Shown here in pieces: positions 1 to 41,071 of a stretch of DNA of 41,071 nt. The stretch comes from Kagunavirus LF7074P1. The translations under genes and the position numbers were made by a program. Each line of letters begins with the position of its first letter. Positions within the stretch are counted from its first letter, which is position 1. The DNA lies in the sequence record OZ035758.1; one strand, 5' to 3'. The notes beneath the pieces are model-generated. The model searched no databases. It saw only the letters and a program-made list of their open reading frames with translations, and was not told the DNA's origin.

Positions 1-33
1 GTAACAACGAATATGGGCGAGGTAGAGGAATGA
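1..33 (+). CDS. Probable C-terminal 11 codons of the terminase small subunit ORF that runs off the 3' end of the window (circular permutation)
   Basis: Frame of the open ORF ending at 41071 continues exactly at nt 1 and reaches TGA at 31-33, overlapping TerL ATG at 30-32 (ATGA coupling). Confidence 0.35.
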   Translation, partial: VTTNMGEVEE

Positions 34-1280
34 GTATTCAGCTATCCGCCCCTCAGGCACTGTTCCTGAATTGTGACAATAAATACAAGGCCTACGTCGG
101 TGGCTTCGGCAGCGGCAAGACGTTTGTCGGCTGTCTTGACCTGCTTACATTTATGCTCAAGCACCCCGGTACGCGCCTCGGATACTTCGGCCCGACATAT
201 CCGGCTATCCGTGACATCTTCTACCCGACATTTGAGGAAGCCGCTAACCTGCTCGGCCTCGATGTGCTGGTTAAATCTGGCGACAAAGAAGTCGTGGTTA
301 CTCGCGGTAAGACGGTGCTCGGTACAGTTATCTGCCGTTCTATGGATAACCCAGGCTCGATAGTCGGCTTCAAAATCGCTGCTGCGGTCGTGGATGAGCT
401 TGATGTATTGAGCCGTGAGAAAGCTGAGCTGGCGTGGAACAAAATAGTCGCCCGTATGCGTCTGGTTATCCCCGGCGTAACTAACCACATCTCTGTCACC
501 ACGACACCGGAAGGGTTCAAGTTCGTCTACGCCAAGTTCAAAGAGAACCCGACGCCGAGTTACTCGATGGTGCAGGCTTCTACACACGAGAACGCGCGAT
601 TCCTGCCGCCTGACTACATTAGCTCACTGACCGAGACTTACCCCGCGCAACTGATTAACGCGTACCTGAACGGTGAGTTCGTTAACCTGACATCCGGCAG
701 CGTGTATTATGCGTATGACCGTCGCAAGCACCGCAGCAAAGAGACAATTCAACCGGGCGATACACTGTACATCGGGCAGGACTTCAACGTTACGAAGAAC
801 GCCAGCGCCGTGTATGTGCAACGTAAAGACGGCTGGCACGCGGTGGCAGAACTGAAAGGTCTGTTTGATACGCCGGACACCGTGCGTGTAATTACTGAGA
901 AGTGGAAGTCGCAGGGCCACCGCATAGTCGTTTACCCGGACGCCAGCGGCAAGAACCGCAAGACCAACTCGGCGTCAATCTCAGATATTGCGTTACTCCA
1001 GCAGGCCGGTTTCGATGTTCGCGCTAAATCCGCCAACCCTCCGGTTAAAGACCGTGTTTTAGCCGTGAATACTGCACTGGAAAAAGGTAAGCTGTGGGTT
1101 AATGACCACTTATGCCCCGAGATAGCGAAGACGCTGGAGCAGCAGGCATACGATGATAACGGAGAGCCAGCTAAAGACGGCATCATTGACCATATGGCGG
1201 ATGCTCTCGGCTATCCTGTAGTTTACGAGATGCCGGTGGCTAAACCAGTAATCAACATCCCGGTGACTTTCGCACTTTAA
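30..1280 (+). CDS. terL: Terminase large subunit
   Basis: 416-aa ORF; N-terminal Walker A GGFGSGKT; RBS gaggtagagga upstream of ATG; immediately followed by portal-like ORF. Confidence 0.88.
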   Translation: MSIQLSAPQALFLNCDNKYKAYVGGFGSGKTFVGCLDLLTFMLKHPGTRLGYFGPTYPAIRDIFYPTFEEAANLLGLDVLVKSGDKEVVVTRGKTVLGTVICRSMDNPGSIVGFKIAAAVVDELDVLSREKAELAWNKIVARMRLVIPGVTNHISVTTTPEGFKFVYAKFKENPTPSYSMVQASTHENARFLPPDYISSLTETYPAQLINAYLNGEFVNLTSGSVYYAYDRRKHRSKETIQPGDTLYIGQDFNVTKNASAVYVQRKDGWHAVAELKGLFDTPDTVRVITEKWKSQGHRIVVYPDASGKNRKTNSASISDIALLQQAGFDVRAKSANPPVKDRVLAVNTALEKGKLWVNDHLCPEIAKTLEQQAYDDNGEPAKDGIIDHMADALGYPVVYEMPVAKPVINIPVTFAL

Positions 1281-1291
1281 GAGGACAACAA

Positions 1292-2785
1292 ATGGTTTCC
1301 GCAAACATTAACGCAGGGCAAGGGCAGAACGTTAAAACCCGCCACCGCCAGTACGAAGAGTATTTCCCTAAGTGGCAGAAGGTGCGACATGCGCTTTCTG
1401 GCGACCTGACATCGTATCTACGTGACGTCAGTAAGAACGAGCCGGACCCGGTTTACGGTCTCCAGCGTCAGGCTGAATACGAAGCGGGGGCAATTTGCTA
1501 CAACTTCACCAAGCGAACGCTTTCAGGCATGGTCGGCAGCGTAATGCGCAAAGACCCCGAGATGATTATTCCGTCTCAGATGGAATACCTGACCACTAAC
1601 TGTGACGGGTCGGGCGTTGGCCTGTGGCAGCACGCACAGGATACTCTGTATGAGATTGATGCTGTTGGTCGCGGTGGTTTGCTGGTTGACGCCCCCGCGG
1701 TAGAAGTAGCTACCATGGCAGAGCAAAACGAGGGTTTACTAAACCCAACAATCGCTTTCTACACCGCAGAGAATATCATCAACTGGCGTCTCCAGCGCGT
1801 CGGGTCTGTTAATCGTGTGGTTATGGTTGTATTGCGTGAGGAATACGAGTACACCGATGGCGCGAATGAGTTCCGCCCCAACTACGGCGAGCAATACCGA
1901 GTCCTTGATATTTTCGAAGGCCAGTATCGCCAGCGTCTGTACCGCTTTAACCAGAAAGGTGCACTGACGGAAGGTGGCTATATCGAAATATTCCCGAAAC
2001 TCGGTAATATTCCGGTCGGGGTGATTCCGTTCACGTTCATCGGCGCGGGAAATAACGACTCAACCCCTGACGATGCACCTTTGCTGCCGTTGGCTGAACT
2101 TAATATCGGGCACTACCGCAACAGCGCGGACAATGAGGAGTCCAGCTTCGTCGTAGGCCAGCCTACTCTGTTCATCGCCCCCGGTGAGAACATGAGCATG
2201 GGACAATGGAAAGAAGCCAACCCTCGCGGAGTGCGTATGGGGTCACGTTCTGGCCATAACATCGGTTACGGCGGCAATGCGTTTCTGGTCCAGGCCGGTG
2301 AGAACAACCTAGCCAAGCAGAACATGTTGGATAAAGAGAACCAGGCAATCCAGATTGGTGCACAGCTTATTACCCCGACGCAGCAAATCACCGCGGAATC
2401 GGCACGCCTGCAACGCGGCGCTGATACGTCCGTTATGGCAACAATCGCACGTAACGTAAGCATGGCGTATACCGATGCGTTGCGCTGGGTCGCGGGTATG
2501 CTTGGGCTTAGCGACAGCACTGAAATTGAGTTCAAACTGAACATGGAGTTCTTCCTGCAACCAATGACCGCTCAGGACCGCGCGCAGTGGATGGCGGATA
2601 TTAACGCGGGCCTGTTACCGGCTACCGCTTACTATGCTGCGTTGCGTAAGGCGGGGGTAACTGACTGGACAGACGAGGACATTAAGAACGCTATCGAGGA
2701 TGCGCCTCTGCCATTAGGTGCTGTTGCTCAGGTGGCTGGGGAGATTCCGCAGTCGGCGCAGCAAAAAGACCCCACCCAGCAGTAA
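1292..2785 (+). CDS. Portal protein
   Basis: 497-aa ORF directly downstream of TerL, RBS gagga 6 nt upstream; size and position typical of portal; followed by hairpin terminator. Confidence 0.75.
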   Translation: MVSANINAGQGQNVKTRHRQYEEYFPKWQKVRHALSGDLTSYLRDVSKNEPDPVYGLQRQAEYEAGAICYNFTKRTLSGMVGSVMRKDPEMIIPSQMEYLTTNCDGSGVGLWQHAQDTLYEIDAVGRGGLLVDAPAVEVATMAEQNEGLLNPTIAFYTAENIINWRLQRVGSVNRVVMVVLREEYEYTDGANEFRPNYGEQYRVLDIFEGQYRQRLYRFNQKGALTEGGYIEIFPKLGNIPVGVIPFTFIGAGNNDSTPDDAPLLPLAELNIGHYRNSADNEESSFVVGQPTLFIAPGENMSMGQWKEANPRGVRMGSRSGHNIGYGGNAFLVQAGENNLAKQNMLDKENQAIQIGAQLITPTQQITAESARLQRGADTSVMATIARNVSMAYTDALRWVAGMLGLSDSTEIEFKLNMEFFLQPMTAQDRAQWMADINAGLLPATAYYAALRKAGVTDWTDEDIKNAIEDAPLPLGAVAQVAGEIPQSAQQKDPTQQ

Positions 2786-2795
2786 GTTCACATAT

Positions 2796-2816
2796 AGCCC
2801 CGAAAGGGGCTTTCTT
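2796..2816 (+). terminator. Intrinsic terminator-like hairpin after portal gene
   Basis: agcccc-gaaa-ggggct stem-loop followed by ttctt. Confidence 0.5.
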
Positions 2817-2821
2817 ATAGT

Positions 2822-3898
2822 ATGCTATTAACTTTAGCGCCACAGGGTTTATCTATGAGCTTACTTACATCACTAATCAGCCACCAGATATGGCTGCAAC
2901 GAACCGCATCCGGTGAGGTGAAAGACCTCGCGCCGTTCATTAAGGAGATGCGGGACGAAATCAAACGGCAGGTGCTGCTATTCGGCGACGGCGGTCGCAG
3001 CACTGCGCGACTGAATAAACTGTTACGTGACCTTGAAGAAGCACTGACAGGACTTACTGGTGACTGGCAAACAAAGCTGGCAGAAGACCTCAAGGAACTG
3101 GCGGTGTATGAAGCTGAGTGGAACGTAAAGACCCTGACCGCCAACGTAGATGCGGAATTTGTTACGCCCACCGCCGAACAGGTGTGGGCCGCTGCTGAGT
3201 TTCAGCCATTATCATTGAGTGGCAAGCCAGTTGATTTCACTAAACTGATGTCAGGTTGGGGTGAAACGGAAGTAGCACGTCTTGTAACCGGCGTTAAGAT
3301 GGGCTTTGTACAAGGTCAAACAACACGGCAGATTGTTAAGAATGTAGTAGGCGCCGGTGGGCTGGCTGACATCTCTGAGCGTAACGCCGCTACCGTCATC
3401 CGCACCGCGCTGTCTCACGTGTCCAACGAAGCCCGTAACGAGACGTACCGCCAGAACGACGACATCATCGAGAAGTACGAGTGGGTGTCAACGCTGGACA
3501 GCCGTACCAGTACGATTTGCAGAGCCAGAGACGGAATGACGTGGGAAATTGGTAAAGGGCCGATGCCCCCTGCCCATCCGAACTGCCGGTCGTGCACGGC
3601 TCCGGTAATCAGTTCCGAGTTCGACTTCCTCGATAAAGGCGCAAAACGCGCGGCTAAGGGCGCCGAAGGCGGTACTCAGGTAAGTGCGGACACCACCTAT
3701 TACGAGTTCCTGAAACAACAACCGGCATGGTTTCAGGACCAGGCGCTCGGCCCTGTTCGCGGTAAGATTTTCCGTAACAGCGGTATATCGCCGGAAGAGT
3801 TTCGCGTAATATCTGTAGATGGTTTCGGGAACCCGCTGACGCTTAAGCAGATGGCGGAACTCGATAAACGTGTTGCTGATTATCTGAAAGGGGAATAA
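2822..3898 (+). CDS. Head morphogenesis / minor head protein (SPP1 gp7 / Mu F-like by position and size)
   Basis: 358-aa ORF after portal; start uncertain (ATG 2822 has no RBS; ATG 2856 alternative). Confidence 0.55.
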   Translation: MLLTLAPQGLSMSLLTSLISHQIWLQRTASGEVKDLAPFIKEMRDEIKRQVLLFGDGGRSTARLNKLLRDLEEALTGLTGDWQTKLAEDLKELAVYEAEWNVKTLTANVDAEFVTPTAEQVWAAAEFQPLSLSGKPVDFTKLMSGWGETEVARLVTGVKMGFVQGQTTRQIVKNVVGAGGLADISERNAATVIRTALSHVSNEARNETYRQNDDIIEKYEWVSTLDSRTSTICRARDGMTWEIGKGPMPPAHPNCRSCTAPVISSEFDFLDKGAKRAAKGAEGGTQVSADTTYYEFLKQQPAWFQDQALGPVRGKIFRNSGISPEEFRVISVDGFGNPLTLKQMAELDKRVADYLKGE

Positions 3899-4359
3899 TG
3901 ATGGGCTTTTTCAAAGTAACTGACGTACCGTCTCGTCGCGTAGTCCAGTACGCCCGCGTGTCTGGCTCTGGCGAGAACGTGGTGTTTATTGAAGACGAAA
4001 GTGTACTCGGAACACCAGTGGACGATATGCCGTTTGCGGACAAGACCGGTATTGCGCTGCCAGCGGCAGGTATGCTTTATGAGATTCAGTACCTGGCGGA
4101 TGCTGGTGATGTGTATTTCTCCGTACAACCGCAGGACGCTGAACTGGCAGACGGCAGCGCAAATATCGCTGTCGAAGTTAAGGCGGGCAAAGCACCATAT
4201 GCGCTGACCTGGTACAAAGACGGGAAGGAAGTGGTAAACGCCCCGGAAGAGGCTCTGTCTCTGACGGTTAACGCAGTTGGTGAATACTTCGTTAAAGTCA
4301 CTGATGCCGATGGTATAGAGGCCGTAAGTAAAGCAGCGAAGGTTACTAAGCCAGAATAA
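3898..4359 (+). CDS. Hypothetical protein, possibly Ig-like (beta-sandwich) C-terminal region; candidate head decoration protein
   Basis: 153-aa ORF, start overlaps upstream stop (TAATG); C-terminal alternating hydrophobic beta-strand-like pattern; followed by strong terminator. Confidence 0.4.
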   Translation: MMGFFKVTDVPSRRVVQYARVSGSGENVVFIEDESVLGTPVDDMPFADKTGIALPAAGMLYEIQYLADAGDVYFSVQPQDAELADGSANIAVEVKAGKAPYALTWYKDGKEVVNAPEEALSLTVNAVGEYFVKVTDADGIEAVSKAAKVTKPE

Positions 4360-4364
4360 ACTGA

Positions 4365-4385
4365 AGCCCCGAAAGGGGCTTTTTA
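4365..4385 (+). terminator. Rho-independent terminator
   Basis: agcccc-gaaa-ggggct hairpin followed by TTTTT. Confidence 0.75.
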
Positions 4386-4433
4386 GTGCCTGTGATTATT
4401 CCAGTTATTCCACTCAATTGTAAATGTTGGAAT

Positions 4434-4451
4434 AAACTATTCGAATAGTTT
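4434..4451. repeat. Perfect 18-bp palindrome AAACTATTCGAATAGTTT
   Basis: Read directly; lies in 316-bp intergenic region and is preceded by ATGTTGGAATAA, which recurs at 5207-5218. Confidence 0.8.
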
Positions 4452-4655
4452 ACTTTTCACCAAAAATGTGCTAAGCTCCACCTGAGCTTGTGAAGTATGA
4501 ACAAGCGACCGCGGCGCGGGCAGGTAACGGAGCGGGACGTAAGTCCTGAGTGTAGTTACGCTGACGCGTTCGGAAGGGCCATACTCTATTGCTTGTGTAA
4601 AAAGTAACTGGTTTACTGAGATTACGCCGTTTCTATGTTTAAATGATAAGGACTA

Positions 4656-4681
4656 GCGCCCCGCTTTAAGGCGGGGCTTTA
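4656..4681 (+). terminator. Terminator-like hairpin
   Basis: gccccgc-tttaag-gcggggc stem followed by ttt. Confidence 0.45.
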
Positions 4682-4701
4682 CTTATCGAGAAAGGGGAAA
4701 C

Positions 4702-5088
4702 ATGAATCTTAAAGCAACTGTCGTAGCGGGAGCATGTTTCATCATCCTGGCTTACGCACACGGCATCTACCAGTATCGCAGCGGCTGGAACGGAGGCCGG
4801 GCGAATCTCGTTTCGCAGCAACAGCAGAAAGCACAGGCTGAGTTAGCTAAGAAAACACAACGGCAGCGGCAGGATGAATCGAAGGCCGCCGCCGCTGATA
4901 ACGAAGGCAAGACGAAATCAGAGGTAATCACCCGTGAAGTCGTTAAGTACATTAAAACGCCTGGCCGCAGCGTGTGCACTTTTGACCCTGAGCGCGTGCA
5001 GCTCAAGTCCCGCGCCGTCGCAAACGCCAATTCCATCCCCGGATACGACGATGATGCAGCCGCCGTGCAAACTGGCACTGCCAAGTAA
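4702..5088 (+). CDS. i-spanin (Rz-like)
   Basis: 128 aa; N-terminal transmembrane segment (VVAGACFIILAYAHGIY) followed by charged, Q/A/K-rich predicted coiled coil; contains an overlapping +1-frame lipoprotein ORF. Confidence 0.65.
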   Translation: MNLKATVVAGACFIILAYAHGIYQYRSGWNGGRANLVSQQQQKAQAELAKKTQRQRQDESKAAAADNEGKTKSEVITREVVKYIKTPGRSVCTFDPERVQLKSRAVANANSIPGYDDDAAAVQTGTAK

Positions 5089-5197
5089 CGACGCGGACGA
5101 GGATTTAGCTATTGACGTCCAGAACGCAGAATGTGTACGGCAACTGAGACTTAAAGTGTTCATGTTGCAGGATTACGTGAGGAATATTCTGGAATAG
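4934..5197 (+). CDS. o-spanin (Rz1-like outer-membrane lipoprotein), overlapped with i-spanin
   Basis: GTG start with GAGG 9 nt upstream; signal peptide ending in lipobox LSAC; proline-rich mature region (PAPSQTPIPSP). Confidence 0.65.
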   Translation: MKSLSTLKRLAAACALLTLSACSSSPAPSQTPIPSPDTTMMQPPCKLALPSNDADEDLAIDVQNAECVRQLRLKVFMLQDYVRNILE

Positions 5198-5276
5198 TTG
5201 CCTTGTATGTTGGAATAATTTATTCTTGACATGTAAATCCGGGTGGCCCGGATTCCAACGTCCAGGGGACATACTG

Positions 5277-5903
5277 ATGAGCGAAGAAGTGAAAGACGAA
5301 ACTATCGAACAACAAGAGACTAAGACCACGTTTACCAAAGAAGAAGTTGACGCGCTGGTATCCGGTCTTAAAGCTAACAACGAGAAACTCTTGTCTGAAA
5401 AGAAAGCTGCCGCCGCTGCCGCGAAAGAAGCCGCAGATGCGAAGCTGAAAGCCGAACAGGAACGCGCAAAACAGAACGGCGAACTTGAGGCATTCGAGAA
5501 AACGTTGCGCAGTCAGTATGAGCCAGTACTCGCCGAGAAAGACGGTAAGATTAGCAAAATGGCTGAGCGTATCCTCGGCGCAGAACGTAAATCAGTTATC
5601 AGCCAGTTGTCTGGCATGTTGATTGATGCGAGCGCAGCGGATATTATCGCTATGATGGTCAAGACCGAATTTGACGGCGATGACGTTGTGACCAAGTTCA
5701 CAGGTGCAGATGGTAATGTCATCACCACCGACGCAGAGCAATTTAAAAAGTATCTGCGTGAGCACAAAGCATTTTCGCATCTGATTAAAGCAGATGCAGC
5801 AACCGGCGGCGGGGCTTCCGGTAACAAAAATTCTACTGGCGGGGCCGGTGGTGCGGACGTAATCCAGCAAAAACTTAACGCCAAATACGGCAAACGAGGA
5901 TAA
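5277..5903 (+). CDS. Putative scaffolding protein
   Basis: Acidic, Ala/Lys/Glu-rich helical 208-aa protein immediately upstream of major capsid gene; ATG 5277 with RBS aggggac preferred over in-frame TTG 5226. Confidence 0.5.
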   Translation: MSEEVKDETIEQQETKTTFTKEEVDALVSGLKANNEKLLSEKKAAAAAAKEAADAKLKAEQERAKQNGELEAFEKTLRSQYEPVLAEKDGKISKMAERILGAERKSVISQLSGMLIDASAADIIAMMVKTEFDGDDVVTKFTGADGNVITTDAEQFKKYLREHKAFSHLIKADAATGGGASGNKNSTGGAGGADVIQQKLNAKYGKRG

Positions 5904-5909
5904 CAGAAT

Positions 5910-6878
5910 ATGTCTCTGTCAGATATGAAGGTTTATAACGACGATATCGTCGGTACCACTATCGAACTGCTTGGCCAGAAAACTGACCAGTTTAACGCAG
6001 CCTCCGGTGGCGCAATTGTACTGTCTACCGCTTCATGGCGCGGTGACTTCTCCCGTGAGTCTTTCTTTAACCAGATTGCCTCCGCTAAACGCCGCGTTGA
6101 CCGTTACGCCGATATCGCGTCTCAGGCAGCTACCGCGCTGACTCAGGGCGAGCATGTAGGCGTTAAAGTAGCTGGCGGCTTCGGACCGGTACTGTTCGAG
6201 CCTGCGCAAATGACCTGGCTGAACGAAGACCCGGCGAGCGCGATTCGTGCTATCTCCGAAGGGTTCTCTGACGCACTGTTAGCTGACCAGCTTAACACCG
6301 CTGTTGGTGCCGCCGTTGCCGCGGTATCAGGTCAGACTGCACTGGTTAACGATGTATCCGCGACCGCTGGCTTGACCCTGAACGTGCTGAACAACAGCCA
6401 CGCTAAATTCGGCGACCAGTCTCAGTTGTTGGTCACTGACATCATGACCGGCGCGGCCTACCACACTCTGGTGGACAAAGCGCTGACCAACGCAAACCAG
6501 TTGTTCGTTGCTGGCAACGTTATGGTTGTCGATGTTCTCGGCAAGCGTTACGTAATCTCTGACATTCCTGCGCTGTACGAGGCCGGTACTCCGAACAAGA
6601 CTAAGGTCCTGTCCGTAGTTGCAAACGGCATCATCGTTGATAATGCTTCTGACATTATCAGCAACATTGACACCAGCAACGGTAACACCCGCATCCAGAC
6701 CACCTGGCAGGCGGACTACAGCTTCGGCCTGAAACTGAAAGGCTACAGCTGGGACGTTACCAACGGCGGTAAATCTCCGCTGGACGCAGAACTGTTCACC
6801 GCGACTAACTGGGACAAAGCTGTTGCCGAGAACAAGCACACCCTCGGTACTCTGGCAATCGCCGACGCAGACCTGTAA
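5910..6878 (+). CDS. Major capsid protein
   Basis: 322-aa ORF with strong RBS (cgagga), directly after scaffold-like gene and followed by strong terminator. Confidence 0.7.
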   Translation: MSLSDMKVYNDDIVGTTIELLGQKTDQFNAASGGAIVLSTASWRGDFSRESFFNQIASAKRRVDRYADIASQAATALTQGEHVGVKVAGGFGPVLFEPAQMTWLNEDPASAIRAISEGFSDALLADQLNTAVGAAVAAVSGQTALVNDVSATAGLTLNVLNNSHAKFGDQSQLLVTDIMTGAAYHTLVDKALTNANQLFVAGNVMVVDVLGKRYVISDIPALYEAGTPNKTKVLSVVANGIIVDNASDIISNIDTSNGNTRIQTTWQADYSFGLKLKGYSWDVTNGGKSPLDAELFTATNWDKAVAENKHTLGTLAIADADL

Positions 6879-6895
6879 CACGGTTAGTAGTAAAA

Positions 6896-6920
6896 ACAAA
6901 GGGGCTTCGGCCCCTTTTTA
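6896..6920 (+). terminator. Rho-independent terminator
   Basis: ggggc-ttcg-gcccc hairpin followed by TTTTT. Confidence 0.75.
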
Positions 6921-6935
6921 CTAGGAGAAATTAAA

Positions 6936-7103
6936 GTGGAAATTAAATACGTACCAATGCCAATTACCATCGAGCAGAAGCGCGAGTATAACCGTCAGGG
7001 GTTCCGTGTGGTAGATGCTCGTTTCGCACCAGAAGGCACCGTGGTAGAATCGGCTAAAGAAGAGACACCACGCCGCCAGCGCCGGGCGAAATCAGAGGAA
7101 TAA
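6936..7103 (+). CDS. Small hypothetical protein (55 aa), not in ORF track
   Basis: GTG start 8 nt after AGGAG; basic C-terminus (RRQRRAKSEE); fills gap between terminator and next gene. Confidence 0.3.
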   Translation: MEIKYVPMPITIEQKREYNRQGFRVVDARFAPEGTVVESAKEETPRRQRRAKSEE

Positions 7104-7106
7104 TTT

Positions 7107-7619
7107 ATGCCGCTAATCGTGGAAGATGGGTCGATAGTACCTGATGCCGACAGTTACATTAGTCTGACTGACGCCCGCGCGTTAGCGGCTAATTATGGTC
7201 TGGAGTTACCGGCAGACGATACTGCCGCAGAGGTGGCCTTACGTAACGGTGCTACTTATGTCGGGCTTGCAGAACCGCAGATGTGCGGTCGTCGGGTATC
7301 CGCTGAACAGTCTCTGGCGTATCCACGCACCGGTGTTACGTTGAATGGTTTCCCCGTAGCGAACAATGTCATTCCGAAGCAGGTGATTCTTGCGCAGGTA
7401 ATCGCCGCTGCTACATATGGCGCAGGTACTGAGGTGCGGGCTAACTCTGACGGACGTTCGGTACAGACCGAGCGCGTAGAGGGCGCAGTAACCGTCACCT
7501 ACTTCAATAACGGCAACAGTGGTTCTACAACCGCGATTACCGCCGCTGACGACGCCTTACGCCCGTTACTGTGTGGTGGTCTTAACAATGGCTTCTCGTT
7601 TAATGTGTACCGGGGTTAA
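7107..7619 (+). CDS. Head-tail adaptor/connector-like protein (DnaT-like N-terminal pattern)
   Basis: 170 aa beginning MPLIVEDGSIVPDADSYISLTDA, a pattern recalled from phage head-tail connector proteins; position after capsid gene. Confidence 0.45.
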   Translation: MPLIVEDGSIVPDADSYISLTDARALAANYGLELPADDTAAEVALRNGATYVGLAEPQMCGRRVSAEQSLAYPRTGVTLNGFPVANNVIPKQVILAQVIAAATYGAGTEVRANSDGRSVQTERVEGAVTVTYFNNGNSGSTTAITAADDALRPLLCGGLNNGFSFNVYRG

Positions 7620-7621
7620 AA

Positions 7622-8236
7622 ATGGCGAAGACTAAATCAGAGATGTTCACCCTTATCGGTGCGAACCTCCCCGATAACACCACCGGACTTATTACCCCGG
7701 CAGCATTGCGCGAGGTAATGACGCAGATGGCGGACTCGCCTATTTACGCCACTCCTGGTGTTAAAGAGGTTGAAGTTCTCCGCGCCGCGTCGACAGTAAC
7801 ACAAGCGCCTGCCGCAGTAGCTACGGCATTGCAGGTATCGTTCGGCTCTGCCCAGGGAAGCGCATCTGACCCGGTAATGATTAATGCTGCGGGGCTGGTT
7901 ACGTTCAACACAGCGGGTAACTACGCCGTTCGCATCAAGTTACAGGCGGGCCGTACAGGGGCCAGCGGTACATCTATCCTGCTATCGCGCATCCTCGTCA
8001 ACGGTGCTCAGTACGGCTCACCCGCCGCCACGAAACTGGTAAGCGCCGACGTAACAATACCGATTGAGTCCCGCGTCGTTATTAACCCCACCGCAGGCCA
8101 GACGTTTGCCGTTCAGATTATGCGAGATAGCGCCGGAAGCAGCTACGGCGGCGTGTACCCACAAGCCGCTACCGTAACCGCATGGGGCACAGCACCGTCC
8201 GCGCTACTGGTTATTTCGAGACTGGAGGCAGCGTAA
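7622..8236 (+). CDS. Hypothetical structural protein
   Basis: 204-aa ORF in head-tail joining region; stop overlaps next start (TAATG). Confidence 0.45.
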   Translation: MAKTKSEMFTLIGANLPDNTTGLITPAALREVMTQMADSPIYATPGVKEVEVLRAASTVTQAPAAVATALQVSFGSAQGSASDPVMINAAGLVTFNTAGNYAVRIKLQAGRTGASGTSILLSRILVNGAQYGSPAATKLVSADVTIPIESRVVINPTAGQTFAVQIMRDSAGSSYGGVYPQAATVTAWGTAPSALLVISRLEAA

Positions 8237-8595
8237 TGAGCACCGCTTTCAGTAAACGTATGCAAGGCGTGGGTACGCGCCTGCTAACCAAATTCGGTAG
8301 CACGGTATCTCTGATTCGCGCTGGTTCAAAAGTATGGGATGAAGTTCTCGGTGAGTACGTCTGGTCTGCGGATGAAGTGTTGCCGTTGAAGGCCGTTCCG
8401 GTTCCGGTAAACGCGGGACTGGTAAACGGTACGACGATTCAGGCTGGCGACATGATTGTTAAAGCCGATTACAGCGTCGTTCCGAAGATGGAAGACAAGG
8501 TGCAATTCGGCGGCGAGCAATGGTCCATCGTAGCTATTGAGAAGAAGATGGTTAACGATGACGTCGTGGCGTACTTTATTCAGGTGAGAAAATGA
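8236..8595 (+). CDS. Hypothetical head-tail joining protein
   Basis: ATG 8236 overlaps upstream stop; 119 aa; position. Confidence 0.45.
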   Translation: MSTAFSKRMQGVGTRLLTKFGSTVSLIRAGSKVWDEVLGEYVWSADEVLPLKAVPVPVNAGLVNGTTIQAGDMIVKADYSVVPKMEDKVQFGGEQWSIVAIEKKMVNDDVVAYFIQVRK

Positions 8596-8987
8596 GTTTC
8601 GCGCTCGATGTCTCTAAGTTCGTGGAAAAGGCGAAGAAGAACCCTGAGAAGGTGATGCGTCAGGTGTCTATCAAGCTGTTTTCCGCTATTATAAAGGCGA
8701 GTCCGGTAGACACGGGCCGCTTTCGTATGAACTGGATGGCATCTGGCGGTACTCCTGCTTCCGGGATTACGGACGCTACGGATAAATCAGGAAACACAGC
8801 AACCGGAAACGCTACGAGTTTCGTGCTGAAAGCCGCTGACTGGCATGAGTTCACGCTGACAAATAATCTGCCGTATGCGCAACGGCTGGAGTATGGTTGG
8901 TCGCAACAGGCGCCAGCCGGGGTTGTCAGGACTAATGTGTCTCGCTTCCAGCAACTCATTAACGAAGAAGCCAACAAGGTGAAATGA
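8592..8987 (+). CDS. Neck/tail component, HK97 gp10-like
   Basis: 131 aa containing PVDTGRFRMNW, resembling the conserved DTGxLRxS/NW region of the HK97 gp10 family. Confidence 0.5.
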   Translation: MSFALDVSKFVEKAKKNPEKVMRQVSIKLFSAIIKASPVDTGRFRMNWMASGGTPASGITDATDKSGNTATGNATSFVLKAADWHEFTLTNNLPYAQRLEYGWSQQAPAGVVRTNVSRFQQLINEEANKVK

Positions 8988-9400
8988 TGGGCTACTTTGA
9001 GGACTTAACAAAAGCGTTCGATGTTCCGCTGGTAGCCTTCGGAACCGCCAACGGCATCAAGGTCGCGCTTGAAAACATCTACGCGCCGACGTCAACCGAT
9101 ACGCCATATCTGGCAAGTTACATGTTACTGGCGGATACCGAGCAAGCAGATTTGTTCTTCACGGAACAACGCGCGGGTGTTTATCAGGTCGACATTAACT
9201 ACGCATCGGTGAAAGGTAGCGCGCCAATCAATAAAATGGCAGACTTACTTAACACGGCATTCAAAGCAGGTAAGTCATTTTCTCGTAACGACATCTGCGC
9301 CGAGGTTCAATCGGTTAGCCTGGGGCCGCTGATTGTAGAAAACGGATGGGCCAAACGACCATTGTCAATTAACTTTATTGCATTCACCAAGAGGCTGTGA
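8984..9400 (+). CDS. Putative tail terminator / tail completion protein
   Basis: 138-aa ORF translationally coupled, immediately upstream of major tail protein gene. Confidence 0.4.
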   Translation: MMGYFEDLTKAFDVPLVAFGTANGIKVALENIYAPTSTDTPYLASYMLLADTEQADLFFTEQRAGVYQVDINYASVKGSAPINKMADLLNTAFKAGKSFSRNDICAEVQSVSLGPLIVENGWAKRPLSINFIAFTKRL

Positions 9401-9402
9401 AT

Positions 9403-10569
9403 ATGGCTACAACTCCTTTTAAGGGCGCGAATACTGCGCAATTCTATGTGGCAGAAACTACCCCTGGCGTAACACCGACTAACCCGGTCTGGTCGCCATT
9501 GCGTAACACAGGTGGCGTTCCTGCCATTACCCGCGACACGCTGACCTCCAACGAACTGGACGGCAGCCGTGAAACTACGTCAATCCGCACCGGTAACAAG
9601 CAGGTTAGCGGAGAATACGCTATTGAGCTTAGCTCGAAAAGCCAGGACGACTGGCTGGCGGGTGCTTTAGGCTCTACATGGCAATCCGGTAGTTCTCTGA
9701 CCGGGCTATCAATTACCGTCGCGCCTGCAGGCAAGACCTTTACCCGTGCCGAAGGTAGCTTTATTTCTGACGGCGTTGAAGTGGGCGACCTGATTGCGTT
9801 TACCGACTTAACCGGTGACAACGCAAAACCGTTTATCGTAACTGCAGTAGAGGCGCTGGTAGTGACCGGGGCGGGTATCCAGCATACCCTGACCACAGAG
9901 ACAGTAACTACCGCCGCTAAGACAGGGGATAAACTGGAAACGGGAAGCCAGTGCAAGACGTTCTCTATTCTCACCTGGTACAAAGGCCAGTGCGGCGGGA
10001 CTGACGCGTACACACTAACCAAAGGCGTGGAAGTTTCTGGTTTTACCATCGAACAGGCTGTTAACGCTATGGTAACTGGCAGCTTCCCGTTCATCGGTCG
10101 CAGTCAGGAGATTCTCACCACGCAGCCGTCTGGTTCTGATTTCTCCTCTGTTACGTTTGGTGACGAGCCATTCTCCTCGGTCGATGTTTCTGTGTTCGAC
10201 GGTTCTACGCCGTTGCGTTGCGACAGCCTGACCATCACCAACGACAACAGCGCGTCCGCACAGTTCGAACTCGGCAACACTAACGTAGCGTTTGTGGAGC
10301 GTAGCCGAGCAGCTAACACCTTCTCCATCTCCGGTAAGCTGTACGACATGGCAATGATTCAGAAGTTTATCAACGAGCAGCAGGTGGAGATTAACTCTAT
10401 TCTGGCTGGGGTAAACGGGGCTATGTCTTTCAGTTTGAAACGTGCAGAACTTACGGCGGTTACACCTGAGATTGGAGGACCTGAGTCAATCACTCAGTCT
10501 ATTGAAGGCCAGGCTACTGGCAACCAGTACCAGTCGTCTATTGTTATTCAGCGTATCACATACGCATAA
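9403..10569 (+). CDS. Major tail protein
   Basis: ~389 aa Thr/Ser/Gly-rich; RBS gagg 8 nt before ATG 9403; followed by strong terminator. Confidence 0.6.
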   Translation: MATTPFKGANTAQFYVAETTPGVTPTNPVWSPLRNTGGVPAITRDTLTSNELDGSRETTSIRTGNKQVSGEYAIELSSKSQDDWLAGALGSTWQSGSSLTGLSITVAPAGKTFTRAEGSFISDGVEVGDLIAFTDLTGDNAKPFIVTAVEALVVTGAGIQHTLTTETVTTAAKTGDKLETGSQCKTFSILTWYKGQCGGTDAYTLTKGVEVSGFTIEQAVNAMVTGSFPFIGRSQEILTTQPSGSDFSSVTFGDEPFSSVDVSVFDGSTPLRCDSLTITNDNSASAQFELGNTNVAFVERSRAANTFSISGKLYDMAMIQKFINEQQVEINSILAGVNGAMSFSLKRAELTAVTPEIGGPESITQSIEGQATGNQYQSSIVIQRITYA

Positions 10570-10573
10570 AACT

Positions 10574-10598
10574 AAGGCCCCGAAAGGGGCCTTTTTCT
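10574..10598. terminator. Bidirectional intrinsic terminator between convergent genes
   Basis: aggcccc-gaaa-ggggcct hairpin flanked by A-run upstream and T-run downstream. Confidence 0.75.
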
Positions 10599-11152
10599 TA
10601 CAAACCTAATTTTAAAGCAATGTCTATAACGTTCGATTTAACGTCACCTGGTAGGATGTAGGTGTCGTAATCTTTTACACCGCTAACATCATACAGATAA
10701 CCGCGGCTGTCCCCCTCAAACGTATAGCCTTCTCGGTGCAGGCGAACGATTCTTACATCATGACCCGCGGCGACGATAGGGGCCACTTCGCTGGCGAACC
10801 CGCCGTCGGACACTACAAAAACTTCGTTGCCGTCGGGCAAGTTTTCAGCAAGATACTTACCGAAATAATCACTACCAAGTACCGGTTTAATGAATTGCTC
10901 AGATATAGCAATCATGAACTGACGCCGCGACAAGCCATTAAGGAAGCCTTCTGGCTTTTCTTTCCGCGCTCGGTCGTCGTAGCCGTCGAGAAACTCGTGG
11001 TAAGCACCCGGGCCTAACGCTGCCAGAGCAATATTGAACATTGGATTCTTGAAACTGGTAGTTCCCTTCGCAAAGCCCATCTCTACCAGCGCCATAGCAA
11101 GTGTGTCTTTCCCGCAACCCGCAGGGCCATTAAGAATAATTACCATAGCCAT
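10598..11152 (-). CDS. P-loop kinase, dNMP-kinase-like (could alternatively be a polynucleotide 5'-kinase)
   Basis: 184 aa; Walker A NGPAGCGKDT near N-terminus; overall arrangement reminiscent of T4 gp1-type kinases; start overlaps upstream stop. Confidence 0.6.
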   Translation of the reverse strand: MAMVIILNGPAGCGKDTLAMALVEMGFAKGTTSFKNPMFNIALAALGPGAYHEFLDGYDDRARKEKPEGFLNGLSRRQFMIAISEQFIKPVLGSDYFGKYLAENLPDGNEVFVVSDGGFASEVAPIVAAGHDVRIVRLHREGYTFEGDSRGYLYDVSGVKDYDTYILPGDVKSNVIDIALKLGL

Positions 11153-11637
11153 TACTTATCACTCCCGTGCGATTTTAAGTGTGTAGAGTTCCCGTTACAG
11201 TCGTATTCAGTAACCGCGTGAGTGGTTATACCGAGGCCACGGAAATGCTTTATTACCGCTGGCGAGTCGTCGAATGCGCACAAGATTCTTTCCAGCCCGA
11301 TAGTACGTAGCACCTCTTCCTTAATTACGATGTCTTTTCTGTTGTCGTGTTTGCTGCGCATGATTAACTGATAAAATTCGACGCGGTGGCGCTGCAACCA
11401 CATTCTGGTTTCTTTTTCCGCGTCATCACTACGGCCTGTTAAGATAATAACGGCATAGCGACGATTAAGGGCGTTACACAGTTCGATGTTATCTTTAATG
11501 GGTGCATCGTCTTTGCACGCCATGTTAAATGGTTTCCACGCCCAGGTTTCGCCGTAGTTATCTTTCGGCAGCAGGTGTAAACGATGAGCACCATCTGCCA
11601 ATGTCCCGTCTAAATCGAAAATCACAATATCTTTCAT
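11152..11637 (-). CDS. HAD-family phosphatase resembling the 3'-phosphatase domain of T4 polynucleotide kinase
   Basis: 161 aa; VIFDLDGTLA, ILTGR, DNRKDIVIKEE, AFDDSP blocks line up with the T4 Pnk C-terminal domain as recalled from memory. Confidence 0.65.
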   Translation of the reverse strand: MKDIVIFDLDGTLADGAHRLHLLPKDNYGETWAWKPFNMACKDDAPIKDNIELCNALNRRYAVIILTGRSDDAEKETRMWLQRHRVEFYQLIMRSKHDNRKDIVIKEEVLRTIGLERILCAFDDSPAVIKHFRGLGITTHAVTEYDCNGNSTHLKSHGSDK

Positions 11638-12770
11638 CCAAGCATCTCCGGTGAAATAGTTAAACGTGCGACCTCGCCATATTCGGCGCTATAAGTAATT
11701 ACGTTTGCACTGCGGCCCGACATCCACCCACCGCGGGAGGCATATGCATCTTTAGCCGCGAGAGTGCGGTGTTGCTCAACAATCATGTTACGGCTTTCTA
11801 CAATCTTTTGGTGGTGCAGGTGACCCACGTGGGCGTAGCTGTAAACACTCTCTCCGAACGCTTTGCGGAACTTGGCGATCATAACCGGTTCGATAGCGTC
11901 GAATCGTGCTTTATGCCCATGATGGAAGAACAGCGTCGTTTTGCCGTGTTGCACCATCTTGTAAACATCCGGCGACGTATCGACGAACACACGCGGCTCA
12001 TTGTCGTACAGCGTACTAAACATCTCAGCTAACCAAATCATTCCGCTTTCGTCGTGGTTACCTTGCACGATAAGCAAGCGAACATTTTTATGTTTAACGA
12101 GAGCCATATCAATGACACGGCGGACCATACGAATCATGTAGCGTACAAGTTTCTGATAGCGGGTGTCAGCGTCAAGAACATGGCCACTTGCGGGTGTAAC
12201 GGCATCCAGACTATCGAAGTGCGCGAAGTCACCTAGCAGGTTAATAACTCCTGTTCCCGCATCTGGCGCTTTCTGAAACGCTGCGTCGAACCATCGAGAG
12301 AACAGGTCTTCTGCGATTTTCATATCCCAGTCGTCGCCGCTCTCGTCGGCCCATGCCAGCATACCGAGATGAAAATCAGATACAGTGTAAAGATTGAGTA
12401 GCTTGTCGTCACGTTTGGTGCGCACGGCTTTAACCGGCGCAACGGGGGTAATCTCTGACTTCATGCCCTCAATTACGGCTTTCATAGCCTCTAACTGTTT
12501 CTCTTTATCCGGCTCGGAAATCACCCACGTCATCACCTCTTCGCCATTAGCCTTTACGCAAGCGGATATTCTTTTAGCAGAGAACCCTTCCGCTATGCGT
12601 TTGGATATTACTGGGTCGTTCCCGTGACCTATGCCCTTCTTGGCTAATCGTGCTTTACGGATACGAATTACGCGGTCTGAGATGCCGTATTTACGGGCGA
12701 TGTCTATATTCCTCATCCCGGCGCTCAATTCTTCCTGTAACTGTTCGTCGGTTATTTTCTTCTGGGCCAT
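11634..12770 (-). CDS. Calcineurin-like metallophosphoesterase with N-terminal helix-turn-helix-like domain
   Basis: Five metallophosphoesterase motifs in order (SDFHLG, LLGDFAHFD, VQGNHDES, FHHGH, HVGHLHH); ~100-aa N-terminal region with HTH-like IDIARKYGISDRVIRIRKARL; start ATG 12770 with RBS GAGGA. Confidence 0.6.
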   Translation of the reverse strand: MAQKKITDEQLQEELSAGMRNIDIARKYGISDRVIRIRKARLAKKGIGHGNDPVISKRIAEGFSAKRISACVKANGEEVMTWVISEPDKEKQLEAMKAVIEGMKSEITPVAPVKAVRTKRDDKLLNLYTVSDFHLGMLAWADESGDDWDMKIAEDLFSRWFDAAFQKAPDAGTGVINLLGDFAHFDSLDAVTPASGHVLDADTRYQKLVRYMIRMVRRVIDMALVKHKNVRLLIVQGNHDESGMIWLAEMFSTLYDNEPRVFVDTSPDVYKMVQHGKTTLFFHHGHKARFDAIEPVMIAKFRKAFGESVYSYAHVGHLHHQKIVESRNMIVEQHRTLAAKDAYASRGGWMSGRSANVITYSAEYGEVARLTISPEMLG

Positions 12771-12808
12771 GCTTACTTCCTCGTGTTTAGGATTTGTCCT
12801 ATAGTAGC

Positions 12809-13000
12809 CTACTTCTCTTTCACGTTCGAGTTGCAAGCCCAGATTAAAATAAAGACCCACGGCAGCAGAACCCAACCAAGAAACAGATTAGCCATGAATA
12901 TCGCTAACTTCGCTTTATGGTTACGGAAGTACGCAACCAGGAAAGGCGCGAAATAAGCGAGCAGTGCAAACAGAATTAAGGAAACTGGTAAACTGGACAT
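12809..13000 (-). CDS. Small two-TM membrane protein, superinfection-immunity (Imm)-like
   Basis: 63 aa; YFAPFLVAYFRNH...NLFLGWVLLPWVFILIWA resembles the Imm_superinfect family consensus; first gene after promoter P3; ATG 13000 has RBS aagggg (alternative ATG 13015). Confidence 0.5.
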   Translation of the reverse strand: MSSLPVSLILFALLAYFAPFLVAYFRNHKAKLAIFMANLFLGWVLLPWVFILIWACNSNVKEK

Positions 13001-13030
13001 TTTAAACCCCTTCATTGTTGGTGTAAGTGA

Positions 13031-13059
13031 ATAGTACCCTATTATATTGGGGTGTGCAA
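13031..13059 (-). promoter_or_regulatory. Sigma70-like promoter P3 (TTGCAC-17-TACTAT) driving the minus-strand cassette
   Basis: Minus strand reads TTGCACaccccaatataatagggTACTATtca, near-identical to promoter P1 at 35039. Confidence 0.6.
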
Positions 13060-13167
13060 GTAATGTGATAGAATAAGTTTGCGCCTAGTGTCGCACACGA
13101 AAAGCGGGTGGTTCCCGTCTGGCGCATTTATCGTTAACCTGTAACCTCTTAACCAAAGGATTAAAGA

Positions 13168-13584
13168 ATGAAACTTTCTGATTTTTATTTCGAAGAGAAA
13201 GCACTGGTAGGCAAGAAGATGCCCATTCTGCTGCCAAACGGCGAAGACTCCGGTGAATGGCTTAACGTTGTAAGTCCCGATGCGGATGTCGCCGTTAAAG
13301 CGGGGCGTGCTTTCATTATTGCGTACCGTCGCGGGTTGGCGCGTTTCGAAGAACTGGAAAAAGCCGCCAAAGAATCCGGCGACTATACTGAATATAACCT
13401 GGCTATTAACGAACTGGCGGAAGACCTCAACCGGCAACTCGCGGCAGAAGTCGTAAACGGCTGGAGCTTTGATGAGCCTTTCTCTAAAGAAGCATTTAAC
13501 AAATTGCTGGACCAGTTCAAGGCATTAGGCACACAGGTAGCAGCGTTCCATAACGCTGAGCGCAAAGCATTACAGGAAAAGTAG
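13168..13584 (+). CDS. Tail assembly chaperone (gpG-like)
   Basis: 138-aa acidic ORF with RBS aagga, immediately upstream of tape measure gene. Confidence 0.5.
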   Translation: MKLSDFYFEEKALVGKKMPILLPNGEDSGEWLNVVSPDADVAVKAGRAFIIAYRRGLARFEELEKAAKESGDYTEYNLAINELAEDLNRQLAAEVVNGWSFDEPFSKEAFNKLLDQFKALGTQVAAFHNAERKALQEK

Positions 13585-13616
13585 ACGCGCTGTACAGGTT
13601 CGCCACCTATGAGTTT

Positions 13617-13949
13617 GTGGATAAGCATAAAATCAGAGAGTTTGATTCTATAGCCGACGGACACGAACAGGCGCTTATCGCGATGGGTGTAATCGATAAG
13701 AAAAAACGTGCAGCGCGACGGGGTGGGCCAGAATGCCCGCCCCTTTTTATATCCACCTTCGAGACGTACTGCGACATTAAGTTTACGCGACACGTGCGCG
13801 AGGACGCTGTAGTATTGTTCGCAAGAGAATCCGTTACGTGGCAAGACCTGAAAGCCTATCTCGATGTTACGCAAAAACAGCTTAGCCTGTTCGAGATAGA
13901 CATTATCATGGGCTTAGAAGCAATCTTTGAAGGTAGAAATCATGGCTGA
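13617..13949 (+). CDS. Second tail chaperone ORF, possibly expressed as a -1 frameshift extension (gpGT-like)
   Basis: The -1 frame is open from 13560 to 13949; no RBS or ATG for independent initiation (track start is GTG 13617); the tape measure start overlaps its 3' end. Confidence 0.4.
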   Translation: MDKHKIREFDSIADGHEQALIAMGVIDKKKRAARRGGPECPPLFISTFETYCDIKFTRHVREDAVVLFARESVTWQDLKAYLDVTQKQLSLFEIDIIMGLEAIFEGRNHG

Positions 13950-16215
13950 TACCGCTAGCTTGATCGTACGAGTATCATCGACCGGCGTCGATAAAACCAC
14001 ATCACAACTGAACGGGCTTACCAAAGCCGCGGGGGCCGCCGCCGCTGCCGTTGTCAGTCTGGAAACTGCCAAACAGGTGTTCAGTGCGCTGGTGGACTCC
14101 CAGCGCAACTTCGATAAGCTGAACTCCGGCCTCATCACAATGACCGGGAGCGCCGAGAACGCTGCTAAGGCATTCAGCGTCCTGCAACAGTTCGCAAAAG
14201 AAACTCCGTATGGCCTCAATCAGGCGGTAGAGGGGTTTACCAAGCTCGTGGCGCTAGGTCTTAACCCCAGCAAAGAGGCGTTAATATCCTACGGCAACAC
14301 CGCGGCGGCTATGGGTAAAGACCTTAATCAGATGATTGAGGCGGTTGCCGACGCCAGTACCTTTGAGTTTGAGCGACTGAAAGAGTTCGGTATCAAGTCT
14401 TCCCAACAGGCGGATACCGTTTCGTTCACGTTCCGCGGCGTCACCACCACGGTTAAAAAGAACTCCGAAGAGATTCAGAAATACCTGCTAAACATCGGCA
14501 ACACCGATTTCGCCGGGGCGATGGAGACGCGCTCTAAGACGTTAGACGGTCAGTTGTCGAGCCTGGCGGACTCCTTTGATGGCCTTGTACTTGCGGTAGC
14601 GCAATCCGGTTTCGGCGACGCCGTAGGTGAGCAAGCCGCGAAGGCAGAAGACGCTATTTCGGCACTCACCGACGCCATTGCGTCTAATGAGATAGCCGCC
14701 ACGCTCCAGGATTGGGTGACACTGTTCAATGAATCATTCAAGTTTATTTCTGATGCCTTAAACGACCTGGCATACGATACCGAGGACAAATCCGCGGATA
14801 TGTCAGACTCGCTGGGTACTATACCGGATGCTATCCGTGAATGGTTGCCTGACATCCAGCAGACGTTTCACGAGGTTATTGCGTGGTTCCAGCGCATTGA
14901 CGATTACGCCGTAGCGTTAGGTCAGACCCTCGCAGACGTGTTTGATCCGAGCAAAACGGCAGCACTCACATTTAAAAACCTGACCGCAGAAGCTGACGCC
15001 GCATACGCCGCCAGCATAAAACGCGCCGAGGCCGAATCACAGGCCATCACCAACAGGTCTAAGCAGCGTAAGAAAGAAATTGAGGAACAGCGCAAGCAGT
15101 ACAACGAGCGTAAGAAGCAAGAAATAGACTTAGCCAGCCTTGTTAATAAAAAGGGCGGAACTGGTGGGGCAGGAAATGCCAACGACAAAGACGCGAAAGC
15201 CGCCGCTAAGAAAGCGGAGCAATTGCGCAAACAAGCCCAGGATTACCTCGACACTTTGGCCCGTCAGAACAACGACGAGTTAAAGGCTATCGACGCGCAG
15301 GAACAGCAGAAACTGGCTAAGGCAAAAGAGTTCTACAGCCAGGGCGCGTTGTCCCTGAAAGAATATGAACAAGCTAAAACAGCTATCGTCCTCGAAGCCG
15401 GGCAAAAACGACAAGATGAACTGGATAAACGCCAGAAAGAAGCCCAGGAAAAGCAACAGAAAGGTGACGACTTCATGGCTCAGATTATGGGTCAGAACGC
15501 TACTGAGCTTGAGCTTCTCGACATCCAGGAACAGCAGAAACTGGCGGTAGCGGATAAGTACCGCGAGCAGGGTTTTATTAGCGAGAAGCAGTATCAGGCC
15601 GCTCTTAACGCCATCAACGAGCAATACGCAACCAAACGTGCCGATGCAACGGCAACGGCCTTTGGTAACATGGCCTCAAACATCGGGTCTGCGTTGGGTG
15701 AGGCTTCTGGCGCGTACAAGGCATTCGCTATCGTACAGGCAACTATCGCCACGTACACCGCAGCTATTGAGGCGTACAAGTCAACGGCAGCTATCCCTGT
15801 AGTTGGCCCGTTCCTGGCCCCTGTAGCCGCTGCCGCTGCCGTTGGTGCAGGTATGGCGCAGGTTTCCGCTATCCGGTCCGCGCGTGAACAGGGCGGACAG
15901 TTATCCGCAGGGCAGGCTTCCACCATCGCAGAACGCGGTAAACCAGAAGTTATTATGCCGGCTGGCGCATCTCGTGTTCGCACAGCACAGCAGATGAAAG
16001 AAATTATGGGGCAAAACGGGTCTTCTTCCGGCCCGTCTAATGTTACTATCGTAAACAACACGAGTTCTCAAATCGGCAACGTATCCACTGAGCAAGATGA
16101 CGAAGGCCGTTTGCGAATCATCATCGAGGAGCAGGTGGCTGCCTCTTTGCAGAATAGCAACAGCAAGATTAGCAAGGCCCGCAAAGCCACAAGAAATGCG
16201 CCGGGGTTTAAATAA
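13942..16215 (+). CDS. Tail tape measure protein
   Basis: ~757 aa, Ala/Gln/Lys-rich helical repeats (DIQEQQKLA twice), long coiled-coil character; canonical position. Confidence 0.8.
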   Translation: MADTASLIVRVSSTGVDKTTSQLNGLTKAAGAAAAAVVSLETAKQVFSALVDSQRNFDKLNSGLITMTGSAENAAKAFSVLQQFAKETPYGLNQAVEGFTKLVALGLNPSKEALISYGNTAAAMGKDLNQMIEAVADASTFEFERLKEFGIKSSQQADTVSFTFRGVTTTVKKNSEEIQKYLLNIGNTDFAGAMETRSKTLDGQLSSLADSFDGLVLAVAQSGFGDAVGEQAAKAEDAISALTDAIASNEIAATLQDWVTLFNESFKFISDALNDLAYDTEDKSADMSDSLGTIPDAIREWLPDIQQTFHEVIAWFQRIDDYAVALGQTLADVFDPSKTAALTFKNLTAEADAAYAASIKRAEAESQAITNRSKQRKKEIEEQRKQYNERKKQEIDLASLVNKKGGTGGAGNANDKDAKAAAKKAEQLRKQAQDYLDTLARQNNDELKAIDAQEQQKLAKAKEFYSQGALSLKEYEQAKTAIVLEAGQKRQDELDKRQKEAQEKQQKGDDFMAQIMGQNATELELLDIQEQQKLAVADKYREQGFISEKQYQAALNAINEQYATKRADATATAFGNMASNIGSALGEASGAYKAFAIVQATIATYTAAIEAYKSTAAIPVVGPFLAPVAAAAAVGAGMAQVSAIRSAREQGGQLSAGQASTIAERGKPEVIMPAGASRVRTAQQMKEIMGQNGSSSGPSNVTIVNNTSSQIGNVSTEQDDEGRLRIIIEEQVAASLQNSNSKISKARKATRNAPGFK

Positions 16216-16715
16216 TGAGCGACTTATATTTCCCACGTAGCCTTAAGCCAATTGTATCGAAAGGCTACTCAATGACCAGACGTAACAACGTCTGGAGTGT
16301 AGATTTAGCCGGTGGCGGGGTGCGTCAGGGCCGTGACACGTATTACGACGTGTTCCCTGTTAGCGTAACCCTGATTACATCCGCAATGGGGCGACAGGCG
16401 TTTCTGTCGTTCCTCGAAAAAGTAGACGGCGGTGCGTCAAGTTTCTGGATGGCGCACGACTTCGGCATGGGCATCGAAGATTATCAGGTAACCATTACGT
16501 CCACTATCGCCGAGTCCACCGAAGACGGGATTAACTGGACAATCACCTTCACGGCAACCGCCGAGAAATCGCCGTTCCAGGACCTTGAGAACCAGTGCCT
16601 GATTAACAATCTGCCGGATTTGTACGGTTGCTATGGTGACGGGCTGGGGTGTTTCCTTAAAGCCTACGGAACTGCACAATCAACGTTTCCACGAATTTGG
16701 GACCCGATGCAATGA
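16215..16715 (+). CDS. Minor tail protein
   Basis: 166-aa ORF coupled to tape measure stop (TAATG). Confidence 0.5.
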   Translation: MSDLYFPRSLKPIVSKGYSMTRRNNVWSVDLAGGGVRQGRDTYYDVFPVSVTLITSAMGRQAFLSFLEKVDGGASSFWMAHDFGMGIEDYQVTITSTIAESTEDGINWTITFTATAEKSPFQDLENQCLINNLPDLYGCYGDGLGCFLKAYGTAQSTFPRIWDPMQ

Positions 16716-17227
16716 GCCAGGAATCAGTAGAAGCATCCTATCGCCGTAAGCTGGCGTCTAACCCGGACGGCGAGATGGACTACATCACGTTGCAAATCAG
16801 CCACCCGTTGCTATCAAAGACGTACTATCTTGTGCGCGGGCTACAGGAACTTACGGCAACACTGGAGACAGGCGAAACTATCACGTTTGAGCCAACCCCG
16901 ATGGAGGCGTCGGGGGCCGCTAACAATAGTGATATGGACCAGACGACGACGTTTACTCTACCGGATATTCTCAATCAACTGGACGATGAGATGGATAAAA
17001 TCCCGATGAGCAATACTGAGTTGCCGAAGTTCGTATTCCGCCGTTACGTCAGCACCGACCTGTCTTACCCGGCTGACGGCCCCGTCGTGTACGAGTTACA
17101 GGCCATCAACCAGGAGAAAGGCGAGTTTTCTGCGGATGTTGGTACGCCTATGCTGAACCAACGAAGCACTGGTATACTGATGACACCTAAAGAGATACCG
17201 TTATTACGCGGCCTGTTGACCACATGA
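16712..17227 (+). CDS. Minor tail protein
   Basis: ATG 16712 overlapping upstream stop (ATGA); 171 aa. Confidence 0.5.
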   Translation: MSQESVEASYRRKLASNPDGEMDYITLQISHPLLSKTYYLVRGLQELTATLETGETITFEPTPMEASGAANNSDMDQTTTFTLPDILNQLDDEMDKIPMSNTELPKFVFRRYVSTDLSYPADGPVVYELQAINQEKGEFSADVGTPMLNQRSTGILMTPKEIPLLRGLLTT

Positions 17228-17589
17228 ATATTAACGACTACACGGGCATACCTTACGACTTTCGCAAGCGCAATTGCTGGCATCACGTGCGCATTGTCCG
17301 CGCGGATGCCGGGCTAGATACTCCGGCGTTCGACGTTACAAGCCCGACGGCAATTAACGAAGCGTTTGACGAAGGCCACCGCAACACAAAAGGGCTTACG
17401 AAAATTGATAAGCCTGAAAACTTCTGTGCGGTGCTTATGGGGTATCGCCGTGGGGGTCGTATCGTGTGGCACGCAGGAGTTTACTTCGACGGGATGGTCA
17501 GCCATTGCGAGCTTGCCTCACGTCAGGTACGGCTTGACAGGCTGGCGGACCTCAGAGACACGTACACGGAGATTGAATTTTGGCGATAA
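17224..17589 (+). CDS. Tail assembly protein, gpK-like (possible NlpC/P60-type Cys-His)
   Basis: 121 aa with NCWHH near N-terminus and conserved His downstream; position after minor tail proteins. Confidence 0.45.
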   Translation: MNINDYTGIPYDFRKRNCWHHVRIVRADAGLDTPAFDVTSPTAINEAFDEGHRNTKGLTKIDKPENFCAVLMGYRRGGRIVWHAGVYFDGMVSHCELASRQVRLDRLADLRDTYTEIEFWR

Positions 17590-20135
17590 TCCTGCACTAC
17601 ACGCGAAACGCTGATGGAGCTTTCGACCGTACAAAACACGTCGGGATGCCGATGGAGTTTGTCGTTAACCGTATCCCTGACGGCGTGCCGGTGCGCGTCT
17701 ACCTCGGCGAGATTGGTGATGATACCGACGTAACTGACGACTTCGACGCACTCAAAGACGAAGACGCTGTGTACCACATTATTGAGGGTGCGGGTAGCGG
17801 GGCGCTCGGTGCGGTTAGTAAGGTGTTTGGTTTTATCCTTAAGCCAATCGCCAAGTTGTTTGGCCTGAACACGGCCGCCAACGCCAACTACACGGCGACT
17901 AACAACCAGACAACATCGCCTAATAACAGTCTCACAGACCGCTCAAACAAACCACGCCCTTACGAGCGCTCTTATGACATCTGCGGGACTGTGCAGACAA
18001 TCCCTAACGACCTGATGCAGACGTATAAAGCGTTCAACTCCACGGGTGCTTTGCTGGAGTATTCGTATTATGACGCGGGGCGCGGGCATCTGCATATTGA
18101 GGCTGATGGCGTAACGGAAGGCGACACCCTGATAAGCGACATCACAGGCTCCTCTGTAGCCGTGTATGCGCCGTATACTTCCCCGAACAACACCGCATCG
18201 CCCCAACTACAAATCGGCGACGTCATTGACCAGAAACTCTATGTGACATACTCCAACGACGACGTTGACGGTATTGTGCTGAAAGCGCCAAACGACATCG
18301 GAGCTAACCCAAGCGCCGACGGCACGGCTAAACGTATTTCAAACACCGGCTACATTTATGACCCGTCCGGCGACTCTGCTTTTTCTGAGTTTCTTAGCGT
18401 CGGTGATGTCGCGGTGTTGAGCAACTTTGACGTTGCTGATGTCACTAACCTGAACGGCTCGTTTGAGGTTTTATACGTTGACGACTTCGAAGTAAGATTA
18501 GCCGTAAACGGGGCGTCTAACTGGGCCGCGTTGACTAGCGGGCAGACGTACACGCTAACAGAGCGTTCAGATACGTTTATCGGCCCGAGCAACACCTACG
18601 ACGTATCCCTTACAGACTGGTATTACATGGTGCGTGGGGAAGTCGACCGTGTGCTCGCTAACGTAGCCGGGCAGAACGGCCTCTACAAATACGACGGCGG
18701 CTACAACCGCACCAGCGTAACCGTAGAACTCCAGTACCAGATGATTGATTCTCAGCGTAACCCGTTGAGCGATATCTACACGGTACAGGCCACAATTACC
18801 GGTAACAATACCGACTACGTCGGCACGTCTATTTACGGGCAGTTACCGACAGCATCGCGCTTCCGCGCCCGTATGCGCCGTATAACGAATTTCGATAAGG
18901 ATTACGACGGAACGGTAAGTGACGAAATAACATTCATCAACCTGTACGGGCAATCACTTGACACCACCCCCCACTACGGCAATAGGACAACGGTGCATTG
19001 CGCCCGTAAACAGACGCCGCGTGCGGCCAGTATAGACAACCCGGAACTGCGCATGATTGCAACCGAGATGTGTTACAAATATCTAGGTAACGGCGTATTT
19101 GATAGCGTAATGACACCGAACACCCGGGCCGTGCAGTCGCTAATCAGACTGGCTCGAGACCCTGCGGTGGGTAATCTGGAACTGACAACGGCAAATATGG
19201 ATAAGTTACTCGCTGTGCAGGAAGAAATTGAGTCCTATTTTGGCAGCGAATTAGCCGGACAATTCTGCTACACGTTCGACGACTACGACACCACGATGCA
19301 GGACGTCGTTCAGACTATAGCGGAAGCCGTGTTCTGTACTGCGTACCGTAAAGGCGCGGATATTATGCTGCGATTCGACCGTCCGGTTGCGGGGCCTGAA
19401 ATGGTGTTCACCCACCGCAGCAAAACTACCGGTACAGAGAAATGGACCCGCACGTTCAACGATTCGACAACCTACGATAGCCTGTCGTTCTCGTACATCG
19501 ACCCGGATACTAATGTACAGGAAACGATTTATATCCCGGAAGAACTCGGGGCAAATACAGAGGAATACGAATCGAAGGGCGTACGTAACTATCAGCAGGC
19601 GTATTGGCTGGCGTGGCGTCGCTATCAGCGCAATGCGTTAAGTAAAGTTGTCGTAGAGTTTGAAGCTACCGAAGAAGGTGCGCTCGCTACTCCAGGCGGT
19701 GTAATCAGCGTAGTTAAAGGCTCGCGTATTGCGCCACAGGACGGCTATGTTATTGCCGTTAATGGGCTTACGCTGACACTGTCGCAGCCTGTTACGTTCA
19801 CCCCCGGCGATGACCACTCCATCATTCTTAAGAAGCGCGACGGCTCTGTGCAGAGTATCTCTGTTATCAAAGGAAGCCACGACCGCGAAGTGATTATGCT
19901 TTCTGCCCCAGAGGAAGCAATCTACACAGGGAATAGCGCACTAAAAACTGAGTTTTCATTCGGCAACGAAGCAAGGCATAATGCTCAGAAGATAGTTGTT
20001 TCTTCAATCGACCCTGGCGACGACCGCACGGTCAAGATTACTGGCTACAACTATGACGACGGATTCTATAAATACGACGGCGTCGCGCCATACGGCAGCG
20101 GTTTCTCCGACGGATTCAGCAATGGTTTTAATTAA
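17580..20135 (+). CDS. Tail tip / host specificity protein (gpJ-like), N-terminal region gpI-like
   Basis: 851 aa; start codon uncertain (TTG 17580 after GGAG, or ATG 17643/17649); N-terminal GAGSGALGAVSKVFGFILKPIAKLFGL resembles the hydrophobic tail of gpI-type proteins. Confidence 0.55.
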   Translation: MAIILHYTRNADGAFDRTKHVGMPMEFVVNRIPDGVPVRVYLGEIGDDTDVTDDFDALKDEDAVYHIIEGAGSGALGAVSKVFGFILKPIAKLFGLNTAANANYTATNNQTTSPNNSLTDRSNKPRPYERSYDICGTVQTIPNDLMQTYKAFNSTGALLEYSYYDAGRGHLHIEADGVTEGDTLISDITGSSVAVYAPYTSPNNTASPQLQIGDVIDQKLYVTYSNDDVDGIVLKAPNDIGANPSADGTAKRISNTGYIYDPSGDSAFSEFLSVGDVAVLSNFDVADVTNLNGSFEVLYVDDFEVRLAVNGASNWAALTSGQTYTLTERSDTFIGPSNTYDVSLTDWYYMVRGEVDRVLANVAGQNGLYKYDGGYNRTSVTVELQYQMIDSQRNPLSDIYTVQATITGNNTDYVGTSIYGQLPTASRFRARMRRITNFDKDYDGTVSDEITFINLYGQSLDTTPHYGNRTTVHCARKQTPRAASIDNPELRMIATEMCYKYLGNGVFDSVMTPNTRAVQSLIRLARDPAVGNLELTTANMDKLLAVQEEIESYFGSELAGQFCYTFDDYDTTMQDVVQTIAEAVFCTAYRKGADIMLRFDRPVAGPEMVFTHRSKTTGTEKWTRTFNDSTTYDSLSFSYIDPDTNVQETIYIPEELGANTEEYESKGVRNYQQAYWLAWRRYQRNALSKVVVEFEATEEGALATPGGVISVVKGSRIAPQDGYVIAVNGLTLTLSQPVTFTPGDDHSIILKKRDGSVQSISVIKGSHDREVIMLSAPEEAIYTGNSALKTEFSFGNEARHNAQKIVVSSIDPGDDRTVKITGYNYDDGFYKYDGVAPYGSGFSDGFSNGFN

Positions 20136-20147
20136 AGAGGACTCTAT

Positions 20148-23102
20148 ATGTCAAGCGGATGCGGTGACGTTCTAAGCCTGGCGGATTTGCAAACCGCCAA
20201 GAAGCACCAGATTTTCGAAGCCGAAGTTATCACCGGTAAATCCGGTGGTGTTGCTGGTGGCGCTGATATCGATTACGCGACAAATCAGGTTACCGGGCAG
20301 ACACAGAAGACGTTACCTGCCGTGTTGCGTGATGCTGGTTTTAAACTGGCAGATTTTGATTTCACGTCAGGCGGTACACTATCCGCTAACGACCGAAACA
20401 CCGCAGTTTTGTGGCCGTCGTCCTCTGGCGGTGACGGGGATTGGTACTATTGGTTGGGTGCTCTACCAAAAATTATCCCAGCGTCATCTTCTCCGCAGTC
20501 CACCGGTGGCGTGGCAGATGGGGCGTGGCAGCCTGTCGGGTCGGTCATACTGCGGCAGCAAATATCAGATGTAAACGGTGCAATTCTGTACCCAGATTTA
20601 CATGTGGCGCGATGGAAGGACGAATACGACCCGCGCGCATGGGGCGCCGTGGGCGACGGCGTAACTGATGATACTCAATCTATTTTTAATGTATTAGCAG
20701 CTTCCCCCAACAATTGGATTATAGACGGCAGGGGTTTGACTTATAAAGTTTCCCAATTACCTGACATTAGTAAATTTAATAATGCTGCATTCGTTTACGA
20801 GCGCGTAGCCGGGCAACCGCTTACTTATGTAGCTGATGGCTTCTTTAACGGCTCACTAACTAAGGTGACGGATACCCCGTTCTACAACGCATGGACGCAG
20901 GATAAAACTTTCGTCTACGACCATGTTATTTACGCCCCGTTTATGGCGGGCGAACGACATGGTGTTAAAAACTTACATGTAGCTTGGGTTCGCTCTGGAG
21001 ACGACGGGCAGACTTGGTCAATGCCTGAGTGGTTGACTCCAATCCATGCTGACTATAATGCTAGTGTTTCTACGGACAGAGTTAACTACCACTGCATGAG
21101 CATGGGTACGTGCGGCAACCGATTATATGCAGTTATAGAAACTCGCTACTTATCTAATATGCGGATGAAGAAGGCAGAACTTTGGTCACGCCCAATGCCG
21201 TATTTTAGACACCCAACCGGCGGAATAACTATTAGTTCTGGCTCCACTACTGCTACCATTGTCATAGAAAATCATGGCCTAAAAGCAGGAGATGCGGTTA
21301 ACTTCTCTAATACATCGGCAACTGGCGTATCGGGTAATATGACGGTTTCGTCTATAATTAACCGAAATACGTTCACTGTTACGCTCTCAAGCCCGGCGAG
21401 TTCCACCATAAACAATGCGGGTGTTACCTGGAACTTCGCAACGCGATTCTGGGACAGCCCGTGGGAAATTACCGAATTGCCTGAGGTAGCATACTCCACT
21501 AATGCTGATTTGTGTGTCACGGAGACACATAGTTTTGCGGTTATAGATGATGTTAACTACACTATCGCTGTCGGCTATCACAACGGCGATGTGTCCCCTA
21601 GGCGTCTCGGTGTCTTGTATTTTAGTAACGTGTATGACAATCCTGGCGTATTCGTTCGTCGCACTGTCGCTCAGGCATACGCTGATAACGCTTCTGAGCC
21701 GTGCGTGAAAAGTTATGGTGGTGTGTTATACCTTACCACACGCGGCACATTACCTACTTCCCCTGGCTCTACACTGGCGATGAGCGCCGATTCTGGGCAA
21801 AACTGGAGCTACTTGCGATTTCCGAACAATGTACATCACTCCAATCTTCCGTTCGCTAAAGTAGGTGACTATCTCTACATCTTTGGTACAGAACGTGCCT
21901 TTGGTGAGTGGGAAGGTGGCGAGCAGGACAGCCGCTATGAAGGTTCGTATCCGAGGACCTTTATGTGCAAAGTTAATGTGTCGTCCTGGCCTTCATCTTT
22001 AGATGATGTTCAGTGGTTTAATATTACCGACCAAATATACCAGGGTCATATCGTTAACTCTGCTGTCGGCGTCGGCTCGGTCTGTGTTAAAGATGGCTGG
22101 TTGTACTATATCTTTGGTGGGGAAGACTTCTTCTCTCCCTGGAGCATAGGGGATAACAGTGCGAAGTTATGGTACAAACATGATGGGCATCCGGCTGACT
22201 TATATAGCTACCGGATAAAGATTGAAGACCACCCGTACGTATCACGTGATTTCAAATACGGAGCAACTCCTAACCGTACAATACCTGTCGCCATGGGGGT
22301 AGATGGTGTACGCCATGTAGAAGCACCTTTAACGTTTGACAATGATGTAAGCGTGTACTCCCTGCATGTAACGGGGCTGGAATACGATGGTACACAACAG
22401 TCTGCCGTGCGCGCACGGTTTGATGGTGATTACGGGCTGATTTCAAAAACAGTCCCCACTAAAACCCCATCGGGTCAAAGACTGATAGTTAGCGGTGGTG
22501 ATGGTGCATCCAGTTCCGATGGTGCGTTGCTGCAACTGTACGGGGCAAACCATGCAACGCCTAACAGGGCTATTATGTATGCGTCAGGAGGCTTCTACTC
22601 ATACAACAATTTTCTTCCTTACTTAGACTCGCAAGTGTCTTTAGGTTCGGCAGGTAATAGGTGGACTACGGTGTACGCGGCCACCGGTACGATAAACACG
22701 TCTGATGGTACACTTAAGACGGACAAAGAGGAAATTGAGGGACAACTCCTTACCGCATGGGAGGATATACATGTAATATCTTTTAAGTGGCTTGAAAGCC
22801 TAGCAATCAAGGGTGACACTGCAAGGATACACTTCGGTGTGATAGCCCAAGATGTGCGAGACATCTTGGTCAACCATGGGCTTATGGAGAAAGATTCTAC
22901 CGATTGTAAATATGCTTTCTTGTGCTACGACTCAATTGAAGCTGCGTATGATATTGATGAAGATGGCCAGACTGTACAAGTATCCCCTCCCGGCGGCAGA
23001 TGGGGGGTTAGGGCGGACCAGATGTTCTTCATAGAGATTGCCTATCAGCGTAAGAAGATGCGCGAGTTCGAGAAGAGGCTGGCAGCACTAGAAGATAAAT
23101 AA
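20148..23102 (+). CDS. Tailspike / receptor-binding protein with sialidase-type Asp-boxes and C-terminal intramolecular chaperone (peptidase S74-like) domain
   Basis: 984 aa; Asp-box SGDDGQTW (nt 20994-21017) and SADSGQNW (nt 21783-21806); pectate-lyase-like WGAVGDGVTDDTQS; C-terminal SDGTLK...HFGVIAQDV typical of endosialidase-type chaperone domains. Confidence 0.75.
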   Translation: MSSGCGDVLSLADLQTAKKHQIFEAEVITGKSGGVAGGADIDYATNQVTGQTQKTLPAVLRDAGFKLADFDFTSGGTLSANDRNTAVLWPSSSGGDGDWYYWLGALPKIIPASSSPQSTGGVADGAWQPVGSVILRQQISDVNGAILYPDLHVARWKDEYDPRAWGAVGDGVTDDTQSIFNVLAASPNNWIIDGRGLTYKVSQLPDISKFNNAAFVYERVAGQPLTYVADGFFNGSLTKVTDTPFYNAWTQDKTFVYDHVIYAPFMAGERHGVKNLHVAWVRSGDDGQTWSMPEWLTPIHADYNASVSTDRVNYHCMSMGTCGNRLYAVIETRYLSNMRMKKAELWSRPMPYFRHPTGGITISSGSTTATIVIENHGLKAGDAVNFSNTSATGVSGNMTVSSIINRNTFTVTLSSPASSTINNAGVTWNFATRFWDSPWEITELPEVAYSTNADLCVTETHSFAVIDDVNYTIAVGYHNGDVSPRRLGVLYFSNVYDNPGVFVRRTVAQAYADNASEPCVKSYGGVLYLTTRGTLPTSPGSTLAMSADSGQNWSYLRFPNNVHHSNLPFAKVGDYLYIFGTERAFGEWEGGEQDSRYEGSYPRTFMCKVNVSSWPSSLDDVQWFNITDQIYQGHIVNSAVGVGSVCVKDGWLYYIFGGEDFFSPWSIGDNSAKLWYKHDGHPADLYSYRIKIEDHPYVSRDFKYGATPNRTIPVAMGVDGVRHVEAPLTFDNDVSVYSLHVTGLEYDGTQQSAVRARFDGDYGLISKTVPTKTPSGQRLIVSGGDGASSSDGALLQLYGANHATPNRAIMYASGGFYSYNNFLPYLDSQVSLGSAGNRWTTVYAATGTINTSDGTLKTDKEEIEGQLLTAWEDIHVISFKWLESLAIKGDTARIHFGVIAQDVRDILVNHGLMEKDSTDCKYAFLCYDSIEAAYDIDEDGQTVQVSPPGGRWGVRADQMFFIEIAYQRKKMREFEKRLAALEDK

Positions 23103-23105
23103 AAC

Positions 23106-23130
23106 TAAGGCCCCAAACGGGGCCTTTTCT
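23106..23130. terminator. Bidirectional intrinsic terminator between convergent tailspike and replication operons
   Basis: aggcccc-aaac-ggggcct hairpin with flanking A/T runs. Confidence 0.7.
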
Positions 23131-23268
23131 CTACTCTTCTGATAGCTTCTCCAGTACAAACGCCAGTTGTGCATTAGCGGCATCCCTCTGTTGTCGTAGT
23201 CGTAGAACCTCCTCTTCAAGTTCCTTGATACGTTTTTGCAATGCCGGAATCGAGGCTATGATGTTCAT
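23131..23268 (-). CDS. Small hypothetical coiled-coil protein (45 aa), not in ORF track
   Basis: ATG overlaps Toprim gene stop (ATGA); heptad-like KRIKELEEEVLRLRQQ; stop abuts terminator. Confidence 0.3.
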   Translation of the reverse strand: MNIIASIPALQKRIKELEEEVLRLRQQRDAANAQLAFVLEKLSEE

Positions 23269-23780
23269 TTAACAAATTTCCTCGCAAGGTAGGTTATCTC
23301 TTCTTCACAAAGCTCATCAAGGTCGTTTGACACAAATCCTCTGGAGAATGTTCTGCTAAATTTTAAACCAGCTTTATCATTATCTCCGGCGCACACCCAA
23401 TCATACGGCAAAAGTGACATTTGCTGCCGTAGGTCTGCAGGTATACCCGACCCCAGTGCGCTTACTGCATGGAATCCGCAATTCATCAAGGCGACAGCTT
23501 TGAATATGCTTTCTGTAACAAATACTACACCGTCGCTTGGTAAATATTCCAACCCCCATAAGCAAGGTCTTGTTGTTCGGGTAAAATACCGCGCATCCTT
23601 TGGGTTCTTGCAGTTCTTTTCAGCATGTGGCTTGTAATGCTGGTACCCGCGTAGCCTACCGTCAAAACCCCACAAGTAGAATGTGGCAACGCCATGGGCT
23701 AAGACTACACGGAGACGGTCGGCGTCAAACCCACGCGCCAGCAGATGCGCCTTAAGTAGTAACTCCTCGCAATCCATCAT
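23265..23780 (-). CDS. Stand-alone Toprim-domain protein (primase-associated)
   Basis: 171 aa; VFVTESIFKAVAL (conserved Glu) and CAGDNDKAG (DxD), the Toprim signature; coupled to helicase gene. Confidence 0.5.
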   Translation of the reverse strand: MMDCEELLLKAHLLARGFDADRLRVVLAHGVATFYLWGFDGRLRGYQHYKPHAEKNCKNPKDARYFTRTTRPCLWGLEYLPSDGVVFVTESIFKAVALMNCGFHAVSALGSGIPADLRQQMSLLPYDWVCAGDNDKAGLKFSRTFSRGFVSNDLDELCEEEITYLARKFVK

Positions 23781-25201
23781 TTCTTACCTCGTCTCTTCAT
23801 ATAATTAAGTAGTTCATCCTGTACAGACCTTTTCTCGTCTGTGCGCGCGGCGACAACTTCATCAAGAGTATCTCGGGCTATTATTTGATAAATGAATACA
23901 GACCGTTTGTACCCAGACTGCATCTGCCTTACCGGACCTATGCGCTCGATAACCTGCAGATAATGTTCCAGGTTCCACCCCTGACTCATAAAGGCCATGT
24001 GATGTCCGCCGTGTTGTAGCGACAGCCCGTGGCCCGCGGAGGCCGGGTGTATCAGGAGCATAGGTATCTCCCCACGGTTCCACGCGTCCATCTGCTTATT
24101 ACCCTTAGCACCTTTGGCAAACGCCTGTGCCTGCGGGAATCGCTTAAGGATGCGCTCCAGTTCGTGCTTGAACTGATAGGCTACCAGTAATGGCGCACCC
24201 TGCAACTCCTCAACAATGGACTCAAGCGCATCCAGTTTCGTGTCGTGCACCTTCTCCCAGTCTTTCGTTGCTTCGCCATCAGGCCCCGACACATACACGG
24301 CACCAGATGCAATTTGCAGGCACTTAGACGTCTTCGCCGCAGCGTTAGCCGCTTCAACTTCTCCGCTCTCCAGCTCCGCGAATAGCTTCTCCTCCATATC
24401 GAGGTACGCCTGCCGCGCTTTCTTCGGCAGGTCGATTTCAACCGGTACGATAACAGGCGCTTCACACCCAAACCACTCTGCGGCGTCAATCGTGAGACTA
24501 ATGTCTTTCATCTTCTGGTGGATTTCATTATCCGCACCAGGACGCGCATGATACTCCCGCGCCATCGCCGACTTACCTTTTTGCACAGAGTTGAACCAGC
24601 GGTCGGTGAACGCAGTGTACGATGAACCGAGGCGCTCGCCAGCGTCGATAAACCAGTTCTGGCCCCACAGGTCTTTGAGGCCGTTAGGCGACGGTGTGCC
24701 CGTCAGATTGATGAAACGCTTAACTTTACCGAACGCCACTTTGCTGAGCGCCTTTGCCCGCTTGCTACCACCAGAACGGCTACGGAATGACTTCAGTTTC
24801 GTACTCTCATCCGCAACGATAACCGTAAAAGGCCAGTCGTCTTTGCCGTAGTAGTCAATCAGCCACTCGATAACTTCGTAGTTGGTACACACCACGTTAG
24901 CATCTGACTCCAGCGCCGCGATGCGGCGCTTCTCTGAACCTGTTGCATCTACGACACTCAGACATGGGAAGTCCCAACGTGCCTGTTCTGCAGGCCACGT
25001 ACCGGAAGCAACACGTAAAGGAGCCAGAATTAACACGCGGTCGTCATCATTAAGTTGGCCGTTGCGGAACAGTCGGTTGAGTACCCACAACGTTGCGGAA
25101 CTTTTGCCCGCGCCCATCGAAGCCCAAATATTACAGCGAGGATGCCGCAGCATGAATGAAGTCATGAGCTTTTGGTACTCTCGACGGATAAATTTAGACA
25201 T
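23777..25201 (-). CDS. SNF2/DEAD-like superfamily 2 helicase
   Basis: Walker A SMGAGKSS, DExx box VIVADEST, C-terminal helicase domain; ATG 25201 with RBS AAGGG (track start 25207 is TTG). Confidence 0.75.
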   Translation of the reverse strand: MSKFIRREYQKLMTSFMLRHPRCNIWASMGAGKSSATLWVLNRLFRNGQLNDDDRVLILAPLRVASGTWPAEQARWDFPCLSVVDATGSEKRRIAALESDANVVCTNYEVIEWLIDYYGKDDWPFTVIVADESTKLKSFRSRSGGSKRAKALSKVAFGKVKRFINLTGTPSPNGLKDLWGQNWFIDAGERLGSSYTAFTDRWFNSVQKGKSAMAREYHARPGADNEIHQKMKDISLTIDAAEWFGCEAPVIVPVEIDLPKKARQAYLDMEEKLFAELESGEVEAANAAAKTSKCLQIASGAVYVSGPDGEATKDWEKVHDTKLDALESIVEELQGAPLLVAYQFKHELERILKRFPQAQAFAKGAKGNKQMDAWNRGEIPMLLIHPASAGHGLSLQHGGHHMAFMSQGWNLEHYLQVIERIGPVRQMQSGYKRSVFIYQIIARDTLDEVVAARTDEKRSVQDELLNYMKRRGKK

Positions 25202-25203
25202 AA

Positions 25204-25398
25204 TCAACCCTTAATGTAGAGTACCAGCTCTTTACGCCCGAACGCCGTAACGTTACCCGTTACATCTTCGATAACCAGTTTACCGTTTGACTCGACGTAC
25301 ACCGTATCAACGGCAACAGGGTGGCGGGTCTTAACGTTGAAAATCATATCGCCAGGTACGATGTCACGTGCTGGTTTGCGGTCATATTCGTGTTTCAT
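25204..25398 (-). CDS. Hypothetical protein (64 aa)
   Basis: RBS AGGA 9 nt upstream; directly downstream of promoter P4. Confidence 0.4.
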   Translation of the reverse strand: MKHEYDRKPARDIVPGDMIFNVKTRHPVAVDTVYVESNGKLVIEDVTGNVTAFGRKELVLYIKG

Positions 25399-25428
25399 TT
25401 CTCAATTCCTTATATTGTTGGTGTGTGA

Positions 25429-25716
25429 TTAACTATAATAGCCCGCTATTAGGTCGTCAACCTGTTTAAACGAACCAACGACAAAAACATTTGCACCACG
25501 TTTACGCATCCGCTCGTGCTCTCGTAACTGGTGCGGGTCCGGCTTCGTGTTTTCGTCTTTCTTAACCTCGACGAACCAGATGATGCCACCAGGGAGAATT
25601 ACCAGCAGGTCGGGGGCGCCCGCTCTATTTTCGTACGACAATTTGCGTACGAGGCCTCCCAGGGCCTCGAATCGCTCTTTTGCGTATTTCTGCACGCGCC
25701 CCTCAGGCGTACTCAT
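25429..25716 (-). CDS. VRR-NUC domain nuclease (PD-(D/E)xK)
   Basis: 95 aa; GAPDLLVI...WFVEVKK pattern; RBS GGGAGG. Confidence 0.6.
   Translation of the reverse strand: MSTPEGRVQKYAKERFEALGGLVRKLSYENRAGAPDLLVILPGGIIWFVEVKKDENTKPDPHQLREHERMRKRGANVFVVGSFKQVDDLIAGYYS
25432..25460 (-). promoter_or_regulatory. Sigma70-like promoter P4 (TTGACG-17-TATAGT), internal to replication operon
   Basis: Minus strand TTGACGacctaatagcgggctatTATAGT; shares the conserved core with P5 and P6. Confidence 0.5.
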
Positions 25717-25797
25717 CTATACACCCCTCCCGTTTCGTATGCGCGATACCGCAGCGAGGGCAGATTCGACAGTCTTCTTCATATAACCAGTAAATTT

Positions 25798-25929
25798 TCA
25801 TTCCAGCACCCACAGATAAATTGCGATGAATATACCCAATACGGCAACCATCATGCCGTACTGACCCTCATGACAGTAAACACCGGCGGCGAATCCAGCC
25901 AGTACCGCGATAATCAGTTTACTTAGCAT
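25798..25929 (-). CDS. Small hydrophobic protein (43 aa), not in ORF track
   Basis: MLSKLIIAVLAGFAAGVYCHEGQYGMMVAVLGIFIAIYLWVLE; two predicted TM helices; start overlaps DNA polymerase stop. Confidence 0.3.
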   Translation of the reverse strand: MLSKLIIAVLAGFAAGVYCHEGQYGMMVAVLGIFIAIYLWVLE

Positions 25930-28168
25930 ATCGCTTCATCTCCGCACCTTCAGCTACAAGAGGGAACCCCTCCGCCCATTCCGGTAATTCGCACATCAAT
26001 CGTTCCAGTTCTGCTACATTATATTCCGGTGAATCTGGTGTCTCGCAGATAATCTCATCGTGTACGTGAAGTACAATCGGGTAGCCGTTTGCTTCTACGT
26101 TCAGCAGGGCATTAGCCAGCAAATCGCGGCACAGCGCCTGAGTGCAGTTTTCCACCAGTTTGCCTGAGTACGTGTACTGGAATCCCCACTGACGAGTTAA
26201 CTGGTTCTCCCCCTGATACTTGATGCGCACGTTAGTAGAAACTTTCCCGTCTTCGTCCGTCTCTTTCGATACGCTCAATCCGACGCCAGGGTAAGACATT
26301 ACGCGGCCTGACGGCAACGTCATACGCAACCACCAACCAGCGACTTTGTTGCCGTTGTTGTCTGTCTCCACGTTACGCGAAAACTTAACGCCGCGCGGCC
26401 CCGCGGTGAACTCTTTACCGGGATTGCGGATAGCCGCCATAGCTGCGTCTTCAATATCTCGCCAGAAAGCTACTGTTTCAGGATGAGACTCGCGCCACAT
26501 ACGCTTGATAGCGTCGCAGGTACGCCACACTTTCTTGTCCAGAATATATGATGGTCGGTCATCTTTTTCACCGGGACGTGGTGGTCTCTTGGCTTCCTGA
26601 ATACGCGCCCACTCATAACCCCGCGCGGTAGCGGCCCATATATGGCCTGGGAAAGTACCGTCCATTGTTTTAGCCATATCAACAAGGTTTAAGCCGAGGT
26701 TTTTAGCAAACTGAACGAAAGCACCGACACCACCTGCATAGCCGAGGCCCAATTCACATGCTTTACCAATCTGGCGCAGGTCACTACGGCTTTCGAGAAT
26801 GTAATCAGGGTCCATGCCAAACATCTTACCTGCAGTTACGCAGTAAATATCCAATCCCGCACGGAAGGTATCTAGCGCGGTTTCTTCTCCTGCCAGCCAT
26901 GCCAACCCGCGTCCTTCGACGTTAGAGTAATCGGCGACTACAAACTTATGTCCGGCTTCCGGTATGATGCAACTACGCACCGTCGACGCCGTTAGCTTGG
27001 CTACATCAAAACGGCGATGCGCACGACCTTTAAACAACAGGTCGATTCCGTAGGACAATGGGTGTGTTACTCTCCACCAGTCCTTCTCTGACATCCAGTC
27101 ATAACGTACTTTCTTCTTTTTATTCTTCGGGTCGTCGTGATAGTACCCGCGCGCCAGGTTCTGCGGCTGGAAGCCTTTACCCGCAAACCGTAATGTACGC
27201 TTTGCCCCACCGTACTGGATGCAACCGCGGCGTCGGTCGTCCGACGAGCGACCTAACAGCAGCGGGTTATATTTCGTTGACGCGGTAGACGCGGCCCCGA
27301 GTCGCATCTCGATAATCGCGCTGGCGTCGTCCGGTAAATCGTCGTCAGCAAGCAGGTCGTTAAGCGTTGACTTCTGTGCGTTGTGAATACGGTGTGCCGG
27401 TGCGAGTTCACGCAGAATCGGAAGGAAGTCCTTTCCGGTAAGCGAGCCGCCGTATTTACGTTGGGCTTCTTCCTGTAACTGTGCTTTGTGCTTCTCCACG
27501 GCTTCAATCGCGGCTTCCGCCAGTGCCACGTCAACCTTAAACCCGCGGTCATTTATTAACTGATCCAGTTCCAGTACCCGGTCCTCGAATTCAGAGTTAC
27601 CCCAACGCGGCAGCTTATAGAAGACTTCACGCATCGCAGTGATGTCGCTCACAGCGTACTTGATGAACAGAGCCCACTCGTCAGGGTGAGTTTCTGCGGT
27701 GTAGCGGCGGATTTTGTAGTTCTTTGGCGTCGGTTTAGAGAAACGCTTAATCAGCGCCTTGCCGCGTTTATCTTTCGCGTTGTCCGCGGATACACCCAGC
27801 ACTTCGCACAACGCATCAAGTGAACCAGGCAGCGCGTGACGAAACGCCCAAATCATCGTATCAATGGTGTTGCTTACCGGAATATCAAAGCCCCAGCAGT
27901 GTTTCATGATGAGCCTGTCGAACATTGAGCCGTTATGCCACACCATCTTGATGCGACTGTTTGGCTTCACCAGACGGCGTAACGCGCGGTGCAAATCCCC
28001 CGGCATGTCGCTGCCGTCTGTGCAATCCCATACCCGCACAGGCTCGTCGTCAAAAGCATATGTACAAATAAGGACTTCGGTAGTTGGATGCTCAGCGTAA
28101 GCGTAGGAACCAACTTTCTTCAAATCGGCTTCGGAGAATGTTTCAAAGTCTAAGAACAGGTAACTCAT
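25919..28168 (-). CDS. DNA polymerase I family (family A) with N-terminal 3'-5' exonuclease domain
   Basis: 749 aa; exo motif LFLDFETFS; polymerase motifs RQIGKACELGLGYAGG and VLHVHDEIICE. Confidence 0.9.
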   Translation of the reverse strand: MSYLFLDFETFSEADLKKVGSYAYAEHPTTEVLICTYAFDDEPVRVWDCTDGSDMPGDLHRALRRLVKPNSRIKMVWHNGSMFDRLIMKHCWGFDIPVSNTIDTMIWAFRHALPGSLDALCEVLGVSADNAKDKRGKALIKRFSKPTPKNYKIRRYTAETHPDEWALFIKYAVSDITAMREVFYKLPRWGNSEFEDRVLELDQLINDRGFKVDVALAEAAIEAVEKHKAQLQEEAQRKYGGSLTGKDFLPILRELAPAHRIHNAQKSTLNDLLADDDLPDDASAIIEMRLGAASTASTKYNPLLLGRSSDDRRRGCIQYGGAKRTLRFAGKGFQPQNLARGYYHDDPKNKKKKVRYDWMSEKDWWRVTHPLSYGIDLLFKGRAHRRFDVAKLTASTVRSCIIPEAGHKFVVADYSNVEGRGLAWLAGEETALDTFRAGLDIYCVTAGKMFGMDPDYILESRSDLRQIGKACELGLGYAGGVGAFVQFAKNLGLNLVDMAKTMDGTFPGHIWAATARGYEWARIQEAKRPPRPGEKDDRPSYILDKKVWRTCDAIKRMWRESHPETVAFWRDIEDAAMAAIRNPGKEFTAGPRGVKFSRNVETDNNGNKVAGWWLRMTLPSGRVMSYPGVGLSVSKETDEDGKVSTNVRIKYQGENQLTRQWGFQYTYSGKLVENCTQALCRDLLANALLNVEANGYPIVLHVHDEIICETPDSPEYNVAELERLMCELPEWAEGFPLVAEGAEMKRYAK

Positions 28169-28183
28169 TATTTTCGACCCTTA

Positions 28184-28210
28184 GTAAAAAGGCCCAATGA
28201 AGGGCCTTAG
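28184..28210 (-). terminator. Intrinsic terminator between SSB-like gene and DNA polymerase
   Basis: Minus strand aaggccc-ttcatt-gggcc followed by TTTTT. Confidence 0.65.
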
Positions 28211-28227
28211 TTAAATTGATTCAGATA

Positions 28228-28854
28228 TTATCGGCGACGACGTTCGCGGCGCGGTGCTTCATCCTCTTCATCGTCTTCAAGGTCATCGACGCTTGCGGCT
28301 ACTTTAGAACCGCCAAACGCTTTACCTTCACCAACGTATTTAATAGCCAGCAGGTTAACGCCGAGGACTTTGTATTTCTGGCTGAACCAGATTTCAACGC
28401 TTACGTTAGCGACGCAGCCGCTGTAAACCTGTTCACCTTCAATCTGTTCGCCGTCTACGTTGAAGTCCTGCTCTACCTGAGTCTCACCTTTTTTAGAGGT
28501 TACAATCAGCGGCTGCTTCTGTGCCTTCGCTTTGAAGTAGAAGCCTTCTGGGAAGTCTTCAAACGGGTTATCACGCTCAGCAATGTCTTTAATCGCGCAT
28601 TTATCCATGTGCTTACCTTCGCCGTAGTTGGACTTCATCCATTTCTCGGCAGCAGCTGCGCCTAACGCTTCTTCAACTACAGCGTAAACAGTGTCGTAGA
28701 GTGCATCGATTTGAGCGTGGTCAGACGGCAGGATGATAGTCGCGCTGTACTGGCCTTTAGTGATTGAGCCATCATCGTTTTCACGGTCTTTTTCGCGTTC
28801 GAATACGTTAACCCATGCAGTGTTTACTTTACGCAGATTTAATTTCAGTCCCAC
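28228..28854 (-). CDS. Putative ssDNA-binding protein (DUF2815-like)
   Basis: 208 aa, GTG start after gaggg; acidic C-terminal stretch DDLEDDEEDE; sits between Cas4-like nuclease and PolA as in DUF2800/DUF2815/PolA modules. Confidence 0.5.
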   Translation of the reverse strand: MGLKLNLRKVNTAWVNVFEREKDRENDDGSITKGQYSATIILPSDHAQIDALYDTVYAVVEEALGAAAAEKWMKSNYGEGKHMDKCAIKDIAERDNPFEDFPEGFYFKAKAQKQPLIVTSKKGETQVEQDFNVDGEQIEGEQVYSGCVANVSVEIWFSQKYKVLGVNLLAIKYVGEGKAFGGSKVAASVDDLEDDEEDEAPRRERRRR

Positions 28855-28919
28855 AGTTCAGCCCTCATTAAGTTTAGATTTTCAGTTTACTCCGGGAAGC
28901 TGCCCGGCCAGTGATTAGA

Positions 28920-28948
28920 ACTATAATAGCTAACTATTCAGGTGTCAA
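28920..28948 (-). promoter_or_regulatory. Sigma70-like promoter P5 (TTGACA-17-TATAGT)
   Basis: Minus strand TTGACAcctgaatagttagctatTATAGT. Confidence 0.6.
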
Positions 28949-28952
28949 CACT

Positions 28953-30224
28953 TTATTCTAAATCGTCTTCACTTACCTGATTCCACTCAGGCCGTTTATC
29001 ATCTGCCGTTGCGACACATGGTGTGCCGTGGTTACGAGTTACGTGTTTCTCCAGCGCAGCCCATAGCTCTGAGCCCTTATGCTGCTTCTCAGCCTCGGTC
29101 GGGGACATTAGGACTTCTTTATGGAGCATTTCGACACCAAGCTCAAATCGAGACAGGGTGTCCATAAGCGCCTGCTTATCTTTCCACGCGCGATTTCCTG
29201 GGCGGCCCTCAACCAGCTTGTACCCCGGCACTTTCTTACCGGAATGCAATGCGGCGGTCATCGCTTTCTCAACCTTGTCGATGTGCTGGCGTAACAGCGG
29301 CAACTTCTCATACTCAACTACGAGTTGCTCCGTCGTCAGTTCCAGCGCAAAGTCGTCTTCCAGTTCTTCCGCCAGTACAGAATTAACCGTCTTTGTACGT
29401 GCGGCACACTGTTCAGAGAACCGGCACCACTGGCAACCATCGACCGACGGTTTAAAGTCCGACGCTTTCAGGTTCTTCTTTCCACGGAAATAAGCATCAA
29501 GCGCTAACAGTGCCCGTTTCTGTGCGAACTTAGCGAACAGTTCCAGACCTTCGACAGAGATGTCCCACTCTGACGCACCCCCTGCGTACGGCTGGAAGAT
29601 GACCAGGCGCACTACTGTGATGTTATAACGTCTCTTGAGTCGGCGATAAACACCGAGAGCGTAAAGCATAAGCTGTTTGTTTTCTTTCGCTTCGACACGA
29701 TGTCGTCCTGTTTTCAGGTCGCCAATAATGAGCATGTGCTCGTCGGTGTTCGCCAGTTCCTGAACGGCAACAATGTCGGCGGTTCCGAATGTCTCAACGC
29801 CTTCGTAGCCTGGATGCAATACCTCAGTAAGATTGACACGCATCTCGAGTTTGGCGTAAGTCGCCACGTCTATAATCGCCTTGCAGTAGTCGGTATACTT
29901 GCGCACCTGCTCAATCATGTCAGCCGTGATTAGTACAGCGCCTTTCATCGGACTAATTAGCGCCTTAATCTGGCCTTTACCCTCGTCCAGCACGTAAGCA
30001 CCGACTTCACGCTCTAACGGCAGCGCAGTGCCTTTGATGTACTGGTTAAGGTGCATCTCAGCTATGGTGTGGCACGCAGTACCTGTAACGGCGGCTTTAC
30101 CAGACGTGTTGGGAATATCTTTTTCACAGGCCAGTGACGCGGCGCAGCTTAGCCACTTTTTAGCGCCTGATGGTGACAGTAAGGCGTGCACATCATTATT
30201 GCCGCCACGTTCTTTTAGAATCAT
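28953..30224 (-). CDS. PD-(D/E)xK nuclease with C-terminal Cys cluster (DUF2800 / Cas4-like exonuclease)
   Basis: 423 aa; N-terminal LSPSGAKKWLSCAASLAC; catalytic-like IIGDLKTG; C-terminal CQWCRFSEQC cluster. Confidence 0.6.
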   Translation of the reverse strand: MILKERGGNNDVHALLSPSGAKKWLSCAASLACEKDIPNTSGKAAVTGTACHTIAEMHLNQYIKGTALPLEREVGAYVLDEGKGQIKALISPMKGAVLITADMIEQVRKYTDYCKAIIDVATYAKLEMRVNLTEVLHPGYEGVETFGTADIVAVQELANTDEHMLIIGDLKTGRHRVEAKENKQLMLYALGVYRRLKRRYNITVVRLVIFQPYAGGASEWDISVEGLELFAKFAQKRALLALDAYFRGKKNLKASDFKPSVDGCQWCRFSEQCAARTKTVNSVLAEELEDDFALELTTEQLVVEYEKLPLLRQHIDKVEKAMTAALHSGKKVPGYKLVEGRPGNRAWKDKQALMDTLSRFELGVEMLHKEVLMSPTEAEKQHKGSELWAALEKHVTRNHGTPCVATADDKRPEWNQVSEDDLE

Positions 30225-30568
30225 CCTAAACTCTCCAAATACAAGTTTAATGCCTGTAGCTGTTCTTCTGTGGGGATGAAAGAATCATCGCGGTGTAAGT
30301 CGCTTAACTGTTGCAACATTCCTGCGAACTGACGTCTTGCGTCAACAGCGACCATGTGATGCTTTTCACTTTTGTATATTAATGTTTTCGGGTAATCCTC
30401 AAGCCTGCCAGACGATTTATTCACGCGGAGCGCGCGAGCTTCGTGCGCAATGTGGATGTACTTTTTGCCGTTTTGTAGCACAGTAGCTACACCGCTGTTC
30501 TTTCTGCGGTCACCGACGGTGTAAACTTTGTCGCCGCTGCGCAAATTAAGCCACCATTTATCAGTCAT
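30221..30568 (-). CDS. Hypothetical protein
   Basis: 116 aa from ATG 30568, coupled (ATGA) to flanking genes. Confidence 0.45.
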   Translation of the reverse strand: MTDKWWLNLRSGDKVYTVGDRRKNSGVATVLQNGKKYIHIAHEARALRVNKSSGRLEDYPKTLIYKSEKHHMVAVDARRQFAGMLQQLSDLHRDDSFIPTEEQLQALNLYLESLG

Positions 30569-30837
30569 ACCCTGTTCTCCCACTGATCAATTAAATGTCG
30601 TGTCTTATGGTCGCAGTGCATAGCCCAGCTGTACATCGGCTCAAAGACATAAAAGTCAGGCTTGGCGAATGTCGTGCGCTTAATCTGCGACACGTGACGG
30701 CCTATATCTTTAGACAGCGGTACTTTGCCTAAGTACGCCATCTCTTCCATCTGGTGTGCACCGGACGGCGCACGCAATAACCATAGCGCCTCTGTGGTAT
30801 CCCGCCGGTCAACGGCGCGGTATAGTTGGTAAATCAT
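30565..30837 (-). CDS. Hypothetical protein
   Basis: 90 aa, RBS gaggg 9 nt upstream. Confidence 0.45.
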   Translation of the reverse strand: MIYQLYRAVDRRDTTEALWLLRAPSGAHQMEEMAYLGKVPLSKDIGRHVSQIKRTTFAKPDFYVFEPMYSWAMHCDHKTRHLIDQWENRV

Positions 30838-30880
30838 AATCCCGACCCTCAGTTAAAGCGGCCCGAAGGCCGCGGGATAG

Positions 30881-31390
30881 TTATTCTTCTTCGAAATACT
30901 TGTTCTTGATTGCTGTCAGGCGCTCCAGATACTCAGCCAGGTCTTCGTCTTTAATCGCTGCAATCTTCATCTTCTTACCGGTAAACTCTTCCAGCAGTTC
31001 GTCAGAATCGTCGCACGCGGCATCGCTTGGGCCTTCGTTAATCGCATCGTCGATAGCCTGAATCTGGTCGCGCAGAGACTGGTAATCGACTTCTTCTTTC
31101 TCTTCTTCCGGCTCTGGCGTTGGCTCCTCTACTTTAGCTTTACGCGGCTTGCGTTTCGGCTTCTCTTCTTCCGCAGGTTTAGTGTCAACGAGGTCCTCGC
31201 CTTCGACCGGGATTTCTTTCCCGACGCCAGTGCCTGGGTCGACTTCAAGCACCTCTCCGGTAACCGATACATCTACAAGCATTTCACCTACACACTCAGT
31301 TGACGGCATCGGTCGTTTCGCGCTGTTCGCAGCAATCAGTTCATGCGCAACTACGAAACGTTCCAGTAATACTAAGAATTTCTCTAACAT
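30881..31390 (-). CDS. Highly acidic early protein (candidate DNA mimic / anti-restriction)
   Basis: 169 aa, very Glu/Asp-rich with long acidic runs (EEEKEEVD, DDSDELLEE); first gene after strong promoter P6; RBS GAGGAG. Confidence 0.5.
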   Translation of the reverse strand: MLEKFLVLLERFVVAHELIAANSAKRPMPSTECVGEMLVDVSVTGEVLEVDPGTGVGKEIPVEGEDLVDTKPAEEEKPKRKPRKAKVEEPTPEPEEEKEEVDYQSLRDQIQAIDDAINEGPSDAACDDSDELLEEFTGKKMKIAAIKDEDLAEYLERLTAIKNKYFEEE

Positions 31391-31421
31391 TATTTATTCT
31401 CCTCTCGTTTGGTATGGGCTA

Positions 31422-31450
31422 ACTATAATAGCGAACTATTCACTTGTCAA
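31422..31450 (-). promoter_or_regulatory. Sigma70-like promoter P6 (TTGACA-17-TATAGT), leftward early promoter
   Basis: Minus strand TTGACAagtgaatagttcgctatTATAGT. Confidence 0.65.
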
Positions 31451-31474
31451 TGGGCTTTTCTAAAATAATTAATA

Positions 31475-31483
31475 TGGTACTAT
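31475..31483 (+). promoter_or_regulatory. Extended -10 promoter element (TGgTACTAT) for the XRE regulator gene
   Basis: TGn motif directly upstream of TACTAT; no convincing -35; about 30 nt upstream of ATG 31515. Confidence 0.4.
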
Positions 31484-31514
31484 TCACATATCAACTGACT
31501 AAGGAGTAATTGAC

Positions 31515-31730
31515 ATGCAACCATCTGAACTAGGCATCCGTGTAGAGCAACGCCGTAAAGAACTCGGTATCTCCCAGCGCCATCTGGCTGTCCTGGCCGG
31601 TGTTTCCCAAGGCGCGATTAACCAGCTGGCACTTGGAGTAACTCAGGACGTCCGCCCGGCGACGCTGTTTAAACTGGCGGAAGTGCTGGAAGTAGACGCC
31701 AAGTGGCTGGCGTTCGGTGAAGGGGCTTAA
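31515..31730 (+). CDS. XRE-family helix-turn-helix transcriptional regulator (Cro/CI-like)
   Basis: 71 aa; HTH ISQRHLAVLAGVSQGAINQLALG; RBS AGGAG 8 nt upstream. Confidence 0.7.
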   Translation: MQPSELGIRVEQRRKELGISQRHLAVLAGVSQGAINQLALGVTQDVRPATLFKLAEVLEVDAKWLAFGEGA

Positions 31731-31746
31731 CGCCCCTTTCTTTTTA
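31721..31746. terminator. Bidirectional intrinsic terminator
   Basis: aggggc-ttaac-gcccct hairpin followed by ttcttttt; XRE stop codon lies in the loop; convergent primase gene ends at 31748. Confidence 0.7.
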
Positions 31747-31747
31747 C

Positions 31748-33955
31748 CTATTCCAAATCCTCTTCTGTCACCACCAGCATTTCATTCGGTTCGTATATTG
31801 TCTTCGGTCTTAGTCTATCCCCTATTCTTTCAGGTATACGATACGTTCTCGGTACTACTTCGCCATTAGCATCACAGCCTAGCATTAGTTCACCATCTTT
31901 CAGCATTTTATCAAGATGGGTGTTAGTCACAGAAAAGTCACCGGAACGGGCCACTATCTGCTGCTGAGTAAAACCGCGACCTGTGTCATCTGACTGTTGC
32001 AGGTCTTCCAGTGCCGAAAGTATCGACTCCTTCCTTACTTCATCCCTGCCGCGTTTAACTTCTTCCTTTACTTTTTGTTTACCTTCGTTAGTTAACCCTT
32101 CTTCCCGCTCTTTCTCCTCGTCAGTTTTGAACGGCTCGAAGCCCCACGGCATCAGAACAAGCGCCTTGTGTGGTTCCGGCAGGTCGAGGTTTACGATTGT
32201 GCCGTATTCCTCTGTGCTGCCCAAGAACTCAACAGCACGGTACTCTTTCGGCGGTGGTGCTTCACGGAACTGTACAGACTCAAGTACCATGCCAACCGTT
32301 TTCTGTTGAGGCCCGTGCTTAAATTTCGAGTGGTATACGTTTATCTGACGGTCGGTTGCACGTTCTATTGTCAGTTCCACATCGACACCCGCATACAGCG
32401 CCCCGCTGCCACGGGCTTTCTTTCCGCCCTTCGGTGTATGGTGGACGACGCCCACCGCGGCTTTAGTTGCGTCACGTACTTCTTTAAGGATGGCGATAAC
32501 TTTACCCATGCCGATTGCCGTTGATGAACTGTTCTCGTCGAACTTATCAATCGTCATGGCCAGTGTCTGGTTAAGGGTGTCGAACGCAACCATCCCAATT
32601 GGCTCGTCACCCGCAGTTTCTCGCATTAGCTTAATCAGGCTTTTCAGTTTGCCAACTTCGCCCATATCGATGACATGTACATAATCTTTACCTTCCTCGC
32701 CGTATTTAGCCGCGAGTGCATCAATACGGGTGCGTGTGGCAGCACCGCCCTCACCGTCAATATAGAAATGGTGGCAACGCTGTGTATCAGCGCCTGCAAA
32801 CCGGTACCCGGCGGCGCTCAGGTACATCATACCCAGCGTATAGAATGATTTATATGTGCCGGATTCCCCGACGATGTCCCAGATGCAATCCGACGGCATG
32901 TACCCTTCAACGACGAAATCAGCCTTTACCGGTTCAGGTAACTCGTCATCGTCTTCAAGGTCTTCCAGTGTACAAGTTACAGGCTCCTCGTTCTCTGTGC
33001 GGTGCAGTTCTTCAATCTCTTCATCCGGTAAATCAGGCAGAGCCGCACGAATGCTGTTAATACTGATAGGTTGCTTGTCTACGTTAAGCTCGTCCGGAAG
33101 GCCGCACATACGCAGGGCCAAATGTTGTCGGCGGTTAAGCTCAGTGCAAGCACCGTTGTTTGTGTGCTGGCACACGAAGCGCACTTCTTTACCGTCGAGC
33201 ATGATGCTGGTGGAGCCTTTGCCGGTGTGCAGGTGTTCGTTAGGGCAAGGCACTTCGTACCCGCGACCGGAAGATAAAGCGTCAAGGCCAAGCTCCGCTT
33301 CGCAGAAATGCGCTATATCCGCGTTAAGCCCATGCTCATCGGCAGCAAGGGTCTTAGCTTCACGCTTACGCAACCCCATTTCTTCGGCTTTCTTGATGTA
33401 CCGCTCGGCACGGATAACACGCCCTTCTGTAACCGTTATCTTCGACTCTTTATGCGGCAGGTAGATAAGGCGGTTGCCATCTTCTGTGCAGTGGTCGCGC
33501 AATGCTTCGTCTATTTCTAACTCAGCACAAATAGCACGTTGCACCATCCACGCGTCGTTAGAGTTAAACGGCGTGCGGGCCGGTACAAGAACGCGGAAAG
33601 CGTAGTCACCGTTTTTACACGCGTGCTGGTGCGACGCCGTTGTGTGCAGAATATTGAAGAACGGCGCGTTCTTGAATTTGCGGGTGAGGTCGCGGTACTG
33701 GGTACGGTTTAGATGGTCGAAATCGAACTTAACCACACTGTCTTCCAGAATCGCGTTCTTACGGCGACCGCCAACCGGCGCAATAGCTTTCTGCTTAATC
33801 TTGGCCGCGTCGTACTCTTCCTTAGTCCATGACGGGTCTACGGACAGACGCTTCGATGTATCGCAGACATACTCTACAAACTGCTCCAGTGGCATTTCAC
33901 GGGCTACCGGGTTTTTATCGAAAGTGTTACGCAGCGTTGCAAAAACAATATTCAT
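31748..33955 (-). CDS. Primase-helicase fusion (AEP/PrimPol-type N-terminal domain, Zn-binding region, P-loop helicase C-terminal domain)
   Basis: 735 aa; N-terminal VKFDFDHL (DxD); Cys/His cluster CPNEHLHTGK...CQHTNNGAC; Walker A GESGTYKS. Confidence 0.7.
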   Translation of the reverse strand: MNIVFATLRNTFDKNPVAREMPLEQFVEYVCDTSKRLSVDPSWTKEEYDAAKIKQKAIAPVGGRRKNAILEDSVVKFDFDHLNRTQYRDLTRKFKNAPFFNILHTTASHQHACKNGDYAFRVLVPARTPFNSNDAWMVQRAICAELEIDEALRDHCTEDGNRLIYLPHKESKITVTEGRVIRAERYIKKAEEMGLRKREAKTLAADEHGLNADIAHFCEAELGLDALSSGRGYEVPCPNEHLHTGKGSTSIMLDGKEVRFVCQHTNNGACTELNRRQHLALRMCGLPDELNVDKQPISINSIRAALPDLPDEEIEELHRTENEEPVTCTLEDLEDDDELPEPVKADFVVEGYMPSDCIWDIVGESGTYKSFYTLGMMYLSAAGYRFAGADTQRCHHFYIDGEGGAATRTRIDALAAKYGEEGKDYVHVIDMGEVGKLKSLIKLMRETAGDEPIGMVAFDTLNQTLAMTIDKFDENSSSTAIGMGKVIAILKEVRDATKAAVGVVHHTPKGGKKARGSGALYAGVDVELTIERATDRQINVYHSKFKHGPQQKTVGMVLESVQFREAPPPKEYRAVEFLGSTEEYGTIVNLDLPEPHKALVLMPWGFEPFKTDEEKEREEGLTNEGKQKVKEEVKRGRDEVRKESILSALEDLQQSDDTGRGFTQQQIVARSGDFSVTNTHLDKMLKDGELMLGCDANGEVVPRTYRIPERIGDRLRPKTIYEPNEMLVVTEEDLE

Positions 33956-34080
33956 TTCTTTTTCTCCGCGCGTTCTAAGGCTTCCTGCATACGACGCATT
34001 GCGCGGTTCATCTTTACCGGTGCGAAGAAATCAGCGCCGTGTTTCTGGCGGCGCAACTGTGGAACTATTAACTTCGTCAT
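33952..34080 (-). CDS. Small basic hypothetical protein (42 aa), not in ORF track
   Basis: RBS AGGA 8 nt upstream of ATG; stop overlaps primase ATG (ATGA). Confidence 0.3.
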   Translation of the reverse strand: MTKLIVPQLRRQKHGADFFAPVKMNRAMRRMQEALERAEKKK

Positions 34081-34149
34081 TGTATAATCCTTGTGCTTAC
34101 TTTGATGATTTGTGCTTCGGCCCCGACGTTCTAGCGTTGGGGTTTCTTT

Positions 34150-34440
34150 TTACCGTTTAGCCAACTCTTCCAGCAAATTTTTATACTCTTCAAAATATTC
34201 CTCGACCAAATCATCGCCGAAATAGAAGTCGATATACTCGAGATTATCTCTTACGTTAAGCGACGCAGACATGGTGCTTAGTTGGCGTAAGCTAATTAGC
34301 TTCATTTCTGTTTCTACACAGAAAGGCCGGTAGGTATCGAGGTGGCAAGAGATGTTGAAGCATAAAGCGAACTCTCCCGCCACGGAGTGAACCATATACA
34401 CTTCGTTTTCTGCTTTATTGTGGAAAATTACACCTTTCAT
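34150..34440 (-). CDS. Hypothetical protein
   Basis: 96-aa acidic ORF coupled to upstream HTH gene (ATGA). Confidence 0.45.
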   Translation of the reverse strand: MKGVIFHNKAENEVYMVHSVAGEFALCFNISCHLDTYRPFCVETEMKLISLRQLSTMSASLNVRDNLEYIDFYFGDDLVEEYFEEYKNLLEELAKR

Positions 34441-34619
34441 TTCACATTCTCCTTAATCCATTCTTCAACTTTATTACGGTCAAATGTACCTGGTAAACGG
34501 CGACCCATAACCTTAATACAACAATCAGGGAATTTACCACTGCGCAACCAGTTATTAATTGTCTGACGTGTTACCCCAATACGCTCGGCTACTTCATTCT
34601 GGGTCATGTAATGTTGCAT
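34437..34619 (-). CDS. Small HTH DNA-binding protein (AlpA/excisionase-like fold suggested)
   Basis: 60 aa from ATG 34619 (RBS AGGAG 8 nt upstream); MTQNEVAERIGVTRQTINNWLRSGKFP. Confidence 0.5.
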   Translation of the reverse strand: MQHYMTQNEVAERIGVTRQTINNWLRSGKFPDCCIKVMGRRLPGTFDRNKVEEWIKENVK

Positions 34620-34650
34620 TTTTATATCTCCTGTTTGTTTGGTGAAGCTG

Positions 34651-34679
34651 AGTATAGGATAGCGGGAATGTAAAAGCAA
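34651..34679 (-). promoter_or_regulatory. Candidate sigma70 promoter (TTGCTT-17-TATACT) for the HTH/primase operon
   Basis: Read on the minus strand upstream of the 34619 start. Confidence 0.4.
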
Positions 34680-34716
34680 CCAATCCCTGCAATATTTAAT
34701 CTTTACAAAAAAGTTA

Positions 34717-34746
34717 TTGAAAGTTCTTGACACATGTTTGTATAAT
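34717..34746 (+). promoter_or_regulatory. Candidate rightward sigma70 promoter (TTGAAA-18-TATAAT)
   Basis: Consensus -10 TATAAT at 34741-34746; reads into a non-coding region containing a long hairpin. Confidence 0.4.
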
Positions 34747-34773
34747 GGTTTTGGGACTTGTATATATTACGGA

Positions 34774-34805
34774 GTTGACGAACCCTCCCTGAGGGATTCG
34801 TCAAC
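34774..34805 (+). other. Long perfect inverted repeat / stem-loop (GTTGACGAACCCTC-CCT-GAGGGATTCGTCAAC)
   Basis: ~14-bp perfect stem read directly from sequence; about 30 nt downstream of the candidate promoter at 34717. Confidence 0.7.
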
Positions 34806-34946
34806 CCCTCCCAGACAGCTGAGATGCTTGTTTTAGGGTTTAAGGATAAGTGTATCTAAATCTCATTTAAAGAAGTAACCCACTGAAATATCTACTGTTT
34901 CTTAATGTGCCGTAGATTCGCAACCGTAAAAATGTAACGATTATTG

Positions 34947-34972
34947 GGCAGGCTTAAGGCCTGCCCTTTAGT
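34947..34972 (+). terminator. Weak terminator-like hairpin
   Basis: gggcaggc-ttaag-gcctgccc stem followed by ttt. Confidence 0.35.
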
Positions 34973-35038
34973 TACCAAGTAATAAGAATAAAGGCACAAC
35001 CTTCCCCGAAGAATCACAACGGCAACGTAACTAATCTC

Positions 35039-35067
35039 TTGCACACCCCAACATAATAGGATACTAT
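35039..35067 (+). promoter_or_regulatory. Sigma70-like promoter P1 (TTGCAC-17-TACTAT), rightward early promoter
   Basis: TTGCACaccccaacataataggaTACTAT; conserved leader ...aaacgagacagaggag... to ATG 35102. Confidence 0.65.
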
Positions 35068-35101
35068 TCACTTATCGAAACGAGACAGAGGAGTGAGGGT
35101 T

Positions 35102-35284
35102 ATGTTTAAGAATGGTCAGTTGGTGAAAACAAAGCGCAGCCGGCAACACGTAATAGTTACCAAAGACGAGGATGAATATGGTGTTGTCGCCGTATTTAGC
35201 CTTATACGGAGGAAACATGGTTATGTTCGTCACGATAATTTAGAACTCATCGGCAACAATTTTAAATTCAAAGGGGCGAAGTGA
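35102..35284 (+). CDS. Hypothetical early protein (60 aa)
   Basis: ATG 8 nt after GAGGAG. Confidence 0.45.
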   Translation: MFKNGQLVKTKRSRQHVIVTKDEDEYGVVAVFSLIRRKHGYVRHDNLELIGNNFKFKGAK

Positions 35285-35469
35285 TGGGAGAATTAATTTA
35301 CGACGTATACGTCGACGGGGTCATAACAGAGACGACAAGTAATAAAGATTACGCAATAAAGCGGTATGTGTATTATGCCGCAGTGGTAGGAAGGATGGTA
35401 GAAGTGCGGGAGCAAACGGCATCGAATCATGATGCTCGTGCCGACGACTCTGAGGGAGGTTGCCGTTAA
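35284..35469 (+). CDS. Hypothetical protein
   Basis: ATG overlapping upstream TGA; RBS aagggg. Confidence 0.4.
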   Translation: MGELIYDVYVDGVITETTSNKDYAIKRYVYYAAVVGRMVEVREQTASNHDARADDSEGGCR

Positions 35470-35624
35470 TGCGAATCCGTATAACTGACCGCAGGCTTAT
35501 AGATTTCGGTATCTCGGTAGGTGATGTTTTTCTGGCGTTCAGCAGCAACCATTATGGTTTTATGATTGAGTACAAAGGGTCGTTATTGTTCGTGTATCGG
35601 GATGAATGTGAGGTTCTGGTATGA
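35469..35624 (+). CDS. Small hypothetical protein (51 aa), not in ORF track
   Basis: TAATG coupling to the upstream gene. Confidence 0.3.
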   Translation: MRIRITDRRLIDFGISVGDVFLAFSSNHYGFMIEYKGSLLFVYRDECEVLV

Positions 35625-35764
35625 GAGAAGCATTTGAACGGTGGGCTGTGGTCGAGGGTCTGCCGGTTAACAAGGGTTCAAAGAAAGAGTACCTGAACGT
35701 TAAGACCCGTCTCGCGTGGCGGGCGTTGAAAGCTGGTGTGTTGTCTGTTGCGAATCCGAGGTGA
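35621..35764 (+). CDS. Small hypothetical protein (47 aa), not in ORF track
   Basis: ATGA coupling; basic. Confidence 0.3.
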   Translation: MREAFERWAVVEGLPVNKGSKKEYLNVKTRLAWRALKAGVLSVANPR

Positions 35765-35767
35765 GAT

Positions 35768-35968
35768 ATGAGCGAGTGGATTAAGTGTAGTGAGATGCTG
35801 CCAGGTAATGGGTATACGGATAAAGAGTTCCTGGTGTATGAAACGTTAAATAACGCAGTTCAGCACGATTATTACATAGTTCCTGATGACGGGAGAAAGC
35901 CTTTCTGGAATCACTACGATAAGTACGTGACGCACTGGATGCCGTTACCCGAGCCGCCAGAAGTGTGA
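35768..35968 (+). CDS. Hypothetical protein, DUF551-like C-terminus
   Basis: 66 aa ending THWMPLPEPPEV, a motif recalled from a widespread enterophage protein family. Confidence 0.45.
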   Translation: MSEWIKCSEMLPGNGYTDKEFLVYETLNNAVQHDYYIVPDDGRKPFWNHYDKYVTHWMPLPEPPEV

Positions 35969-36101
35969 TGTTCAATAGTTTGGGATCTTACTGAGTGACT
36001 TACGCTGCTACACAGCAGCGTACAACTTTAACTTAGTGTCGTCAAAGGCGACACTTTCATCAAACGCAACAATCGAAGCGACTATTGCAGGAGATGCAAC
36101 A

Positions 36102-36275
36102 ATGATTACTAAAGAACAGGCTGAACGACTAATCACGTTAATCGACACGATGATTGACGTAAAAACCGATTTAGCAACGGCAACAGAGGAATCCGCTACC
36201 TGGTCGCTTGAAGAAAGAGAAGCAGAAGCGGAAAGGGAGTTACTGGCGTTCATCGACTCTATAACACACCAATAA
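36102..36275 (+). CDS. Hypothetical acidic protein (57 aa)
   Basis: ATG 36102 8 nt after AGGAG (track ORF starts further upstream at 36036). Confidence 0.4.
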   Translation: MITKEQAERLITLIDTMIDVKTDLATATEESATWSLEEREAEAERELLAFIDSITHQ

Positions 36276-36282
36276 AATTTAC

Positions 36283-36311
36283 TTGCACACTAAGATAGAA
36301 TAGGCTACTAT
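36283..36311 (+). promoter_or_regulatory. Sigma70-like promoter P2 (TTGCAC-17-TACTAT)
   Basis: TTGCACactaagatagaataggcTACTAT; conserved leader ...aaacgagaggggag... to ATG 36343. Confidence 0.65.
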
Positions 36312-36342
36312 TCATTTACACAAACGAGAGGGGAGACAGAAT

Positions 36343-36471
36343 ATGAAAGATTATAGCGAAGTAACTTTAGGCGAGTTGCAGGACGAGTACGAAGATATGC
36401 TCTACCCGTTCATCTGCGACGGGGACTACAACGGCGTCTATAACGGGGTGAGCGAAGAATATGAACACTAA
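36343..36471 (+). CDS. Small acidic hypothetical protein (42 aa), not in ORF track
   Basis: Strong RBS gagaggggag; first ORF after P2. Confidence 0.35.
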   Translation: MKDYSEVTLGELQDEYEDMLYPFICDGDYNGVYNGVSEEYEH

Positions 36472-36919
36472 AAACGAAATATTCGAGTACCTGATCGACC
36501 AACTACGGCAGCAGGTAAATAACAGCCGGAGCGAAGACCTGGCGCATGAGGTGCAGTCACTTAAGAATCAGTTACGTGATGCGTCGGCGCAGATTAAGGA
36601 GTTGCGTCTGGCGCTGGTCAAAGCTACGGGTGACGTGGAGGCGTACAAACTTATCCGCAAACAGGAGCAATCCGGTTGCCGTAAGGAAGACGTTCAGGAA
36701 TGCGACCACAATTGGATTATCGCTCCCGGATTGTTTATTGCCGAAGGTCACAAGGATAACGTGCCAGGTAGTCGGTTTTGCCGTGAATGTGGTGCGCGTG
36801 AGTGGGACGACAAGGAATATAAACCTAAAAACGATACGCAGAAATGCAAACACGAGTGGAGTAGGTACATTGTACACCCTCACAGAAAGATATGTTTAGT
36901 ATGCGGGGTGGAGGAATGA
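36461..36919 (+). CDS. Hypothetical protein with N-terminal coiled coil and C-terminal Cys-rich (zinc-ribbon-like) region
   Basis: 152 aa; Cys pairs CRKEDVQEC, CRECG, CKHEW, CLVCG. Confidence 0.45.
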   Translation: MNTKNEIFEYLIDQLRQQVNNSRSEDLAHEVQSLKNQLRDASAQIKELRLALVKATGDVEAYKLIRKQEQSGCRKEDVQECDHNWIIAPGLFIAEGHKDNVPGSRFCRECGAREWDDKEYKPKNDTQKCKHEWSRYIVHPHRKICLVCGVEE

Positions 36920-37119
36920 CCAGCATCTTATTTATCTGGGTGCTGTCCACGGGTCAGATGCAACTAGCGGCATCAGAAACGTTTTACTCGATGGAGGCGT
37001 GCCAGTCCGCGGCACGCGCCGCAGAGAACGCACACTTCCTGTTTCAGGGCGACAAGCCCAACGATTCAGAGGTGCGCGCTATCTGCTCACCTAAGCGACT
37101 TGGTAAACAGGAGAAGTGA
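36892..37119 (+). CDS. Hypothetical protein with N-terminal hydrophobic (signal-like) segment
   Basis: Start uncertain (ATG 36892/36901/36916); ILFIWVLSTGQMQLAASE. Confidence 0.35.
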   Translation: MFSMRGGGMTSILFIWVLSTGQMQLAASETFYSMEACQSAARAAENAHFLFQGDKPNDSEVRAICSPKRLGKQEK

Positions 37120-37325
37120 TTGTGGCGCAGAGATATTTATTACAAGGCGGTTTAATTGGACCGCACGATGCAGGTGATTGGGTTGGCTATGAAGATTACG
37201 CAAAACTTGAGGCCGCCGTTATCGCATTACTTGCGGACATAAACCGACGCTACCCTGGAGAAGGGTTTAAGTGCCCGTTAATACTTAAACTCGCGGAGAT
37301 TGTGGAACATGAGCCTGGCAACTGA
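37116..37325 (+). CDS. Hypothetical protein
   Basis: 69-aa ORF; start probably GTG 37122, 8 nt after AGGAG. Confidence 0.4.
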   Translation: MIVAQRYLLQGGLIGPHDAGDWVGYEDYAKLEAAVIALLADINRRYPGEGFKCPLILKLAEIVEHEPGN

Positions 37326-37602
37326 CATCCTTAAACGCAGCGGCCTTGCGCCGCTGTCGCCGAGAGCGAATACACGAATACACAAGCGCCGCCGTAATGC
37401 ACTGTACCCCGAGATTCAGGCCAGGCGCAAAGCGGTCCGCGCCTGTGGATTCCAGAACGGGAAGGCCGTGAATCTCGGTGAGTTTAAAACGCAGGAACGT
37501 GCAGCTATCGCTAATCGGCTATTTAATTACTGGAAATCGCTGGGGTACGTGGATATTCCGACGAAACCACAGAGACGACAATACATCTGGCGGCATAAAT
37601 AA
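37309..37602 (+). CDS. Hypothetical basic protein
   Basis: 97 aa from ATG 37309; Arg/Lys-rich. Confidence 0.4.
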   Translation: MSLATDILKRSGLAPLSPRANTRIHKRRRNALYPEIQARRKAVRACGFQNGKAVNLGEFKTQERAAIANRLFNYWKSLGYVDIPTKPQRRQYIWRHK

Positions 37603-37677
37603 ACCGTTATTAAGATAATTCCTACCCGTGGTATCCTCCAGTTACTGCATACTTAATACGCACCTGGAGGATTCATC

Positions 37678-37986
37678 TTGGATAAATTTACTGAAACAGT
37701 GACAGGCTGGCTTCTCGCCGCCGCGCTCGCCGGAGGGGTCATCGGACTACGACAACATAAGTCCGTTATTTCTGGCCCTATCGACGGATTCTGCTTTATT
37801 GCTACTGGTTTCGCCTGCGCTGTATTTGGCGCACCTCTCGCGGCTCAATGGTTCGGTATCACGGGCGACCGTGAAATCGCTGGCCTTGGCTTCATCATCG
37901 CTATTCTCTGGATGCCTATCTATTCCCGTCTCTCCAGTATCGTCGCTGGAGAATACATCGCACGTCGAGGAGGCACAGATGAATGA
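37678..37986 (+). CDS. Holin (three predicted TM segments)
   Basis: TTG start 7 nt after GGAGG; three hydrophobic helices; immediately upstream of endolysin. Confidence 0.55.
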   Translation: MDKFTETVTGWLLAAALAGGVIGLRQHKSVISGPIDGFCFIATGFACAVFGAPLAAQWFGITGDREIAGLGFIIAILWMPIYSRLSSIVAGEYIARRGGTDE

Positions 37987-38251
37987 GTTATTCTGGTTCG
38001 GCGGTATGCTGGCAATCGGCGGCACATCGCTGTTTAATGTATACCATCCGAGCGTGGATGACGGGCTATTTGGTCGGGTGCTCTATATCCTGACTGCTAT
38101 CGTCTGCGCTGCCGGATGTATCCACCTGTTACAGGGCAGCATGTCGCCGACGCTGCCTGAGACATTAATCACATTAGTTGCGCTGCGTCAGATTCGTCAG
38201 GCGTGGCTGTCATACGGAGGACATAAGCGTGTCTCGAAACATTTCAGATAA
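37979..38251 (+). CDS. Second small membrane protein (two TM segments); holin/antiholin-like
   Basis: 90 aa from ATG 37979 overlapping the upstream gene end; hydrophobic FWFGGMLAIGGTSLF and VLYILTAIVCAAGCIHLL. Confidence 0.45.
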   Translation: MNELFWFGGMLAIGGTSLFNVYHPSVDDGLFGRVLYILTAIVCAAGCIHLLQGSMSPTLPETLITLVALRQIRQAWLSYGGHKRVSKHFR

Positions 38252-38717
38252 TGGATTGCATTTTACCGCCGCGTTTGAGGGGTTCCGCGGAACTGCGTAT
38301 CGTGCTACGCCATCGGAAAAATACTTAACTATAGGCTACGGTCATTACGGGCCGGACGTGGCCCCAGGCAAGACCATCACGCCAGGGCAAGGCCTCCTGT
38401 TACTGAACCGTGATATGGCTAAGGCCGTAGCTGCGGTTGACGCAGCGGCGCACCATTCGCTAACACAGGCGCAGTTTGATGCAGTGTGCGACCTGGTCTA
38501 TAACGCGGGGGCCGGCGTTATTTCGGCTACTACCGGTACAGGTAAGGCACTGCGCTCCGGTGATATCGCGACGTTACGGGCTAAACTGGCGCTGTTCATC
38601 AACCAGAACGGCAAACCGTTACTGGGCCTTCGCCGCCGTACCGCCGGTCGCCTGGCGCTGTTTGACGGTAAACCGTGGCAAGAGGCGGAGGCTATCGGGC
38701 GCGCGGTGAAAGGTTGA
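38229..38717 (+). CDS. Endolysin, glycoside hydrolase family 24 (lambdoid/P22 gp19-type lysozyme)
   Basis: GTG start 8 nt after GGAGG; motifs EGFRGTAY...TIGYGH...QFDAVCDLVYNAG...LLGLRRRTAGRLALF parallel P22-type lysozymes; no N-terminal signal-arrest-release segment. Confidence 0.8.
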   Translation: MSRNISDNGLHFTAAFEGFRGTAYRATPSEKYLTIGYGHYGPDVAPGKTITPGQGLLLLNRDMAKAVAAVDAAAHHSLTQAQFDAVCDLVYNAGAGVISATTGTGKALRSGDIATLRAKLALFINQNGKPLLGLRRRTAGRLALFDGKPWQEAEAIGRAVKG

Positions 38718-38782
38718 CACCCAAGACTAATCCGATGATACTTAAATCACCTCCTGTTCCATCCCTCTGCTCTCCAGTTTTA

Positions 38783-38813
38783 TCCCGGCCCTGACCCAGC
38801 CGGGATTTTTTTT
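38783..38813 (+). terminator. Strong rho-independent terminator after lysis cassette
   Basis: tcccggc-(9-nt loop)-gccggga stem followed by 8 T. Confidence 0.8.
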
Positions 38814-38835
38814 ATCTATTTTCTGCAATGACTAG

Positions 38836-38864
38836 TTGACTATTATCCTAGACCCTACTATATT
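38836..38864 (+). promoter_or_regulatory. Sigma70-like promoter P8 (TTGACT-17-TATATT)
   Basis: TTGACTattatcctagaccctacTATATT; leader contains the conserved ACGAGA before the RBS. Confidence 0.55.
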
Positions 38865-38897
38865 TACTTCATCGACAACGAGAACGGAGTAGAGAAG

Positions 38898-39047
38898 ATG
38901 AAAATCACAGATACCGAAGCATTCGAAGACGCGCAACTGATGGCGCGCATTGCCGTTAGTCACCGGGGTGGGAGCATTCCCGCGGACTCGTTCTGGTTCG
39001 CTGCGATGCAGACACTGAAAGCAGCTTATGCAGGAGAGAAGAAATGA
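38898..39047 (+). CDS. Small hypothetical protein (49 aa), not in ORF track
   Basis: RBS ggag; ATGA-coupled to next ORF. Confidence 0.3.
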   Translation: MKITDTEAFEDAQLMARIAVSHRGGSIPADSFWFAAMQTLKAAYAGEKK

Positions 39048-39238
39048 AAAATATAGTCCCAGAAGTCGGTAAAGGTTGCTTCGTTGTTTCTTATTTCGAT
39101 GGGGACGAGTACGTTGATTGCGGCCAGTTTCATCAATCTGGTGATGCTGGTGCTTACGCCGCGAAGTTAGTAGGTACTACGCCACTGGAAGACATTCGTA
39201 TTGTATTCAATATGGAACTTGCAGGAGATAAGAAATGA
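39044..39238 (+). CDS. Hypothetical protein
   Basis: 64-aa ORF, coupled. Confidence 0.4.
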   Translation: MKNIVPEVGKGCFVVSYFDGDEYVDCGQFHQSGDAGAYAAKLVGTTPLEDIRIVFNMELAGDKK

Positions 39239-39393
39239 GCGAACACGGTGAAGTAAGCCAACCATTACGAGTAGGCCGTAAAGTCAGTCACACCCCGTTC
39301 CCGACACGCGAGGAACTGATGAAACGTAATAGTTTCCCGGGGCCGGACAAGAACAAGTATCTCAATCGCATGTGGGGAGAGCGTAAAGAATGA
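39235..39393 (+). CDS. Small hypothetical protein (52 aa), not in ORF track
   Basis: ATGA coupling on both sides. Confidence 0.3.
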   Translation: MSEHGEVSQPLRVGRKVSHTPFPTREELMKRNSFPGPDKNKYLNRMWGERKE

Positions 39394-39563
39394 CTAACAA
39401 CGAATACGAGAAACTTAGCGTCGAATCTGCGACCGGTGAATCAGAAATAGCATGGATTGACGCCCACATTGAGCACTACTTACGGCAAGTAGACGCCCTT
39501 ATGGAACGCCGCCGCGAGCTGATTAACCGCTTCAACCTGAACAAATGTGACACCAATGCCTAA
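39390..39563 (+). CDS. Small hypothetical protein (57 aa), not in ORF track
   Basis: ATGA coupling. Confidence 0.3.
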   Translation: MTNNEYEKLSVESATGESEIAWIDAHIEHYLRQVDALMERRRELINRFNLNKCDTNA

Positions 39564-39759
39564 AATCACAATCGCATCACTCGAGCGCCGTATTCTGGTG
39601 CTTGAGTCAGAGAAACAGACGTTAGGCGGACAACTGTCAATTAACGGTGAGTTTCAGCTGGAGGCGTTTAAGTTGTTGCTCGGGAAATTGAAGGAAGAAG
39701 AGCAGAAGCTACTACTCTCCCCTGAGTTCGATTACGGTGTTGATGATGAAAGCGCCTGA
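39556..39759 (+). CDS. Hypothetical coiled-coil protein
   Basis: ORF in track (39547 GTG or 39556 ATG start). Confidence 0.4.
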   Translation: MPKITIASLERRILVLESEKQTLGGQLSINGEFQLEAFKLLLGKLKEEEQKLLLSPEFDYGVDDESA

Positions 39760-39928
39760 ACCCGTAGTTATCGATGGCGTCCTGTGGAAACCATACTCGG
39801 TTAACCACATCGACGCCGACGGGAAGAAGTTCAGCTTCTACATTTTTGCAATTAGCCGTGAGCACGCCGCTTGTGTGGTTGATGATATACGAGAAACAGC
39901 GTGGCTTGGTGATGAGATAGTGGGGTGA
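39737..39928 (+). CDS. Hypothetical protein
   Basis: ORF in track; start TTG 39737 or ATG 39740/39743. Confidence 0.4.
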   Translation: MLMMKAPEPVVIDGVLWKPYSVNHIDADGKKFSFYIFAISREHAACVVDDIRETAWLGDEIVG

Positions 39929-39932
39929 GAGT

Positions 39933-40103
39933 ATGTTCAGTGACATCAACGCAGCAATCGAAGAAGCAATCTGGCGCAGATACAACGGCGAGCAACAACG
40001 GCACTTCTGCCTGGTGCAACGTGGAAACATGATTGCCGTAGTGCAGGACCGCGATAACAAATATCCGAATGCGATGTGGACAACGAGGAATTTTGTAGGA
40101 TGA
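39933..40103 (+). CDS. Small hypothetical protein (56 aa), not in ORF track
   Basis: ATG 39933; stop overlaps next ATG (ATGA). Confidence 0.3.
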   Translation: MFSDINAAIEEAIWRRYNGEQQRHFCLVQRGNMIAVVQDRDNKYPNAMWTTRNFVG

Positions 40104-40336
40104 TTACCAGCATTCCGAACCTGATTAAAGAATACGGCACGATGGCGGAGACATGCCGACAAACCGGCATCAACGAAATGACGATTGCCAAGTACCGCAA
40201 CGACGTGAACTGCGAGCGCCACGTAATTTATAACAACCGTCTTATGACGCACGTTAAGACAAGCCCGGTGTTATTCACGCGCCGTGGTATCACTAAAACT
40301 GAGCAACGTATTGCTAAAGAGGAGAGCGGAGAATGA
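40100..40336 (+). CDS. Small HTH-like protein; candidate regulator
   Basis: 78 aa from ATG 40100; ETCRQTGINEMTIAKYRN helix-turn-helix-like; last substantial gene before the terS promoter region. Confidence 0.4.
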   Translation: MITSIPNLIKEYGTMAETCRQTGINEMTIAKYRNDVNCERHVIYNNRLMTHVKTSPVLFTRRGITKTEQRIAKEESGE

Positions 40337-40436
40337 GACTGCTAACCATTCCGAATGCCTGGGCTATTGCCGTAGCTAACGACCATTACGGCGGCGATGG
40401 TAAAAGAGCACCACGACATGGCCTATACAACTGATA

Positions 40437-40459
40437 CAAGCCCTCTACGGAGGGCTTTT
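40437..40459 (+). terminator. Intrinsic terminator
   Basis: agccctc-tacg-gagggct hairpin followed by tttt. Confidence 0.65.
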
Positions 40460-40482
40460 CTGTACATCCCGCCCAATCCCCT

Positions 40483-40488
40483 TATATA
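40483..40488 (+). promoter_or_regulatory. Candidate -10 element (TATAAT) of late/terS promoter lacking a clear -35
   Basis: Consensus hexamer about 70 nt upstream of terS ATG; no TTGACA-like -35 at the proper spacing. Confidence 0.35.
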
Positions 40489-40494
40489 ATCCCT

Positions 40495-40538
40495 TTAGAC
40501 GCGTAGGGCGCGTCTGATGCGCTCTGATGGTCAGACGC
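40495..40538 (+). other. Two adjacent inverted repeats in the terS leader
   Basis: AGACGCG-taggg-CGCGTCT and ATGCGCTCTGA-tgg-TCAGACGCAT, flanked by outer AATCCCC ... GGGGATT inverted repeat. Confidence 0.6.
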
Positions 40539-40555
40539 ATACGAAAGGGGATTCT

Positions 40556-41071
40556 ATGAAGCTGAAACTCAAGCAGCCATCGCCAGAGGTGGTGCAAGCT
40601 GCACATGAAGAAGCTGTTAGCGCAAACCGTCGACGTAAACGACCGCGCGGTAAACAGAGCCTTTATCAATCGTCCCGTAATTCCGCCGCGTTGTGGGACC
40701 CGGACTATTGCGACGAATTGATTCGTTTCTTCGACCGCACGTCATGGGAGTCTATGCCGACCGGTGCACACGGAGACTACAAAGCTGTCATTGCGGACAA
40801 GCCACCGTCACTGGCCCGCTTTGCATTGCACATCGGCGTCACTATCCCGATTATTAAGTTGTGGCTGCGTGAGATTCCAGCTTTTGCAGAAGCATATGAA
40901 ACAGCACAGGCGCTGGAAGAGGCATACTTCACTGAGACGGGGGCCGCGGGTATCTCCGCTACGTTTGCTGCCGCGAAGCTGGGCCTCGGTAAAGAGAAAC
41001 CAGTTGAATCTACAGAAGAAACAGCACCGACTGAGATTATTTTCAGTGTTGCAGAGCCTGTAGGTAAAATC
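40556..41071 (+). CDS. Putative terminase small subunit, truncated by window end (continues in frame at nt 1-33)
   Basis: ORF with RBS aaagggg, 172 codons without stop to the last base; basic N-terminus (RRRKRPRGK); missed by the ORF track because there is no stop inside the window. Confidence 0.5.
   Translation, partial: MKLKLKQPSPEVVQAAHEEAVSANRRRKRPRGKQSLYQSSRNSAALWDPDYCDELIRFFDRTSWESMPTGAHGDYKAVIADKPPSLARFALHIGVTIPIIKLWLREIPAFAEAYETAQALEEAYFTETGAAGISATFAAAKLGLGKEKPVESTEETAPTEIIFSVAEPVGKI

What the first reader, a model, noticed from the sequence alone, without database searches (positions are those of the whole stretch)
40460..40555. Structured terS leader with nested inverted repeats and a -35-less promoter
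Between the terminator at 40437 and the terS start there is a TATAAT without a recognisable -35, followed by two adjacent hairpins built from repeated GACGC/TCTGA units, all bracketed by an outer 7-bp inverted repeat. This could be an activator-dependent late promoter with operator, a translational control structure for terS, or part of the packaging recognition site.
Basis: seen in the sequence. Interest (0 to 1): 0.45.

Follow-up and report, generated by a model that had tools for sequence, protein, structure and literature searches.

The report
Conserved two-hairpin RNA leader before terS
Just before the DNA-packaging gene terS of this virulent E. coli phage lie a promoter and a 45-base RNA leader of two hairpins; the leader is conserved, with compensating mutations, across several genera of enterobacterial tailed phages, matches no described RNA family, and has no known function.

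Summary
The window is a complete Kagunavirus genome (Guernseyvirinae). Behind the terminator of the preceding operon (40439-40461) lies a sigma-70-type promoter: -10 TATAAT at 40485-40490, and a weak but present -35, TGTACA, 18 nt upstream.

About 7 nt after the -10, two adjacent hairpins begin (40496-40516 and 40517-40540). An unpaired linker, the Shine-Dalgarno sequence and the terS ATG (40556) follow.

The hairpins act as RNA on the + strand:
- They recur in Kagunavirus, Jerseyvirus, Cornellvirus, phiEap-2, Dhillonvirus, Eiauvirus, Klebsiella phages and uncultured phages whose TerS is only 27-32% identical.
- 96% of alignment cells are paired, and 14 of 20 pairs change on both sides.
- G.U outnumbers A.C 50 to 3.
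- The loops are kept: Y(A/U)GG-G and A-UGG-U.

This argues against a DNA operator or a pac site. The leader matches no Rfam family and not the HK022 put RNAs.

The outer inverted repeat pairs the promoter spacer and -10 region with the Shine-Dalgarno sequence. It could form only on RNA that reads through the terminator. Its support is uneven across clades.

Function is inferred, not shown. The most likely role is a 5'-terminal leader that stabilises or marks the promoter's own transcripts and is read by a conserved, probably host, factor. A put-like antiterminator remains possible.

The parts
40439..40461 (+). Intrinsic terminator of the preceding rightward operon: stem AGCCCTC/GAGGGCT, loop TACG, tail TTTTCT. 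The tail overlaps the -35 hexamer.
   Evidence: Read from the sequence and folded as a hairpin in every relative. The stem changes in a compensated way between clades. The simple scan did not list it.
40461..40466 (+). Weak -35 hexamer TGTACA (4 of 6), 18 nt from the -10.
   Evidence: Promoter scan, 10 of 12 matches overall. Kept in Kagunavirus and Jerseyvirus although their spacers differ. Other clades use TTGCCT N17 or an extended -10.
40475..40483 (+). 5' arm of the outer inverted repeat, AATCCCCTT. It lies inside the promoter spacer and is complementary to the Shine-Dalgarno region. It is present only in RNA that reads through the terminator.
   Evidence: It varies without compensation in some Kagunavirus relatives (AATCACC, AATACCC, AATCCAC). 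In those, a second register (TATAATCCCTTT, 40485-40496) takes over in the predicted fold.
40485..40490 (+). -10 hexamer TATAAT.
   Evidence: It is TATAAT or TACAAT at the same distance from hairpin 1 in all clades. The -10 window of 37 Kagunavirus loci showed zero nucleotide diversity; the windows in that script were offset by one base.
40497..40497 (+). Predicted transcription start (A, 7 nt after the -10), which is the first base of the hairpin 1 core stem. Inferred, not mapped.
   Evidence: Inferred from the usual spacing between -10 and start, and from hairpin 1 beginning 7-8 nt (range 4-10) after the -10 across the clades.
40496..40516 (+). Hairpin 1: 7-bp core AGACGCG/CGCGUCU, an outer U.G pair, and loop UAGGG (or U.G closing an AGG triloop).
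   Evidence: 8 of its 9 pairs change on both sides across clades, and 94.9% of cells are paired. The GGG of the loop is invariant in 27 distinct sequences.
40517..40540 (+). Hairpin 2: lower stem AUGCG/CGCAU, bulged C40522, upper stem UCUGA/UCAGA, loop UGG.
   Evidence: 6 of its 11 pairs change on both sides, and 97.1% of cells are paired. The A-UGG-U tip is constant in all clades, with one UGA variant in a metagenome contig.
40544..40553 (+). Shine-Dalgarno region AAAGGGGATT. Bases 40545-40553 form the 3' arm of the outer repeat.
   Evidence: Unpaired in the transcript modelled from 40497. Paired in the read-through model.
40556..41071 (+). terS (terminase small subunit). It runs past the window end and finishes near window position 33 of the circular map.
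   Evidence: PHROG 3064 'terminase', E = 6e-70. The reading frame continues at window 1-33. Annotated as terminase small subunit in relatives.

Best explanation
The interval is the start of the packaging and head-gene operon of a virulent siphophage.

Shown:
- An intrinsic terminator ends the preceding operon.
- Overlapping its tail is a sigma-70-type promoter with a perfect -10 and a weak -35.
- The DNA from about 7 nt after the -10 encodes two adjacent hairpins that are conserved as RNA base pairs on the + strand in at least eight phage clades.
- The loop tips, Y(A/U)GG-G and A-UGG-U, are kept throughout.
- The hairpin region evolves about 16 times more slowly than third codon positions of terS.
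- The element occurs once per genome.

Inferred: transcription starts at about A40497. The 45-nt double hairpin is then the extreme 5' end of the terS mRNA, followed by an unpaired A-rich linker, the Shine-Dalgarno sequence and the AUG.

Most likely mechanism (inferred): the leader acts in cis as a 5'-terminal structured cap on the promoter's own transcripts.
- A stem at the very 5' end hinders 5'-end-dependent decay by RppH and RNase E. This is established knowledge for the ompA hp1 hairpin and the T7 phi10 leader, recalled from memory.
- The fixed loop tips suggest that a conserved partner also reads the leader. That partner is more likely a host component than a phage protein.

Second layer (inferred, uneven support): on RNA that escapes the upstream terminator, the promoter spacer and -10 region are transcribed and pair with the Shine-Dalgarno region. 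The structure closes into a three-way junction and keeps terS silent. Transcripts from the internal promoter lack that arm and are translatable, as in T4 genes e, soc, 49 and I-TevI.
For: - Identity of the genome: 99.5% to Kagunavirus LF7074P1 and P3.
- Promoter.
- Structure: the hand-built alignment of 27 distinct sequences gives 96.1% paired cells, 14 of 20 pairs with changes on both sides, and covariation 0.466 against 0.178 in shuffles (0 of 500 reach it). Versions with partners slid by 1-3 columns score 0.10 or less.
- Unfitted check: RNAalifold on the plain MAFFT alignment still recovers both hairpin cores, with 6 of 9 pairs compensated.
- RNA rather than DNA: 418 Watson-Crick, 50 G.U and 3 A.C cells in the 18 core pairs.
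- Held-out validation: a covariance model built without them finds L064 (E = 1e-8), Edwardsiella phage eiAU-183 (E = 2e-5) and a metagenome contig (E = 5e-13), each directly upstream of terS.
- Single copy in the window.
- Constraint: nucleotide diversity in 37 Kagunavirus loci is 0.017 in the hairpins, 0.088 in the spacer and 0.274 at terS third codon positions.
- Anchoring to the promoter: the distance from the -10 to hairpin 1 is nearly fixed, whereas the distance from hairpin 2 to the Shine-Dalgarno sequence ranges from about 3 to 14 nt.
- Free ribosome site: the transcript modelled from 40497 leaves the Shine-Dalgarno sequence and AUG unpaired.
- Outer pairing: present in the minimum-energy fold of read-through RNA in Kagunavirus, Jerseyvirus, phiEap-2, one Cornellvirus-like phage (SE1) and Dhillonvirus. 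Jerseyvirus TACAATCC pairs with GGATTGTA and Kagunavirus TATAATCCC with GGGATTATA, so the C/T difference in the -10 is matched by G/A after the Shine-Dalgarno sequence.
- Modelled accessibility of the Shine-Dalgarno sequence is 0.18-0.44 in read-through RNA against 0.54-0.70 from +1 in most clades.
- T4 precedent: PMC3014915.
Against: - No transcript 5' end, half-life or binding partner has been measured. The only transcriptome paper found for a Kagunavirus gives no start sites.
- A plain stabiliser needs only a stem. It does not explain the fixed loop tips or the bulge.
- The fold of the short transcript is only mildly better than shuffles (z = -1.77, 8 of 200).
- The outer pairing is not significant in several clades (p from 0.002 to 0.94). 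It is absent in eiAU, L064, L084 and L085. It varies without compensation in some Kagunavirus relatives.
- A strong terminator directly upstream should leave little read-through RNA to silence.
- My structural alignment was fitted by hand to the proposed structure, which inflates pair counts somewhat.
Confidence: 0.6

Rival explanations
1. The two hairpins are a put-like cis-acting antiterminator. The nascent leader binds host RNA polymerase as it emerges and makes it resistant to the intrinsic terminators inside the roughly 11-kb head operon.
For: - The arrangement resembles HK022 putL: two adjacent stem-loops that begin at the very start of a long operon transcript and need no phage protein (PMC9378689).
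- Fixed loop tips across hosts from E. coli to Edwardsiella fit a host partner.
- The operon contains + strand terminator-like hairpins with no room for a new promoter behind them: 2796-2811 (11 nt before the next ATG), 4364-4381, 4658-4677 and 6898-6917 (a Shine-Dalgarno sequence follows directly). It ends at the bidirectional terminator 10574-10593.
Against: - The element is 45 nt, against about 73 nt for put with its bulges and triplex.
- Neither covariance model finds anything in the HK022 region that holds putL and putR (best E = 3 and 4.9).
- Leaky internal terminators, for example after the capsid gene, are common in phage late operons without dedicated antitermination (general knowledge).
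- There is no functional test.
Confidence: 0.13
2. The hairpins are an RNA operator for a trans-acting protein (phage-encoded, possibly TerS itself, or host-encoded) that sets the amount or timing of TerS translation. It would work by blocking 30S access next to the ribosome binding site.
For: - Two hairpins present similar NGG tips, as expected for a dimeric or repeated binder.
- In this window hairpin 2 ends 4 nt before the Shine-Dalgarno motif and 15 nt before the AUG, which is inside the ribosome footprint.
- Constraint on the hairpins is far stronger than a stem alone needs.
- The element is found only in front of one TerS family.
Against: - The distance from hairpin 2 to the Shine-Dalgarno sequence is not kept (about 3-14 nt), whereas the distance to the -10 is.
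- TerS itself has diverged to 27-32% identity while the loops are constant.
- The loops lack the GGA motif that CsrA needs.
- No candidate protein was identified.
Confidence: 0.17
3. The inverted repeats are DNA sites: either the pac recognition site bound by TerS, or an operator for a transcriptional activator or repressor of the late promoter.
For: - Pac sites of headful phages lie in or next to terS (P22, Sf6, SPP1; recalled from memory).
- The repeats sit between +1 and +44 of a promoter with a weak -35.
- In this genome the arms share the word AGACGC.
Against: - One-sided changes are tolerated almost only when they give G.U on the + strand (50 G.U against 3 A.C). Those would be mismatched half-sites in DNA.
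- The shared word is lost in other clades while the pairing is kept.
- The asymmetric loop bases are the most conserved part.
- The -35 and spacer carry no conserved site across clades.
- Record start points of relatives scatter over 40470-40517 and follow annotators' conventions, not physical ends.
Confidence: 0.05
4. The region is coding. terS starts at the in-frame ATG at 40517, 13 codons upstream, as many GenBank records annotate it, or a short leader peptide is translated from it.
For: - ATG or GTG is kept at this position in most clades, and the loop of hairpin 1 (AGGG) lies 8 nt upstream like a Shine-Dalgarno sequence.
- The frame is open into terS in Kagunavirus, Jerseyvirus, phiEap-2 and Shemara. 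Shemara, and the records that begin at this ATG, are annotated that way.
Against: - SE1, GRNsp27 and ZS have a TGA stop after 9 codons.
- In Dhillonvirus the upstream ATG is out of frame with terS or stops early.
- eiAU has no such ATG.
- Substitutions follow base pairing, not codon position.
- The downstream ATG has the strong, conserved Shine-Dalgarno sequence in every clade.
Confidence: 0.04

Closest known systems
5'-terminal stabiliser hairpins of bacterial and phage mRNAs (E. coli ompA 5' UTR hp1; the T7 phi10 / gene 10 leader stem-loop). Recalled from memory, not tested here.
   Same: A stem-loop that begins within a base or two of the transcript start. An unpaired stretch and a strong ribosome binding site follow, at the head of highly expressed phage late genes.
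   Different: Here there are two hairpins with fixed loop tips and a bulge, conserved across genera far beyond what a stem alone requires. The 5' end is predicted, not mapped. No sequence similarity to those leaders.
T4-type temporal translational control (genes e, soc, 49, I-TevI): the ribosome binding site is sequestered in long early transcripts, and a promoter is embedded in the 5' arm of the inhibitory helix (PMC3014915).
   Same: The 5' arm of the outer helix (promoter spacer and -10 region) is complementary to the Shine-Dalgarno region and lies upstream of the predicted start. Only read-through RNA can form it.
   Different: The promoter is a sigma-70 type, not a T4 late promoter. The helix encloses two extra conserved hairpins. 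A strong terminator sits just upstream. Support across clades is uneven.
HK022 putL / putR antiterminator RNAs (PMC9378689).
   Same: Two adjacent stem-loops in cis at the start of a long phage operon, with no dedicated phage protein required. Internal terminators lie downstream.
   Different: 45 nt against about 73 nt. No match between my covariance models and the HK022 put region. The element sits in the head operon of virulent phages, not the early operons of lambdoid phages. Activity is untested.
Lambda nut sites and rrn antitermination (boxA + boxB). Recalled from memory.
   Same: In Kagunavirus, the 5' arm of hairpin 2 reads CGCUCUGA, 7 of 8 matches to lambda boxA CGCUCUUA, next to a hairpin.
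   Different: The boxA-like word is base-paired and is lost in every other clade (UAUGA, GCCGA, GCGUA, UUGGA). I judge it coincidental.

Membership tests
Sigma-70 promoter | -10 hexamer close to TATAAT | tested here: met
   TATAAT at 40485-40490. TATAAT or TACAAT in all clades at a fixed distance from hairpin 1.
Sigma-70 promoter | -35 hexamer close to TTGACA at 16-18 nt | tested here: inconclusive
   TGTACA, 4 of 6, 18-nt spacer. Other clades have TTGCCT N17 or an extended -10, TGnTATAAT. Weak but plausible.
Sigma-70 promoter | Mapped transcription start | not testable with these tools
   No 5' end data. The one Kagunavirus RNA-seq paper gives none.
Intrinsic terminator (upstream, 40439-40461) | G+C-rich stem followed by a U tract, with the stem kept by compensating changes | tested here: met
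   AGCCCTC/GAGGGCT followed by TTTTCT. GCCCGC/GCGGGC and AGCCCGCC/GGTGGGCT in relatives. Not listed by the simple scan.
Any Rfam family | Covariance-model match at the gathering score or at a low E-value | tested here: not met
   No matches in the whole window at gathering score. Nothing below E = 1.8, and nothing centred on the hairpins, in 40380-40620.
HK022 put RNA | Two stem-loops in cis just downstream of the promoter of a long operon | tested here: met
   Hairpins at 40496-40540, predicted +1 at 40497. The putL layout is from PMC9378689.
HK022 put RNA | Sequence and structure similarity to putL / putR (about 70 nt, bulged stems) | tested here: not met
   Models R1 and R2 give only E = 3 or worse in HK022 20000-40751. 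The element is 45 nt.
HK022 put RNA | Terminator read-through that depends on the RNA polymerase beta' zinc-binding domain | not testable with these tools
   Needs transcription assays.
T4 gene e-type sequestration of the ribosome site with an internal promoter | Sequence complementary to the Shine-Dalgarno region upstream of the start, with the promoter within that arm | tested here: met
   AATCCCCTT (40475-40483, in the spacer) and TATAATCCCTTT pair with AAAGGGGATT.
T4 gene e-type sequestration of the ribosome site with an internal promoter | The helix is kept or covaries in relatives | tested here: inconclusive
   Duplex p against shuffles ranges from 0.002 to 0.94 by clade. The -10 and post-Shine-Dalgarno C:G / T:A match holds in Jerseyvirus and Kagunavirus. 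No predicted effect in eiAU, L064, L084 and L085.
5'-terminal stabiliser hairpin | The stem begins within about 2 nt of the 5' end | tested here: inconclusive
   Hairpin 1 begins 7-8 nt after the -10 in most clades, but the start is only predicted.
5'-terminal stabiliser hairpin | Lengthens mRNA half-life | not testable with these tools
   Needs rifampicin-chase experiments.
pac site of a headful-packaging phage | Duplex DNA site recognised by TerS, in or near terS | tested here: not met
   The location fits, but the substitution pattern is RNA-like (50 G.U against 3 A.C). The loops are constant while TerS is 27-32% identical.
pac site of a headful-packaging phage | Packaging-series ends map to the site | not testable with these tools
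   No read data. Record start points of relatives are not consistent.
CsrA / RsmA binding leader | GGA motifs in hairpin loops | tested here: not met
   The loops are Y(A/U)GGG and UGG. There is no GGA except by chance in eiAU.

The most novel reading that the evidence does not exclude
The 45-nt double hairpin is a compact RNA that binds host RNA polymerase, a functional analogue of HK022 put. It would carry the polymerase through the four internal terminators of the head operon. That would be the first protein-independent processive antiterminator in virulent phages and in a late or structural operon, and it would be shared by hundreds of Guernseyvirinae and Dhillonvirus genomes plus the few sequenced Eiauvirus and Klebsiella-phage relatives.
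Probability: 0.12. Interest if true: 0.8.

Novelty: new member of a known kind. Interest (0 to 1): 0.55.

Why it matters
The leader is one of the most constrained stretches near terS in hundreds of sequenced phages now being developed for therapy and biocontrol: 468 records match the Guernseyvirinae leader and 153 are Dhillonvirus. Yet it is unannotated and absent from Rfam.

Practical consequences:
- It marks the true terS start. Many GenBank records begin the gene, or the genome, at an ATG inside hairpin 2.
- It defines the start of the packaging and head operon.
- It gives a compact RNA with clear covariation on which to test how virulent siphophages that rely on host RNA polymerase control late gene expression.

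If the fixed loop tips turn out to bind RNA polymerase, the ribosome or an RNase, the element would be a new handle on host takeover and a portable expression part.

Tried and rejected
- Rfam, whole window at gathering score and the region at E up to 10: nothing relevant.
- HK022 put homology by covariance model: no match.
- A second copy of the element in the genome, or in loci of more distant TerS relatives (L096-L140, L144, L145): none.
- Prophage copies through TerS relatives in 185,579 bacterial genomes: none found.
- boxA/boxB reading: the boxA-like word is confined to Kagunavirus and is base-paired.
- CsrA sites: no GGA.
- RfaH ops element: no GGTAG core.
- Upstream ATG as the terS start or a leader peptide: stop codons or frame shifts in several clades.
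- Repeated GACGC/TCTGA words as protein-binding repeats: not kept outside Kagunavirus.
- An alternative pairing special to Kagunavirus (GCGUCUGA 40510-40517 with UCAGACGC 40531-40538) is possible here but cannot form in other clades, so I did not pursue it.
- Literature searches for promoters, transcription starts or leader structures in these genera found nothing usable.
- A degenerate DNA pattern scan of the large collections: I estimated hundreds to thousands of chance matches, so I did not run it.

Full report
**What the window is.** The last 772 bases match Kagunavirus LF7074P1 and P3 at 99.5-99.6%, and the K1G and K1H group at about 90%. The window length equals a whole genome of this genus. 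The open reading frame that starts at 40556 runs off the end and finishes at about position 33 of the window. It belongs to PHROG 3064, 'terminase', and relatives annotate it as terminase small subunit. This is therefore the terS leader of a virulent, Jersey-like siphophage (Guernseyvirinae), not of a lambdoid phage.

**Check of the observation.** All the described features are in the sequence:
- A terminator hairpin at 40439-40456 with a TTTTCT tail.
- TATAAT at 40485-40490.
- Hairpin 1 at 40497-40515 (AGACGCG / UAGGG / CGCGUCU), plus an outer U.G pair 40496/40516.
- Hairpin 2 at 40517-40540 (AUGCG, bulged C, UCUGA / UGG / UCAGA, CGCAU).
- The outer repeat AATCCCC(TT) at 40475-40483 with (AA)GGGGATT at 40545-40553.

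The 111-nt stretch folds into exactly this three-way arrangement at -35.4 kcal/mol, z = -2.76.

The claim of no recognisable -35 needs correction. TGTACA lies 18 nt upstream, and the promoter scores 10 of 12 overall.

**Relatives.** I collected the region from several sources:
- 50 IMG/VR loci through TerS.
- Annotated phages: phiEap-2, SE1, GRNsp27, Shemara, ZS, Edwardsiella phage eiAU-183, a Proteus phage and Bas85.
- 80 more loci through a TerS alignment.
- One metagenome contig.

The same layout recurs: terminator, -10, 7-8 nt, hairpin 1, 0-3 nt, hairpin 2, linker, Shine-Dalgarno sequence, terS. It is found in these clades:
- Kagunavirus.
- Jerseyvirus.
- Cornellvirus and allied unclassified Guernseyvirinae (SE1, GRNsp27, ZS).
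- phiEap-2.
- Dhillonvirus (153 records).
- Eiauvirus.
- Klebsiella phages 37P2 and VLCpiS11a.
- An uncultured clade (L084, L085, L143).

TerS identity between these groups and the window is only 27-32%. More distant TerS relatives (L096-L140, L144, L145) lack the element. No relative was found in bacterial genomes.

**The hairpins are RNA.** On a hand-built structural alignment of 27 distinct sequences (A6):
- 96.1% of cells form standard pairs.
- 14 of 20 pairs show changes on both sides.
- The covariation score is 0.466 against 0.178 for shuffles (0 of 500 reach it) and 0.10 or less when partners are slid by 1-3 columns.

That alignment was fitted to the structure, so I ran two independent checks. 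RNAalifold on the plain MAFFT alignment A3 recovers both hairpin cores, with 6 of 9 pairs compensated. A covariance model built without them finds L064, eiAU-183 and L143 at E = 1e-8, 2e-5 and 5e-13.

Examples of the changes:
- Hairpin 1 is AGACGCG/CGCGUCU here, GGCGGGC/GUCCGCC in eiAU, AGGUGG/CCACCU in L064 and GUGGCC/GGCCGC in the Klebsiella phages.
- The upper stem of hairpin 2 is UCUGA/UCAGA, UAUGA/UCAUA, GCCGA/UCGGC, GCGUA/UACGC or UGCGA/UCGCA.

Among the 18 core pairs there are 418 Watson-Crick, 50 G.U and only 3 A.C cells. This asymmetry is the signature of an RNA helix read from the + strand. It is not expected for a DNA palindrome, a cruciform or the opposite strand.

The loop tips stay fixed: the GGG of loop 1, and A-UGG-U of hairpin 2. 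Within 37 Kagunavirus loci, nucleotide diversity is 0.017 in the hairpins, against 0.088 in the promoter spacer and 0.274 at terS third codon positions. The element occurs once in the genome.

**The promoter.**
- The -10 is TATAAT or TACAAT in every clade, at a near-constant distance from hairpin 1.
- The spacer and -35 differ: TGTACA N18 in Kagunavirus and Jerseyvirus; TTGCCT N17 in the Cornellvirus group, phiEap-2 and the Klebsiella phages; TGnTATAAT in Dhillonvirus.
- With the usual spacing the start falls at A40497, the first base of the hairpin 1 core stem. This is an inference; no 5' end data exist.
- The distance from hairpin 2 to the Shine-Dalgarno sequence varies from about 3 to 14 nt. 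The element is therefore anchored to the transcript start rather than to the ribosome site.
- A transcript modelled from 40497 folds into the two hairpins and leaves the Shine-Dalgarno sequence and AUG free.
- Elsewhere this genome uses another promoter class, TTGCAC or TTGACA, then N17, then TACTAT(TCAC). The terS promoter stands apart from it.

**The outer repeat.** Its 5' arm lies in the promoter spacer, and in a second register in the -10 plus the following C-rich bases. That is upstream of the predicted start, so it can exist only in RNA that reads through the terminator.

In such RNA the minimum-energy fold pairs it with the Shine-Dalgarno region in Kagunavirus, Jerseyvirus, phiEap-2, SE1 and Dhillonvirus. 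Jerseyvirus TACAATCC pairs with GGATTGTA, and Kagunavirus TATAATCCC with GGGATTATA. The -10 difference is thus matched after the Shine-Dalgarno sequence.

Statistically the signal is uneven:
- Duplex energy against dinucleotide shuffles gives p from 0.002 to 0.94 by clade, and 0.02 for the window.
- Modelled Shine-Dalgarno accessibility falls from 0.54-0.70 to 0.18-0.44 in most clades, but not in eiAU, L064, L084 or L085.
- Some Kagunavirus relatives change the distal arm without compensation.

The arrangement is that of T4 genes e, soc, 49 and I-TevI (PMC3014915). I treat it as a plausible second layer, not as established.

**What it most likely does.** Shown: a promoter, and a conserved, single-copy, + strand RNA structure at the head of the packaging and head operon. 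Inferred: the structure is the 5' terminus of the mRNA.

The simplest mechanism is a 5'-terminal stem that protects the transcript from 5'-end-dependent decay, as in ompA hp1 and the T7 phi10 leader (from memory). The fixed loop tips and bulge go beyond that. They suggest a conserved reader, more likely from the host, because the phage proteins have diverged and the hosts range from Escherichia to Edwardsiella.

Rivals:
- **A put-like antiterminator.** It is attractive because the operon has + strand terminators at 2796, 4364, 4658 and 6898 with no room for promoters behind them, and it ends at 10574-10593. Also, putL begins at +3 of its transcript (PMC9378689). However, the element is smaller, and my models do not match the HK022 put region.
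- **A translational operator for an unknown protein.** This remains possible.
- **DNA readings (pac site, operator).** These are disfavoured by the G.U pattern.
- **A coding reading from the upstream ATG at 40517.** Stops and frame shifts in several clades argue against it.

**Novelty and verdict.** No Rfam family matches, and literature searches found no description. This is a new, well-supported structured RNA motif of a known general kind, a cis-acting mRNA leader placed next to its promoter. It is widespread in enterobacterial siphophages, and its function is unknown. Of its three interpretations, the promoter stands, the DNA operator and pac site are unlikely, and translational control survives only in modified form.

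Noticed in passing
window 40517-40558, and relatives (L026, L035, L038, L044, L047, L054; SETP3 EF177456.2): Many GenBank and IMG/VR records of Jersey-like phages open the genome, or start the terS CDS, at the in-frame ATG/GTG inside hairpin 2, 39 nt upstream of the well-supported start. SE1, GRNsp27 and ZS have a stop in that frame, so this looks like an inherited annotation convention rather than the true start.
   Followed up: partly
window 4382-4657: A stretch of about 280 nt without an ORF inside the head-gene cluster. It is bounded by two + strand terminator hairpins (4364-4381 and 4658-4677). It could hold a small non-coding RNA gene or a remnant. There was no Rfam match in the whole-window scan.
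   Followed up: no
window 35039-35071, 36283-36311 (+ strand); 13065-13024 (- strand); the word GGTACTATTCAC also at 31476-31487 (+ strand); TTGACA N17 TATAGT sites near 31450, 28948 and 25460 (- strand): A recurring phage-specific promoter-like module, cTTGCACAc, then N, then ataGGnTACTATTCAc. The -10-side word GKTACTATTCAC occurs 3 times against 0.28 expected by chance. It is distinct from the terS promoter and probably marks the early or middle promoter class.
   Followed up: partly
window 2796-2811, 4364-4381, 4658-4677, 6898-6917, 10574-10593: + strand terminator-like hairpins inside the head operon. Two (2796 and 6898) are followed within about 11-20 nt by the next gene's start, leaving no room for a promoter. 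Downstream genes therefore depend on read-through. 10574-10593 is bidirectional and separates the operon from a three-gene island on the - strand.
   Followed up: partly
L096-L110, L112-L114, L118 and similar loci (about 30-kb IMG/VR contigs with TerS 31-38% identical to that of Dhillonvirus phage Bas85, the search query): These distant relatives lack the two-hairpin leader. Between a TATAAT promoter and terS they carry a terminator-like hairpin with a U run (GCGGATCGAAAGAGCCGCTTTTTT). This suggests an attenuator-type leader.
   Followed up: no
window 40510-40517 with 40531-40538: In Kagunavirus only, the 3' arm of hairpin 1 (GCGUCUGA) is perfectly complementary to the 3' arm of hairpin 2 (UCAGACGC). 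This allows an alternative 8-bp helix that would disrupt both hairpins. Other clades cannot form it.
   Followed up: partly
It belongs to PHROG 268, of unknown function. Relatives with an identical leader carry different genes at this position.
   Followed up: partly

What the first reader, a model, noticed from the sequence alone, without database searches (positions are those of the whole stretch)
40556..41071. Terminase small subunit ORF split across the window ends: evidence for a complete circularly permuted genome
An RBS-preceded ORF beginning at 40556 runs 172 codons without a stop to the very last base. Reading on from nt 1 in the same frame gives 10 more codons and a TGA at 31-33 that overlaps the TerL start codon (ATGA). 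This is the expected terS-terL coupling and implies the window is a full genome linearised inside terS. The ORF track misses this gene.
Basis: seen in the sequence. Interest (0 to 1): 0.45.

Follow-up and report, generated by a model that had tools for sequence, protein, structure and literature searches.

The report
Small terminase gene split by record ends
The window is a complete, circularly closed genome of a known E. coli phage (genus Kagunavirus) that was cut open inside its small terminase gene; the split gene is real but ordinary and is already annotated in many relatives.

Summary
ATG 40556 opens a frame that runs 172 codons to base 41071. It continues at base 1 for 10 codons to TGA 31-33, which overlaps the terL ATG (30-32). 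The product is 182 aa, not 183.

The join is real. An independent read-derived contig (Logan ERR12949689_6, 4041 bp) is 100% identical, without gaps, to window 38189..41071+1..1158. At least 41 related phage records cross the junction in one alignment piece.

The window is collinear around the whole circle with phage ULINTec2 and 99.7% identical to Kagunavirus LF7074P1.

The protein is a small terminase (TerS):
- PHROG 3064 'terminase', E = 6.5e-70.
- 57 of 82 aligned family members (mostly remote relatives) hit Pfam GP3_package.
- hhalign to Sf6 gp1 gives 92% probability.

The type-species record (K1G) already annotates this gene as a join across its origin, and P22's RefSeq record is also opened inside terS.

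Circular permutation of the virion DNA (headful packaging) is inferred from relatives and family membership. The split itself does not show it.

One extra finding: the TerS C-terminal tail, from about nt 40981 and spanning the junction, is exchanged together with terL as a single cassette among relatives.

Verdict: correct, already known, low interest.

The parts
40556..41071 (+). terS (small terminase), codons 1-172. Contains a basic N-terminal helix, a helix/beta-hairpin/helix-turn-helix DNA-binding domain (aa ~45-106), a long helix (aa 108-130), and the start of the variable C-terminal tail.
1..33 (+). terS codons 173-182 (VTTNMGEVEE) plus the TGA stop at 31-33.
   Evidence: Contiguous with 41071 in independent contigs and in at least 41 relatives.
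30..1280 (+). terL (large terminase, 416 aa). Its ATG overlaps the terS stop (ATGA).
   Evidence: Pfam Terminase_6N 3.5e-21 and Terminase_6C 5.9e-11. PHROG terminase large subunit.
40545..40550 (+). Shine-Dalgarno-like AAGGGG, 5 nt upstream of ATG 40556.
   Evidence: Conserved in relatives.
40981..41071 (+). Start of the exchangeable terS-tail/terL cassette. Nucleotide identity to relatives that carry other TerL alleles collapses from here onward, across the window junction and into terL.
40438..40462 (+). Hairpin AAGCCCTC-TACG-GAGGGCTT followed by TTTTCTG. It looks like an intrinsic terminator ending the upstream gene block. Relatives carry compensatory changes in the stem.
40461..40490 (+). 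Sigma-70-like promoter TGTACA-18 nt-TATAAT (10 of 12 matches) upstream of terS. Nearly invariant in 39 distinct relatives.
40496..40539 (+). Two adjacent conserved hairpins in the terS leader. They contain the alternative in-frame start at 40517.
   Evidence: fold z = -3.8

Best explanation
The window is one unit length of a Kagunavirus (Guernseyvirinae) phage genome. It was assembled as a closed circle and written out starting 29 nt upstream of terL, which cuts the small terminase gene after codon 172. The joined 182-aa protein is the phage's TerS.

Proposed mechanism (inferred):
- The helix-turn-helix domain (aa ~45-106) recognises the packaging-initiation (pac) region on concatemeric DNA.
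- The long helices oligomerise the protein into a ring.
- The poorly ordered C-terminal ~40 residues, which straddle the window junction, dock and regulate TerL.

terS and terL are translationally coupled through the ATGA overlap. They head the late structural operon, which lies behind its own promoter-like sequence. Packaging most likely proceeds by the headful mechanism, giving circularly permuted, terminally redundant virion DNA. That would explain why assemblies close into a circle and why any linear record has arbitrary ends.

Shown: the ORF, the join, completeness, TerS homology and fold, the coupling, and the tail/TerL co-inheritance. Inferred: pac recognition, ring formation, TerL docking by the tail, and headful packaging.
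For: ORF and join.

Junction contiguous: the Logan contig is 100% identical across it, at least 41 related records cross it in one alignment piece and annotate 'terminase small subunit | terminase large subunit' there, and ULINTec2 positions 11537/11535 flank it.

Identity of the phage: 99.7% to Kagunavirus LF7074P1 with the same start and end points.

TerS identity:
- phrog_3064, E = 6.5e-70.
- 507 remote relatives. In an 82-sequence alignment drawn mostly from them, 57 members hit PF16677 GP3_package and 25 hit PF20901 Sf6_terminase; 67, 46 and 24 of the 82 hit the TerS PHROGs 309, 606 and 1482.
- The only PDB sequence hits are Sf6 gene 1 protein.
- hhalign to Sf6 gp1: 92% probability, E = 6.7e-7.
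- Foldseek: P22 gp3, probability 0.99.

Coupling: the ATGA overlap is present in all 26 same-type relatives whose stop lies within the locus.

Tail and TerL: there are four tail types, each paired with one TerL allele. The breakpoint falls in the same 30-nt bin (40981-41007) for three other cassette types.

Headful packaging in relatives: Shashou is called pac by PhageTerm (PMC6776780). Jerseyvirus SeF1 has redundant, random, permuted ends (PMC9409062, Table 2). Kagunavirus fBC-Eco01 has no obvious termini (PMC9825357).
Against: The window protein has no direct Pfam hit. hhalign to a single P22 gp3 sequence is not significant. TerL has no sequence hit to solved P22 or Sf6 TerL structures. No read-end data exist for this phage, so permutation and terminal redundancy are untested. 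No pac site was located: synonymous-site conservation along terS shows no clear dip. Oligomeric state and DNA binding are untested.
Confidence: 0.9

Rival explanations
1. The virion DNA has fixed ends (cos or direct terminal repeats) somewhere else in the genome. Under this reading the circular closure and the split gene only reflect an arbitrary rotation of a collapsed assembly, not circular permutation.
For: A split gene cannot by itself distinguish permuted genomes from rotated records. The fBC-Eco01 paper describes terminase action in terms of a cos site, but only as generic text.
Against: PhageTerm on relatives gave pac (Shashou), 'redundant/random/permuted' (SeF1) or no termini (fBC-Eco01). 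TerS is related to the P22 and Sf6 pac-type small terminases. The window ends carry no terminal repeat.
Confidence: 0.08
2. The opening point of the record is not arbitrary. It marks the pac-proximal end determined from reads, as in the P22 RefSeq record, which starts at the pac site inside gene 3.
For: NC_002371 opens inside terS at the pac site. Three sister records (OZ035752, OZ035791, OZ035734) end at the homologous base. The start lies 29 nt before terL and does not coincide with a gene boundary.
Against: Rotating sister genomes to match one another would give the same pattern. Nothing conserved or repeated marks the site. No paper describing these records was found.
Confidence: 0.12
3. 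The real start codon is the upstream in-frame ATG at 40517, giving a 195-aa TerS.
For: Gene callers chose this start for many cluster members, including the exact protein P0171 and K1G ADA82295.1. The frame is open in all relatives.
Against: There is no Shine-Dalgarno sequence in front of it, and it lies at the junction of two conserved leader hairpins. In relatives the codon alternates between ATG and GTG. The 13-codon extension varies at first and second codon positions while its hairpin part is invariant even at third positions, which indicates nucleotide-level rather than coding constraint. The most divergent homologues start at MKLKL/MALR. ULINTec2 annotates the short form.
Confidence: 0.15

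Closest known systems
Escherichia phage K1G ORF49 / terminase small subunit (ADA82295.1, YP_009168781.1), type species of Kagunavirus
   Same: It belongs to the same 90%-identity protein cluster. The gene is likewise annotated as a join across the origin of a circular record (43004..43587,1..4), directly before terL.
   Different: The K1G record opens at the terL ATG, whereas this window opens 29 nt earlier. K1G uses the longer 195-aa start.
Shigella phage Sf6 gp1 (small terminase; PDB 3HEF, 4DYC)
   Different: Identity is about 14-16%. The window protein has an extra basic N-terminal helix (aa 10-27) and a beta-hairpin insertion (aa 64-79). There is no detectable similarity in the C-terminal part. 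TerL is of a different lineage.
Salmonella phage P22 gp3 (small terminase; PDB 3P9A; Pfam PF16677 GP3_package)
   Different: The window protein itself does not reach the Pfam threshold. hhalign against the single gp3 sequence is not significant. In P22, terS and terL overlap by 23 nt (terL 203.., terS ..225) rather than by ATGA.

Membership tests
Phage small terminase (TerS), P22 gp3 / Sf6 gp1-like (PF16677, PF20901; PHROGs 3064/309/606) | Significant match of the protein itself to a curated family profile | tested here: inconclusive
   Pfam gave no hit at E<=1. PHROG 3064 'terminase' hit at 6.5e-70 and phrog_606 'terminase small subunit' at 0.0047.
Phage small terminase (TerS), P22 gp3 / Sf6 gp1-like (PF16677, PF20901; PHROGs 3064/309/606) | Profile-level (transitive) homology to established TerS families | tested here: met
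   Of the 82 members of alignment A2, 57 hit GP3_package and 25 hit Sf6_terminase; 67, 46 and 24 hit the TerS PHROGs 309, 606 and 1482. hhalign to Sf6 gp1 gives 92% probability, E = 6.7e-7.
Phage small terminase (TerS), P22 gp3 / Sf6 gp1-like (PF16677, PF20901; PHROGs 3064/309/606) | Fold: N-terminal helix-turn-helix DNA-binding domain followed by long oligomerisation helices | tested here: met
Phage small terminase (TerS), P22 gp3 / Sf6 gp1-like (PF16677, PF20901; PHROGs 3064/309/606) | Gene lies immediately upstream of terL, on the same strand, at the head of the morphogenesis operon | tested here: met
   ATGA overlap with terL, followed by portal and head genes as in ULINTec2.
Phage small terminase (TerS), P22 gp3 / Sf6 gp1-like (PF16677, PF20901; PHROGs 3064/309/606) | Forms a ring oligomer (8-11 subunits) | not testable with these tools
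   Only a monomer could be modelled.
Phage small terminase (TerS), P22 gp3 / Sf6 gp1-like (PF16677, PF20901; PHROGs 3064/309/606) | Binds the pac region of its own DNA and regulates TerL ATPase and nuclease activity | not testable with these tools
   The only support is indirect: the C-terminal tail is co-inherited with the TerL allele in 47 of 47 loci where both could be scored.
Headful (pac) packaging with circularly permuted, terminally redundant DNA | No fixed physical ends; sequenced molecules cross any chosen linearisation point | tested here: inconclusive
   Independent contigs cross 41071->1, and no terminal repeat is present. Ends elsewhere cannot be excluded without read-start data.
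Headful (pac) packaging with circularly permuted, terminally redundant DNA | Read-start statistics or restriction pattern typical of pac phages | not testable with these tools
   Available only for relatives, from the literature: PMC6776780 (pac), PMC9409062 (redundant, permuted), PMC9825357 (no termini).
Genus Kagunavirus (Guernseyvirinae) | Genome-wide nucleotide similarity and synteny with genus members | tested here: met
   99.3-99.7% identity over essentially the whole length to Kagunavirus LF7074P1. 88% of the window aligns collinearly with ULINTec2 at about 84-98% identity.

The most novel reading that the evidence does not exclude
In Guernseyvirinae the last ~40 codons of terS and the whole of terL are exchanged as one recombination cassette. 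The breakpoint recurs at the same place, just after the conserved AAKLGL motif (window ~40981-40993). At least four cassette types sit on an otherwise 81-99% identical TerS core. This would be a natural domain-swap series that maps the TerL-docking segment of a small terminase. It would also show that pac recognition (core) and motor choice (tail plus TerL) evolve independently.
Probability: 0.6. Interest if true: 0.3.

Novelty: already known. Interest (0 to 1): 0.1.

Why it matters
Practically, it matters for annotation. The gene is lost by any gene caller that treats the record as linear, so the record should be treated as circular or re-opened upstream of terS. It also establishes that the window is a complete genome. 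Biologically nothing new follows: the terS-terL arrangement and the likely headful packaging are standard for this well-sampled phage group. The same split is already annotated in the K1G type record and in P22's RefSeq record. The only item with some further value is the tail-plus-terL cassette exchange, which could guide experiments on TerS-TerL specificity.

Tried and rejected
- Pfam scan of the joined protein: no hit.
- Profile of close homologues against PDB sequences: nothing. The deeper profile gave only marginal Sf6 hits, E~0.05.
- First AlphaFold run, using 21 close homologues: too poor to use, pLDDT 55. It was replaced by a run with 82 diverse sequences.
- hhalign against a single P22 gp3 sequence: not significant.
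- Search for a pac site through suppressed synonymous variation along terS in 50 distinct relatives: no convincing dip. The lowest values fall in the Arg-rich codons 19-30, where codon bias explains them.
- Rfam on 40300-41071: no family.
- Literature search for the LF7074 phages and for Kagunavirus plus headful or permuted: nothing specific.
- TerL against PDB sequences: no relative, so a TerL-based packaging classification could not be made.
- Exact look-up of the 182-aa form: not on record. The 195-aa form worked.
- Long-range pairing of AAUCCCCUU (40475-83) with the Shine-Dalgarno region, considered as an SD-sequestering switch: not pursued as a claim, because the upstream arm lies inside the promoter spacer and the Jerseyvirus-type relatives do not covary convincingly.

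Full report
**1. The observation**

Reading the two ends and joining them computationally confirms the description. ATG 40556-58 is preceded by AAGGGG (40545-50). The frame is open for 172 codons to the last base. It continues from base 1 for ten codons (VTTNMGEVEE) to TGA 31-33. That stop shares its TGA with the ATGA of a 416-aa ORF (30..1280), which hits Terminase_6N (3.5e-21) and Terminase_6C (5.9e-11).

The upstream in-frame stop is at 40496, and a second possible start (ATG 40517) exists. The ORF listing does not list the gene because it runs off the end. The two ends share no direct repeat of 5 nt or more, so the join is not an assembler overlap.

**2. Is the join real?**

Three independent lines say it is.

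- A 1119-nt query spanning the junction aligns in a single piece, over its whole length and at 86-93% identity, in at least 41 related phage records. The features under the match are annotated 'terminase small subunit | terminase large subunit'.
- Whole-genome comparison with the independently deposited phage ULINTec2 (40,815 bp) is collinear round the entire circle. Window 41070 pairs with ULINTec2 position 11537 and window 1 pairs with 11535, so no base is missing or duplicated at the junction.
- The exact protein obtained by joining the ends (in its 195-aa form from ATG 40517) is on record in Logan assemblies of public read sets. Contig ERR12949689_6 (4041 bp) is 100.000% identical, without gaps, to window 38189..41071+1..1158. 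Contig ERR12949688_63 (2385 bp) is 99.96% identical to window 40436..41071+1..1749.

**3. What the window is**

It is a Kagunavirus (Guernseyvirinae). It is 99.3-99.7% identical over essentially its whole length to Kagunavirus LF7074P1 (OZ035752.1, 41,072 bp), which has the same first and last bases. Sister records OZ035791 and OZ035734 end at the homologous base. Gene content and order match ULINTec2: terS, terL, portal, head, tail, tailspike, replication and lysis genes. The window is therefore one complete unit length of the genome.

**4. Is the protein a small terminase?**

Pfam gives nothing directly. PHROGs gives phrog_3064 'terminase' at 6.5e-70 over residues 1-167, plus a weak hit to phrog_606 'terminase small subunit'. 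Close homologues are confined to this phage group: 24 clusters, one of them named 'putative terminase small subunit'.

A profile of these close homologues, searched against 1.84 billion representative proteins, finds 507 relatives of typical TerS size. An 82-sequence alignment (A2) was built from the query, seven close homologues and 74 of those remote relatives. Among its 82 members:
- 57 hit Pfam PF16677 (GP3_package, the P22 gp3 family) and 25 hit PF20901 (Sf6_terminase).
- 67, 46 and 24 hit the TerS PHROGs 309, 606 and 1482.

The A2 profile's only PDB sequence hits are Sf6 gene 1 protein (E~0.05). hhalign against Sf6 gp1 gives 92% probability, E = 6.7e-7, over the Sf6 DNA-binding domain. 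hhalign against a single P22 gp3 sequence is not significant.

An AlphaFold model built on the 82-sequence alignment has mean pLDDT 81.8, and above 90 for residues 50-130. The model shows:
- a basic N-terminal helix (10-27);
- a helix, beta-hairpin and helix-turn-helix (50-106);
- a long helix (108-130) and a short helix (135-141);
- a low-confidence tail (145-182).

**5. Start codon and expression signals**

The 115 nt upstream of the ATG are almost invariant in 39 distinct relatives, although the sequence further upstream is mosaic. This region contains:
- a hairpin plus T-run (40438-40462) with compensatory stem changes in Jerseyvirus-type relatives;
- a promoter-like TGTACA-18-TATAAT (40461-40490);
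- two adjacent leader hairpins (40496-40539; fold z = -3.8).

The alternative start at 40517 sits between these hairpins and has no Shine-Dalgarno sequence. It alternates between ATG and GTG in relatives. The 13-codon extension changes at first and second codon positions, while its hairpin part is invariant even at third positions. The most divergent homologues begin at MKLKL/MALR. ATG 40556 is therefore the better start (about 85:15), as annotated in ULINTec2.

**6. How it most likely works**

By homology with Sf6 gp1 and P22 gp3, the helix-turn-helix domain recognises the packaging-initiation region on concatemers, the long helices build a ring, and the C-terminal tail engages TerL.

New indirect support for the last point comes from 50 IMG/VR relatives. 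The TerS core (aa 1-140) stays 81-99% identical, but the tail occurs in at least four discrete versions. Each is paired with one TerL allele:
- this window's tail with TerL at 99-100% identity, in 26 of 26 loci;
- NKTVV...VVSGER with TerL at ~55%, in 16 of 16 loci;
- NKKEEST... with TerL at ~41%, in 3 of 3 loci;
- NKKDEPE... with TerL at 49% or partial, in 2 loci.

Nucleotide identity collapses in the same 30-nt bin (40981-41007) for three different cassette types. The recombination boundary therefore lies inside terS, not at the gene border. This is what would be expected if the tail must match its TerL. Simple physical linkage contributes to the pairing, so the recurrent position of the breakpoint is the informative part. 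The window's ends cut through this tail.

**7. Circular permutation**

The split gene proves only that the record's ends are not physical ends. Headful packaging is supported indirectly by the following.
- The TerS belongs to the P22/Sf6 pac-type lineage.
- PhageTerm predicted a pac mechanism for the Guernseyvirinae-like phage Shashou (PMC6776780).
- PhageTerm reported 'redundant, random, permuted' ends for Jerseyvirus SeF1 (PMC9409062 Table 2).
- PhageTerm found no obvious termini for Kagunavirus fBC-Eco01, which is 91% identical across the junction (PMC9825357; H34).

No pac site could be located here. Whether position 1 was chosen from read data, as in P22's RefSeq record, which opens at pac inside gene 3, or was simply copied between sister genomes cannot be decided.

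**8. Comparison with what is known, and novelty**

The type species record K1G (GU196277, circular) annotates the same gene as join(43004..43587,1..4), directly before terL. Its protein is in the same 90% cluster as the window's. Dozens of GenBank relatives annotate it as terminase small subunit. Two IMG/VR isolate records likewise lose the end of terS at their contig end (L005, L022).

The finding is correct but already known. Its value is in annotation hygiene. Interest is low (0.1). The tail/terL cassette exchange is the only mildly new observation.

Noticed in passing
window 40981-41071 plus 1-1280; loci L005-L054: The C-terminal ~40 residues of TerS occur in at least 4 discrete versions among relatives. 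Each version is strictly paired with a different TerL allele (99-100%, ~55%, ~41%, ~49% identity to this TerL), while the TerS core stays 81-99% identical. The mosaic breakpoint recurs at about nt 40981-41007.
   Followed up: partly
window 40438-40555: The 115-nt region upstream of terS is nearly invariant in 39 distinct relatives, although its upstream flank is mosaic. It contains a terminator-like hairpin with compensatory changes, a promoter-like TGTACA-18-TATAAT, and two leader hairpins. The fold has z = -3.8 and there is no Rfam match. It could be a late promoter and leader, or part of the pac region.
   Followed up: partly
window 40744-40800 (TerS aa 64-82): A second small mosaic patch lies inside the TerS core. 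The predicted beta-hairpin exists in two versions (ESMPTGAHGDYKAVIA versus ELVPTSKGDERPLIQ), and nucleotide identity drops to about 50% even in otherwise close relatives.
   Followed up: no
window 35467-35621: This is the only stretch where the window fails to align with its 99.7%-identical sister record OZ035752.1. It is a short replaced or indel patch in the early-gene region.
   Followed up: no
window 1 / 41071: The record opens 29 nt upstream of the terL ATG, in the terS frame but at no gene boundary. Three sister OZ0357xx records share this point. Other Kagunavirus records open at the terL ATG (which cuts the terS stop codon), at the terS ATG or GTG, or about 50 nt upstream of it.
   Followed up: partly
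window 20148-23102: A 984-aa ORF lies at the position of ULINTec2's annotated endo-N-acetylneuraminidase tailspike, and the region aligns at about 95%. This suggests a K1-capsule-specific phage, although the sister phages' names suggest they were isolated on other E. coli strains.
   Followed up: no
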